Source: a virus
Strand: one strand, 5' to 3'
UHGV virus genome: UHGV-0124904
DNA length: 14,033 nt
Shown: piece after piece, positions 1-14,033 of the stretch
How the letters are laid out: each line of letters begins with the position of its first letter
Position numbering within the stretch: the first letter of the stretch is position 1
Program-made: the position numbers and the translations under genes
The notes under the pieces: generated by a model
Seen by the model: the letters and a program-made list of their open reading frames with translations, nothing else
Databases searched by the model: none
Told to the model about the DNA's origin: nothing

Positions 1-22
1 CAGACGTGTGCTCTTCCGATCT
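1..22. other. Illumina TruSeq adapter remnant (non-biological)
   Basis: Bases 1-22 CAGACGTGTGCTCTTCCGATCT are the exact reverse complement of the TruSeq adapter start AGATCGGAAGAGCACACGTCTG. The minus-strand tail-gene reading frame runs straight into it. Confidence 0.9.
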
Positions 23-364
23 TTCAGCAAAAAACTGAAAACCAACACCGGATGGAAAAATGATGCGAAAGCCATACACAGTGTCATTATCGTAAGCGTC
101 ACGCAGTGCTGCCTGCCCTGGACTTTCTTTGAAGTTCCCTGAGAGGGACATCTCGGAAGCTGCCGCCAGCCCGTTGATGTTCTCCTGCTCATCGGAACAA
201 AGCACAGTAACATCAATATCCTGTTTCTGCCCCGCAGTGAACTGCGCCTCCTTAAGCGTGCATTCCAGCGGGAGGAAGGTGGCTGTACCTACCGTAGTAG
301 GAGTTGCAGGTACCGAAGTGATTTGTATCTTCGTGCCCTGCGATTTTTCGTACTGAGAGCTCAT
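23..364 (-). CDS. Major tail (tail tube) protein, lambda gpV-like; 3' end truncated by contig edge/adapter
   Basis: Not in the ORF track because the frame has no stop before the window edge. ATG at 364..362 with AGGAGA 6 nt upstream. My translation MSSQYEKSQGTKIQITSVPATPTT...PGQAALRDAYDNDTVYGFRIIFPSGVGFQFFAE resembles the lambda gpV N-domain segment [31 protein letters not shown] as I recall it. Position directly after the tail-completion genes fits. Confidence 0.6.
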
Positions 365-377
365 CAGCTTTCTCCTG

Positions 378-403
378 AAATAAAAAATCCCGCCGTAGCG
401 GGT
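378..403 (-). terminator. Intrinsic terminator-like hairpin between tail-completion gene and major tail gene
   Basis: Plus-strand CCCGC(389-393) / CGTA loop / GCGGG(398-402); on the minus strand the stem is followed by ATTTTTTAT (T-run from plus 382-387). Confidence 0.5.
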
Positions 404-421
404 GGGTATGTTTAGGTCCGA

Positions 422-751
422 TCAGACGGTGATCTGAAATTCAAGCGTGGCCCGATAAAGCGCCGCATCAGGTTCAAAACCGTTAATTTCGTTCAGCCCG
501 ACAGGATGCAGATCGGCAAGAGCAGCTTTAGCCTGATCACGCAGCTCCCGGGCGTCATCAATCGACGAGGCCCAGGCATCAATCTGTACCGTGCAGGCTG
601 TCTCGGCCGGACCGGCAAATACGTCCTCACTGGCTGAAGAGGGCAGCAGGTAGATCACCCACGGTGCGGATGTTCCCTGCGGTGCCACGTATGGAAACAC
701 GTTGCCATCTGCCAGCGCGCTGAGTCGGAGATAGATATCGGCTTCTGTCAT
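422..751 (-). CDS. Tail completion / tail terminator-like protein (DUF3168-like)
   Basis: 109-aa ORF immediately upstream of the major tail gene; 4-nt ATGA overlap with the preceding gene; size and position as in HK97-like head-tail modules. Confidence 0.6.
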   Translation of the reverse strand: MTEADIYLRLSALADGNVFPYVAPQGTSAPWVIYLLPSSASEDVFAGPAETACTVQIDAWASSIDDARELRDQAKAALADLHPVGLNEINGFEPDAALYRATLEFQITV

Positions 752-1197
752 TTCGACAGTACCTCGTCGATAGCCTGATTCATTCGCGCCAGCGCCGCCT
801 GCGTGGCTTCCTCCTGCCGGGTGTCAAACGCAGGACGAACAAAGGGGTGCGCTGGCATACTCGATGTCCCCAGCTCCACAAACCGCCAGTAAAACGCGTT
901 GCGCGGATTGTCGGCCTTCATTGTGTTATCGCTGTTGCCAGTGTCCGGATTGACTCCCCGGATATGTACGCCGGAAGTGATTTCGCCGCGGCGGCGTCCT
1001 TTCTGGGTCACCACCACCACGTTCTTTTTCATTTTGCCGGTTTTGACTGGCGCGAGATTTTCTACTTCTTCTTTCAGAACCTGAGCGCCCGCCCGGGTGG
1101 CATCACGCAAAACCTTGTTATTTTCTGCCCGGCTGAGCGTTTCCAGATCCTTAGCGATGTCGGCCAGGCCGGAGAAATCAAGACTCGTTGAGATCAC
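748..1197 (-). CDS. HK97 gp10-family head-tail component
   Basis: 149-aa ORF with the family-typical basic core (VTQKGRRRGEITSGVHIRGVNPDTG) and C-terminal AHPFVRPAFD; translationally coupled (ATGA overlaps) to both neighbours. Confidence 0.65.
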   Translation of the reverse strand: MISTSLDFSGLADIAKDLETLSRAENNKVLRDATRAGAQVLKEEVENLAPVKTGKMKKNVVVVTQKGRRRGEITSGVHIRGVNPDTGNSDNTMKADNPRNAFYWRFVELGTSSMPAHPFVRPAFDTRQEEATQAALARMNQAIDEVLSK

Positions 1198-1535
1198 TGC
1201 TTCACCCCCTTCTCACAAAGTAACTCCAGGCGGGTCCCGTTTTCGGCAGAAATAGCCGACTGAATGTCGTATATCTCGCCGTTACCGGTTGGTGGCAGAT
1301 GAACGGCGCGCCAGCCTGTGGATACCGGAATGCCGGGATAGCGACGCATCCAGATCCGTGTTGTGGTGCTGCTTACCTCAGCTCCACCCTCAATCCTCTC
1401 TCGGCCGGATACGTCCGCAACCTCAGCACGCACTGAAGCCACATCCACCCAGCCAGTGGCAGGCTGACCGGAAGGCAGGCGCCCAGACGCTGGCTTTTGT
1501 AACGTAACCCGGTGTCGTAGTCGTCCCGCTTTCAT
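1194..1535 (-). CDS. Head-tail adaptor / head closure protein (phage head-tail joining family)
   Basis: 113 aa; N-terminal MKAGRLRHRVTLQ and ...DVSGRE...IWMRRYPGI... pattern typical of head-tail joining proteins; ATGA overlap with the connector gene. Confidence 0.7.
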   Translation of the reverse strand: MKAGRLRHRVTLQKPASGRLPSGQPATGWVDVASVRAEVADVSGRERIEGGAEVSSTTTRIWMRRYPGIPVSTGWRAVHLPPTGNGEIYDIQSAISAENGTRLELLCEKGVKQ

Positions 1536-1858
1536 ACGCCATATATCCGGTAGGGTTGAAGAAGCGCTTCGGTGGAGAACGCAAGCGCAGAAGTTACGTT
1601 ACCTACGTTTACAGCTTCACGGTTTGCGTACCAGTGACCGATAAGCAGCAGCATAGCCATTTCGATATCTTCGCCATAAAGCAACCGATCTGGGTCAGCA
1701 AGATAGCCAGGATCATCGGCAGTGTCATAAAGCCGACGGCGGGTCCACGTTTCGACGTACCGCGCCGCAGCCTTAATACTGGTAGCGATCCAGATATCGT
1801 CTTCCGTGAAATCCTGCTCAATGTTGCAGTGGCGCTTAACCTGCTCTTTGGTCAGCAT
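1532..1858 (-). CDS. Head-tail connector protein (HK97 gp6-like)
   Basis: 108 aa beginning MLTKEQVKRHCNIEQDFTEDD...AARYVETWTRRRL, the characteristic gp6-like N-terminus; positioned after the capsid gene. Confidence 0.8.
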   Translation of the reverse strand: MLTKEQVKRHCNIEQDFTEDDIWIATSIKAAARYVETWTRRRLYDTADDPGYLADPDRLLYGEDIEMAMLLLIGHWYANREAVNVGNVTSALAFSTEALLQPYRIYGV

Positions 1859-1867
1859 GCGCGCCCC

Positions 1868-2053
1868 TTACTTGCCTTTACCCTTGCCTTTCGGCTCAGG
1901 GTCTTTTTCCGGATCCGGCGTCCTGGCGCCGGGATCTTCGGCGTAACCGCGGTTTACAAGCTCGCGGCCGTGCTGCTCCAGCGTCTCGAACTCAGTGCCT
2001 TCGGTAAGCACGTTGCCTTCAAAGTAGATGGGCTTGATAGCGATCAGCTTCAT
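1868..2053 (-). CDS. Small hypothetical protein with C-terminal (GK)n tail
   Basis: 61-aa ORF ending EPKGKGKGK; AGGAGA Shine-Dalgarno 6 nt upstream of the ATG; lies between capsid and connector genes. Confidence 0.5.
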   Translation of the reverse strand: MKLIAIKPIYFEGNVLTEGTEFETLEQHGRELVNRGYAEDPGARTPDPEKDPEPKGKGKGK

Positions 2054-2068
2054 GGCTGTCTCCTTTAA

Positions 2069-2097
2069 GGAAAAAGAAAAGCGGCCCGCAGGCCGCC
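2069..2097 (-). terminator. Intrinsic terminator just downstream of the major capsid gene
   Basis: Perfect 6-bp GC stem GCGGCC(2081-2086) / CGCA / GGCCGC(2091-2096); on the minus strand followed by TTTTCTTTTTCC. Confidence 0.65.
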
Positions 2098-2105
2098 ATT
2101 AAGGT

Positions 2106-3326
2106 TTACGCACCGCCACCAGCAGCAGGCGCAGTGAAGGATCCGTAGATGAAAGCTTCCGGGCGTTTCACCGCCAGCGCCAGGCGCTCTTCGCAGCGAA
2201 TCGAGATCATGTTTTTCTCGAAGTCGTCGGCGTTCTCAGTGGAGATCACCACGTTGGCATCTTCACGGTCGAACAGCTGGGCAGCGGCGTTGAATGCACC
2301 GGTAAGGAACTTGCCCTGGAATGCGGCAGCTTCGGTCGCCACCACCGGCAGGCCCCACAGGGTTGGCCCGGTCAGGGCCGCCGGGTTCGCCAGGATATAG
2401 CGGCCCAGCGTATCCTTGGTGAGTTCAATCTTCGCCCAGTCAATGAAGTGCAGGACGTGGCCGGAAGCCGGGAAGCGCGCCAGCTGTGCCTGTAGCATCG
2501 CGAGGCGCAGATCGTCGATACCGTTCTGCTGCTCAACCGTAAAGGCAGCGTCGTATGCAGACGCCTGCGGCACGATGCCTTTCAGGTGCGCGCCGGTACC
2601 GTCGCCAAAGAGAATTTCCTGCTCTTCCACATACTTCAGTCCGTAACGCATCTCAGCATCAATGGTGGACTGCAGCTGAGCGAAATCGTCCAGGATCTGC
2701 TTGGACGCTTTGAACATGTGCGCGATGGTGGTCACCGGAGTGATCTGCGTGGCGAACTGGATATCGCTGTACGGCTTGGCGGTGCCTTCCGGCACGACTT
2801 TCGCCGCATTGGTGAATCCGGTCTGCTGCACCCAGAAGATGGCTGGCGCCGAGGTGCGGCCCGGAGCAATCAGATCCCGGATGAAGAGGCGCTGCTTCGG
2901 CGCGGTATCAATACCCGGCAGGCGCTGCGGCTCGACCACGCCGGTTGCCACGTCAGTGGAGATCAGCGCAGCATTAACCGGAACGCTGACGCGCTTGCCG
3001 CCTTCAACGCTTGCCGCGAAAGCTTTTAGCGCTTCACTGCTGATAACGGTCTGGCCGACGGTCTCGATAATTTTTGTAGCGCTGGCCAGCGGCATCTGAG
3101 CTACCTGCTGCTCAATTTCACCTACTGAAGATTTCAGCGACTTAAGCGCATCGTTCAGCGCATTGTGTTCAGTGGCAATTTTATCCACTGCCTCTTTGGT
3201 TTGCGCGGACAACTGACCAGAGCTTTTAGCCTCCTTCAGCGCGTCCTCGGCTTTCTGGCTGAAAGTGCCGGAAACTTCTTCCAGCTTCGCAGAAACTTTT
3301 TTCAGTAATTCGTTAACTTCAGACAT
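2106..3326 (-). CDS. Major capsid protein, HK97 fold, with N-terminal delta (scaffolding) domain
   Basis: 406 aa. First ~100 residues are a Lys/Glu/Ala-rich predicted coiled coil (delta domain), followed by a capsid-like body; follows the prohead protease gene and no separate scaffold gene is present. Confidence 0.9.
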   Translation of the reverse strand: MSEVNELLKKVSAKLEEVSGTFSQKAEDALKEAKSSGQLSAQTKEAVDKIATEHNALNDALKSLKSSVGEIEQQVAQMPLASATKIIETVGQTVISSEALKAFAASVEGGKRVSVPVNAALISTDVATGVVEPQRLPGIDTAPKQRLFIRDLIAPGRTSAPAIFWVQQTGFTNAAKVVPEGTAKPYSDIQFATQITPVTTIAHMFKASKQILDDFAQLQSTIDAEMRYGLKYVEEQEILFGDGTGAHLKGIVPQASAYDAAFTVEQQNGIDDLRLAMLQAQLARFPASGHVLHFIDWAKIELTKDTLGRYILANPAALTGPTLWGLPVVATEAAAFQGKFLTGAFNAAAQLFDREDANVVISTENADDFEKNMISIRCEERLALAVKRPEAFIYGSFTAPAAGGGA

Positions 3327-3335
3327 GGTCTTTCC

Positions 3336-4184
3336 TTATTGGCCGAACGCCGCCAGGGCGTCTTCAAGTTGTTTGATATTGTCAGGGTTGATTTCTTCGG
3401 TAGCGCCCGGCGTACCTTCAGGGATGGCAGCAGCGCCTGGCTTGCTGCCGGATAAGGCTTTAAGAAGTTTTCGACGCTCAGAGCGCGGCGTATCGGTTTT
3501 GGCCAGCAGCGCATCAAGCTTGCGCAGCGCCGCCGCCGGGCTGTCGTCGTCGTCAGCAATTTCATCAGCGGAGAGGAGGCTGTCAGCAAATCCTTTCGCC
3601 ACCGCGTCACTGCCGCCAATATAGGTTTCGCCGTCCATCATCTTTTCGACGGTGGCGGCATCAAGACCGCTGCGTGCCTGGTAGATATCGCTCATCGCTT
3701 TATCAAACGGCTCCATGTCAGCGGCGATCTGCGCCAGGTCGTGACGGTTACCCATCGCATAGACCCAGCAGTTGTGGATCATCAGGAATGCACCGCGCCC
3801 GATCTGCACGTCGTCACCGGCCATCGCGATGACCGACGCCGCCGACGCTGCCAGGCCCAGCACCTTCACAGTGACCCTGCCTTCGTACTCGCGCAGCAGG
3901 TTATAAATCGCAAGGCCCTCGAACATGTCGCCGCCGGGGCTGTTGATGTTGACCGTTACGTCAGCGCCATTAAGGGAGCGCAGCGCACCAGCAATGCGGC
4001 TGGCTGTCACCCCCTCCCCCCAGAAATCAGCGCCGATCACGTCGAAGATAGAAATGCTGTTGTCACCGTCCCGGGCCGCACGGATGCCACCGTTCCAGCG
4101 CTCCATTGCCGCAGCTGGCAGATCGGGTTTTTCGCGCGCAAAAGGTCGCCCCTCCGGCGCAGCCGGAAGGCTTTTAATCGTCAT
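3336..4184 (-). CDS. Prohead maturation protease, ClpP-like serine peptidase
   Basis: 282 aa with the ClpP-like signatures NINSPGGD, GLAASAASVIA (Ser region) and MIHN (His region); Ala/Lys-rich C-terminal extension; between portal and capsid genes. Confidence 0.85.
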   Translation of the reverse strand: MTIKSLPAAPEGRPFAREKPDLPAAAMERWNGGIRAARDGDNSISIFDVIGADFWGEGVTASRIAGALRSLNGADVTVNINSPGGDMFEGLAIYNLLREYEGRVTVKVLGLAASAASVIAMAGDDVQIGRGAFLMIHNCWVYAMGNRHDLAQIAADMEPFDKAMSDIYQARSGLDAATVEKMMDGETYIGGSDAVAKGFADSLLSADEIADDDDSPAAALRKLDALLAKTDTPRSERRKLLKALSGSKPGAAAIPEGTPGATEEINPDNIKQLEDALAAFGQ

Positions 4185-4192
4185 GGATACTC

Positions 4193-5497
4193 CTAAGCCG
4201 CCTGTTTCAGCGGGGACTGTTCGAAGGGGATGTCGGGGAATACGTGGTTATGGACCTGTCGCAGCGCGAAAGCCTGTGCTGCCTGGCTGTTTTGCTTCAG
4301 GTCTTCAAGCGGCGTCAGGTTGAGCTGCACCGTATAAAGATCGCCGCCCTCAATCGGTGGCATGTTCTCCAGGCGGCGCACGTCGTTACGGGACATCCAG
4401 CCGTTCTGCAGCGCACTGGTGTAGTACGCCGCCCGGCCAGCACTGTCGGCGCGCAGCAGGCCTTCTACCGAGAACTCGGCAAAGAGGTCCTCTTCACCAT
4501 TCAGCAGACAGCGGGAAATCTCCTGCTCAATATTCACCAGCAGCGGGCGCAGCGTGTGGGTCAGGAACTGGAGATTCATCCCCTCCAGGCTCGATGCCCA
4601 GCTGCTTTGCTTCGAAGTATGCCCGACCATAAACGGTGGTACGCGGAACCAGCGGCAAATTTCCTCAATACTGAATGAGCGACTTTCCAGCATCTGGGCA
4701 TCTTCAGGGTTCATGGTGACACCCTGATATTTCAGGCCGCCCTCAAGCACCATGATTTTTCCGGCGTTTTTGGAACCGGTAAACTTCGCCATATAACCGC
4801 GAAGTCTTTCCCGCTGATCTTCGTCCAGCGCATTGTCCGATGAGAGAAACCCGGAGCTTTGCAGGCCCTGTTCAAAAATCTTTGCAGCAGATTCTTCAAC
4901 TGCCATCGCGGAGCCGATTACATCCCGACCCGTCCTCATCGGCATCATGCCGCAGACACCATCGAGACCGAACCCACGGATGTGCATCAGGTTCTTTTCG
5001 GGAATAACGCGTTTCTTGCCATCCTCGGTGTACGTGTATTCCAGCCGCCCGGTATCAAGCCGCTTCACCACCATGTTCTGGGGCAGCAGTGGCACCAGCG
5101 ACACCAGCTTATTGCCGATAAACAGCTTCTCGACAAAGGCATTTCCGCGCAGGCAGATGCTGGCCACCACCATCAACATAAAGCGCGACGGCGTCATTTC
5201 CAGGTTGGGACGGCGACAAAGCACCTGGTAAACCGGATGGTTCTGCGCCAGCTTGCGCGAGCCATCAGCCTGTCGGGTGTAAATCTTAACCGGCAGCGTG
5301 GACACCGACTCGCTCAGAAGCCGGACGCAGGCCCAGACTGCCGAAAGCTGGATCGCCCGATCTGCCGTGACGACCTTGCCGCTGCTGCTCGTGCCGTACC
5401 ACTCCTGCCAGAACGTTCCGGTAGTCAGGCTGATGGGCACGCCCAGCCAGTTGAGCAGGGCACTTTTTACCTTGCCCGGCTGCTTACTTTTCTTCAT
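4193..5497 (-). CDS. Portal protein (HK97-family)
   Basis: 434 aa; 1-nt TGATG stop/start overlap with the large terminase gene; size and position between TerL and protease are canonical. Confidence 0.85.
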   Translation of the reverse strand: MKKSKQPGKVKSALLNWLGVPISLTTGTFWQEWYGTSSSGKVVTADRAIQLSAVWACVRLLSESVSTLPVKIYTRQADGSRKLAQNHPVYQVLCRRPNLEMTPSRFMLMVVASICLRGNAFVEKLFIGNKLVSLVPLLPQNMVVKRLDTGRLEYTYTEDGKKRVIPEKNLMHIRGFGLDGVCGMMPMRTGRDVIGSAMAVEESAAKIFEQGLQSSGFLSSDNALDEDQRERLRGYMAKFTGSKNAGKIMVLEGGLKYQGVTMNPEDAQMLESRSFSIEEICRWFRVPPFMVGHTSKQSSWASSLEGMNLQFLTHTLRPLLVNIEQEISRCLLNGEEDLFAEFSVEGLLRADSAGRAAYYTSALQNGWMSRNDVRRLENMPPIEGGDLYTVQLNLTPLEDLKQNSQAAQAFALRQVHNHVFPDIPFEQSPLKQAA

Positions 5498-7227
5498 CAG
5501 AAACCTACCATGATTGGATTTTCAAAGAAGCCGCTCAGATCCTGAGCATCATTACCACCATTGACCAGCATCCGGCTTTTAGCCGTAAACAGTGCAACCG
5601 GTCCGTCAATTTTGTTTTCAGGTGTGGACTTGTTCGGGAAGATGTTGTCGTTTTTGTCCGGCTTAACCGTGACGTTTGACATCATCCACCGCATTACGGG
5701 GTTGTCGTCATGGTGGAACTTGTTGCCGTAAATCTCGGCCTGCACTGATTTCATGGACTCAGAAAGGTTTTTGACCGTCTGTGCGACTTCCACCAGCGGC
5801 AAGCCTTCCTCCGCAAGTGACAGGCTGAACTGCACGGCGCTCCAGGGATCGAAAGCAATCTCCTTGATGTTCTCGCCCTTCACCCACTCCACAATGTCGG
5901 CTTTAATCATGCCGTGATCGATAACGTCCCCGTCAGTCAGCTCGAGATATCCGGCGTCGGCCCACTTCCTGTAAAGCTCTGCAATATGGGCTGGCGCTGT
6001 TTCCAGTCGCCCTTCCGGGATCCAGAAGCGTGGCTGCATATGAGTTTCACCTGCAGGATCGCGCCAGGCTTTCACCGCTGCACAAATATCAATTTTGTTG
6101 GCGAGGTCGACCCCCACCCACAGTGGCCACGCCTTACGCTCAGCTTCCGAAGCAATACCCGGCATTTTTGCCCAGCGGTCCATGTCCATCCAGGCGCTCT
6201 CAGCTGTTACCCAGATGTTCAGGTGCTTGGTAAAGAAGTTCGGTCGCGCCGCGACCTGCTCCTTTGCCTTTTTGGCAAGGCGGCGCATATCGTCCCAGCG
6301 CTTACAGATACCGAGGCCGGGGTTAGCTTTCGGCCAGTTGGCCTCGTCAAAAGGATCGTCGCCATCGTCGAGGGTATAAATCAGGGCAAAGTAGGTGTCA
6401 TCCTCCACCACGCCGCGCAGCACCTTGATGGCGTAATCCCGCTGCTCGTAACAGATGCCCTCTTTATTGGTACCCGCCGTCGTTATTGCGAAAAGCAGGG
6501 ACTGAAGGCGCGCACCGGTAGCTGTTTCCAGAACGTCCCACACGTCACGGGTACGGTGAGCGTGCAGCTCGTCGACAATGCCGCAATGTATATTCAGGCC
6601 GTCGAGGTTATTCGCATCGCTGGAGAGCGGCTCAAACTTAGAGGCCGAATGCTCCTGGTGAATGTTGAGCTTAACGTGACCAAAAAGACGCCCCAGCGTG
6701 CGGGGGGCTTTCTTGATCATGTTCTTGGCATCATCAAAAACAATCCGCGCCTGGTCCCGGGTCGTCGCAGCTGAGTAAACCTCAGCACCACCCTCGCCAT
6801 CAGCACCGGTCATATAAAGCCCGATACCAGACGAAAGTGTGGACTTAGCGTTTTTACGCGCCACCTCGTCATAAGCCGTGCGGAAGCGGCGCACCATGAC
6901 CGTGTCACCGTCATCATCGATCACAGCCAGGCCTGTCATCTCATCAATCAGCGGAACGACGAAACCAAAAATGTTGATCAGGATAAAAACGTGCCAGGCC
7001 ATCAGCGTGATCGGCTTGCCTGCCAGCGCCCCTTTAACGTGTGGGACGAAATTATAAAAATCGAGGATGTGCTGGGCGCGTTCCTCACTGAAGTAGATGC
7101 CGCGCCCAGGCCCATGCTCTAAATCATTAAGAAATCGCTGGCACGCCAGGCGCACCAGTTCGCCAGCAACAATCTCGCCAGACAGCACGCGCTCGGCGTA
7201 CTGAATACCTTCCGAAACCGTTGCCAT
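5497..7227 (-). CDS. Terminase large subunit
   Basis: 576 aa; Walker-A-like VARKNAKST followed by DGEGGAEVYSAATTRDQARIVF and a Walker-B-like GIVDELH, then a C-terminal nuclease-sized domain. Confidence 0.9.
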   Translation of the reverse strand: MATVSEGIQYAERVLSGEIVAGELVRLACQRFLNDLEHGPGRGIYFSEERAQHILDFYNFVPHVKGALAGKPITLMAWHVFILINIFGFVVPLIDEMTGLAVIDDDGDTVMVRRFRTAYDEVARKNAKSTLSSGIGLYMTGADGEGGAEVYSAATTRDQARIVFDDAKNMIKKAPRTLGRLFGHVKLNIHQEHSASKFEPLSSDANNLDGLNIHCGIVDELHAHRTRDVWDVLETATGARLQSLLFAITTAGTNKEGICYEQRDYAIKVLRGVVEDDTYFALIYTLDDGDDPFDEANWPKANPGLGICKRWDDMRRLAKKAKEQVAARPNFFTKHLNIWVTAESAWMDMDRWAKMPGIASEAERKAWPLWVGVDLANKIDICAAVKAWRDPAGETHMQPRFWIPEGRLETAPAHIAELYRKWADAGYLELTDGDVIDHGMIKADIVEWVKGENIKEIAFDPWSAVQFSLSLAEEGLPLVEVAQTVKNLSESMKSVQAEIYGNKFHHDDNPVMRWMMSNVTVKPDKNDNIFPNKSTPENKIDGPVALFTAKSRMLVNGGNDAQDLSGFFENPIMVGF

Positions 7228-7230
7228 TCA

Positions 7231-7728
7231 TCATTTGCGCTTTTTAAGAAATTCATCCAGTGGATCGGCCTCAGCCGGGCCTTTAGCGCCAACCTTGGAC
7301 CGGCTGGCCGGGGTCATGCCGAATTCAGCGAGCATTGCCCTGATGCGCTTCCACGCATCGGCTTTCATTACTGCCGCCGGGTGCGGCTTAATCATCCTGA
7401 TTTCCCGCTCTTTCCCTTCGTCCGGTTCATCCTCGCTGTAGACGGCGTAGGTGTAACCTTCCCGCTCTAACGTCTCGCAGTGATTCCGGTACTCTGTGTA
7501 AGCCTCGATCAGCAGTTCAAGTGCTTTACCGTCCAGGGTGGTCATCACCCCGACAGCATCAAGCTCTTCGCCAATTCGCTTAAACCAGTACTTCCCCATC
7601 TTGTCGAAATGCTTCGGAACTGGGGGGACCCCAGAAGCGGGTTTTGGCTCGTCTTTGTTGACAGCTCGTTTTGATGGGTTCCCCTTCACCAAAGCCAGAT
7701 GTGTCGGGGTTTTCGGTGGTCCTGGCAT
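7231..7728 (-). CDS. Terminase small subunit (P27-family-like)
   Basis: 165 aa, Pro/Lys-rich N-terminus and C-terminal EFGMTPASRSK motif typical of P27-type small terminases; ends 3 nt before the TerL start; AGGAG 9 nt upstream of the ATG. Confidence 0.8.
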   Translation of the reverse strand: MPGPPKTPTHLALVKGNPSKRAVNKDEPKPASGVPPVPKHFDKMGKYWFKRIGEELDAVGVMTTLDGKALELLIEAYTEYRNHCETLEREGYTYAVYSEDEPDEGKEREIRMIKPHPAAVMKADAWKRIRAMLAEFGMTPASRSKVGAKGPAEADPLDEFLKKRK

Positions 7729-7920
7729 AATCGAAAACTCCTATTAATCGATGGTGGGGATCCCCATAAAAAAGTTTTCTAACCTGCGGCGGTGTGAAAA
7801 AAGGTTAGGCGGCGGTCCTTAGCAGTCAGAGGCCTGAACTTTCGACCCGCCCTCCCCTGTTGATGAGAATCGATATCATTCACCCGGAAATGATTGCATT
7901 TGAAATCATTTTACTTTCAT
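7729..7920. promoter_or_regulatory. Candidate cos / packaging-recognition and promoter region upstream of the small terminase gene
   Basis: 192-bp non-coding gap. GCGGCGGT occurs twice (7787-7794, 7809-7816), each preceded by CTAACC or its complement GGTTAG and an A6 run. An AT-rich 7-bp inverted repeat AATGATT..AATCATT lies at about 7889-7912. The HNH-then-TerS context is typical of cos phages. Confidence 0.25.
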
Positions 7921-8121
7921 TCAGTCGAGGTGAAAGTCATCGCTGAGGTTGCGCCGCCGCGCGCTGCTGGCATTGTGCGGGCAGGCGCTGGAGTTATGGC
8001 CTGACTGGCCGTAGTAACCGCAGCGCAGGTTCGCACGGCGGGCTGAGCCTCCCCATGTCTTTGGGCAATTTGCTACGGTGTGCAGCGTCGAGCCGCAGTA
8101 GGTGCAACGCGTATAGCTCAT
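7921..8121 (-). CDS. Small tandem zinc-knuckle-like (CCHC) protein, function unknown
   Basis: 66-aa ORF with ATGA overlap onto the HNH stop. Unit 1 CTYCGSTLHTVANCP fits C-x2-C-x4-H-x4-C; unit 2 CGYYGQSGHNSSACP has the same spacing with Tyr replacing the second Cys. Confidence 0.5.
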   Translation of the reverse strand: MSYTRCTYCGSTLHTVANCPKTWGGSARRANLRCGYYGQSGHNSSACPHNASSARRRNLSDDFHLD

Positions 8122-8468
8122 CGGGTTCTCTCCGTTGCGGTCTTGCGCTTATGGCATGGCCAGCACAGCGATTCGAGGTTGCTGTCGTCGTCTGTCCCGC
8201 CGTGAGCTCTCGGGATAATGTGGTCCACCGTTTCCGCTGGGCGTGGTCTGCTGTTGCGCAGGCACTGCTGGCAGATGTGTCGATCACGCTTAAGGATGCG
8301 GGCACGGATGATGTCCCACTTACTGCCGTAGCCACGCTGGTGGCGGCTCAGGCCGCGCTGATGCTGCTGCCACCCTTCGTTACGGTGGGTTTCGCAGTAG
8401 CCAGAACGATCCGTAGTTGTGCCAGAGCAACCTCGCTTACGGCATGCTCTGGGAATAGCTGCGGGCAT
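8118..8468 (-). CDS. HNH endonuclease (packaging-associated)
   Basis: 116 aa; N-terminal Cys cluster (CRKRGCSG...YCETH) and HNH core VDHIIPRAHGGTDDDSNLESLCWPCHKRKT; located just upstream of TerS as in HK97-like cos phages. Confidence 0.9.
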   Translation of the reverse strand: MPAAIPRACRKRGCSGTTTDRSGYCETHRNEGWQQHQRGLSRHQRGYGSKWDIIRARILKRDRHICQQCLRNSRPRPAETVDHIIPRAHGGTDDDSNLESLCWPCHKRKTATERTR

Positions 8469-8480
8469 GGTTGTCGCTCC

Positions 8481-8510
8481 AAAAAAAAGCCACCAGCAGA
8501 TGCCAGTGGC
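8481..8510 (-). terminator. Intrinsic terminator downstream of the 88-aa orphan gene
   Basis: Hairpin GCCAC(8489-8493)...GTGGC(8506-8510) with a 12-nt loop, followed on the minus strand by T8 (plus A8 at 8481-8488). Confidence 0.5.
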
Positions 8511-8532
8511 TATTGTTCAAACCTGTTACTTT

Positions 8533-8799
8533 TTAATAGCGCCGAAACCATTGAGGACATTCCAAATCCTCACGAAGATTCTCCAGCATATAAAAGCAGA
8601 ACTGGTTAATAGCTTCCGTGGCACTTAGTTCGGAGGGGATCCTTTCGCTTGCATAAATTGCATCTTGTATGGTGCTAAATATGCCAGTGGCACTATAAAT
8701 ATGCGCCAATTTACCTTCAGGATCTTGCCGAATGACGTTAGTGTTATTGCTCAATACGATCGTTTGTACTCCCCAAAGAAACAGCTCTTGTTTTGTCAT
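8533..8799 (-). CDS. Hypothetical small protein (AT-rich cargo gene)
   Basis: Track ORF 8533..8814 begins at a TTG; the ATG at 8799 (MTKQELFLWGV...) has AAAGGAG 5 nt upstream, so I call 88 aa. No family recognised. Confidence 0.5.
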   Translation of the reverse strand: MTKQELFLWGVQTIVLSNNTNVIRQDPEGKLAHIYSATGIFSTIQDAIYASERIPSELSATEAINQFCFYMLENLREDLECPQWFRRY

Positions 8800-8916
8800 G
8801 CTCACTCCTTTCAATGTTGAAAAAACAATTTAACAGTTTGGGGAATAAAAAGTACTTGGGGTTTGTCACGCACTATCACAGGCACTCAGTGAATGCCTGC
8901 TGTAATGCCTTAACCC

Positions 8917-8949
8917 CTACAGGGGATATTTATGATTTATCCCCTGTAG
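8917..8949. repeat. Perfect 11-bp inverted repeat with 11-bp AT-rich spacer
   Basis: CTACAGGGGAT (8917-8927) / ATTTATGATTT / ATCCCCTGTAG (8939-8949). No flanking T-run, so not a terminator; candidate operator or RNA stem-loop. Confidence 0.6.
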
Positions 8950-8980
8950 CCATTACGATGGGTCTACCCATGGCGATGGC

Positions 8981-9006
8981 AATAAAAAACCGCACGTAGG
9001 CGGTTT
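8981..9006 (-). terminator. Intrinsic terminator downstream of the 71-aa orphan gene
   Basis: 7-bp stem AAACCGC(8987-8993) / ACGTAG / GCGGTTT(9000-9006); minus strand continues TTTATT; 8 nt after the gene stop at 9014. Confidence 0.6.
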
Positions 9007-9013
9007 AGTATCA

Positions 9014-9229
9014 TCATTTCACTTTGAGTGAAGCTTGAATTGCATCAGCAAGAGCCTCGATGCCACCAGCAACATGCGCTAAGTCCCATCTTGCCTTTGC
9101 ATCATTGCTGTCAGCAGTATTGGCGGACACTGAAGCTTTAGCAATCTCCAAAGCCGCTTGAACTGCAATCAAGCGTTTTGCTTTATCGTCAGTAGCTATT
9201 GGTCCATTCTTGTAATAATTCTCTAACAT
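9014..9229 (-). CDS. Hypothetical small Ala-rich protein (AT-rich cargo gene)
   Basis: 71 aa; AAGGAAGGG about 7 nt upstream of the ATG; has its own downstream terminator. No family recognised. Confidence 0.5.
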   Translation of the reverse strand: MLENYYKNGPIATDDKAKRLIAVQAALEIAKASVSANTADSNDAKARWDLAHVAGGIEALADAIQASLKVK

Positions 9230-9343
9230 AACAATTCCCTTCCTTACCCTACCAACATGGCGGGTTACAAAATGTAAATGGGGATTGCATTACAGATTTC
9301 AAGGTCATTATCGAAGCCCCTCAGTGAAGAGCTTCTGTTATGC

Positions 9344-9754
9344 CTAGCAATCAGCGTCCGGGCGCGCAATAGCTCGACAAGCCCACATACAGGCTTCCTG
9401 CATTTTGGTGCGCGCGATCGACAAACTACGCAGAGCATCATCAATTTCACACGCCTGCTCAGTACTCAACATCGCTGGCCCATTACGGAGAGCCAACAGC
9501 TCACCGCGTTCGGTATCGAGCAGGCTGCAGAAGTAACGACTGACGCCCTTCATACGGTTCATGCGCTCAATGTCGCCAGGTGTTAACGTGCGGTAGCCCT
9601 TAACGGTGCTGCCATCCTGCGGTTGTGCTTCGTTCATTGATTTACCTGTGATTGATGGGCCAGCTTCGCGACGCTTCACAGCGTGGCTAACCGTGTTGTG
9701 CAGAGTGGAGAACATCATCAGGCGCTCTTCTTTAAAGCGCCTGGGGCTGCTCAC
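9344..9754 (-). CDS. Hypothetical protein translationally coupled to Rz1
   Basis: 136 aa; ATGA overlap with the Rz1 stop; C-terminus has a Cys cluster (CMWACRAIARPDADC). Start uncertain (internal Met candidates). No family recognised. Confidence 0.4.
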   Translation of the reverse strand: MSSPRRFKEERLMMFSTLHNTVSHAVKRREAGPSITGKSMNEAQPQDGSTVKGYRTLTPGDIERMNRMKGVSRYFCSLLDTERGELLALRNGPAMLSTEQACEIDDALRSLSIARTKMQEACMWACRAIARPDADC

Positions 9755-9990
9755 TTAACGGCGTTATACCAAGCCTGCCAGCGATACTTATCGAGGCGCA
9801 GCTGGCGCAGGCATTGCGCAGTTTCGCTATCAGCCTGCAGATCATCATCGCTATTGGTGCCAGCGTTACTTCCCTTGCACGGCTTCTGCATCAAATCCGC
9901 TGATGGAGTTGGCAGCGTCGATAGCCTGTTGCCGCAGCCGGACAGACTCATCATCAAAAGCACAAACGGTACGATTCGGATCCTGGACAT
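9751..9990 (-). CDS. Outer-membrane spanin (Rz1-like lipoprotein)
   Basis: 79 aa starting inside the Rz gene in another frame; signal peptide MSRIRIVPFVLLMMSLSGC with lipobox LSGC; extends 115 nt past the Rz stop (overlapped architecture). Confidence 0.7.
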   Translation of the reverse strand: MSRIRIVPFVLLMMSLSGCGNRLSTLPTPSADLMQKPCKGSNAGTNSDDDLQADSETAQCLRQLRLDKYRWQAWYNAVK

Positions 9991-10231
9991 ATTTCACCAC
10001 GTCGCGGGTTATGGTTCGGTAAATAATCCGGCCTTCGTCGCTGGCTTGAGCCGCCTTTTGTTCGACAGGCTGAAATGCCTTTTCTGCTTTGGCGCGCTTA
10101 GCAGCGGCAAGCCCGTTGATTTGTTCAGCGTGGGCGTACCAGCCATTCCGGTACCGTAGCTCGCCATAACCAATAGCAAGCAGCATGCCCACGAGAGCGA
10201 TCTGCAGTATCGCTCGAAGGCTAAAGGTCAT
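9866..10231 (-). CDS. Inner-membrane spanin (Rz-like)
   Basis: 121 aa; N-terminal transmembrane segment LRAILQIALVGMLLAIGYG followed by a charged Ala/Lys/Glu-rich region; immediately downstream of the endolysin with 11-nt overlap. Confidence 0.75.
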   Translation of the reverse strand: MTFSLRAILQIALVGMLLAIGYGELRYRNGWYAHAEQINGLAAAKRAKAEKAFQPVEQKAAQASDEGRIIYRTITRDVVKYVQDPNRTVCAFDDESVRLRQQAIDAANSISGFDAEAVQGK

Positions 10232-10724
10232 GTTTGCTCTCCGCCATGCACATCGAGCGCTCCATCTCTCGCCGGTTCTGGAGGCCTTTCCACTTCATAC
10301 CACCAGCGTAAACCCAGCGCCGCATCTCTTCGCACGCGCCGTCGTGATCGCCTTTATTCAGTTTGCGCAGCAGTGTGGACTTCGAGAACGCATCAGAACC
10401 AACGTTAAAGACAAAGCTGTAAAGTGCAGCACGCTGATATTCACCCAGAGGTACTTTGACAAGATCGTCTACCGTGCGTTTTGCTGGCTGAAGGTCTTTC
10501 CACAGCAATTGGTCACACTCGCGATCGGTATACTTCTTCCCTCTCACGATGTCGCGGCCCGTATGGCCATCGCAGACAGTCCACACGCCGGCGACGTCTT
10601 TATACGCTTCGTACTTCCGCCCCTCTACGCCATCCTGCCCACCGAGAAACAGCGAGGCGATCAGCATGGCACCGCCACCAGCAGCGGCGATGAGTTTGTT
10701 ACGCAGGCTACTGGTCATTGGCAT
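10221..10724 (-). CDS. SAR endolysin (T4-lysozyme-like muramidase, phage 21 R-like)
   Basis: 167 aa; Gly/Ala-rich signal-anchor-release domain LIAAAGGGAMLIASLFLGG; catalytic E-x8-D-x5-T spacing in VEGRKYEAYKDVAGVWTV; close resemblance to P21 R as recalled (GVWTVC.GHTG, ALYSFV.NVG, STLLRK.N.GD, RRW.YAGG..WKGL). Confidence 0.9.
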   Translation of the reverse strand: MPMTSSLRNKLIAAAGGGAMLIASLFLGGQDGVEGRKYEAYKDVAGVWTVCDGHTGRDIVRGKKYTDRECDQLLWKDLQPAKRTVDDLVKVPLGEYQRAALYSFVFNVGSDAFSKSTLLRKLNKGDHDGACEEMRRWVYAGGMKWKGLQNRREMERSMCMAESKHDL

Positions 10725-10964
10725 TTATTCATCTCCGACTTTAACTGCAGGTCCGTACTTCTCAAGCGCCTTAACCTGTGCATTGGCGACCTTGCGTTTG
10801 AAATACCAGTTAATGAGCCCGGTAACGATTATCCCGGCAATGCCAGCCAGCACACCGACGGCGCTCCACTCATCAGGACTTAGTTTTGTCAGAACACCGT
10901 TCAGGATGGTGCCGCCGGAAGTGCCTAACGCGACACCGGTTACGAGTTTGCTCATGAGGGACAT
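10725..10964 (-). CDS. Pinholin (class II holin, S21-like), possible dual start
   Basis: Resembles the P21 pinholin (GVALGTSGG..LSPDEWSAVGVL..WYFKRK). Track start is a GTG at 10973 abutting GGAGG; the ATG at 10964 has GGAGGT 7 nt upstream and a second ATG follows 9 nt later (M-S-L-M-S-K), a holin/antiholin-like dual-start arrangement. Confidence 0.8.
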   Translation of the reverse strand: MSLMSKLVTGVALGTSGGTILNGVLTKLSPDEWSAVGVLAGIAGIIVTGLINWYFKRKVANAQVKALEKYGPAVKVGDE

Positions 10965-11099
10965 GTACCTCACCTCCGATTATGTCGGGGCGCTTTGTGA
11001 AGTGATTGAAGAAAAGGTTGTTACAGAAACTGATAGCAAAAACTTTAACCACACTGCGGGTCATCGTTGCTCTGGCTTCAAACTTTTGCAGTGAATGCT

Positions 11100-11135
11100 A
11101 AATGCAAAAAAGCCCTGGCAGATGCCAAGGCTTGA
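11100..11135 (-). terminator. Intrinsic terminator between the accessory operon and the lysis cassette
   Basis: Stem AGCCcTGGC(11111-11119) / AGAT / GCCAaGGCT(11124-11132) with one mismatch; minus strand continues TTTTTTGCATTT. Confidence 0.65.
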
Positions 11136-11162
11136 AGATCAGTATTTGAGATTTATATTCAG

Positions 11163-11588
11163 TTAAGCTGCAGAGGAAACAGTTGGAACGCAGTACTTTT
11201 GGTAATAATTTTTTATTACTGGCCTAACATGAGGTGACAGATTGAACCCACCCAGGATGCGTTGAAACGTTCCTTCGCTGCAAGGATCATGAATTCGTAT
11301 GTCCCCAGCACTGACTCGCTGGATAACCGAATCAGCACCAAAAATTTCTGCTCGCCTATAAAAGACATAACTTGGATGCCGAACAAAAGGATGATCACCA
11401 ACATTCAACAGACAAGAAGAGTCGGGTTCGATTCCGTCAGCTATAGAGGTTAAATTAACGGCAAGGAAAGATTCTTTTGCAAGTTTGGGATAAAATACGG
11501 GGTCGTTACAAATGAAGAACAAATGCTCCTTCGAACCAGAAAGGAGCATAATCGTGCCTTTTTGTACTGGGCTGAAGTCCGCTGTCAT
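11163..11588 (-). CDS. Hypothetical protein, candidate toxin/effector partner of the Panacea-domain gene
   Basis: 141 aa; ATGA start/stop overlap with the upstream Panacea-domain gene; GC-poor; no family recognised. Internal Met14 is an alternative start. Confidence 0.6.
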   Translation of the reverse strand: MTADFSPVQKGTIMLLSGSKEHLFFICNDPVFYPKLAKESFLAVNLTSIADGIEPDSSCLLNVGDHPFVRHPSYVFYRRAEIFGADSVIQRVSAGDIRIHDPCSEGTFQRILGGFNLSPHVRPVIKNYYQKYCVPTVSSAA

Positions 11589-12160
11589 TTCAATCCGTAA
11601 GCAATTGAATCTAGTTCGGAGAATTCTCTCATCCTGTCAGATAAATGTCTAACAAGTTCTTCAGGTTTTCCAAGCGCCCGGAACACATTTTCAGGATTTA
11701 TTGTAAACGCACCGCCACGTGGATCGGTCCATTCAGGACATTTTGAATGGGTATAATCCCTGATCTCCCATTTACTCATCTTACCGAAGCTTGCATAGAC
11801 GGCATCTAGAATTGAAATCTCAGCCTCACTGAGTTCATCTAAATCATCACGACTTAAGCTGTCACATAAAAGCTTAAGCTCATAATTGTCAGCATCAGAA
11901 ATCCAATTTTTCCAACCTTCTTCGCCCGTTTCTGTACCATTCATGAGGTCTAAAGAACGAGATAAGACTGGACCATGCGGCATGGCCACCATGCGGTCAC
12001 CTGTGATAGGCTCACCGAAACGGTCCATTGATTCTCTATCAGAGAGGTACATCAATTTCATGAGCTTAAGGTATGGCATGCGTCCACCGCCTTTCGACAG
12101 TAGATAGGCGGCCATCTGAGCCACTCTTTCTTCGCAAAACATATTAGCCCCCCTACTCAT
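11585..12160 (-). CDS. Panacea (DUF4065)-domain protein, likely PanA/SocA-type antitoxin
   Basis: Hallmark LKLMKLMYLSDRESMDRFGEPITGDRMVAMPHGPVLSRSL (K-L-x-K-L-x-Y...G-x-P-I...GPV pattern) plus a C-terminal ...W...DYTHS..PEW segment. Probable true start is Met7 (ATG at 12142..12140, AGGGGGG 6 nt upstream), giving 185 aa. Confidence 0.7.
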   Translation of the reverse strand: MSRGANMFCEERVAQMAAYLLSKGGGRMPYLKLMKLMYLSDRESMDRFGEPITGDRMVAMPHGPVLSRSLDLMNGTETGEEGWKNWISDADNYELKLLCDSLSRDDLDELSEAEISILDAVYASFGKMSKWEIRDYTHSKCPEWTDPRGGAFTINPENVFRALGKPEELVRHLSDRMREFSELDSIAYGLK

Positions 12161-12337
12161 ATACGATCACTACTACTATCAGCAGTATAGTCTTCAACTT
12201 AATTTTCTGTTTTCCAAATTACGCCGAATGCAAAATTTCTCTTGACTCTCTCCAAGCTCTTGCCTGGCCTAGCTTTGATGATTGTCAATACACGTTGCAT
12301 TACTAACGAGCGTCTTTGTACCACAATCATACACGTT

Positions 12338-12487
12338 TAATCCACAGGCATCTGTGGATAACCATTTGAACAAGCGTCGATCCTTATCCACAGAAACTGG
12401 AAATATCCACAGAGAGCAGCACTAAAAACAAAACTACCAATAACTCAAGGGGAAAAGCTGTGCATAAACACACCTCACTTATACACA
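12338..12487. promoter_or_regulatory. Cluster of DnaA-box consensus sites (TTATNCACA)
   Basis: Perfect 9/9 matches at 12353-12361 (minus, TTATCCACA), 12384-12392 (plus, TTATCCACA), 12459-12467 (minus, TTATGCACA) and 12479-12487 (plus, TTATACACA); 8/9 matches at 12338-12346 and 12403-12411. Includes palindrome TCCACAG-GCAT-CTGTGGA at 12341-12358. Confidence 0.6.
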
Positions 12488-12663
12488 TATGCACAATTTT
12501 GGGCTAAAAGAATTTTTGTTCGGTTTTGCCTATTGATAAATATTGCAAAAATTTAGCTCACAATTTCTTAAATCCTTTGCGTTCTAATAATTCATAAGCG
12601 AGGAAAAGTAACTTTTCTCTAAAAATCAGAGGAAGGGATTTTCAAGATGTACTGTTATTTACC

Positions 12664-12698
12664 AAATAAAAAAACCCGCTCAGGGCGGGCTTTTTAAC
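12664..12698. terminator. Bidirectional intrinsic terminator downstream of the Q-position gene (tR'-like for the minus strand)
   Basis: Stem CCCGC(12675-12679) / TCAGG / GCGGG(12685-12689), flanked by A8 on one side (12667-12674) and T5 on the other (12691-12695), so a U-run follows the hairpin on either strand. Confidence 0.7.
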
Positions 12699-12782
12699 TG
12701 TGAACATACAATGCCCATCGTTAACGTTAAATTTACACAAAAACGGCAACATTGCAAGTAACGTGAACCGAAAATATGAGAT

Positions 12783-13616
12783 TTAGAGCAAACTTTGCAC
12801 GCTGGTTACTTTCTTGAGTTCGGTATCTGCGTTGCTCTCCTCCTGAAAGCATTTCGTCACCAGACTTTCATAAAACGGCTTCCAGCTGTATCGCCAGGTA
12901 CGATCAGGAAGGCTGTCCAGTTCGGCCAGAACGCCGCGATACGCTACTGATGATTTCGGTCTGCTGTATCCTCGCCCCTCACAGCGTTTGCACTCCTTAT
13001 AAACCGGCGCGCCCTGCAACTCAGTTTGCTTTCGGTCGAGGGTTTGACCAGATCCGCCACACTGGCAGCGCTTACTGATCTGGCCGGTTCCGTTGCACTT
13101 GCCGCACAGCTGGTGGTCCACATCCTTTACCTCGCGGAAAACTTCAAAATCAGATGGAGACTGGCCCAGATCCTTGGCAAATTGAGGCAGGCGCATCGTG
13201 TAATGGCTTTTGGTGATCACACTGGTTCTGGTAATGAAGCCCTTGCCCCGGCATTTCTGGCAATTGATACTGTCAGCAGCTGATGAGGCGTAATCCTTGA
13301 ATGCGAATCTGGCGAGGATCCGCATACAGAGAGGGAATTTTTTGCCAGCTGCTTTACGTACGGCCATTGGTGCGTGCTGCTTGGCGTATTCTGTCAGCCA
13401 GTTGATAGCGGCTTCTTTATCCTGTGGGCTGATGCCAGCCTTCCCCAGATACATGGCAAGACCGATCCCGGCGTCGGCTTGGGTCATGCCCAGCGCCGCC
13501 ATGATGTCGGTTACCGTTAACTGATCGCCCGCGGTTGCGCGCACGCTATCAGAGATGTGCATCCCTTTCGGTGCAAAAAACTTTAAAACTCCGTCCAGAT
13601 TCATAGCGTTCTCCAC
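12783..13616 (-). CDS. Putative late-gene antiterminator (Q-position protein) with DnaJ-type CxxCxGxG zinc-finger repeats
   Basis: 277 aa with CQKCRGKG, CGKCNGTG, CQCGGSG and CKRCEGRG repeats. Assigned mainly by position (after a nin-region-like nuclease, before a terminator and the lysis genes); sequence-level identity to Q was not verified. Confidence 0.45.
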   Translation of the reverse strand: MENAMNLDGVLKFFAPKGMHISDSVRATAGDQLTVTDIMAALGMTQADAGIGLAMYLGKAGISPQDKEAAINWLTEYAKQHAPMAVRKAAGKKFPLCMRILARFAFKDYASSAADSINCQKCRGKGFITRTSVITKSHYTMRLPQFAKDLGQSPSDFEVFREVKDVDHQLCGKCNGTGQISKRCQCGGSGQTLDRKQTELQGAPVYKECKRCEGRGYSRPKSSVAYRGVLAELDSLPDRTWRYSWKPFYESLVTKCFQEESNADTELKKVTSVQSLL

Positions 13617-13621
13617 TCCGT

Positions 13622-13945
13622 CTACGCCAGTGCGCCGATGGCCAGCGCCCGGTCTAATGTTTTCAACAGCAGCTCCGGCTGCGTGCCGTACTTCGCTTCA
13701 AATGCCACAGCGTCAGCGTGCAATTCGTCGTGATGCTCTCTGCACAGAGGTATCACAAACAGGTCGTGTGCCTTTGTACCCATTCCACCCTGCCCGTGGC
13801 CAATCAGGTGGTGGGGGTCGTCAGCTTGCTTGTTACAGCAGACGCACGGCTGGGCCTTAACCCATCTCGTGTATTTCTCATTCACCCAGCGGCGACGCTT
13901 GGGTTTAAGCATGAAGGATTCCGGCGTCTCTGGGTCAACCTTCAT
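13622..13945 (-). CDS. YbcO/NinG-like small Cys/His-rich putative nuclease (nin-region protein)
   Basis: PCVCCNKQ...HHLIGHGQGGMGTKAHDLFVIPLCREHHDELH resembles the YbcO-family motif as recalled. Track start is a GTG at 13951; an ATG lies at 13945. The frame stays open to the window edge (14033), so the true start may lie outside the window. Confidence 0.5.
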   Translation of the reverse strand: MKVDPETPESFMLKPKRRRWVNEKYTRWVKAQPCVCCNKQADDPHHLIGHGQGGMGTKAHDLFVIPLCREHHDELHADAVAFEAKYGTQPELLLKTLDRALAIGALA

Positions 13946-14033
13946 TGCCACTATCTTTTTCGCTTTCTCCTGTACCAGTTGTTTGGCGGGTAATGCCGGA
14001 ACAATATCGCTTTCACGTGTTACCGACTGGTGG

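Follow-up and report, generated by a model that had tools for sequence, protein, structure and literature searches.

A conserved 61-residue protein encoded behind the capsid gene of an HK97-like phage, possibly a packaging tether of the lambda gpFI type

The 61-aa open reading frame (ORF) that follows the major capsid gene in UHGV virus genome UHGV-0124904 is, judged by sequence comparison, a genuine and conserved protein gene, and its product belongs to the Pfam family DUF7210. The predicted fold of the protein, the position of its gene and its modular plan point to a packaging helper of the lambda FI type rather than to a decoration protein. By analogy with gpFI, we tentatively propose, at slightly less than even confidence, that the protein acts as a tether between the prohead and DNA or terminase; we infer both these partners and the effect on packaging.

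The gene and its place in the late operon

The window, by which we mean the whole stretch of 14,033 nucleotides that was analysed, carries a lambdoid or HK97-like late operon with all of its genes on the minus strand. According to profile and ORF assignments, the operon starts with genes for the antiterminator Q, a holin and a lysozyme, continues with those for an HNH endonuclease, the P27-family small terminase TerS, TerL, the portal and a ClpP-type protease, and ends with those for the major capsid protein (MCP), the 61-aa protein, the adaptor Ad1, the head closure protein Hc1, a gp10-like protein and the tail terminator. The names of TerL and TerS, including the P27 designation of the latter, were taken over from E. 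coli prophages that match in RefSeq. The complete coding sequence of the 61-aa protein (1868..2053, minus strand) comprises 61 codons and a TAA stop and is defined by the ORF call and by matches in Pfam, phrog_5463 and RefSeq. Its translation, MKLIAIKPIYFEGNVLTEGTEFETLEQHGRELVNRGYAEDPGARTPDPEKDPEPKGKGKGK*, ends in EPKGKGKGK, as had been predicted. The original prediction had also placed the gene of this small protein between those of the capsid and the connector, and this was borne out: the gene for an HK97-type MCP of 406 aa (2106..3326, minus strand; Pfam Phage_capsid, 1e-54) lies 5' of it, the gene for the gp6-like head-tail adaptor Ad1 (1532..1858, minus strand) lies 3' of it, and the product itself matches DUF7210. 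The ATG of Ad1 is 9 nt past the stop codon of the 61-aa ORF. A 170-aa antisense ORF (1556..2068, plus strand) was rejected on account of its overlap with two conserved genes of the opposite strand.

The 61-aa protein is identical to RefSeq WP_113456681.1 from E. coli, and the same sequence occurs on 35 contigs in RefSeq/UniRef. Residues 1 to 38 align with positions 1 to 38 of the 38-position Pfam model DUF7210 (PF23843) at 35.3 bits, against a gathering cutoff of 27, and residues 1 to 53 match phrog_5463 with an E value of 2.3e-24. Both families are catalogued without a function, and the protein itself is already known there; literature searches on DUF7210, YqbF and mEp235 found no functional report. 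The frame is intact, with a length of 59 to 61 aa, in 80/80 of the closest IMG/VR loci (the best 80 of 519 matched). Pooled Nei-Gojobori analysis of 48 distinct coding sequences gave a dN/dS of 0.13 for the gene overall, 0.09 for codons 1 to 40 and 0.19 for codons 41 to 61. For the last eight codons, dN/dS was 0.056 at a dS of 0.99, which argues that the lysine-glycine tip is kept by selection at the protein level and not as a DNA repeat or as part of a downstream ribosome site. Conservation of the ORF as coding had been named beforehand as a check, and the Pfam match, the intact frames and the dN/dS all indicate that coding is strongly conserved.

Seventy-four clusters at 90% identity come from Escherichia, Cronobacter, Leclercia, Enterobacter, Erwinia, Pantoea, Pectobacterium, Yersinia and Sodalis, and homologues are found in cultured phages of Escherichia (mEp235 and Fraca), Klebsiella, Salmonella, Proteus, Pantoea, Providencia and Pseudomonas. 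The domain of the mEp235 homologue is 92% identical to that of the window over residues 1 to 38. A profile search that covered 1.84 billion representatives exhaustively yielded 100 clusters at 50% identity, so the DUF7210 family is real but small.

The position of the gene is conserved as well. In the 80 close loci, MCP lies directly 5' in 78/78 and Ad1 lies 3' in 80/80. In a more distant set of 81 loci, in which the domain is 55 to 68% identical to that of the window, MCP lies directly 5' in 78/79 and Ad1 lies 3' in 70/74, with upstream gaps of 33 to 54 nt; the upstream order is kept in 156/157 related loci. The MCPs of the more distant loci remain 73 to 87% identical to that of the window, whereas Ad1 falls to 29 to 58% identity. 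Therefore, the strictly conserved association of the 61-aa gene is with the capsid lineage. Within the close loci, the domain covaries with Ad1 at a rho of 0.53 and with MCP at a rho of 0.32, values that come from a narrow range of MCP sequences and from pairs that are not independent.

The same post-MCP slot is used in phages mEp235 and PseuP_224. The mEp235 protein gp6 (L001:4001-4201) is a DUF7210 protein annotated as 'head-tail connector I', a name that appears to be positional only, and the 136-aa Pseudomonas homologue in PseuP_224 was labelled gpFI-like by an independent GenBank submitter. In the Jilinvirus myophage ECOO78, the post-capsid slot holds gp51 (L085:3423-3770), which combines a beta domain with an HeH module. 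This protein is annotated as 'endonuclease VII' (phrog_3281), and the related phrog_1539 is labelled 'Arc-like repressor'; these two labels and 'head-tail connector I' are probable mis-annotations.

The original prediction of a strong Shine-Dalgarno site after a capsid terminator agrees with what is found upstream of the gene. The Shine-Dalgarno sequence AAGGAG (2060..2065, minus strand) is separated by 6 nt from the ATG at 2053 and is kept in 22/22 intergenic variants from the 78 close loci that retain the upstream capsid ORF. Ahead of it, beginning 8 nt beyond the MCP stop, is a terminator-like or attenuator element (2071..2097, minus strand) that consists of a GC hairpin of 7 bp with a loop of 4 and a T-run; the hairpin reads GGCGGCC-TGCG-GGCCGCT at 2097..2080 and is followed by TTTTCTTTTT. 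The 55-nt intergenic RNA has a folding energy of -19.6 kcal/mol (z = -2.2 against shuffles). Almost every intergenic variant from the related loci (L004-L083 and L088-L168) retains the hairpin, with compensatory changes in the stem such as GGGCCGCC/GGCGGCCC, GGGCTGCC/GGCAGCCC and GGGCCACC/GGTGGCCC. The T-run follows the hairpin in only 20/79 of the more distant, Pseudomonas-like loci, where the Shine-Dalgarno sequence lies directly 3' of the stem, and the equivalent element in the mEp235 record is annotated as a rho-independent terminator. The hairpin may be an element of mRNA stability or attenuation that sets the ratio of capsid to downstream protein, rather than a plain intrinsic terminator. 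Lying 3' of this hairpin, the 61-aa gene would be expected to be expressed at a lower level than MCP.

Elsewhere in the operon, the gene for the HNH endonuclease (8118..8468, minus strand) adjoins that for the P27-family small terminase (7231..7728, minus strand). Such neighbours form the arrangement of the HK97 gp74 type, which has been linked to cos cleavage (PMC13595911), and the phage is therefore probably a cos packager. Between the lysis genes and the HNH and terminase genes, we observed a gene (9344..9754, minus strand) whose 136-aa product contains an Acb2/Tad1 hairpin domain (Pfam E = 1.4e-16) and by this match is a candidate anti-CBASS or anti-Thoeris nucleotide sponge. Between Q and the holin, a gene for a Panacea/SocA-like antitoxin-domain protein (11585..12160, minus strand; E = 2e-26) overlaps by 4 nt with the next ORF (11163..11588, minus strand), which encodes 141 aa and is without a Pfam match; the two may constitute a toxin-antitoxin or defence pair.

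Domain, spacer and basic tip

Three parts can be distinguished in the 61-aa protein. Codons 1 to 40 (1934..2053, minus strand) encode a folded acidic domain with a net charge of -4, delimited by AlphaFold2 and by invariant columns, in which the motif KPIY...FET.EQHGREL..GYA is conserved. Codons 41 to 53 (1895..1933, minus strand; PGARTPDPEKDPE) encode an acidic, proline-rich spacer with a net charge of -2 that is predicted to be disordered from its low pLDDT, and codons 54 to 61 (1871..1894, minus strand; PKGKGKGK) encode a basic C-terminal tip with a net charge of +4. The protein as a whole is acidic, with a net charge of -2. In the AlphaFold2 model, which was built from a 27-sequence alignment, residues 1 to 41 have a pLDDT above 90 and form four short strands and one helix at residues 26 to 35, and residues 44 to 59 have a pLDDT below 50. 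The latter value is consistent with the flexible tail proposed in the original prediction; the tail is indeed basic at its tip, and its proposed role as a putative DNA binder is plausible. Given the charges of the three parts, the folded domain itself is unlikely to bind DNA.

Searches of PDB sequences with the protein and with two family profiles returned chance matches or none. By fold, the domain matched the L9 N-domain, the GINS B-domain, the C-terminal domain of lambda gpFI (2LSM) and YqbF in the PDB, the last two being the only phage structures among the matches. The domain model superimposes on 2LSM at 1.2 A over 40 residues; however, this is a generic 40-residue fold, and the fold scores of the L9 N-domain and the GINS B-domain equal or exceed that of 2LSM. 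Foldseek independently returned the same fold classes, with 2LSM at rank 10 (probability 0.92) and the YqbF structure 2HJQ at rank 25. Among predicted viral structures, the best fold matches were many small uncharacterised phage proteins, several of which are labelled DUF7210. Taken together with the charges, the model predicts that residues 1 to 40 form a small acidic domain of beta strands and a helix that shares its fold class with the C-terminal domain of gpFI. A role for the domain as an L9-like nucleic-acid binder was rejected on account of its net charge of -4. As the domain is acidic and is encoded in a phage head operon, its likeness to L9 and GINS reflects fold class and not function.

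We surveyed 87 representatives of the DUF7210 family, of which 85 were scanned with Pfam; 74 of these 85 match DUF7210. Across the approximately 87 representatives, the plan is that of an acidic domain, an acidic spacer and a basic tip, with the DUF7210 domain almost always at the N terminus. The spacer is acidic and of low complexity, rich in Pro, Ala or Gln, with a median net charge of -3, and its length (from about 10 to about 90 residues) and sequence vary freely. Within the last 12 residues, at least four K/R are present in 74% of the 87 representatives and at least three in 86%. Twelve representatives have fewer than three K/R there, and at least eight of these bear a different C-terminal module, which matches HeH/LEM (best E = 3.7e-14), Rho_N (1e-9) or SAP or is an additional folded domain. 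By these sequence matches, most relatives that lack the basic tip have a nucleic-acid-binding module of the HeH, Rho_N or SAP type, or an extra folded domain, in its place.

In members of the Pseudomonas type, the tip is replaced by an extra domain of approximately 45 residues (FKAKHKGGGKWIVVDAEGNQVGEF...AEAERLVAGGEP; phrog_20529), which was seen in P0090, P0110 and P0114 and, at about 2740-2890, in L093, L099 and similar loci. One lineage (L151-L168 and neighbouring loci, at about 2620-2780) has a spacer of (PEQ)n repeats, where n lies between about 4 and 13, and a second has an (EP)n spacer; in both lineages, the domain and the basic tip are unchanged. The (PEQ)n lineage thereby offers a natural series of spacer lengths. 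We also observed that 11/85 representatives match Pfam DUF7302 (PF23976), with a best E value of 6e-5, which suggests that DUF7210 and DUF7302 are two overlapping models of one superfamily.

Comparison with gpFI and with other head proteins

In lambda, the gene order D, E (MCP), FI, FII places FI in the slot that the 61-aa gene occupies in the window order MCP, ORF, Ad1, Hc1. Both gpFI and the 61-aa protein consist of two modules joined by a long, acidic and flexible linker, with a net charge of -8 in FI and -2 in the 61-aa protein. The C-terminal domain of gpFI reportedly binds the capsid protein gpE. A published account describes gpFI as a bridge between the capsid and the terminase-DNA complex that is required in vivo but only stimulatory in vitro, and the need for it can be bypassed by mutations in terminase or capsid (PMC13595911).

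Since fold scores for a 40-residue domain cannot prove homology, we compared sequence profiles. A trimmed profile of the DUF7210 domain (83 sequences) aligned with the gpFI C-domain at an hhalign score of 19.8 (P = 4e-4, probability 35%), pairing residues 15 to 40 with FI residues 106 to 131 through a common G-T-x-F, E, R-G and A. This score exceeded that of every one of 200 column permutations (mean 7.95, standard deviation 1.85, maximum 16.5). The HeH segments of DUF7210 variants aligned with the gpFI N-domain at 21.9 (P = 1e-4, probability 57%), a score likewise reached by 0/200 permutations, and cross-pairing controls of these comparisons scored 10.2 and 6.5. The L9 N-domain gave a weaker profile score against DUF7210 of 14.7, over the first 14 residues only and with approximate L9 sequences, and Pfam Ribosomal_L9_N had no match at E <= 0.05 among the 85 DUF7210 family members. 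The FI-side profile is shallow (Neff 1.2), because the sequences that a database search with lambda FI returned were all nearly identical and from E. coli (86% identity or more). Full-length alignments compared by hhalign with the single lambda FI sequence found the right region at scores that were not significant (P = 0.09 and 0.02), and only the domain-trimmed profiles with permutation controls are informative. On these profile scores, the DUF7210 family contains weak but specific counterparts of the two halves of gpFI, in swapped order.

The 61-aa protein itself matched neither Packaging_FI (PF14000) at E <= 0.1 nor the FI family phrog_92 at E <= 1. Membership in the FI family thus fails the profile test, and our proposal is that the protein works like gpFI, not that it is gpFI. 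The two proteins also differ in several respects. The folded domain is N-terminal in the 61-aa protein and C-terminal in gpFI; the helical second domain of gpFI is absent from the 61-aa protein, which has the 8-residue lysine-glycine tip in its place, and the HeH module that matches the FI N-domain occurs only in other members of the DUF7210 family. The 61-aa protein is shorter (61 aa against 132 aa), and its partner capsid would be of the HK97 type (PF05065), whereas that of gpFI is of the lambda E type. Taking gpFI as the nearest characterised system, the 61-aa protein may be described as a permuted, minimal variant of the gpFI type.

A remote member of the family is encoded by Thermus phage P74-26. 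Its protein gp89 (L084:3926-4150) matches DUF7210 over residues 33 to 69 at 28.2 bits, against the cutoff of 27, and is at most about 25 to 30% identical to the 61-aa protein. It consists of MPKPKK, an acidic stretch and KKPKP followed by DUF7210, an order that is reversed relative to the 61-aa protein, as in gpFI. In P74-26, the gene order is Dec gp87, the lambda E-like MCP gp88, gp89 and the adaptor gp90. High-resolution maps of the P74-26 capsid, portal vertex and neck comprise MCP, Dec, PVP gp34, the portal, the adaptor gp90, the terminator gp92 and the collar gp112, and the proteins built into the maps were confirmed by mass spectrometry in the same study; gp89 is not among these modelled capsid and neck proteins, and that structure paper makes no mention of it. 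In P23-45, capsid maps contain only MCP and an auxiliary protein. Capsids of this phage package DNA in vitro with purified components, so any role of the DUF7210 protein would be at most stimulatory. The P23-45 packaging paper makes no mention of gp90, the presumed DUF7210 counterpart by gene order.

A similar plan is seen in Bacillus subtilis skin-prophage YqbF (2HJQ) and in phrog_3281 and phrog_1539 proteins, in which a small beta domain at the N terminus is connected through an acidic linker to an HeH motif at the C terminus; the DUF7210 variants P0135, P0168 and P0144 are built in the same way. Like the ECOO78 gene, yqbF lies right after the capsid gene.

These comparisons bear on where the 61-aa protein might act if it is not a tether. 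An unlikely alternative is an accessory of the neck or of head completion at the portal vertex, where the protein would serve as an assembly chaperone for Ad1 or as a plug that touches the last-packaged DNA with its lysine tip, and where it may stay in low, flexible copy number. Ad1 starts 9 nt on in 78/80 close loci, and an Ad1 homologue follows in 70/74 of the diverse loci; the domain covaries slightly more with Ad1 than with MCP, the authors of the mEp235 record chose the name 'head-tail connector I', and a basic tip could contact DNA in the portal channel. However, the 61-aa ORF has no match among adaptor, closure or completion families, including Phage_connect_1 and the adaptor PHROGs, and the neck and portal vertex of P74-26 were built at high resolution without gp89. 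The steep divergence of Ad1 next to a well-kept MCP ties the conserved association to the capsid lineage, and the mEp235 name appears to follow from position only.

Lower still in probability is a decoration or cement protein, with the folded domain on the outside of the mature shell, the charged tail on its surface and the protein retained in the virion. Decoration proteins such as lambda gpD and P74-26 Dec are likewise small and encoded next to the capsid gene, as the 61-aa protein is, and the C-domain of its fold partner gpFI is reported to bind capsid protein (Popovic et al. 2012). In lambda and P74-26, however, the capsid gene is preceded by the decoration gene and has FI or a DUF7210 gene, a separate gene, 3' of it, and the maps of P74-26 and P23-45 capsids show MCP with a separate Dec or auxiliary protein and not the DUF7210 protein. 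Searches of Pfam and PHROG and the fold search revealed no sequence or fold match of the 61-aa protein to known decoration families. The gene stands 3' of the conserved hairpin or terminator, from which we infer an expression below that of MCP, and with lengths between about 10 and about 90 residues, the spacer is unlike an ordered cement. The suggestion in the original prediction of a head-decoration or head-completion protein was not upheld, in view of the lack of a family match, the location of the gene past the conserved hairpin and the position of P74-26 gp89 outside the modelled proteins.

The small size of the protein, its basic tip and its place in a head-gene operon would also suit an internal head protein that is packaged into the prohead and neutralises or anchors DNA with its lysine tip, a reading that we consider improbable. 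The 61-aa protein is acidic overall, a superficial look noted no scaffold-targeting or protease-site features, and nothing of the kind is reported in P74-26 heads; the HeH and extra-domain variants and the long acidic spacers fit an external tether better. Finally, a non-functional leader or spacer ORF, whose purine-rich 3' end (AAA GGC AAG GGT AAA GGC AAG TAA GGGG, Shine-Dalgarno-like, with the adaptor ATG 9 nt past the stop) would only serve the adaptor gene as a ribosome-binding sequence and as a means of translational coupling, can be practically dismissed, as the dN/dS of 0.13 overall and 0.056 over the last eight codons reflects amino acids that are kept while nucleotides are not, and as the family, with its confidently predicted fold, extends from Enterobacterales to Pseudomonas and Thermus phages. 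The notion that the lysine-glycine tail is a by-product of Shine-Dalgarno-like nucleotides is effectively refuted by this substitution pattern. Some other role in assembly accounts for the remaining probability.

A possible prohead tether and its implications

In the tether that we favour, the acidic folded domain would attach weakly to the MCP lattice of the prohead in the way that the gpFI C-domain binds gpE, and the acidic spacer would serve as a flexible leash that presents the basic tip. The lysine tip, or the HeH module in relatives, would hold DNA or the terminase-DNA complex. The packaging complex would thereby be concentrated on the prohead surface, leading to faster portal docking and cos cleavage. 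Such a protein would act transiently, without being an ordered component of the virion, and would be needed in amounts below those of MCP.

A broader reading, which we regard as doubtful, is that DUF7210, the YqbF-like proteins and gpFI constitute one widespread superfamily of tethers encoded after the capsid gene, with a swappable module order. Each member would combine a domain of 40 residues that docks on the capsid with an entropic acidic spacer of any length and a polyanion-binding tip, for which an HeH domain or a bare lysine cluster could be exchanged.

If the tether idea is wrong, the 61-aa gene is an ordinary conserved hypothetical phage gene. If the protein is a true capsid-to-DNA tether, it would offer a very simple test system, with only 61 residues, a deletable or swappable domain and a natural spacer-length series, and the misleading labels 'head-tail connector I', 'endonuclease VII' and 'Arc-like repressor' would be corrected. 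The question is of interest since the way in which terminase-DNA complexes locate the one portal vertex of the prohead is still poorly understood. The DUF7210 family is tied to a capsid lineage common to phages of Enterobacterales and Pseudomonas, and it reaches the Thermus phages. If the superfamily reading is true, the 61-aa protein would be near the minimal form, in which KGKGKGK, seven or eight residues, does the job of the gpFI helical domain; and gpFI, long regarded as an accessory factor specific to lambda, would represent a type of packaging-initiation helper that is general in HK97-like phages and not a peculiarity of lambda.

Follow-up and report, generated by a model that had tools for sequence, protein, structure and literature searches.

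A Tandem CCHC Zinc-Knuckle Gene Between the HNH Endonuclease Gene and cos of an HK97/P27-Like Prophage

Introduction

The CCHC zinc knuckle is viewed as a signature of RNA-binding proteins in eukaryotes and of the nucleocapsids (NC) of retroelements, and a literature search turned up no account of a CCHC-knuckle protein from phages or prokaryotes. The stretch of viral DNA analyzed here (UHGV virus genome UHGV-0124904; 14,033 nucleotides, hereafter the window) raises the question of what a 66-codon open reading frame (ORF) with two apparent knuckles is, and what it does, between the genes for an HNH endonuclease and the small terminase (TerS). An earlier sequence-only reading had regarded the ORF as a genuine gene and had suggested an accessory role in cos recognition or packaging. 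These claims are considered below in the light of the homologs of the ORF, their neighborhoods, and their relation to known systems.

Genomic Context of the ORF

The window is a minus-strand late-operon stretch of an HK97/P27-like prophage, and the genes described here all lie on the minus strand. It encodes the antiterminator Q (12783-13616), holin (10725-10973), lysozyme (10221-10724), the HNH endonuclease (8118-8468; Pfam HNH, E 5e-16), a P27-family (Terminase_4) TerS (7231-7728), the large terminase (TerL; 5497-7227), and the portal (4193-5497), together with a protease and the major capsid protein. An accessory region lies between the lysozyme and HNH genes.

Other small genes accompany these modules. 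Upstream of Q, a DUF968/HNHc-like nuclease-domain protein (13622-13951) is the second HNH-type gene in the window. Between Q and holin, a gene with a SocA/Panacea antitoxin domain (11585-12160) overlaps a downstream 141-aa ORF (11163-11588) by 4 nt, and this pair (11163-12160) may form a toxin-antitoxin or abortive-infection system. Within the accessory region, a 136-aa ORF (9344-9754) matches the Pfam Acb2/Tad1 hairpin domain (E 1.4e-16), making its product a candidate anti-CBASS/anti-Thoeris nucleotide sponge.

The ORF under study, here called ZK (zinc-knuckle), occupies 7921-8121, starts with ATG, and encodes a protein of 66 aa (7.3 kDa, pI 9.3). A 192-bp intergenic region separates it from TerS. 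As previously described, ZK lies on the minus strand and its start shares 4 nt with the HNH gene (ATGA, 8118-8121). A GGAGAG box resembling a Shine-Dalgarno ribosome-binding site (8128-8133, minus strand) falls within the terminal part of the HNH coding sequence, 6 nt upstream of the start codon of ZK. A terminator-like hairpin with a T-run (8488-8511, minus strand) immediately precedes the HNH gene, and no sigma-70-like promoter was predicted between this hairpin and ZK. Given the usual translational coupling to the packaging HNH gene, ZK would be made with the late packaging genes.

Knuckle Motifs and Domain Identity

The first knuckle, CTYCGSTLHTVANC (residues 6-19; 8065-8106, minus strand), is the exact C-x2-C-x4-H-x4-C that had been claimed, with ligands C6, C9, H14, and C19, all at least 90% conserved. 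It is the sole exact match to this pattern in the six frames of the window, where shuffled windows average 0.013. The second knuckle, CGYYGQSGHNSSAC (C34-x2-Y37-x4-H42-x4-C47; 7981-8022, minus strand), has a mutated second ligand. An acidic/aromatic C-terminal tail, DDFHLD (7924-7941, minus strand), follows, in which D61 and D66 are at least 90% conserved.

In the family consensus, MSYxRCTYCGSxLHTVANCPKTWGGSARRANLRCGYCGxSGHNSxACPHNASSxRRRxLNDDFxLD, both C-x2-C-x4-H-x4-C knuckles are complete. A check of Cys/His conservation had been proposed, and across 30 close and 39 distant homologs, the latter 43-69% identical to the reference member P0036, all eight ligands proved invariant or at least 90% conserved. 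Distant members carry the unit R-C-x-Y-C-G-x3-H-x4-C-P-K-T-W-x-G-x-A-x-R twice in tandem, then an equivalent D-x-F-x-x-D tail. Judging from these alignments, the members of this widespread family, small and basic proteins of 60-75 aa from tailed phages, are tandem duplications of a unit of approximately 28 aa, composed of a CCHC knuckle and a CP-x-T-W-G-G-S-A-x-R extension, with the acidic/aromatic tail appended.

Identification of the units as CCHC knuckles is supported by profile comparisons. The best matches in a PDB profile search are all CCHC knuckles, namely AIR2 (2.5e-5), Moloney murine leukemia virus (MoMuLV) NC (4e-3), HIV NC (0.02), and Lin28 (0.04). In Pfam, 32 of the 39 distant members match AIR2-like_ZnK4 (PF21759) at E<0.01, and one of them, P0036, scores above the threshold of this family (29 against a cut-off of 27). 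The window copy falls below every Pfam cut-off (PF21890, 18.9 against 27; PF00098, 10.7 against 20.8), and UniProt automatically annotates the form of the protein with an intact second knuckle as a "CCHC-type domain-containing protein." Weak Pfam zinc-ribbon matches prompted a reading of the protein as a zinc ribbon built from two CxxC pairs, which is less likely given the tandem complete CCHC units and the stronger knuckle-profile matches. An AlphaFold2 model based on a 30-sequence alignment is of low confidence (pLDDT 53).

The protein has no significant match in PHROGs, NCBIfam, or PADLOC, and no Pfam, PHROG, or NCBIfam family covers the phage ZK family. From these comparisons, the domain is a known one and the phage protein family that carries it is undescribed. 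The family profile also picks up CCHC-knuckle proteins of eukaryotes (apple, tea, Dunaliella, fish, and sawfly). No fusion of ZK to HNH, terminase, or portal was seen in the top 150 library matches, and the longer proteins are either eukaryotic multi-knuckle proteins or members of a separate, apparently bacterial membrane-protein family.

That family, seen in metagenomes (P0102, P0115, P0122, P0130, P0137, and P0159), has five to six tandem knuckles of the form E-C-R-H-C-G-S-x-D-H-x-S-x-x-C-P-H followed by hydrophobic, apparently membrane-spanning stretches. Some members carry an additional C-terminal region that looks SH3-like by eye, and no name or annotation is attached to any of the six proteins.

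Homologs and Selection

Relatives of the ORF are numerous. A tblastn search found ORFs of 83-85% identity in eight N15-like Klebsiella phages, phiKO2 among them, and, in Pseudomonas phage RSP, an unannotated ORF with 49% identity. The protein database holds 29 clusters at 90% identity, from Escherichia, Klebsiella, Salmonella, Enterobacter, Serratia, Yersinia, Leclercia, Cronobacter, and Citrobacter, and IMG/VR holds relatives on 198 viral contigs. An exhaustive profile search returned 330 representative-library proteins at E<=1e-3, of which about 100 are small (58-75 aa), phage-like, and align end to end. The sole named relative is phiKO2 Gp64 (YP_006644.1) from a linear-plasmid prophage of Klebsiella oxytoca, an ortholog of the same length (66 aa) and 83% identity that is likewise the last gene before cos. 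Both knuckles of Gp64 are intact, and its annotation reads only "Gp64."

Comparison with phiKO2 is informative about what is being conserved. The ORF is the only nucleotide similarity (72%) between the window and the phiKO2 cos junction, with the flanking HNH, cos, and TerS sequences unaligned. The two ORFs differ at 55 positions, 42 of them third codon positions; 42 of 45 synonymous sites are changed and thus saturated, whereas dN is 0.09 and the protein remains 83% identical. Over 67 distinct coding sequences, the median dN/dS is 0.057 (Nei-Gojobori; 974 pairs with dS above 0.3), and frame-specific conservation reaches down to 45-50% identity across many taxa.

The alternative, that the ORF arose by chance in a GC-rich region or marks a cis-acting DNA element instead of a protein, could appeal to the long ORFs in other frames that overlap it and to its absence from PGAP annotation in RefSeq E. 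coli genomes. However, a dN/dS of about 0.06 and saturated third positions in a protein that stays 83% identical, together with frame-specific conservation to 45-50% identity in many taxa, exclude both a chance ORF and conservation of a DNA element, and the probability left to this alternative is vanishingly small. Conservation of the ORF merely as part of the cos DNA is ruled out by the same saturation. The ORF is a genuine phage protein-coding gene under strong purifying selection, and the earlier argument against a chance reading frame, made from the register of the motif, is borne out by the near-invariance of the motif positions and by the dN/dS.

The HNH-ZK-cos segment is carried by 5 of 5,426 complete E. 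coli genomes. In two of these genomes that were inspected (loci L003, 2852-3239, and L004, 2876-3264), PGAP annotates nothing between HNH and TerS, where an intact ZK ORF is present. RefSeq annotation, on the evidence of these two genomes, misses the ZK gene systematically.

A Mutated Zinc Ligand in the Window Copy

The tyrosine in the second knuckle is particular to the window. Codon 37 (8011-8013, minus strand) reads TAC (Tyr) where relatives have TGC or TGT (Cys), the result of a single G-to-A change at window base 8012. Among 85 ZK loci, Tyr37 occurs in the window only, and the other 84 have Cys. In the 25 closest relatives, the encoded protein has Cys37 and is otherwise the same; C37Y is the only non-synonymous difference between the window and locus L004, and it is the only one beside 10 synonymous changes in the comparison with E. 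coli PCP06021. The exact C37Y protein is recorded on two contigs (E. coli MWQ92622.1), as against 61 contigs across Enterobacteriaceae for the Cys form, and other ligand substitutions are singletons only.

The sequence-only reading had noted that the second unit keeps the knuckle spacing with Tyr at the second ligand, which is correct for this copy. It does not describe a conserved degenerate position, because both knuckles are complete in the family consensus and all eight ligands are near-invariant, and Tyr is thus not a feature of the family. Established work on retroviral NC leads one to expect that a knuckle missing one of its ligands no longer binds zinc. Since C37Y falls on a zinc ligand, the second knuckle of the window copy is probably non-functional.

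The Neighborhood of cos and the Optional Presence of ZK

In the enterobacterial elements, both HK97/P27-like and N15-like, ZK is always the last gene before cos. The HNH gene lies directly upstream of ZK in 79 of the 85 loci, where the measured gaps are -4 nt (the ATGA overlap), and within 1.6 kb of ZK in 84, RSP alone lacking it. In five N15-like loci, including phiKO2, HNH is 0.6-1.5 kb upstream of ZK, and in phiKO2 three genes stand between Gp64 and the HNH gene gp60. Downstream, TerS follows ZK at 107-200 bp and belongs to one of three P27-family clusters that are unrelated to distant from one another. The ZK-TerS intergenic region aligns across all three TerS clusters, phiKO2 included, and two cos-region variants pair with ZK.

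The two ends of the phiKO2 record offer a guide to the position of cos, the last base lying 70 bp past the Gp64 stop codon and the first 62 bp ahead of TerS. The junction of the phiKO2 virion genome ends aligns with the GGACCGCCGCC box (7808-7818, minus strand), which places the putative cos cleavage region of the window at about this box. On this correspondence, no gene follows ZK at the right end of the virion chromosome. Next to the box comes a T-tract enclosed by an inverted repeat, CTAACCT/AGGTTAG, which spans 7779-7808. In HK97, the TerS site is located 15-29 bp past the cut (PMC11331095), and the position of the repeat resembles it, so that the repeat is a candidate small-terminase binding site by analogy. 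An AT-rich and nearly perfect palindrome, AAATGATTGCA TT TGAAATCATTT (7888-7911), lies 10 nt beyond the stop codon of ZK and may act as a cosQ-like element or as a site to which a protein binds. It is kept in the ZK-positive relatives.

Two isolated phages, mEp235 and vB_EcoS-733R5, have an HNH 74-75% identical to that of the window and a homologous cos region, yet no ZK. Their TerS proteins are 69% (mEp235) and 90% (733R5) identical to that of the window. The alignment shows a clean indel: mEp235 misses essentially only the ORF and retains the palindrome, while 733R5 misses both the ORF and the palindrome. More broadly, among 158 phage records with the HNH family of the window, at least 150 are without ZK (at most 8 with), P27, ST64B, SfV, and mEp235 being among those that lack it; SfI, SfII, and SfIV also belong to the 158. 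In the phage collection, ZK is found only in eight phiKO2-like records and RSP. ZK thus does not co-occur with HNH and terminase wherever these occur. It is optional, closely related viable phages do without it, and the suspicion that the HNH-TerS-TerL set does not include it as standard is supported by the at least 150 of 158 HNH-family records without it. In the mEp235 record (PV340540.1; locus L164, 2132-2479), the HNH gene itself is unannotated and three small hypothetical ORFs are called over it, whereas older records annotate HNH.

These observations bear on the proposal that ZK is a cos-recognition or specificity subunit, which would bind cos DNA or the HNH nickase and direct or extend the specificity of cos cleavage. 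Its constant place between HNH and cos in enterobacterial loci, the ATGA coupling to HNH, and the conserved cos region after it all fit such a role, and there is a precedent in the small zinc proteins encoded beside cos-proximal HNH genes (PMC3592412). Small zinc-binding (zinc-ribbon) proteins in this position were noted in Gram-positive phages as Group 4, and a role in cos-cleavage specificity was proposed for them (Xu and Gupta, 2013; PMC3592412). ZK is likewise a small Cys-rich protein directly beside a cos-proximal HNH gene. However, mEp235 and 733R5 share the HNH family, homologous cos, and TerS types without ZK; at least 150 of the 158 HNH-family records lack the gene, including P27, ST64B, and SfV; ZK combines with three TerS clusters and two cos-region variants; phiKO2 keeps it three genes away from HNH; and most distant homologs have no HNH beside them. 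The natural "deletions," the mixing of TerS types, and the HNH-less homologs disfavor a role in cos specificity, which is now very unlikely, and the cos-recognition part of the earlier proposal is weakened accordingly.

An example among the Gram-positive phages is Bacillus phage phi105, whose ORF20 shares with ZK the order HNH, small Cys-rich protein, cos, TerS, TerL, and portal, and whose gene also overlaps the end of the HNH gene. Unlike ZK, ORF20 is 108 aa long, with CxxC pairs and a long helical tail but no CCHC knuckles. It was rejected as a ZK homolog, with an hhalign probability of 0.7% and phi105 absent from the tblastn matches. The HK97 gp74-type system of HNH and terminase resembles the window in its layout of HNH, cos, P27/HK97-type TerS, TerL, and portal. 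As HK97, P27, ST64B, SfV, and mEp235 work without ZK, the latter is an add-on to the HK97-type system and not a component of it.

Distant Homologs and Their Neighbors

A further 77 viral loci and 6 MAG loci were examined, the latter from Rhodoferax, Hydrogenophaga, Aquabacterium, Nevskia, and Gemmatimonadales. In most distant loci, ZK abuts or overlaps its upstream neighbor, and the gap to a neighbor on the same strand is -4 or -1 nt in 23 of 49 cases. The upstream neighbors include TerL (5), HNH (3), portals (at least 4), head-morphogenesis proteins, and tail tube or minor tail proteins (4), as well as a baseplate hub, an endolysin, a DNA polymerase, UvsY, and Acb1. Downstream are found head-morphogenesis, portal, head-closure, tape measure, and TerL genes, P27-type TerS (2), integrases, and helicases. 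Large ORFs within 3.5 kb encode Mu-type portals (5), Mu-F (3), TerL (at least 5), and capsids. Most distant homologs have no adjoining HNH, including those of phages with Mu-type portals.

The family is therefore mostly, although not only, embedded in packaging, head, and tail modules. Since homologs also occur in replication modules and beside integrases or Acb1, the packaging link is not universal; at locus L086, the homolog closes a replication module (PolA, PD-(D/E)XK, SNF2). The packaging association may only reflect the tolerance of late operons for small insertions. In phage RSP (MK803322; L002, 3992-4189), the unannotated homolog is 65 aa long, has a shortened first knuckle (C-x2-C-x3-H-x4-C), and follows a DUF6011/DnaJ-type zinc-finger protein, with no HNH or terminase nearby. 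On a metagenomic phage contig (L087, 2215-2685), ZK stands between a portal gene and a cold-shock-domain (CSD) gene, so that the two modules of Lin28 and plant CSDPs are here encoded separately.

One reading of these variable surroundings is that ZK is an RNA-binding chaperone or regulator. Like the majority of cellular proteins with CCHC knuckles, it would bind single-stranded RNA, here the long late transcript, and so influence how that RNA is translated, how stable it is, or how far it is read through. AIR2, Lin28, and NC, which the profile matches most closely, are RNA binders, ZK takes varied positions inside late operons, and at L087 it is directly followed by the CSD gene. The CSD neighbor is a single case, however, and the strict cos-proximal position in the enterobacterial lineage would be left unexplained. 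An RNA-directed function is considered unlikely.

A second reading holds that ZK is a moron-like accessory gene acting against the host or its defenses, for example by binding a nucleic acid of an immune system, and has nothing to do with packaging. Like a moron, ZK is present or absent between collinear relatives, as in the mEp235 indel, and its position varies in distant phages; one homolog adjoins Acb1, and the accessory region of the window holds the Acb2/Tad1-like gene. Against this, no promoter or terminator belongs to ZK alone, its translation is coupled to that of a packaging gene, no match to PADLOC or to known anti-defense proteins was found, and its neighbors are predominantly structural and packaging genes instead of early ones. 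A function directed at the host or its defenses is judged unlikely.

Comparison With Retroviral and Eukaryotic Knuckles

The resemblance of ZK to known CCHC knuckles (PF00098, PF21759, the Lin28 knuckle 2 family PF21890, and the NC of HIV-1 and MoMuLV) extends beyond the C-x2-C-x4-H-x4-C spacing to the Gly after the second Cys, the aromatic residue inside the knuckle, the presence of two units, the basic linker, and the small basic character of the protein. The differences are equally clear. ZK adds the CP-x-T-W-G-G-S-A-x-R extension to each knuckle and an acidic D-D-F-x-L-D tail, its linker is 14 aa long as compared with 7 in HIV NC, and it is a stand-alone gene of double-stranded DNA (dsDNA) tailed phages, outside Gag or any RNA-processing protein. 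Rather than being encoded in Gag and released by a protease, ZK is an independent ORF with its own ATG and Shine-Dalgarno-like box in the late operon of a dsDNA prophage. In the absence of a Gag context, ZK is not a retroviral NC.

The phage proteins could nonetheless form a nucleocapsid-like family that acts on the viral genome during packaging or head assembly, as a counterpart and possibly a relative of the retroviral NC and eukaryotic knuckles. Such a protein would bind the single-stranded cohesive ends or nicked DNA at the terminase-portal assembly, or would be packaged with the DNA. This proposal as a whole is regarded as quite unlikely.

Proposed Role

The best overall explanation, held with moderate confidence, is that ZK is a real but optional two-knuckle gene, that its product is a probable nucleic-acid binder, and that it serves as a non-essential helper in packaging or head assembly. 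As to function, the coupling to HNH and the TerL and portal neighbors make an accessory part in packaging or head assembly the best single guess, though a tentative one.

Under this explanation, each knuckle would bind one zinc ion, and the protein would probably bind exposed bases of single-stranded nucleic acid, in the manner of retroviral NC, Lin28, CNBP, and AIR2. The acidic tail might dock on a partner protein or fold back onto the basic knuckles. As an example, ZK might keep GC-rich DNA that is nicked or single-stranded in place, either at the terminase/HNH complex or at the DNA ends, and it would not determine cos specificity.

Significance

For the window itself, the conclusion is more modest: ZK is a genuine but optional gene, and the copy found here is probably a damaged one. 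Beyond it, stand-alone two-knuckle proteins constitute a sizeable and strongly constrained family in tailed phages of Proteobacteria and beyond, one that frequently carries no annotation at all. If ZK acts on DNA or RNA in late infection, it would represent an unrecognized accessory layer on HNH/terminase cos packaging and, if so, would also offer a simple bacterial model for the biology of zinc knuckles and nucleic acids.

Follow-up and report, generated by a model that had tools for sequence, protein, structure and literature searches.

Two conserved small genes, an Acb2-family gene and a 45-nt hairpin in the post-lysis region of an E. coli prophage

Morons, a concept of the Hendrix laboratory, are extra genes with their own promoter and terminator that sit between conserved genes of lambdoid and HK97-like phages. 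Hairpins are known from other arrangements of short genes: REP/BIME-type intercistronic elements and the RNase III sites of T7 early mRNA are stable hairpins within polycistronic operons, and in integrons, small genes that mostly lack promoters are arrayed with an imperfect attC hairpin bounding each of them, its ends conserved and its middle variable. The hyperplastic regions of T4-type phages contain PeSL cassettes (promoter-early stem-loops), in which a strong sigma-70-like promoter is paired with a transcription-terminating stem-loop (Arbiol et al. 2010, PMC2839356). Proteins of the Acb2 family form hexamers that act as sponges and inhibit CBASS; some members inhibit Thoeris or Pycsar (PMC12393519). 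Here we describe a locus that has features in common with each of these systems.

The locus lies in a stretch of 14,033 nucleotides (the window) from a lambdoid E. coli prophage of the HK97/P27 type. Every gene of the region is carried by the minus strand. An initial annotation had described an AT-rich island between the lysis and packaging modules, consisting of two orphan small genes with good Shine–Dalgarno sites and a terminator each, and its account of the setting holds. GC content is 0.40–0.47 at 8401–9450 as against about 0.54–0.64 in the flanks (0.56–0.64 at 7801–8550 and 0.54–0.56 beyond 9300, in 300-nt windows), and the island is bordered by Rz/Rz1, lysozyme and holin genes (9751–10973) on the lysis side and by HNH (8118–8468), TerS (7231–7728) and TerL (5497–7227) genes on the packaging side. 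Both small genes, encoding an Ala-rich 71-aa protein and an 88-aa protein, are preceded by good Shine–Dalgarno sequences. What that annotation missed is the Acb2-family gene next door and, at the limits of the cassettes, the conserved 45-nt hairpins found with model R1. In the order of minus-strand transcription, the region reads Rz/Rz1, Acb2, hairpin copy B, the 71-aa gene, terminator T1, hairpin H2, hairpin copy A, a leader, the 88-aa gene, terminator T2, HNH and terminase (Table 1). With the Acb2 gene included, the island is an accessory array of three genes, set in a counter-defence context. The cargo of this post-lysis slot differs among relatives, where Acb2, DUF2560, PHROG 5901-like genes and YfbU are found. 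Our best explanation as a whole, to which we assign a probability of roughly 60%, is that the region belongs to an accessory array of three cassettes that occupies the late operon's post-lysis slot.

Table 1. Features of the array, in window coordinates.
Feature	Position	Strand	Basis or remark
Acb2-family gene, 97 aa	9344–9637	-	Pfam PF24729 and PDB sequence matches; directly upstream of the island as first reported
45-nt hairpin, copy B	9304–9348	-	Model R1; begins at the Acb2 stop codon
71-aa gene, PHROG 5901, predicted helical hairpin	9014–9229	-	PHROG match, AF2
Terminator T1, closing the block of Acb2 and 71-aa genes	8980–9006	-	Terminator scan, fold
Hairpin H2	8917–8953	-	Stem of 12 bp with a 9-nt loop and without a U tract; lies between T1 and copy A
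45-nt hairpin, copy A	8869–8913	-	Model R1; 5' boundary of the 88-aa cassette
Leader of the 88-aa gene, about 70 nt, Shine–Dalgarno AAGGAG	8800–8868	-	Sequence, cross-genus alignment
88-aa gene, acidic helical protein	8533–8799	-	25 homologues, profile representatives, AF2
Terminator T2 of the 88-aa cassette	8481–8511	-	Terminator scan, fold; directly before the HNH ribosome-binding site
88-aa cassette as insertion/deletion	8499–8909		blastn of the window against the related E. coli prophage L009

The product of the Acb2 gene matches Pfam PF24729 (Acb2_Tad1_hairpin) with an E-value of 1.4e-16 and 60.9 bits (cut-off 27), and phmmer searches of the PDB retrieve T4 Vs.4 (7UQ2, 5e-7) and PaMx33 p26 (8H2J, 7e-6). 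RefSeq labels an E. coli homologue as an Acb2/Tad1 domain protein, and the start codon, the ATG at 9635–9637, agrees with 97-aa homologues. By family membership the product is a predicted sponge for cyclic-oligonucleotide immune signals. In the HMMER alignment with T4 Vs.4, a conserved KGY motif is aligned between the two proteins and, by way of Vs.4 rather than of PaMx33 Acb2 itself, this motif appears to contain the counterpart of Y11 of the PaMx33 protein, the tyrosine that stacks on an adenine of the ligand (PMC12393519). Whereas the Pfam and PDB matches liken this gene to the Acb2/Vs.4 sponges, the 71-aa and 88-aa proteins differ from them, having no sequence or profile similarity to the family. 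A relationship of the 71-aa protein to DUF2560 or Acb2, and of the 88-aa protein to Acb2 or to the 71-aa protein, was rejected, as the profile–profile tests were negative.

The 71-aa gene begins with an ATG, about 8 nt 5' of which lies its Shine–Dalgarno sequence AAGGAAGGG. Residues 1–71 of the protein align with positions 1–70 of the 70-position profile of phrog_5901 (E-value 7.9e-20), a match that brings no functional annotation with it, and AF2 predicts two helices (15–35 and 43–69; pLDDT 72). Neither small gene is the orphan it had been taken for: the 71-aa protein has 97 homologous clusters, and PHROG 5901 is present in thousands of Klebsiella and E. coli assemblies, while the 88-aa protein has 25 clusters of homologues and, when searched by profile, about 175 cluster representatives.

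In prophages of E. coli, Klebsiella, Dickeya and Pantoea, the 71-aa family is located directly 3' of the lysis cassette. This constant position could reflect a lysis-related role instead: rather than being cargo, the 71-aa protein might assist in lysis or packaging, for instance by regulating when lysis occurs or how the cos/HNH-terminase step proceeds. Its gene directly follows Rz, Rz1 or endolysin genes in otherwise different phages, both those with P27-type TerS and HNH and those with a lambda-type GpA terminase, and it does so even in a Dickeya prophage whose lysis cassette lies near the prophage end. However, presence of the gene varies between related prophages, and relatives that share the lysis and packaging genes do without it or fill the slot otherwise; the protein has no membrane segment; the gene is set off by the same hairpins as Acb2, which is clear cargo; and the slot is a general cargo site occupied by many unrelated genes. 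We consider an auxiliary lysis or packaging function distinctly improbable. In the window, the 71-aa and Acb2 genes belong to a single 729-bp block (8910–9638) that is 91% identical to the related E. coli prophage L009. Across the genomes compared, Acb2 is not a constant companion of the 71-aa family, so guilt by association is a weak guide to its function.

The 88-aa gene is the conserved form of a 93-aa ORF with a TTG start (8533–8814); the ATG of the shorter form is preceded, 6 nt 5', by the Shine–Dalgarno sequence AAGGAG. Its 25 homologues are 46–93% identical to it and all about 88–100 aa long. The protein has a pI of 4.8 and is predicted by AF2 to form four helices (pLDDT 88.5). Comparison with Cronobacter reveals 19 codons with synonymous and 6 with non-synonymous changes, and the gene is evolving under purifying selection. 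Both small ORFs are kept as proteins in many genomes, and these comparisons show the two to be real, conserved protein genes. A single member of the 88-aa family (P0180) carries a MazE/AbrB domain fused at the N-terminus, possibly an artefact of gene calling.

The homology and structure-prediction searches proposed with the initial annotation yielded these families and the predicted helices, but matched no known family or fold that would inform on function. The 71-aa protein had no match in Pfam, NCBIfam or PADLOC and the 88-aa protein none in Pfam, PHROGs, NCBIfam or PADLOC, and profile searches of the PDB returned nothing below an E-value of 0.2 for either family. In sequence and in fold, similarity of either protein to a characterised defence or anti-defence family was not encountered. 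Both are small, soluble and acidic, and devoid of membrane or signal segments.

Comparison by blastn of the window with L009, which carries the Acb2 and 71-aa genes, delimits the 88-aa cassette: after the 729-bp block, the window has 411 bp where L009 has 16 bp, and homology resumes at 8498. The same unit of hairpin, leader, ORF and terminator recurs in Cronobacter, in the same slot, and in Pectobacterium, at a prophage end where it adjoins host genes. These comparisons delineate the unit as a discrete cassette that occupies different contexts in other genera. The idea of two independent, moron-like inserts consequently stands for the 88-aa unit and fails for the 71-aa gene, which is joined to Acb2 in one block and has no terminator upstream of it in the terminator scan.

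The terminators first placed at 8981–9006 and 8481–8510 correspond to T1 and T2 in both the terminator scan and the folds. T1 consists of a 7-bp stem (9006–8987) followed by TTTATTG and folds with −8.5 kcal/mol; it is kept in L009, and a near-identical copy lies 3' of the 88-aa homologue in Pectobacterium. T2, a 10-bp stem (8511–8488) followed by T7 (TTTTTTT), folds with −16.3 kcal/mol (z −4.2) and has a counterpart 3' of the 88-aa gene in Cronobacter. H2 (−19.8 kcal/mol, z −4.8) is also present in L009, with one compensatory change in its stem.

With small extra genes of lower GC than their flanks between conserved late-operon modules, an intrinsic terminator after each gene and an 88-aa unit that is present or absent between related prophages, the island shares much with classical morons. 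Were it of that kind, each unit, or at least the 88-aa unit, would have its own promoter and would serve the lysogen, for instance by excluding superinfecting phages, defending it against phages or helping it to tolerate stress, and not the phage in its lytic growth. With T1 and T2 on either side, the 88-aa cassette is insulated from read-through, and its occurrence beside host genes at the end of the Pectobacterium prophage also fits a moron. Its leader of about 70 nt aligns with those of the homologous cassettes of Cronobacter and Pectobacterium, and within this stretch, conserved in three genera, TGTTAAATT resembles by eye a putative weak extended −10 element. A consensus scan, however, found no sigma-70-like promoter anywhere in 7600–10300, and because of this the claim of independent transcription units is unproven. 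Furthermore, the PADLOC defence models were unmatched, the properties of both proteins are unlike those of many exclusion proteins, and the immediate neighbour, Acb2, is a counter-defence rather than a defence gene. The island departs from the moron definition also in that the 71-aa gene is not alone and in having a conserved hairpin, which has no place in that definition. We regard classical morons as an unlikely account of the locus.

The two copies of the 45-nt hairpin match model R1 with 64.1 bits (copy A, E-value 1.2e-16) and 56.6 bits (copy B, 2e-14), and fold with −23.7 kcal/mol (z −6.0) and, as RNA, −14.6 kcal/mol (z −3.2), respectively. Each is built of a lower stem, a 2×2 internal loop and a 10-bp upper stem; the cap UUCACUGAG and the flanks are common to both copies, and the stem differs between them in a covarying manner. 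For the hairpin, 94% of cells pair, as against 29–48% with partners slid, and seven pairs change on both sides, giving a covariation score that none of 500 shuffles reaches. The cap and base are invariant, which is not explained by a simple role as stabiliser. In Klebsiella and E. coli prophages, a sequence 96–98% identical to copy A flanks DUF2560 genes on their 3' side, directly after the stop codon. An interpretation of 8870–8914 as a remnant of a DUF2560 gene was rejected: the stretch represents this post-DUF2560 hairpin, and the window retains no DUF2560 coding sequence. The 88-aa gene of Cronobacter has the same hairpin in front of it, and that of Pectobacterium has a degenerate copy.

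The stem of the 45-nt hairpin is followed by no U tract, and the terminator scan does not list the element. By eye, its 3' arm contains GATAAT with no −35 partner at 16–19 nt, and a TG precedes this motif in A-type copies only; a sigma-70 promoter was dropped for its wrong spacing. A sigma-54 promoter, a LexA box, an IHF site and a solitary CRISPR-repeat mimic of type I-E or I-F were likewise dropped after inspection by eye, as they misfit the conserved positions.

The hairpin pattern is matched by at least 120 stretches of viral contigs. In more than 100 viral contigs, among them phi80, phiP27 and ST64B, the element comes after stop codons in the post-lysis portion of the late operon. An open frame on the same strand ends at or just before the hairpin at 105 of 130 sites, mostly within a few nucleotides of its start. 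A homologue of a lysis gene lies on the same strand within 4 kb upstream at 78 of 106 sites, and downstream or on the other strand at none of the 106. The genes on either side fall into 41 upstream and 48 downstream clusters and, among 1295 pairs of sites with near-identical hairpin cores, 1082 have unrelated flanks on both sides. A pattern scan of whole genomes gave mostly chance matches in unrelated phyla; with only those possessing the stem and the 5' flank taken as genuine, all eight that were assigned to an organism came from Enterobacterales. The hairpin marks cassette boundaries and is specific to the post-lysis late operon of temperate phages of Enterobacterales. It is apparently undescribed: cmscan of 7700–10000 with E-values up to 10 assigned it to no Rfam family, giving three weak matches to unrelated families that overlap neither copy A nor copy B; annotation of the hairpin is absent from both records inspected; and in a literature search for its loop and core sequences the sole phage match was an unrelated promoter table of Kp34-like phages.

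Near-identical cores within unrelated flanks could also mean that the hairpin is no more than a scar of recombination, or else a miniature mobile repeat of a selfish kind, that it plays no part in expression of the cargo genes, and that the cargo ORFs are inconsequential hitch-hikers. One edge of the 88-aa indel indeed coincides with the 5' end of the hairpin, and the 3' flank of DUF2560 is found here as a remnant with the DUF2560 gene gone. Yet the element is strictly oriented to late transcription and strictly placed after stop codons, the cargo proteins are under purifying selection, and a stem that covaries in a compensatory manner, together with an invariant cap and base, argues for selection on a folded, strand-specific molecule. 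A mere scar or selfish repeat is in our estimation very improbable.

Among described stem-loops, the PeSLs of Arbiol et al. are likewise short, conserved, situated between small non-essential genes of a plastic region and found at the boundaries of insertions, deletions or replacements between related phages; the 45-nt hairpin differs from them in lacking a detectable promoter and a U tract, in belonging to late operons of temperate enterobacterial phages, and in the sequence invariance of its cap and base. The array also recalls integron cassettes in that small genes are each bounded by an imperfect hairpin whose ends are conserved and whose middle varies, but no integron integrase is found near the island, and the hairpin is much shorter than most attC sites, lacks attC core motifs and has an orientation tied to transcription of the phage operon. 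As with REP/BIME elements and the RNase III sites of T7, it is stable and lies just after stop codons in a polycistronic operon. It has no sequence similarity to either, however, is shorter than classical RNase III substrates and, unlike REP/BIME, is phage-specific rather than chromosomal.

For the accessory array that we favour, we propose the following mode of action. During lytic growth, the array would be transcribed together with the late genes. A late antiterminator gene (PF03589, 12783–13616) lies upstream of the lysis genes, and RNA polymerase modified by its product would read through T1 and T2; when antitermination is absent, both terminators would insulate the cassettes. The 45-nt hairpins may act in RNA as sites at which the 3' end of each cistron is protected or processed, in DNA as shared homology patches for cassette exchange, or in both ways. 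The 71-aa and 88-aa proteins would most likely be small factors, produced together with Acb2, that counter defence or modulate the host by binding one of its components or a component of immunity; a counter-defence role for them is our guess from context, as is the host-modulating, superinfection-exclusion or anti-defence function suggested with the initial annotation. A bolder version holds that the hairpin is a sequence-specific 'cassette punctuation' of temperate Enterobacterales phages, read by a dedicated phage or host factor, that this element controls both expression and exchange of the post-lysis cargo, that the slot is a counter-defence array and that both proteins are new anti-defence factors. 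We put this forward as speculation that is more probably wrong than right by a wide margin.

Should the hairpin turn out to be no more than a stabiliser or a scar of recombination, and should the proteins lack a phenotype, the locus would be an ordinary moron region. Both proteins are widespread and uncharacterised and are encoded beside a gene of a proven counter-defence type, and are therefore cheap, concrete candidates for anti-defence screens. The hairpin may be of even greater use: it provides a simple, searchable marker of the late-operon cargo slot in enterobacterial prophages. It could help to harvest candidate accessory and anti-defence genes systematically, and could serve to test whether cargo is shuffled by way of short conserved elements in temperate phages, as happens through PeSLs in T4-type phages.

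Every gene in the window lies on the minus strand; the set makes up the late region of a lambdoid prophage of HK97/P27 type (table). An E. coli assembly (GCA_009798925.1) matches positions 3014–14033 at 99.98% identity, and shorter stretches of four metagenome contigs (L008, L010–L012) match at 99.97–99.99%. GC content is 0.40–0.47 at about 8400–9450 against 0.55–0.64 in the flanks. This drop, the two small ORFs, their strong Shine-Dalgarno sites and a terminator-like hairpin with a T run after each ORF were all confirmed, the terminators at the positions stated in the initial annotation. The locus is of a familiar kind, moron-type cargo set between the lysis and packaging modules; the initial annotation was right in that outline and missed an Acb2 gene and a recurrent hairpin.

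Features of the late region and of the accessory array (window coordinates)
Feature	Position	Strand
Antiterminator (PF03589)	12783–13616	-
SocA/Panacea-domain gene, 191 aa	11585–12160	-
141-aa gene, phrog_19071	11163–11588	-
Holin	10725–10973	-
Lysozyme	10221–10724	-
Rz	9866–10231	-
Rz1	9751–9990	-
Accessory region under study	9344–8533	-
Acb2 homologue	9344–9637	-
45-nt hairpin, copy B	9304–9348	-
71-aa gene	9014–9229	-
Terminator T1	8980–9006	
Second hairpin, H2	8917–8953	-
45-nt hairpin, copy A	8869–8913	
88-aa gene	8533–8799	-
Terminator T2	8481–8511	
HNH endonuclease	8118–8468	-
66-aa Cys/His-rich ORF	7921–8121	-
Small terminase, P27-family	7231–7728	-
Large terminase	5497–7227	-
Portal	4193–5497	-
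Protease	3336–4184	-
Capsid	2106–3326	-

The ORF directly upstream of the island encodes, from an internal ATG, a 97-aa Acb2 homologue. Its product carries the Pfam Acb2/Tad1 hairpin domain (E 1.4e-16, above threshold) and matches the solved Acb2 proteins T4 Vs.4 (7UQ2) and PaMx33 p26 (8H2J) by sequence, and its E. coli homologues are named likewise in RefSeq. Acb2 proteins are hexameric sponges for CBASS cyclic-nucleotide signals, and some homologues act on Thoeris or Pycsar signals as well (PMC12393519). Counting this known counter-defence gene as its first member, the AT-rich island is thus an array of three genes. Related prophages of E. coli and Klebsiella share the HNH and terminase genes, yet in them the Rz–HNH interval holds differing small genes, including Acb2, DUF2560, PHROG 5901 members, YfbU and several unnamed genes; this slot is a cargo site.

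Several neighbouring features were also recorded. Another low-GC island (GC 0.34–0.46, about 10950–12900) separates the antiterminator and holin genes; its SocA/Panacea-domain and 141-aa genes overlap, and the pair looks like a Panacea-type toxin–antitoxin or other cargo pair in a pre-lysis slot. The 66-aa ORF, also called in the related E. coli prophage L009, overlaps the HNH stop codon by 4 nt and has weak zinc-knuckle and Rmf/CrpP-like matches. As the phiP27 record annotates a cos site between HNH and TerS, the cos of this phage is probably in 7729–8117. Automatic calls in several identical contigs include a 184-aa ORF (8055–8609, plus strand) antisense to HNH and extending into the 88-aa gene; this ORF is almost certainly spurious, since it matches no family and the HNH gene that it overlaps is well supported.

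The two small genes had been described as independent units, which overstates their independence. Comparison with L009 shows the 88-aa unit to be a discrete 411-bp indel, as window positions 8499–8909 are replaced there by just 16 bp. The 71-aa gene has no terminator upstream and lies within a 729-bp block (8910–9638) common to L009 at 91% identity, together with Acb2, a hairpin, T1 and a second hairpin. Alignment shows the same order for the 88-aa cassette in the window, Cronobacter and Pectobacterium: 45-nt hairpin, leader of ~70 nt, ORF and its own terminator. Judging from sequence, the terminators seem to be shared modules too. At about 4270–4300 in the Pectobacterium sequence L136, the terminator AAACCGCCTACGTGCGGTTTCTTT after the 88-aa homologue is near-identical to T1, which in the window comes after the 71-aa gene, not the 88-aa gene. 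H2, between T1 and copy A, has a 12-bp stem (-19.8 kcal/mol) and no U tract; it recurs in L009 (about 6240–6275) with a compensatory change, and a similar ...TGTAGGGG arm stands ahead of an A-type element in contig L023 (about 960–990).

The 45-nt hairpin appears to be undescribed so far and the most interesting part of the locus. The 45 nt at about 8870–8914 are 96–98% identical to the 3' flank of DUF2560 in Klebsiella prophages, in dissimilar surroundings, and a second copy comes after the Acb2 stop codon. Both copies have the same cap, UUCACUGAG, and the same flanks, GCAUUACAG and GAUAAUG; their stems differ (CAGGCA:UGCCUG versus AAGCUC:GGGCUU). The fold comprises a lower stem of 3–6 pairs, an internal loop (2x2 in copy A), a 10-bp upper stem and an ACU triloop closed by three cap pairs, with energies of -23.7 kcal/mol for copy A and -14.6 kcal/mol for copy B. 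In an alignment of 36 distinct copies, pairing in the 13-pair structure reaches 94%, compared with 29–48% when partners are slid; seven pairs have changed on both sides, and none of 500 shuffles reaches the covariation score. The search pattern left the 5' arm and upper stem free but prescribed the cap and the lower stem's 3' arm, so the invariance of the cap and of that 3' arm is partly by construction. A covariance model scored the two window copies at 64 and 57 bits and found no further convincing copy there; relatives carry two or three per post-lysis region, typically bracketing DUF2560.

Scanning viral contigs with the hairpin pattern gave at least 120 matching stretches. At 105 of 130 sites an open frame on the same strand terminates at the hairpin or shortly ahead of it, mostly within a few nucleotides of its start. 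A lysis-gene homologue lies within 4 kb upstream on the same strand at 78 of 106 sites, and downstream or on the other strand at none of them. The flanking genes form 41 upstream and 48 downstream clusters and include DUF2560, Acb2, Rha, KilA-N, GnsAB, N4 gp49-like, HNH and small terminase genes as well as members of the 71-aa and 88-aa families. Among site pairs with hairpin cores at least 95% identical (n=1295), the 60-nt flanks are unrelated on both sides in 1082 and only one flank is common in 190. Among known phages, the hairpin is present in phi80 (directly behind rha), phiP27 (immediately ahead of HNH), ST64B, mEp390, cdtI and ZF40; no feature is annotated over it in the phi80 and phiP27 records or in the match tables for ST64B and cdtI, and a CDS covers it in mEp390 and ZF40. 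Rfam gave no match, and the core sequence was not found in print in the literature searched. In a species-level genome scan, all eight true copies mapped to an organism belong to Enterobacterales (Serratia, Citrobacter, Mangrovibacter, Enterobacter, Leclercia, Erwinia and Kosakonia). A 100% identical A-type copy stands in a record labelled as a Bacteroidota phage (Elizabethkingia phage EKP1, OM284015.1, 35841–35883), which, given that every mapped true genomic copy is in Enterobacterales, may reflect mislabelling or contamination.

Co-orientation with transcription, placement after stop codons and stem covariation argue that the hairpin is a folded, strand-specific molecule, most simply RNA, which could protect the 3' end of each cistron or mark it for processing. 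That the hairpin stays the same between unrelated flanks and stands at indel edges argues for a further, probable role as a homology patch for cassette swaps, a role that PeSLs play in T4-type phages (PMC2839356). The constancy of the cap and base suggests that a specific partner binds them. The hairpin varies on established ideas (PeSL, REP, attC-like cassette boundaries), here in a new setting.

Contrary to the initial annotation, neither small gene is an orphan. The 71-aa protein belongs to PHROG 5901 (full-length match, E 8e-20) and has 97 homologous clusters at 45–100% identity, with nine invariant columns (M1, Y5, R19, V23, A25, A26, A61, I64 and Q65) and a predicted two-helix hairpin (AlphaFold2, pLDDT 72). 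A rival reading places this protein in lysis or packaging; PHROG 5901 members stand next behind the lysis cassette both where the phage has a P27-type terminase and where it has a lambda-type one, and also in a Dickeya prophage. The coding sequence is 100% identical to L009 (6001–6216) in a shared block of just 91%, which suggests very recent exchange of this gene alone or stronger constraint on it.

The 88-aa gene, whose conserved form starts at an ATG inside a 93-aa TTG ORF, encodes an acidic protein (pI 4.8) with a confident four-helix model (pLDDT 88.5), 25 homologues of near-constant length (46–93% identity) and 175 cluster representatives in a profile search. Many of its 18 invariant columns are polar (K3, Q12, T13, N18, N21, S36, S51, N74, R76 and W84). 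On another rival reading the cargo genes would be inconsequential hitch-hikers; against the Cronobacter gene, 19 codons differ synonymously and 6 non-synonymously, so that the 88-aa gene is under purifying selection. The family is more mobile than PHROG 5901: its Cronobacter homologue occupies the same slot, its Pectobacterium member lies at a prophage end, and in Cupriavidus it sits in a long run of tiny ORFs adjoining an R2K ATP-grasp gene. The domain also occurs once fused to an N-terminal MazE/AbrB domain (P0180, 171 aa), as tandem duplicates (P0133/P0138, about 200 aa), and C-terminally in larger proteins that have no Pfam domain (P0233/P0237/P0265, 467–509 aa).

The antiterminator gene precedes the array, which is part of the late operon. 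In the lytic cycle, polymerase that has been antiterminated should pass T1 and T2 and express the three genes with the lysis and head genes, a late timing that would be sensible for a CBASS sponge if its trigger arises late in infection; T1 and T2 would isolate the cassettes when there is no antitermination. Alternatively, the genes may be morons expressed in the lysogen to the benefit of the host. A consensus scan found no promoter of its own for the 71-aa or 88-aa cassette, and the conserved leader of the latter leaves room for a weak or non-canonical one.

Homology searches of both proteins, proposed at the outset, placed the 71-aa protein in PHROG 5901; Pfam, NCBIfam and PADLOC gave no hit to either protein, PDB profile searches with the two families found nothing, and profile comparisons showed no similarity between the two families or of either one to Acb2 or DUF2560. 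We put the probability of the structural description of the locus at about 0.85. For the function of the two proteins, our best guess, tentative and held at somewhat under even odds, is that both are small soluble binders countering a host function in lytic growth, given their small size, acidity, conserved polar residues, cassette mobility and Acb2 neighbour. The 45-nt hairpin itself is a practical handle for finding cargo genes.

Follow-up and report, generated by a model that had tools for sequence, protein, structure and literature searches.

A probable T6-class PanAT toxin-antitoxin module in the Q-to-holin slot of a lambdoid Enterobacteriaceae prophage

Results

Organisation of the locus

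The DNA analysed here, in its full length of 14,033 nt (the window), was the virus genome UHGV-0124904, in which a two-gene cargo unit, panA plus panT, is located between the Q gene and the gene of a P21-type holin. The unit with its leader, the flanking genes and both terminators lie on the minus strand. The late-gene antiterminator Q (12783..13616) was recognised by PF03589 (E 2e-45) and phrog_127 (E 1.9e-94); it belongs to the backbone of the phage and lies outside the cargo. It is followed by a Q-proximal, tR'-like intrinsic terminator (12669..12695), found by the terminator scan and folding at -15.5 kcal/mol (z = -3.2 versus shuffles), and by an AT-rich non-coding leader of 526 nt (12143..12668; GC 0.34-0.40). 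Next come panA (11585..12142), for a 185-aa standalone Panacea-domain antitoxin, and panT (11163..11588), for a 141-aa toxin assigned to the T6 PanT cluster with a predicted MazF/Kid/CcdB-like fold. A second intrinsic terminator (11110..11133), identified by scan and folding, lies between panT and the S holin gene (10725..10973; PF04971, E 1.9e-24), with which the lysis cassette begins. The holin gene is followed by a lysozyme gene and an ORF in the spanin position without a Pfam match.

The G + C content across 11100-12750 was 0.34-0.46, versus about 0.53-0.58 in the flanks. The panT start overlaps the panA stop codon: at 11585-11588 the plus strand has TCAT and the coding strand ATGA (-4 overlap). 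The original prediction of a GC-poor two-gene unit in the Q-to-holin slot, with its second gene overlapping the first by ATGA, agreed in every described feature and its position with what was found on the minus strand.

The antitoxin gene

PanA matched PF13274 (Panacea/DUF4065) with an E-value of 2.3e-26 and 93.4 bits, the gathering cutoff being 25.7 bits, over profile positions 1-112 of 113, so the profile-HMM search bore out the Panacea signature predicted for the upstream gene. The protein consists of the standalone domain plus a C-terminal tail of roughly 40 aa, and it contains the GPV motif (...AMPHGPVLSRS...), which has been called critical for neutralisation (Kurata et al. 2022, PNAS 119:e2102212119). 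NCBI lists a protein identical to the window PanA, WP_160458582.1, as 'Panacea domain-containing protein'; identity to the PanA of Pseudomonas reinekei is 44% (E 5e-46). The panA ORF as a whole (11585-12160) would encode 191 aa if read from its first ATG and 185 aa if read from the one at 12142. Homology to panA in other loci starts at the 12142 ATG, and a Shine-Dalgarno-like GGGGGG run is present just 5' of it. The 191-aa start at 12160 is probably an over-extension; the limits of homology and WP_160458582.1 both favour the 185-aa start.

SocAB of Caulobacter is a type VI toxin-antitoxin system in which the Panacea protein SocA acts as a ClpXP adaptor. SocA has the same Panacea domain as the window PanA, but the SocA equivalog model NF047745 (NCBIfam) scored the window PanA at 11.8 bits versus a cutoff of 190, and a SocAB-type (type VI) classification of the pair was rejected on this score. 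The window toxin is, moreover, unrelated to SocB. Neutralisation by PanA was found to need neither ClpXP nor Lon (Kurata et al. 2022, PNAS 119:e2102212119).

Identity of the toxin gene

The 141-aa product of panT had 100% identity along its full length to WP_114386270.1, a protein that Kurata et al. (2022, PNAS 119:e2102212119; Dataset S1) list as a T6 PanT from 'Enterobacteriaceae bacterium w17', in the order A|T, with an overlap of -4, a 'noNTD' PanA and the mark 'notest'. The genome of this entry (GCF_003336325.1) has the same locus layout as the window. This identity, together with the fold search described below, contradicts the earlier view of the partner as unclassifiable and possibly a new toxin. 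Because the Panacea survey of 2022 already includes a protein identical to the partner and classes it as MazF-like, the unit is a genuine but unremarkable find; judged by sequence, the window unit is an already catalogued member of T6 PanAT and of a known kind. Scans of Pfam, NCBIfam and PADLOC gave no match for PanT, and neither protein matched the PADLOC-DB v2 defence models at E <= 1. In PHROGs, PanT matched only phrog_19071, the function of which is given there as unknown.

The T6 cluster has been annotated as EndoA/PemK/MazF-like and includes an experimentally validated representative, the Pseudomonas moraviensis pair of PanT WP_083201923.1 and PanA WP_083354365.1 (Kurata et al. 2022). 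This PanT was toxic, was rescued by its PanA and was pulled down with it, and it specifically inhibited 35S-methionine incorporation, that is, protein synthesis and not DNA or RNA synthesis (Kurata et al. 2022).

For comparison, the pairs of P. reinekei, P. atacamensis and Pseudomonas sp. NFIX28 were used as relatives of the P. moraviensis pair. In BLASTP, the window PanT shared 40% identity with the toxin of P. atacamensis (E 2e-31) and 34% with that of P. reinekei (E 1e-27), a species listed in T6. The PanA proteins of the retrieved Pseudomonas pairs have at their N-terminus the IFSEQKVAQ published for P. moraviensis; their panA genes begin with TTG or GTG. In gene order (antitoxin first), in the -4 overlap and in a PanA that lacks an N-terminal domain, the window pair agrees with T6 PanAT. 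Its proteins are 34-44% identical to those of the Pseudomonas pairs, and its toxin has, like the T6 cluster, a MazF-like predicted fold. In contrast, the Q-to-holin prophage slot and the leader with DnaA-box-like repeats were not described in the T6 PanAT survey.

Fold and candidate active site of PanT

Fold searches with the 141-aa PanT returned the MazF/Kid/CcdB barrel, with weak Foldseek E-values (0.04 at best); MazF and Kid chains ranked above CcdB in both searches. Pfam PemK (PF02452, PemK_toxin) was found in none of 133 PanT family members at E <= 1. Profile searches of the PDB with two PanT family alignments gave chance matches only and no MazF chain, and hhalign of the broad family alignment against verified E. 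coli MazF was not significant (probability 0.7%). Since neither of the latter two approaches gave a sequence link, the relation between PanT and MazF is one of predicted fold only.

The near-invariant residues of the PanT family are H22, D56, C59, H66, S73 and Y77. The catalytic pair of E. coli MazF is R29/T52. In the non-significant hhalign alignment, the only one obtained, an S/T-S/T pair (T47/S48) stands opposite MazF T52/T53, and L23 stands opposite R29, with the invariant H22 adjacent. The catalytic Arg of MazF appears not to be conserved in the PanT family and to be absent from the window PanT, which has the family-specific H22/D56/C59/H66 set instead, as well as about 40 extra C-terminal helical residues compared with MazF-type toxins. 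As in MazEF, Kid-Kis and PemIK, a small toxin is encoded after its antitoxin and is translationally coupled to it, and translation is inhibited also by the homologue of PanT. However, those toxins have no detectable sequence or profile similarity to the window PanT, and their antitoxins are of the MazE/AbrB or Kis type, whereas the window antitoxin is a Panacea protein.

The barrel fold could also house a CcdB-like gyrase poison or another toxin that is not an RNase. We regard this as quite unlikely for PanT, given the ranking of MazF and Kid above CcdB, the specific effect of the validated T6 homologue on protein synthesis, and the position of T47/S48 opposite T52/T53, the latter in an alignment that is itself non-significant. 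The most likely activity of PanT would be that of a MazF/PemK-like toxin.

Conservation of the pair and its genomic contexts

In all viral loci with upstream DNA (57 of 57), the panA homologue abuts the toxin gene, and among these loci the PanA and PanT identities drop in step, from 100/100 down to about 42/44%. The pair was also found in Atlantibacter, Leclercia, E. coli, Klebsiella aerogenes, Aeromonas and Pseudomonas. Its contexts differ: in Escherichia phage Lys8385Vzw it adjoins the integrase, in another phage it lies upstream of a tail gene, and elsewhere it is located in a K. aerogenes integrase island or terminally in an Aeromonas prophage. The K. aerogenes copy was homologous over the two coding sequences only (12144-11185).

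Differences from homologous loci were distributed over the first, second and third codon positions as 34/19/89 in panA and 21/9/77 in panT. Third-position, synonymous changes dominate, as in coding DNA, and both genes are under purifying selection.

The pair might, on the other hand, be inert or decaying hitch-hiking cargo without a current function in the host. The unit is rare, as megablast of 11050-12780 against 5,426 complete E. coli genomes and 50,697 phage records gave no match, and of the 25 PanTs that Kurata et al. (2022) tested in E. coli a third (8) were non-toxic and another 5 were not rescued. Against decay, both ORFs are intact, all near-invariant family residues are kept, substitutions are mostly synonymous and the pairing is retained throughout the 57 loci. 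We therefore consider inert cargo very unlikely and a working toxin-antitoxin pair the better reading.

The slot and its terminators

The closest Q gene, with 74% identity, was that of Klebsiella phage Kp4866-6. DNA homology to this phage spans 13873-12658 and so ends just past the Q-side terminator, after which Kp4866-6 carries other cargo: a DNA methylase, an HNH-AP2 protein and a TerB-like gene. As Kp4866-6 shares the Q-side terminator along with Q despite its different cargo, this terminator can be assigned, on sequence comparison, to the phage backbone, where it marks the upstream edge of a variable slot. Comparison with related phages had been suggested as a check on the variability of this slot, and Kp4866-6 is such a case, sharing Q and the terminator and then diverging into other genes. 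The downstream terminator (11133-11110) has a U tract after a stem of 10 bp, 6 of them G-C; its folding energy was -18.8 kcal/mol (z = -3.85), and none of 200 shuffles was as stable.

Stx phages use the Q-to-holin slot for toxin cargo, and Stx is transcribed by Q-antiterminated late read-through. The window unit shares with Stx and other Q-to-S morons its position (with Q and the Q-proximal terminator ahead of it and the holin gene behind it), its atypical base composition and a content that varies between related phages; read-through on induction is expected for it as well. It differs from Stx morons in that these encode a secreted toxin, whereas the window cargo is a toxin-antitoxin pair without tRNA genes and with an own promoter that is only putative.

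The leader

Between the Q-side terminator and panA, no sigma-70 promoter scoring at least 9/12 was found on the coding strand, so that expression of the pair in a lysogen is only predicted. A CTATACT -10-like element without a -35 is present at 12190-12184, about 42 nt before the panA ATG, and CTATA[C/A]T is kept across four divergent leaders. A cluster of DnaA-box-like repeats occupies 12338-12487, with four copies of the repeat ATCCACAG; six of the ten DnaA-box matches in the window lie in the leader, versus an expectation of 2 for the entire window. The leader has no tRNA genes, and Rfam searches of 10900-12900 gave only sub-threshold, terminator-driven matches (e.g. isrK, 19 bits versus 50). 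A 42-aa leader ORF, called as a gene in Atlantibacter, was rejected because a stop codon interrupts it in the window.

The original prediction had described terminators bracketing the unit in the classic moron layout. Both terminators are real and the downstream one is strong, but the upstream one belongs to the backbone, as seen in Kp4866-6, and the sigma-70 promoter at the above threshold is lacking before panA, so that the layout is only half that of a classic moron. As to the variable slot, and the presence of the pair beside integrases and in islands elsewhere, the moron reading is for the most part correct.

These features bear on the possibility that the pair serves a late lytic function, being transcribed essentially only by Q-antiterminated read-through as for Stx, with PanT as an RNase that shuts off the host or a competitor and PanA timing or restraining it. 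The location inside the late operon, downstream of Q and the Q-proximal terminator, would fit such a function, as would a 526-nt leader in which the coding strand offers no promoter of at least 9/12. However, the pair also occurs outside late operons (beside the Lys8385Vzw integrase, in the K. aerogenes island and at the Aeromonas prophage end), the CTATA[C/A]T element is conserved in divergent leaders, and a strong terminator parts the unit from the holin gene, which is sensible only with Q-independent transcription. We judge an exclusively late function to be unlikely and favour a toxin-antitoxin module that is also expressed independently of Q.

A more far-reaching proposal combines the active site with the leader. 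The T6 PanTs might not be ordinary MazF-type RNases, with His22/Asp56/Cys59/His66 plus Ser73/Tyr77 replacing the Arg and implying a different chemistry (e.g. metal dependence) or target on the MazF scaffold, and in this prophage lineage the module may be wired both to Q read-through and to the leader with its DnaA boxes and sigmaS-like CTATACT. If it were wired to both inputs, toxin dosage would be linked to lytic induction or to the replication and growth state of the host. We put this forward as a speculation that is more probably wrong than right by a wide measure.

Discussion

In our view the unit is probably a T6-class PanAT module, a toxin-antitoxin system of type II, which an HK97-like lambdoid Enterobacteriaceae prophage carries as cargo between Q and the holin gene of its late operon. 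In this analysis the assignment is based on domain identity, fold, the exact identity to a catalogued T6 PanT, the co-diverging pairing and the mobility between contexts. Toxicity, neutralisation, complex formation and translation inhibition are attributed to the pair by analogy, as published for a relative with 34-40% identity.

PanT, as a MazF/PemK-like barrel, would most likely arrest growth by cutting RNA and thereby blocking translation, the RNase chemistry being our reading of the fold. PanA would be made from the same transcript, translationally coupled through the ATGA overlap, and by analogy with the P. moraviensis T6 pair may neutralise PanT by direct binding. In the lysogen a weak promoter within the AT-rich leader of the unit would drive transcription of the pair, ending at the terminator before the holin gene. 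On induction, Q-modified RNA polymerase would pass both terminators, and the pair would then share a transcript with the lysis genes. The pair would probably serve to stabilise the prophage or, once PanA is inactivated, act in abortive infection or keep out other phages; we infer such an addiction or defence role for the pair.

The value of the finding lies mostly in correct annotation, and as the exact pair is already in the PanAT catalogue the addition is a modest one. It places a T6 PanAT in the lambdoid Q-to-holin slot, the slot used by Stx, for a cassette that is also found beside integrases and in islands. The toxin family comprises about 2,700 clusters at 50% identity and has no Pfam, NCBIfam or PADLOC model. 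A curated family model, together with phage challenge, would turn many prophage 'hypothetical proteins' into annotated toxins.

Identity of the two-gene unit

Every element described in the original prediction was present in the window. The unit and its leader are GC-poor (GC down to 0.34-0.46), panA (11585-12142) and panT (11163-11588) overlap by ATGA, and two intrinsic terminators lie on the minus strand at 12695-12669 and 11133-11110, folding far more stably than shuffled sequence (z = -3.2 and z = -3.9, respectively). The upstream gene does encode a Panacea protein, matching the entire PF13274 profile above its cutoff (E 2.3e-26, 93.4 bits against 25.7), and contains the GPV motif singled out for Panacea by Kurata et al. 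2022 (PMC8832971). The SocA equivalog model scored 11.8 bits against 190, and this assignment was rejected. Translation of panA likely starts from the ATG at 12142, which yields a protein of 185 aa: the DNA is homologous to the K. aerogenes copy from 12144 onward, alignments by tblastn in 57 loci start at residue 1 of this form, and a GGGGGG run lies immediately upstream. The 185-aa sequence is identical to WP_160458582.1, which NCBI names 'Panacea domain-containing protein [Escherichia coli]'; AXF64166.1 of Leclercia sp. W17 is the 191-aa form.

The 141-aa partner had been put forward as a possibly new toxin. This claim fails because exactly this protein was published as a T6 PanT by Kurata et al. 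2022, whose survey of Panacea neighbourhoods distinguished 88 clusters of toxins (PMC8832971). Dataset S1 of that survey lists, for Enterobacteriaceae_bacterium_w17, WP_114386268.1 (noNTD, a PanA without N-terminal domain) and WP_114386270.1 as T6, A|T, -4, marked 'notest'. A cluster look-up placed WP_114386270.1 in the same 90% cluster as the window PanT, and BLASTP gave 100% identity over all 141 residues. In the T6 pair of P. moraviensis the toxin was toxic and specifically blocked protein synthesis, and PanA rescued from it and co-purified with it (PMC8832971). As a direct test, the published N-terminus of P. moraviensis PanA, IFSEQKVAQ, was back-translated and a genome collection was scanned, recovering P. 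reinekei (a species listed under T6; PMC8832971), P. atacamensis and Pseudomonas sp. NFIX28. Each locus encodes a 183-185-aa PanA, then a 132-134-aa toxin overlapping or starting right at the PanA stop codon. These toxins share 34-40% identity with the window PanT (E 1e-27 to 2e-31), and P. reinekei PanA shares 44% with the window PanA (E 5e-46).

In the viral-contig collection, a panA homologue abuts the toxin gene in all loci with upstream DNA (57/57); the other 23 viral loci break off at the toxin gene and fall outside this count. The identities of PanA and PanT fall in parallel, from 100/100 to about 42/44%. We are highly confident that the unit is a type II PanAT module, in which PanA would be a standalone Panacea antitoxin neutralising PanT by direct binding.

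PanT family and fold

Scans of the 141-aa protein against Pfam, NCBIfam and the PADLOC library gave no match, and in PHROGs it belongs to phrog_19071, a family of unknown function. Word-seeded searching recovered 24 closely related clusters, from Atlantibacter, Klebsiella, Salmonella, Xenorhabdus and Aeromonas. The family proved much larger in an exhaustive profile search, with 2,718 representative clusters reaching E <= 1e-3 and 879 reaching E <= 1e-10, almost all of them 120-150 aa long; none of 133 scanned members matched a consistent Pfam family. Near-invariant positions are H22, L23, D56, C59, G64, H66, F68, S73, Y77, G114 and S118, with S/T at 47-48. From the pattern of hydrophobic strands, a barrel like that of MazF/PemK was suspected. 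MazF-family toxins took the first 26 places among the Foldseek matches, with probabilities up to 0.97 and a best E of only 0.04; at the sequence level there was no significant match to MazF. PanT would be a MazF-fold toxin that blocks translation, and we somewhat favour RNase chemistry, as an endoribonuclease, over the alternative of a CcdB-like or other non-RNase toxin.

Genomic context and variability of the slot

All genes of the window lie on the minus strand and together make up the late region of a lambdoid prophage of HK97-like type. A DUF968/HNH protein is followed by Q (12783-13616, PF03589), the panA-panT unit, a P21-type holin (10725-10973), a lysozyme and, at the position of the spanin, an ORF with no match; then come an Acb2/Tad1-domain ORF, two small unknown ORFs, an HNH endonuclease, small and large terminase, portal, Clp protease and capsid. 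The DUF968/HNH-like ORF (13622-14033; PF06147, E 3e-59), the C-terminal part of a 329-aa protein, extends past the window end. Contigs of GCA_009798925.1 and of a Logan assembly are 99.97-99.98% identical to the window, and Leclercia sp. W17 (CP031101.1) is 95% identical across the Q-to-lysis part.

The Klebsiella phage Kp4866-6 has the closest Q gene (74% identity). Its homology runs from 13873 to 12658, through Q and the first terminator, and then gives way to a methylase, an HNH-AP2 protein and a TerB-like gene. The slot is therefore variable, and the upstream terminator belongs to the phage backbone. Of the proposed moron layout, both terminators stand, but the upstream one is not part of the cargo; overall, the original interpretation is partly supported.

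The pair also occupies the Q-to-holin slot in Atlantibacter, Leclercia and E. coli prophages. Elsewhere it is found in a small integrase island adjoining pgsA/uvrC (K. aerogenes), at a prophage end (Aeromonas), next to an integrase (Escherichia phage Lys8385Vzw) and upstream of a tail gene (a Klebsiella phage). Homology between the window and the K. aerogenes copy is limited to the two coding sequences. Substitutions in panA and panT are concentrated at third codon positions, a pattern that speaks against the alternative of panAT as inert cargo; we consider activity in the present host probable.

The ORF at 9344-9754 (minus strand), directly after the spanin-position ORF, matches the Acb2/Tad1 hairpin domain (PF24729, E 1.4e-16) and is therefore a candidate for a sponge protein that counters CBASS or Thoeris defence signalling. 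It is called at 97-124 aa in homologous prophages. In the Leclercia W17 prophage an unrelated 119-aa ORF takes its position, which makes the gap between lysis and terminase genes a second cargo slot of variable content. A second AT-rich stretch (8400-9300, GC 0.40-0.47) separates the Acb2-like gene from the HNH/terminase genes; its minus-strand ORFs of 93 aa (8533-8814) and 71 aa (9014-9229), both without Pfam match, are also called in homologous prophages.

Leader and expression

Between the Q-proximal terminator and panA lies an AT-rich, non-coding leader of 526 nt, in which searches found no tRNA gene, no Rfam family and, on the coding strand, no sigma-70 match of at least 9/12. A CTATACT element (12184-12190, minus strand) precedes the panA ATG by about 42 nt, and no -35 is recognisable for it. 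Kept as CTATA[C/A]T in four aligned divergent leaders (CTATAAT in one relative), it is read as a probable sigmaS-like -10 element and may act as the promoter of the cassette, either of sigmaS type or -10-only.

Six of the ten window matches to TTATCCACA with at most one mismatch (two expected in the whole window) form a DnaA-box-like cluster at 12338-12487, including two perfect boxes in inverted orientation and four copies of the core ATCCACAG. Prophages with quite different Q genes (37% and 72% identity) share this cluster, some 200-340 nt ahead of panA; the copies of the pair in the island and beside the integrase lack it. In the homologous Atlantibacter leader a 42-aa gene is called from this repeat region (L001 5124-5252; window 12465-12337, minus strand), but it is probably not real, a stop codon following after six codons in the window.

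Between Q and the first terminator, 12669-12755 (minus strand) gave a weak, sub-threshold Rfam match to isrK (19.3 bits against 50) and also matched leader-peptide families, which probably score on the hairpin of the terminator. The late promoter could be a TTGCAA-16 nt-TAAATT motif (12757-12730, minus strand; 8/12).

In a lysogen, the terminator that follows panT would keep the holin gene insulated. As established for lambda, polymerase modified by Q should pass both terminators after induction. One rival reading makes panAT a purely late-expressed lytic function; the putative promoter of the cassette itself speaks against it. We prefer to see panAT as a toxin-antitoxin module carried as prophage cargo, whose likely role would be prophage stabilisation or abortive infection, a role in defence being put forward only tentatively.

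Follow-up and report, generated by a model that had tools for sequence, protein, structure and literature searches.

Why should a prophage carry, ahead of a pair of accessory genes, a dense cluster of sites that match the binding sequence of its host's replication initiator, DnaA? The question arises from a 14,033-bp stretch of the virus genome UHGV-0124904 (the window, referring throughout to this whole stretch), in which the first-pass annotation noticed the cluster and offered three explanations for it: a DnaA-regulated promoter for the downstream cargo operon, a DnaA-titrating or origin-like element, or sites for another factor of the same specificity.

Read along the minus strand, the locus runs in the order Q antiterminator, PR'-like promoter and tR', about 500 bp of non-coding DNA, PanA, toxin, terminator and lysis genes. 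The gene for the antitermination protein Q (12783-13616, minus strand; Pfam PF03589, E=2e-45) is directly followed by the PR'-like late promoter (12717-12757, minus), read from the sequence as TTGCAA (12757-12752), a 16-nt spacer, TAAATT (12735-12730) and a pause-type motif, AACGATGGG (12722-12714), the combination TAAATT...AACGATGGG being one which we take to resemble lambda PR'. A tR'-like intrinsic terminator of the short late-promoter transcript, with an 11-pair stem and then a T-run, lies at 12669-12695 (minus). The cargo operon of the first-pass annotation does exist; its first gene (11585-12142, minus) encodes a SocA-like Panacea-domain antitoxin of 185 aa, PanA (Pfam PF13274 SocA_Panacea, E=2e-26), and the second (11163-11588, minus), which overlaps the PanA stop codon, encodes a presumed toxin of 141 aa. 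The 141-aa partner has no match in Pfam, NCBIfam or PADLOC, and we presume a MazF/CcdB-like fold from its AlphaFold model (pLDDT 78), for which the top Foldseek matches are all MazF or CcdB, at probabilities of up to 0.97 but with TM scores of only 0.45-0.50 and E values of at least 0.04. PADLOC and NCBIfam give PanA no name.

The interval between Q and the cargo, put at 620 bp without an ORF of 60 aa or more, is indeed devoid of such ORFs (the longest is 47 aa) but measures 622 bp (12161-12782), or about 640 bp from the likelier PanA start, the ATG at 12142, at which gene calls begin in most copies. A 43-aa ORF at 12199-12330 (minus) was rejected as a gene, having no start codon in the alignment of lineage B. 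When the interval was scanned for Rfam families and tRNAs, no family reached its gathering score and no tRNA was found; the Rfam matches at E<=1 were leader and sRNA look-alikes driven by the tR' hairpin, together with a marginal SCARNA7 (E=0.91). The interval DNA, searched in near and distant mode against GenBank phages, complete E. coli genomes and PLSDB plasmids, has no match, the sole hit, to Campylobacter phages, being a 43-bp low-complexity stretch which was judged to be due to chance.

The cargo unit is closed before the holin gene by an intrinsic terminator found by sequence scan (11110-11133, minus), and its composition is atypical, with a GC content of 34-44% in the cargo unit and 34-40% in the control cassette compared with about 55% for the phage. 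With its own terminator, this composition and its insertion between Q/tR' and the holin gene, it is a self-contained moron unit, which in this lambdoid prophage follows the late terminator tR' and precedes the lysis genes, and probably has its own promoter. The array of boxes is the distal part of its control region, which forms a portable AT-rich cassette (12143-12545, minus) made up of the block 'ATAGGCAAAACCGAA', the array and proximal conserved blocks. The low-GC insert, the terminator and the -10-like elements are shared with other phage morons, e.g., those of the lambdoid Q-to-lysis interval; a control cassette made of host-initiator sites and reused for three unrelated cargo operons is not, and none is described in the literature searched.

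The predicted DnaA-box array occupies about 170 bp (12327-12495), with boxes in both orientations. Exact pattern search recovered the four perfect TTATNCACA boxes reported previously, which lie within 135 bp and are the only four in the window: box II (TTATCCACA, 12353-12361, minus), box 3 (TTATCCACA, reading TTATCCACAg, 12384-12392, plus), box 5 (TTATGCACA, TTATGCACAg, 12459-12467, minus) and box 6 (TTATACACA, 12479-12487, plus). The two reported 8/9 variants were found as well, namely box I (TAATCCACA, 12338-12346, plus) and box 4 (ATATCCACA, ATATCCACAg, 12403-12411, plus). Sites beyond those first listed are box 7 (ATATGCACA, 12487-12495, plus; one mismatch), which shares one base with box 6 and lies just past the end coordinate originally given to the cluster, and two weaker partner boxes: box III (TTGTTCAAA, 12365-12373, minus), separated by 3 bp ('cca', 12362-12364) from box II, and box I' (TCATACACG, 12327-12335, plus), 2 bp from box I. 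Box 5 also has a weak downstream partner, TTTTCCCCT, at a 2-bp gap, the two forming an element at 12448-12467. Boxes I and II, 6 bp apart (ggcatc, 12347-12352), are a genuine head-to-head pair, although not within the 7-bp palindrome described earlier; the actual inverted repeat has 8-nt arms, ATCCACAG (12340-12347) and CTGTGGAT (12352-12359), and a 4-nt spacer. A repeat search of the interval returned the boxes themselves and no others.

That such clustering is not random, as had been claimed, is clear from the numbers. Perfect TTATNCACA boxes are expected 0.31 times per window, and four or more were reached in 0 of 200 dinucleotide shuffles; boxes with at most one mismatch number seven in 171 nt (0.16 in shuffles); all three double-box candidates scoring at least 14/18 fall within the cluster (0.14 expected); and the extended 8-mer ATCCACAG occurs there in four copies against 0.29 expected per window.

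Pattern and double-box scans resolve the core of the array (12327-12373) into two convergent double DnaA boxes, I'+I and II+III. The III-II pair (TTGTTCAAAtggTTATCCACAg/TTGTTCAAAtggTTATCCACA) is the best site of the array with a score of 15/18, which is within the range of 13-17 of 18 spanned by the ChIP-bound double boxes of E. coli and equal to those of the ChIP-bound double boxes of datA, nrdD and DARS2 (Table 1 of PMC11317965). TTGTTCAAAtggTTATCCACAg is thus predicted to be a "double DnaA box" of the type that E. coli DnaA occupies in vivo, and, judged by sequence rules established in E. coli, DnaA would occupy the array. The likeness extends to the DnaA regulon of E. coli (nrdA, polA, purH, nrdD, dnaA, mioC; Stringer, Fitzgerald and Wade 2024, PMC11317965), in which a weak box, a 2-3-bp gap and a co-oriented TTATCCACAg recur; TTGTTCAAAtggTTATCCACAg scores as the bound sites do and the array lies upstream of an operon. 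The regulon promoters, however, have one double box close by, whereas the array offers three candidates plus four boxes spread over 170 bp, at a distance of 200-350 bp from the start codon.

Six diverged lineages of prophage (A, B, C, E, F and G) have homologous arrays, with boxes at the same aligned positions; from the source names the hosts are E. coli, Leclercia, Atlantibacter, Enterobacter and Klebsiella, and lineage G was found in 16 complete genomes of E. coli. Homology covers the whole control cassette in lineages A, B, C, E and F, and its array part in G. Each lineage keeps five to eight boxes. Box 3 is TTATCCACA or TTATCAACA in lineages E, C, F and G and lost in B; the position of box 4 reads TTACACACA, TTATCAACA or TTATACACA in other lineages; that of box 5 is a strong double box in C, F and G, e.g., TTATAAACAgcTTATCCACA; and box 7, as ATATNCACA, is conserved in A, E, C and F. 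In an alignment of five lineages (A, B, C, E and F), which is partly anchored by the boxes and comprises few lineages, 35 of 71 box columns are invariant compared with 10 of 100 spacer columns (Fisher p=1.4e-8). Locus L002, of the same lineage as the window, differs from it by 11 substitutions over 622 bp, of which seven are inside the cluster and none is in any 9-mer. As box columns are conserved and spacers variable across the five lineages, the alignment supports selection on these sites as DnaA-type boxes. Two single-box loci of Enterobacter ludwigii (L138 and L139; one perfect box at -291) were rejected, as they have no homologous cassette.

Upstream, the array neighbours one of three Q families or a methyltransferase gene, whilst the cargo that follows, co-oriented, is PanA-toxin in lineages A, B, C and F, an operon of 212 and 162 aa in E and one of 251 and 134 aa in G. 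The E and G cargo has no Pfam match above threshold, and PADLOC misses that of E. In lineage C, where the methyltransferase gene lies between Q and the array, the array still adjoins the cargo. Among 80 loci with Q homologs only one has the cluster (L073, on the same contig as an array locus), and in a further two a pair of perfect boxes lies no more than 350 bp downstream of Q. The array therefore stays 5' of the cargo as both upstream neighbour and cargo change, which favours a link to cargo transcription. Such an array was thus recognised as a portable unit of several prophage lineages, an observation which goes beyond the first-pass annotation. PanA-toxin pairs of 54-77% identity are found elsewhere behind unrelated upstream DNA lacking boxes, and as these evidently work, the cargo does not need DnaA control. 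A scan of genome contigs with a PanA alignment returned only PanA homologs of at most 77% identity and no arrays, and the more distant PanA loci in phages and plasmids had no boxes.

The explanation we prefer, and to which we give roughly an even chance of being right, is that the array at 12327-12495 consists of host-DnaA sites in the moron control region, which give DnaA-dependent control of cargo transcription; the effect on the cargo, and its sign, are hypothesised. E. coli DnaA binds consensus boxes in either nucleotide form. In a single-copy prophage, DnaA of either form would settle on the consensus boxes and bind cooperatively at the double boxes, chiefly III-II at 12353-12373, after which the remaining boxes would be filled to give a nucleoprotein complex about 170 bp long. 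This complex would set the amount of RNA polymerase reaching the cargo genes, either by controlling a promoter at the proximal edge of the array or by blocking polymerase which, having started at the constitutive late promoter, leaks past tR'. Cargo expression would then track the pool of free DnaA, which would depend on replication status and on how many phage genomes with boxes are present.

These results support the sites as DnaA-type boxes and favour a link to the cargo, one of the explanations first proposed, but a convincing sigma-70 promoter overlapping the boxes was not found: a consensus scan gave no promoter overlapping them, and a home-made PWM scan of the five lineages gave no position-conserved match. 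The five-lineage alignment offers a candidate extended -10 at the proximal edge of the array, TGGTACAAA (TGnTAnAAn; 12315-12323, minus), of which TG.TA.AA is invariant and which lies 26-28 bp from box II; it lacks the usual, normally critical T at -7 and was missed by the consensus scan and left unranked by the PWM scan. Boxes I and I' would overlap the -35 and spacer of this candidate promoter, which could place it (12323-12315) under their control. A second conserved -10-like element, CTATACT (12184-12190, minus), lies about 42 nt upstream of the PanA start, within the block of the control region that ranks second for conservation; CTATA(C/A)T does not vary among lineages A, B, E, C and F but is missing in G, and is presumably a -10 of the sigma-70/sigma-S type with C at -13. 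A conserved TTGACA (12288-12283) fails as a -35, the hexamers at 17 bp being AGGCAA, TGGCAA, CGGTAA and TCATAG. As for read-through, transcription roadblocks formed by DnaA at a DnaA box, for which PMC11317965 cites its references 27-29, offer an analogy, as the boxes here lie in a transcribed path after a constitutive late promoter and a terminator; bound DnaA could stop read-through in the same way, although the known cases involve one box rather than an array in both orientations.

In favour of cargo control are the clustering of the boxes, their selective conservation, the fixed position and orientation before three cargo operons and the cargo's own terminator. Against it, the distance from the boxes to the start codons is 115-350 bp, which is long for a simple repression of CTATACT, and with only six lineages known, linkage over a few hundred bp could itself keep array and cargo together. 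Furthermore, DnaA-regulated promoters of E. coli carry one double box, whereas the multi-box non-origin clusters datA, DARS1 and DARS2 modulate DnaA itself (PMC11317965, PMC5742627).

A bolder proposal, which we consider unlikely but worth stating, is that the prophage carries a device which reads or rewrites the initiator state of its host, in the form of a DnaA-occupancy switch or of a mobile DARS-type core. As a switch, the occupied array would, at one copy per cell, insulate both the cargo, of toxic or defence type, and the lysis genes that follow it, and release them when free DnaA collapses through titration by phage or superinfecting DNA or through disturbed replication, so that DnaA would be the sensor for a toxin-antitoxin or abortive-infection-like cargo. 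As a mobile core, the head-to-head unit of lineages A, B and E would regenerate ATP-DnaA from a mobile element.

A DARS-like element in the strict sense, in which the core I-II-III makes ADP-DnaA release its nucleotide as DARS1 and DARS2 do and the prophage thereby raises ATP-DnaA, mildly in the lysogen and strongly after amplification of the phage genome, is in our view quite unlikely, yet it has much of the geometry in its favour, a likeness which the first-pass annotation had not noted. Under this explanation, the array would lie near the cargo by coincidence or serve a second function there, as with DARS1, which lies in the promoter region of uvrB. Boxes I, II and III, at 12338 (plus), 12353 (minus) and 12365 (minus), are oriented as in the E. 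coli DARS core (defined in PMC5742627 and PMC6868365), with box I opposed to II and III and a consensus box II. On the plus strand the core reads TAATCCACA-ggcatc-TGTGGATAA-cca-TTTGAACAA, compared with TTATCCACT-attcc-TGTGGATAA-cca-TGTGTATTA for DARS1 and TTATTCACC-ttttc-TGTGGATAG-agt-TGTGAAGAA for DARS2. The 3-bp II-III gap of DARS is found in the window and in lineages B and E, and reads 'cca' in DARS1 and the window alike; the array is non-coding and adjoins a promoter region, as DARS1 adjoins uvrB, and like DARS2 it has additional boxes on the box III side. In addition, no block is better conserved among lineages A, B and E than the core (12327-12373), in which 65-80% of the columns are identical. 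The architecture is also widespread: among metagenomic head-to-head pairs, 64 of 99 unique pairs have a 5-bp gap, and in 49 of these 64 a third box lies exactly 3 bp from box II, with none at other offsets.

The spacing of boxes I and II, on the other hand, tells against DARS activity in the window. It is 5 bp in DARS1 and DARS2 alike (PMC5742627), and spacer lengths are invariant across E. coli strains (PMC4585315), whereas the window has 6 bp and lineage B has 4 bp; only lineage E, with gaps of 5 and 3 bp, matches DARS exactly. The same-orientation pair at 3 bp is moreover a general double box and not specific to DARS (PMC11317965). Box I is lost at the core position in lineages C and F, and G is without a close head-to-head pair, yet all three keep the array, so the three-box unit is not universal. 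Finally, the array has no IHF or Fis consensus sites, an IHF site being what DARS2 would need, and it is part of a cargo module on a prophage, not of a fixed chromosomal locus.

Less probable again is a passive DnaA sink, in which phage genomes amplified after induction titrate DnaA at seven or more sites per copy, shutting down host re-initiation and shifting the DnaA regulon (e.g., nrdAB and dnaA) in favour of the phage, whilst being nearly neutral in the lysogen. Strong boxes at high density would suit such a sink, as would the retention of the array whichever cargo follows, and a multi-box non-origin cluster, datA, affects DnaA availability in E. coli. DnaA-box clusters also act on DnaA availability in Bacillus subtilis and Streptomyces. 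(The Streptomyces cluster is the subject of a paper in the reference list of PMC5742627.) A sink, however, could lie anywhere and in either orientation, yet the array is always just 5' of the cargo and co-oriented with it, in the low-GC cargo module and not the replication module, and the box order and flanking non-box blocks are conserved together with the boxes. Like datA, the array gathers several strong boxes in non-coding DNA with room for many DnaA molecules; datA, however, is about 1 kb long and needs an IHF site between its boxes 2 and 3, and no match to the IHF site WATCAANNNNTTR at one mismatch or fewer is present in 12161-12782. The array is therefore not a datA-type site of ATP hydrolysis, and the datA-like reading fails.

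Sites for another phage or host protein of DnaA-box-like specificity are improbable. The four best boxes share the extended ATCCACAG, and some copies an 11-nt string, TTATCCACAGA, which exceeds the 9-mer in length. A G at position 10, however, found in five of seven array boxes, is also typical of most reference E. coli boxes, including those of oriC (R1, R4, R5M), DARS1, DARS2 and datA, and position 5 is free to be C, G, A or T, both within a lineage and from one lineage to the next, as would be expected of DnaA sites; the partner boxes, furthermore, stand at the 2-3-bp spacing that DnaA dimers need (PMC11317965). No DNA-binding domain was detected in PanA, and no phage factor common to the carrier prophages is evident, since their regulatory and replication genes are not the same.

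An origin-like element, that is, a second DnaA-dependent phage origin or helicase-loading site, is the least credible reading and fails in spite of the AT-rich stretch (34% GC) that the boxes adjoin and a replication module having an initiator-like gene but no helicase-loader gene among those called, as the prophage has its own origin-type iterons (six repeats at a 15-bp spacing, within the rep gene at a distance of about 5 kb and with no DnaA boxes close by), the interval 12161-12782 contains no iterons, no 13-mer DUE repeats beside the array at two mismatches or fewer and no IHF site, and the array moves with cargo modules between phages of different replication modules. The plasmid and phage origins P1 oriR, pSC101, F and RK2 carry DnaA boxes, and like them the array places consensus boxes on a mobile element beside AT-rich DNA, but it has no iterons, Rep gene or DUE.

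DnaA-dependent control of the cargo thus remains our preferred explanation, and it is one that can be tested directly in E. coli, given the lineage G array in 16 complete genomes. Non-origin clusters of DnaA boxes are few and well studied (datA, DARS1, DARS2), and each has altered the understanding of replication control. An array such as this is undescribed in the literature searched, in which no non-origin DnaA-box cluster is described in a temperate-phage cargo module, and no description of one was found in the collections of phages (GenBank), plasmids and E. coli that were searched. The metagenome scan points to a wide distribution of the DARS-type three-box unit (III, 3 bp, II, 5 bp, I), far outside the Enterobacteria, which bears on the question of whether there are further DARS loci. 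At least one of the three unrelated two-gene cargo operons is a toxin-antitoxin pair, and the recurrence of the array before unrelated cargo suggests that phages link cargo expression to the replication state of the host. If this is true, prophages would tie the expression of accessory genes to the replication-initiation status of their hosts, or would manipulate that status.

The genes of the window all lie on the minus strand, as do the promoters and terminators described here, and run from a DUF968 protein (13622-13951) at the upstream end through the antiterminator Q (12783-13616; PF03589) to a PR'-like promoter directly after Q (12714-12757; TTGCAA, 16 nt, TAAATT, then AACGATGGG), which we take to resemble the lambda late promoter PR' and its sigma-dependent pause region. 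A strong intrinsic terminator (12695-12669) lies ~35 nt further on and would limit the constitutive late leader RNA to just ~60 nt. The boxes lie in the ~500 bp of AT-rich non-coding DNA that follow, after which come PanA (SocA_Panacea; likely start 12142), its 141-aa partner (11163-11588), a second intrinsic terminator (11133-11110), the holin, lysozyme and Rz genes and, past Rz, an Acb2/Tad1-like protein, an HNH nuclease and an HK97-type head module. GC content falls from ~55% to 34-44% across the insert; this drop, together with a gene order that includes its own terminator, marks the insert as a classical moron between Q and the lysis genes; the boxes belong to its 5' control region and precede PanA by 200-350 bp. 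The partner matched nothing in Pfam, NCBIfam or PADLOC; the top Foldseek hits of its model (pLDDT 78) are all MazF or CcdB (TM 0.45-0.50, E at least 0.04), a MazF/CcdB-like fold is weakly suggested, and the protein may represent an unclassified Panacea-associated toxin family. Its conserved residues include H22, C27, D56, C59, H66, C103 and C133. The ORF just past the lysis genes (9344-9754, minus strand) contains an Acb2/Tad1 hairpin domain (PF24729, E=1.4e-16), suggesting a sponge for cyclic-nucleotide defence signals.

Exact matches to TTATNCACA occur four times in the 14,033-bp window, all within 12353-12487, against an expectation of 0.31 from dinucleotide shuffles, and the 8-mer ATCCACAG has four copies in the cluster against 0.29 expected. 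The clustering of the boxes is thus non-random, as the first-pass annotation held; its two 8/9 variants were recovered by a one-mismatch search with TTATCCACA, at 12338(+) (TAATCCACA) and 12403(+) (ATATCCACA), and its statement that the interval 12161-12782 has no ORF of 60 aa or more agrees with the longest ORF found (47 aa). The cluster is slightly larger than first described, a separate scan having added a box at 12487(+) (ATATGCACA), and the head-to-head pair lies not in a 7-bp palindrome but in an inverted repeat (12340-12359) whose 8-nt arms flank a 4-nt spacer.

Searches of GenBank phages, complete E. coli genomes and PLSDB matched nothing to the DNA of the interval; relatives were recovered by exact-protein look-ups and pattern scans, and a homologous array is present in six diverged prophage lineages (A, B, C, E, F and G). 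When the 171-column array region was aligned across five lineages, 35 of 71 box columns were invariant as against 10 of 100 spacer columns (Fisher p=1.4e-8), and every lineage has kept 5-8 boxes where ~0.2 would be expected. The contrast is to be read with caution, as the alignment is partly anchored on the boxes themselves and the lineages number only six. The copy in Leclercia sp. W17 (L002:8807-9428) carries 11 differences from window 12161-12782 (622 positions); seven are in the 150-bp cluster, all in spacers, and none in any 9-mer. In the array, then, the spacers evolve faster than other parts of the interval, and the boxes are fixed.

Lineage A comprises the window and L001-L012, whose source names are draft E. 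coli, Leclercia sp. W17 and Atlantibacter hermannii, whilst PanA is 77% identical in lineage B (L017, L133, L134), 69% in lineage C (L016, L135-L137; Klebsiella pneumoniae) and 72% in lineage F (L274; Q family PF06530). Lineage E (L151, L272; Enterobacter; Q family PF06323) carries an unrelated cargo operon (212+162 aa) and lineage G (L277, L279, L281-L283, L289) a third (251+134 aa), again unrelated; the lineage G array is found, without annotation of the interval, in 16 of 5,426 complete E. coli genomes, and its promoter-proximal DNA is unlike that of the other lineages. Unrelated, box-free DNA precedes the PanA-toxin pairs (54-77% identity) of control loci from Citrobacter, Klebsiella aerogenes, Salmonella, Xenorhabdus, Photorhabdus and several phages. 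Among 80 loci with close Q homologs the cluster was found in only one, which shares its contig with an array locus, and two others have a perfect-box pair within 350 bp downstream of Q. The array thus does not come with Q/PR', nor does PanA depend on it; it stands as an independent unit, in every case just 5' of, and co-oriented with, a two-gene cargo operon. Because this place and orientation are kept before three cargo operons as the upstream neighbour changes, DnaA-dependent control of cargo transcription is the best reading, and we give it about an even chance.

Lineages C, F and G have, alongside array and cargo, closely related copies of an N6/N4 DNA methyltransferase gene (L016 1506-2558; L273/L274 ~3750-4900; L279 2968-4020; L289 4837-5889). 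In C the gene separates Q from the array, on the array's upstream side; in F and G it follows the cargo, as it does in L273, a PanA locus without an array. This shifting position suggests that the stretch between Q and the lysis genes has been rearranged repeatedly.

A nucleotide-exchange element resembling the E. coli DARS loci is a doubtful alternative, if the strongest of them. The DARS core consists of three boxes, box I opposite boxes II and III, with identical spacing in DARS1 and DARS2 (PMC5742627; PMC6868365). Conservation among lineages A, B and E is highest in a block made up of box I(+), a gap, box II(-), 3 bp and box III(-), in the window at 12338-12346, 12353-12361 and 12365-12373 (TAATCCACA-ggcatc-TGTGGATAA-cca-TTTGAACAA; in DARS1, TTATCCACT-attcc-TGTGGATAA-cca-TGTGTATTA). 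Lineage E matches the DARS-type unit exactly; however, the I-II gap is 6 bp in the window and 4 bp in lineage B as opposed to 5 bp in DARS1, so that the window, at 6 bp, departs from the DARS definition in one feature. In lineages C and F box I has been lost at this position and another convergent double-box pair, with a 9-bp gap, lies further upstream, whilst lineage G has no close head-to-head pair, so the unit is not common to all arrays. In a metagenome scan the head-to-head pair occurred in at least 120 stretches, with a 5-bp gap in 64 of 99 unique contexts; in 49 of those 64 a third box lies exactly 3 bp from box II, and in none at another offset. As this spacing recurs in contexts (L152-L271) with a GC fraction of 0.24-0.75, the three-box unit (commonly box III, 3 bp, TTATCCACA, 5 bp, inverted TAATCCACA) is a genuine arrangement with a wide distribution, and these copies may be unrecognised DARS-like loci outside the Enterobacteria. 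By eye, ORFs adjoining them resemble priA, rmuC, selD, acs and gltA. In L238, L239 and L240 one 50-nt context with the head-to-head pair TATTTAAGTGAC-TTATCCACAGCTTTCTGTGGATTA-GTTACAGGTT is repeated within the locus (two, five and six copies), to all appearances a repeated element built around convergent DnaA boxes. That the array is instead a passive sink for DnaA after induction seems a little less probable again.

Sites for another factor sharing the specificity of the DnaA box are judged unlikely, since three features all fit DnaA. A G at position 10 is found in five of seven window boxes and in most reference boxes (E. coli oriC R1, R4 and R5M, DARS1, DARS2 and datA), and position 5 shows the free variation expected of DnaA sites. 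The third is the double box: E. coli DnaA occupies just 16 regions in vivo, nearly all of them co-oriented boxes 2-3 bp apart, one near consensus, and single consensus boxes often stay unoccupied (Stringer, Fitzgerald and Wade, PMC11317965). Scored as in that study, the window has three double-box candidates at 14/18 or better, all in the cluster, against 0.14 expected, the best of which (TTGTTCAAAtggTTATCCACA, 12353-12373) reaches 15/18, equal to E. coli datA, nrdD and the DARS2 core site. The array boxes are predicted DnaA sites.

The origin-like element also proposed in the first-pass annotation is the least probable reading and can be set aside: the prophage has six origin-type iterons at 15-bp spacing (TGACCCGTCAAAATC; L001:3923-4052) within its rep gene (HTH_36/Phg_2220_C), ~5 kb upstream of the array and outside the window, and the interval 12161-12782 contains neither iterons nor an IHF consensus, with no 13-mer matches beside the array. 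No DnaA boxes lie near the rep-gene iterons, and no helicase-loader gene was called beside the replication gene in L001. A datA-like reading is likewise disfavoured by the lack of an IHF consensus. Box clusters were also seen in unrelated viral contigs: four boxes spaced 11-13 bp apart, next to a long GCGCGTGGGC tandem array (L148:11425-11468, high GC), four perfect TTATCCACA boxes, two facing two (L278, L285), boxes between GGGTGATGA iterons (L280, low GC) and eight boxes upstream of a small gene (L286). The iteron and tandem-repeat clusters (L280, L148) are probably origins.

With regard to the DnaA-regulated cargo promoter first suggested, the DnaA-type sites fixed 5' of the cargo stand; however, scans of the interval found no canonical sigma-70 promoter. 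Two -10-like elements invariant in five lineages are leads only: CTATACT (12190-12184), at a second conservation peak and absent from lineage G, and TGGTACAAA (12323-12315; TGnTAnAAn), which has no T at -7. The latter lies 26-28 bp from box II, so that boxes I and I' (12327-12335, plus strand) would cover its -35 and spacer, with box II at about -49. Against cargo control, no good promoter overlaps the boxes, DnaA-regulated E. coli promoters carry one double box, and multi-box non-origin clusters in E. coli modulate DnaA itself.

In the literature searched, no published description of a DnaA array with a prophage, toxin-antitoxin or moron was found; the array is a DnaA-box cluster in a new carrier, with a new association. 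Beyond sequence, conservation and context, we infer that under DnaA-dependent control of the cargo, DnaA would fill the array of a single-copy prophage, and that the filled array would govern a promoter at its proximal edge and/or block polymerase leaking from the constitutive late promoter through its terminator tR'. Cargo output would then follow the free-DnaA pool.

Follow-up and report, generated by a model that had tools for sequence, protein, structure and literature searches.

A Q antiterminator of the lambda family in its long, phi80-like form, with its predicted late promoter, pause site and terminator, in virus genome UHGV-0124904

Results

The locus and its surroundings

The window, i.e. 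the whole stretch of 14,033 nucleotides from virus genome UHGV-0124904 that was analysed, carries on its minus strand at 12783-13604 an ORF of 273 codons and a stop codon (12783-12785), which Pfam, PHROG, phmmer, Foldseek and an alignment with the Q protein of phage phi80 all designate as a Q antiterminator gene. It follows a DUF968/HNH gene and precedes the genes for lysis and packaging, and all of these are encoded on the minus strand. Between the tR'-like terminator and the lysis genes stands a pair of Panacea-domain genes; the HK97-like head module has HNH and terminase genes. The tRNA scan returned no gene, hence Q is not followed by a tRNA cluster as in the Stx phages. A CII site like that of lambda paQ (TTGC-N6-TTGC) was found nowhere in the window, in or near Q.

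The protein had been given a length of 277 aa, counted from a GTG at 13616. We corrected this to 273 aa from the ATG at 13604, on the grounds that the Q proteins of lambda and phi80 align with it at their N-termini, that a GGAG lies 6 nt upstream, and that the 273-aa gene is called identically on identical contigs. The identical Q gene is present on a metagenome scaffold, and the closest protein matches come from Leclercia (95%), Atlantibacter (88%) and Klebsiella phage Kp4866-6 (74%). A megablast search of 12160-13700 against phage records and complete E. coli genomes gave no match; sequenced coliphages do not include this element.

The protein belongs to the Q-lambda family

That a late antiterminator occupies the Q position had been considered possible, and our searches agree. 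The original prediction nevertheless considered the protein impossible to align to lambda Q, and proposed either a divergent Q family or a different regulator; it is neither, since the match to the Q-lambda family extends over the full length. In the Pfam search the protein scored 153.2 bits with PF03589 (cut-off 26.7, E 2e-45), which is the Q-lambda family according to Yin et al. 2022 (PMC9388147), and it matched phrog_127, “anti-termination protein Q-like”, at 1.8e-94. The models of the Q21 (PF06530) and Q82 (PF06323) families were not among the Pfam matches with E up to 0.1. Against the PDB, phmmer aligned residues 1-120 and 179-267 on residues 1-123 and 117-206 of lambda Q (7ubm_Q, E 1.7e-43). 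In Foldseek, the AF2 model (pLDDT 80) hits the NusA-engaged lambda Q chain 7ubn_Q (E 2.5e-13, TM 0.73), and the matches with E below 1 are lambda Q chains only. Both phmmer and Foldseek recover lambda Q from end to end: the nozzle segment, the four-helix body with its helix-turn-helix, and the C-terminal helix.

From sequence and model, the protein has the parts of lambda Q: an N-terminal “nozzle” segment for the RNA exit channel, a helical body with a helix-turn-helix, a zinc-ribbon arm and a C-terminal helix. Residues known to be functionally important in lambda are identical in the alignment, namely V6, G39, E134 (here E195), L202 (L263) and T206 (T267); the ORF is intact and every invariant residue is kept.

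Four cysteine motifs and an inserted hairpin

The four Cys/Gly motifs announced for this protein are all where they had been placed: CQKCRGKG (residues 115-122 in the 273-aa numbering, 13239-13262), CGKCNGTG (167-174, 13083-13106), CQCGGSG (180-186, 13047-13067) and CKRCEGRG (205-212, 12969-12992), all on the minus strand. Three of them do conform to the CxxCxGxG repeat under which all four had been described, while the third is a CxC. The eight cysteines are invariant across 35 homologues of 41-88% identity, as are the glycines of the motifs, and the motifs are therefore not fortuitous. Their description as DnaJ-type has to be abandoned: CxxCxGxG is native to the Q-lambda family, and occurs twice in lambda Q, as CRDCHGTG and as CGRCKGVG.

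MAFFT puts these two lambda motifs on motifs 3 and 4. These delimit a lambda-type zinc ribbon, the “arm” (12969-13067, minus strand), made of motif 3, a hairpin and motif 4; C180, C182, C205 and C208 align to lambda C118, C121, C144 and C147, and the 22-residue spacing is equal. QTELQG forms the tip of the hairpin here and corresponds to KTELWG of lambda; both keep T-E-L-x-G, with the lambda residue E134 inside. This four-Cys arm is predicted to bind zinc; the role of the arm in lambda is described in PMC9388147.

The excess of motifs over lambda, four instead of two, is due to an insertion, also present in phi80 Q. According to MAFFT and the AF2 model it spans residues 113-178 approximately (13071-13268, minus strand), lengthens the base of the arm by about 65 residues, and comprises motif 1, a long beta hairpin and motif 2. 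In the secondary structure of the model, the hairpin has strands at 123-135 and 154-166 and a helical tip with SPSDFE. The insertion is a putative second zinc ribbon, which would sit where the arm of Q has its base. The zinc pairing would then be tandem (1+2 and 3+4), as deduced from the secondary structure rather than from coordinates, with probably two zinc ions per monomer.

The long form is widespread. Four Cys motifs occur in 83 of the 92 fetched loci; phages phi80, SfV and mEp237 and hundreds of prophages have a Q of this type, and in a spread sample of Q-lambda-type genes from sequenced phages (40 of 250) about half encode it with the second predicted ribbon. In the PDB copy searched, the insertion is covered by no solved structure, all matching structures being of the short lambda form, and we found no treatment of the structural role of a second zinc ribbon in the structural literature searched.

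A predicted late promoter with a candidate Q site

Downstream of the gene, a TTGCAA element at 12752-12757 followed by an AT-rich -10-like segment had been reported on the minus strand, and both are confirmed. TTGCAA is a pR'-like -35, comparable to the TTGCAT annotated as the -35 of phi80 pR', with a conservation of at least 0.8 in 53 distinct relatives; the pR'-like -10, TAAATT (12730-12735), is identical to that of lambda pR', and the spacer between them is 16 bp. The promoter is weak by consensus: a generic sigma-70 scan did not call it, as it has 8 of the 12 consensus positions (counted by hand) for a threshold of 9, so that its identification comes from homology and conservation instead.

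Within the spacer, 12736-12750 (minus strand) is a candidate Q-binding element, consisting of GTTGCCG (12744-12750) and then TTTTTGTG. Nearly all its columns are conserved at 0.9 or more in the 53 distinct relatives, and Serratia relatives, whose protein identity is 45%, still retain it. In the GenBank record of phi80, the annotated gp17(Q) binding site has the corresponding location, starting 2 nt past the -35. As the lambda Q-binding element is not spelled out base by base in the text of PMC9388147 or its preprint, our assignment is founded on this phi80 annotation together with conservation; both suggest that Q binds at 12736-12750.

Downstream of the -10, ahead of the pause element described below, stands TTAACG; at this place a -35-like TTGAC is found in lambda and in most of the close relatives. 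This replacement might lower the efficiency of loading.

Pause element and predicted start site

A sigma-70-dependent pause element, AACGATGGG, lies at 12714-12722 (minus strand); it combines a -10-like AACGAT with a discriminator-like GGG, and is identical to positions +1 to +9 of lambda (PMC4005639). It occurs once in the window, for 0.10 occurrence expected by chance, and the first nine columns of the leader are invariant among 42 aligned leaders. The original prediction had overlooked this element. Transcription would accordingly start at 12722 or one nucleotide before. By comparison with lambda, where the pause falls at +16 (PMC4005639), the promoter-proximal pause, at which Q should load, is predicted at 12706-12707 (+16/+17, minus strand). 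AACGAT is separated from the -10 by 7 nt here versus 6 nt in lambda, so the start and pause positions could shift by one. Elemental pauses have the consensus G(-10) Y(-1) G(+1), which G8, T17 and G18 of the leader fit.

Terminator and predicted leader RNA

The strong terminator proposed at 12664-12698 is indeed there: the terminator scan found on the minus strand a hairpin at 12669-12695 with a T tail. We delimit this tR'-like intrinsic terminator at 12668-12695, with a G+C core stem (12675-12689) extended by A/T pairs and a T run (12668-12674). Its fold has an energy of -20.8 kcal/mol (z -3.5). RNAalifold on the 42 leaders gives an 8-pair stem with compensatory changes in 4 pairs, and three distinct terminator hairpins, also with compensatory changes, occupy the same place among the relatives. 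A 5' hairpin suggested by the single-sequence fold of the leader was unsupported by the alignment fold. Four further intergenic terminator-like sites follow downstream on the minus strand, and would need processive read-through.

The terminator ends at about +55, and the terminated leader RNA is accordingly predicted to be about 55 nt long (12668-12722, minus strand). The proposal of a pR'/tR'-like unit with a very short leader is in this way borne out, by the -10 of lambda, the exact AACGATGGG and the position of the terminator. Leaders measure 52-68 nt (median 56) in 54 of the 57 distinct relatives that carry AACGATGGG. Rfam was searched with the gathering threshold on the whole window and with a permissive E-value on 12100-12900 and 12640-12790; it gave only sub-threshold matches, driven by the terminator. 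Concerning STnc100/PasD and IsrK in particular, the leader reaches no gathering score: STnc100 is absent, and isrK matches at 19.3 bits versus 50, through the terminator alone.

Conservation of the cassette

The three components of a Q-lambda cassette—a promoter with a candidate Q site in its spacer, a pause element that covers roughly +1 to +9, and an intrinsic terminator—are all found here, and all are conserved. In the 53 distinct relatives, positions -37 to +29 are more conserved per column than the Q coding sequence itself, and conservation falls to about 0.3 past +56, after the terminator. The 44-bp cassette pattern recurs exactly in 33 fetched loci.

Discussion

We conclude, with a probability of about 90%, that the product of the ORF at 12783-13604 (minus strand) is a late-gene antiterminator of the Q-lambda family in its long, phi80-like version, and that a promoter, pause site and terminator of its own lie directly downstream of the gene.

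By homology with lambda, the switch would operate as follows. The early rightward transcript would lead to the synthesis of Q. RNA polymerase would initiate at the weak sigma-70 promoter TTGCAA/TAAATT, then sigma-70 would bind again at AACGAT and hold the polymerase paused near +16/+17. When Q is lacking, the polymerase would halt at the terminator and release a short RNA; when Q is present, it would bind both its DNA site and the paused complex and, with NusA, thread the nascent RNA through the Q nozzle. The polymerase so modified would pass the tR'-like terminator and the later ones, allowing the expression of the accessory, lysis and head genes of the minus strand. By analogy, terminator read-through dependent on both Q and NusA is thus predicted for this protein.

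One of the closest described systems is that of phi80, whose Q (gp17, “late transcription antitermination protein”) is 39% identical over the full length, with 269 aa versus 273 aa here; its four Cys motifs are the same, the third being again a CxC, and PSD[FW]E stands at the tip of the inserted hairpin. The two promoters are built alike: a -35, a G+C-rich Q site 2 nt after it, then a run of A5 or T5, a -10, a 7-nt gap, AACGCTGGG in phi80 (AACG[CA]TGGG across both), and a terminator within about 75 nt. On the other hand, the Q site is TCGCGGA in phi80 and GTTGCCG here, the spacer is 17 bp versus 16 bp, the leader about 74 nt versus about 55 nt, and the surrounding phage is unrelated.

With lambda, the protein shares PF03589, the fold, the nozzle N-terminus, the helix-turn-helix body and the zinc-ribbon tip of the arm. 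Lambda Q has however 207 aa and one zinc ribbon only, the additional residues and two additional Cys motifs being here at the base of the arm, and the sequence of the lambda spacer, which contains the QBE, is unlike that found here. The lambda leader, known as the 6S RNA, is 194 nt long, with a terminator near +190 in the lambda sequence; the leader described here is much shorter.

In addition to its part in the switch, this short leader may be considered for a further role in the lysogen, that of a small regulatory RNA acting in trans. StxS, made from pR' of a Shiga-toxin phage, is a short RNA of this sort: the promoter is constitutive in lysogens, the RNA ends at tR' directly after the Q gene, and in Stx phages it acts as an Hfq-dependent sRNA (PMC7547250). 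The leader studied here ends like the usual Hfq-binding RNAs, with a strong hairpin and a U tail, and conservation reaches at least 0.9 in most columns of its positions +10 to +29 (CATTGTATGTTCA..GTTAA), i.e. beyond the 9-nt pause element. The requirements of the pause site could nevertheless explain the conservation of +10 to +18, the terminator is the only conserved structure predicted by the alignment fold, and the leader has neither sequence relationship to StxS nor an Rfam family. We consider such a regulatory role unlikely.

Even less probable, in our opinion, is that the cassette belongs to a cryptic prophage in decay and now forms an inefficient late switch, with a weak promoter and a damaged site for sigma region 4. 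Its promoter departs from consensus, TTAACG replaces TTGAC, and in certain relatives (L010, L022, L033, L035 and L064) the pause element is clearly mutated or the terminator is missing. But the pause element, the -10, the candidate QBE and the terminator are intact here, like Q itself, and the ORFs of the window for lysis, terminase, portal, protease and capsid are full length. Moreover TTGAC is missing from the whole Cronobacter-type subgroup (L052-L061 and L066), which has TTAATC.

As to a DnaJ-like zinc-finger chaperone, or another cysteine-rich regulator, standing in the Q position with late control exerted by something else, this reading is already effectively refuted: it has for it a Pfam DnaJ_CXXCXGXG match on residues 167-214 (E 3.3e-07), four motifs of the type found in the CR domain of DnaJ/Hsp40, and one homologue that NCBI names “molecular chaperone”, but the match, to PF00684, scores 30.9 bits, under the 32.7 cut-off, the NCBIfam DnaJ equivalog scores 24.5 bits for a cut-off of 377, neither a J domain nor the DnaJ C-terminal domain is among the Pfam matches with E up to 0.1, and the protein is lambda Q in sequence and fold outside the insertion, with a lambda-type pause element directly downstream of its gene. 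The motifs lie within a Q-lambda body devoid of substrate-binding domains, and a hairpin of 44 residues separates motifs 1 and 2. The Pfam search returned no confident match to a non-antiterminator family, the outcome that the original prediction had set as its refutation. In DnaJ the zinc pairing is nested (1+4, 2+3), unlike the tandem pairing proposed here.

The locus is thus an ordinary prophage late-gene switch, neither DnaJ-like nor a novel type of regulator, and Q with its cassette at 12668-13604 is a further example of a known system, with nothing new in kind. A feature that could extend what is known is the extra ribbon (motif 1, the hairpin with its conserved SPSDFE-like tip, and motif 2). 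In lambda, the base of the arm is the place where the ribbon contacts the zinc-binding domain of the beta' subunit of RNA polymerase. Tentatively, and with the odds somewhat against it, the extra ribbon could give the large subgroup of phi80-type Q proteins a docking geometry on RNA polymerase and DNA other than that of the solved lambda complexes. Such a difference would go with two Zn per monomer, a different position of the Q site, abutting the -35, and the tolerance of a terminator that starts about 33 nt from the start site; to extend the nozzle model to phi80-type Q, a structure of the second ribbon would be wanted.

For the rest, the importance of the result is mostly minor: a puzzling “DnaJ-like” ORF finds its home in the Q-lambda family, of all phage antiterminator families the best understood, and its promoter, pause element and terminator are annotated to the base. 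For the family at large, CxxCxGxG motifs in Q-lambda proteins should not prompt the annotation “chaperone”, which at least one database entry already carries wrongly.

Identity of Q

Q and the cassette downstream of it are a Q-lambda antiterminator of the phi80 type with its cognate late promoter (pR'), Q-binding element (QBE), pause and leader terminator (tR'), an arrangement of a known kind. Against Pfam PF03589 'Antitermination protein Q', Q scores 153 bits (cut-off 26.7), and the match to PHROG 127, 'anti-termination protein Q-like', covers it end to end. PF03589 is the Q-lambda family, separate from Q21 (PF06530) and Q82 (PF06323) (Yin et al. 2022, PMC9388147); neither of these two models matched Q in the Pfam search, so that the comparison with the known Q families suggested by the original prediction settles on Q-lambda, in place of the divergent family or different regulator it had considered. 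A sequence search of the PDB returned lambda Q (7ubm_Q, E 1.7e-43) in two blocks, Q 1-120 with lambda 1-123 and Q 179-267 with lambda 117-206. In the structure search, the AlphaFold2 model of Q (35 homologues as input, mean pLDDT 80) hit the lambda Q chain 7ubn_Q, which is full-length and engaged with NusA (E 2.5e-13, TM 0.73), and lambda Q chains alone gave E < 1. The lambda residues V6, G39, E134 (E195 in Q, at the arm tip), L202 (L263) and T206 (T267), highlighted in PMC9388147, are identical in Q. The statement that Q could not be aligned to lambda Q is therefore wrong.

The open reading frame at 12783-13616 (minus strand, stop codon 12783-12785) is real; its GTG start and length of 277 aa do not hold. 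We take ATG 13604 (273 aa) as the start, because the residues that follow, MNLDGVLKF, align to residue 1 of lambda Q (MRLESVAKF) and phi80 Q (MNLESIAKY), GGAG lies 6 nt 5' of this ATG, and the gene call on two public contigs with the identical gene is 273 aa. A 320-aa database protein (P0053), named 'phage endolysin [Escherichia coli]', joins a PF00182 domain to a PF03589 segment 68% identical to Q, a combination that is probably an artefact of gene fusion or frameshift in another prophage.

Cys/Gly motifs and a putative extra zinc ribbon

The four Cys/Gly repeats announced for Q are all present: CQKCRGKG (residues 115-122), CGKCNGTG (167-174), CQCGGSG (180-186) and CKRCEGRG (205-212). Their eight cysteines and seven of their glycines are invariant across 35 homologues of 41-88% identity. 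The likeness to DnaJ is genuine but shallow: PF00684 scores 30.9 bits, just below its cut-off of 32.7, over motifs 2-4 only, and Pfam and NCBIfam profile searches found no J domain. These two results, with the homology and fold shared with lambda Q, exclude a DnaJ-like chaperone or an unrelated regulator. Related proteins are named 'antitermination protein' in the databases, and one 'molecular chaperone'.

Lambda Q also carries CxxCxGxG motifs, CRDCHGTG and CGRCKGVG; the two coordinate the zinc in its arm, the zinc ribbon of residues 114-152. The tip of this arm touches QBE positions 11-13 as well as the repositioned sigma region 4, and its base the beta' zinc-binding domain (PMC9388147). The multiple alignment pairs the lambda motifs with motifs 3 and 4 of Q, at a spacing of 22 residues in both, and the arm tip is conserved (TELQG in Q, TELWG in lambda). 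Lambda Q lacks residues ~113-178 of Q, which comprise motif 1, ~44 residues, motif 2 and a short linker. AlphaFold2 folds the 44 residues between motifs 1 and 2 as one long beta hairpin (strands 123-135 and 154-166) with a short helical tip. As this predicted hairpin would bring motifs 1 and 2 together, we infer that zinc ribbons are formed in tandem, one by motifs 1+2 and one by motifs 3+4, unlike the nested arrangement of DnaJ. The insertion site of the putative extra ribbon is, in lambda, the place of contact between the ribbon and the beta' zinc-binding domain. The lambda-family structures matched in the PDB search are all of the short form, and a literature search covering part of the relevant papers found none on the structural role of an extra ribbon.

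The tip of the inserted hairpin (residues 132-154, window 13143-13211, KSHYTMRLPQFAKDLGQSPSDFE) is near-identical in Yersinia and Lelliottia homologues only ~50% identical overall, while Photorhabdus and Xenorhabdus homologues have a shorter, unrelated loop instead. This suggests a conserved contact surface for some partner.

The long form is widespread. Among 50,697 phage records, a translated search found a Q-type gene in 250; of 40 sampled evenly from these, about half are long (747-831 nt, e.g. SfV, mEp237, Stx2c phages, Salmonella SE1 and SPN3UB, several Klebsiella prophages) and the other half lambda-sized (618 nt, e.g. lambda, P22, HK97, HK022). Four motifs occur in 83 of the 92 related loci that were retrieved, from genomes as well as viral contigs. 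Phi80 gp17 ('late transcription antitermination protein; similar to lambda Q', 269 aa, 39% identical over its full length) shares them, CxC included, and has PSDWE at the hairpin tip where Q has PSDFE. Guo and Roberts reportedly devoted a study in 2004 to the DNA-binding regions of lambda and phi80 Q.

Promoter, pause element and terminator

On the minus strand, TTGCAA (12757-12752) and the AT-rich -10-like segment of the original prediction are both found, the latter as TAAATT (12735-12730). Between them lies the 16-bp spacer TGTTGCCGTTTTTGTG; the 7-nt gap TAACGTT (12723-12729) then leads to AACGATGGG (12722-12714), identical to the lambda 9-mer and occurring once in the window against 0.10 expected. 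In lambda pR' the sigma-70 pause-inducing element is AACGAT at +1 to +6, followed by a discriminator-like GGG, with the pause at +16 (Strobel & Roberts 2014, PMC4005639). The lambda record reads TTGACT, 17 bp, TAAATT, 6 nt, AACGATGGG. The phi80 record has the same order: TTGCAT, the gp17(Q) site, TAGATT, 7 nt and AACGCTGGG, with a terminator spanning roughly +46 to +74. The gp17 site, 2 nt past the -35, is TCGCGGA then AAAAA; at the equivalent position the window has a candidate Q site, GTTGCCG (12750-12744) then TTTTT.

The strong terminator expected downstream of Q was recovered by the terminator scan as a minus-strand hairpin with T tail at ~12668-12695 (scan: 12695-12669). Folding of the 59-nt leader gives -20.8 kcal/mol (z -3.5). 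With the first A of AACGAT as +1, the G+C core of the stem occupies +34 to +48, and +55 is the last base of the T run. The predicted leader end at ~+55 agrees with the very short leader proposed. The terminator is symmetric, an A tract preceding and a T tract following the stem, and the scan also calls a plus-strand site (12675-12689), so that by its sequence it could stop transcription in both directions.

Conservation of the cassette and alternative readings

The exact 44-bp pattern TTGCAA-N16-TAAATT-N7-AACGATGGG occurs in 33 fetched loci. In a profile of 53 distinct sequences anchored on the pause element, nearly every column from -37 to +29 is conserved at 0.8-1.0, above the adjacent Q coding sequence with its usual third-position wobble; values fall to ~0.4-0.9 across the terminator and ~0.3 after +56. 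Even Serratia relatives, at only 45% identity in Q, retain the core TTGCAA..GTTGCCGTTTT...AACGATGGG, and more distant relatives swap AACGAT for other -10-like hexamers (AATCAT, AATTAT, AATGAT). The leader measures 52-68 nt (median 56) in 54 of the 57 distinct loci with AACGATGGG; its shortness is thus a trait of the whole subgroup and no oddity of the window. At least three unrelated hairpin sequences fill the terminator position, and the alignment fold retains the terminator stem only, with compensatory changes at four of eight pairs. The close relatives L010, L022, L033, L035 and L064 carry AATAAT, AACAAT, AAAGAT or AATGAT as natural variants of AACGAT, and no terminator is evident in the ~130 nt shown for L010 and L064; these loci may be decaying prophages or have altered pause strengths.

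Beside its role in antitermination, the leader is possibly also a trans-acting sRNA, as demonstrated for StxS from the Stx-phage pR' (PMC7547250). The conservation of +10 to +29 is suggestive in this respect, but the pause site accounts for part of it and the leader matches no known RNA family.

The gap reads TGACGTT in most close relatives and TGACTC in lambda, which with the final T of TAAATT gives TTGAC, the -35-like element that sigma region 4 uses while Q is loaded; with TTAAC, the window thus differs by one G-to-A change. Decay of the cassette is nevertheless unlikely, since TTAACG is its one deviation, all elements and invariant residues are intact, and the entire Cronobacter-type subgroup (L052-L061 and L066) likewise has no TTGAC, with TTAATC instead.

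Neighbouring genes

Upstream of Q, a DUF968/HNH-type gene (13622-14033, minus strand) is cut by the window end. Its frame is open to 14032 and gives 329 aa on the identical contigs L095 and L096; the 109-aa GTG ORF listed there is therefore rejected as a gene. An AT-rich stretch of ~500 bp (12161-12667, 33-42% GC) separates the terminator from the Panacea gene; it contains no ORF of at least 60 aa, no tRNA and no Rfam match, and its content is wholly different among otherwise close relatives. A low-GC (~40-48%) insert of two genes follows before the lysis genes (11163-12160, minus strand): a 191-aa SocA/Panacea-domain protein (PF13274, 2.3e-26), overlapping by 4 nt a 141-aa phrog_19071 protein, with a strong terminator-like hairpin after the insert (11110-11133). 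The insert resembles a toxin-antitoxin or defence cassette of the Panacea type that would be expressed by read-through from the late promoter. Further on (8118-8468 and 7231-7728, minus strand), the genes for both terminase subunits, small and large, are immediately preceded by one for a small HNH-type protein of 116 aa with Cys/His motifs; as judged from translation, this is the order typical of HK97-like cos packaging modules.

Predicted mechanism of late expression

From initiation onward, we infer all steps by homology with lambda (PMC9388147, PMC4005639). RNA polymerase would start at ~12722. Sigma-70 region 2 would capture the non-template AACGAT, pausing the enzyme near +16/+17 (12707/12706). 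G8, T17 and G18 near this predicted pause fit the elemental pause consensus. Without Q, transcription would terminate at +50 to +55 and release a short RNA. Q, supplied by the early rightward transcript, would bind the spacer element by its helix-turn-helix and arm and contact sigma region 4 and the polymerase; with NusA, its N-terminus would then refold to form a nozzle that encloses the RNA as it emerges. Through the lambda nozzle, 15-16 nt at the 5' end of the RNA are threaded (PMC9388147), so that the mechanism can accommodate a hairpin starting at +34. The Q-modified polymerase would pass the tR'-like terminator and four further intergenic terminator-like sites on the minus strand (11110-11133, 8987-9006, 8488-8511 and 2080-2097). 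Read-through would thus transcribe the Panacea-domain gene pair, then the lysis, HNH, terminase, portal, protease and capsid genes.
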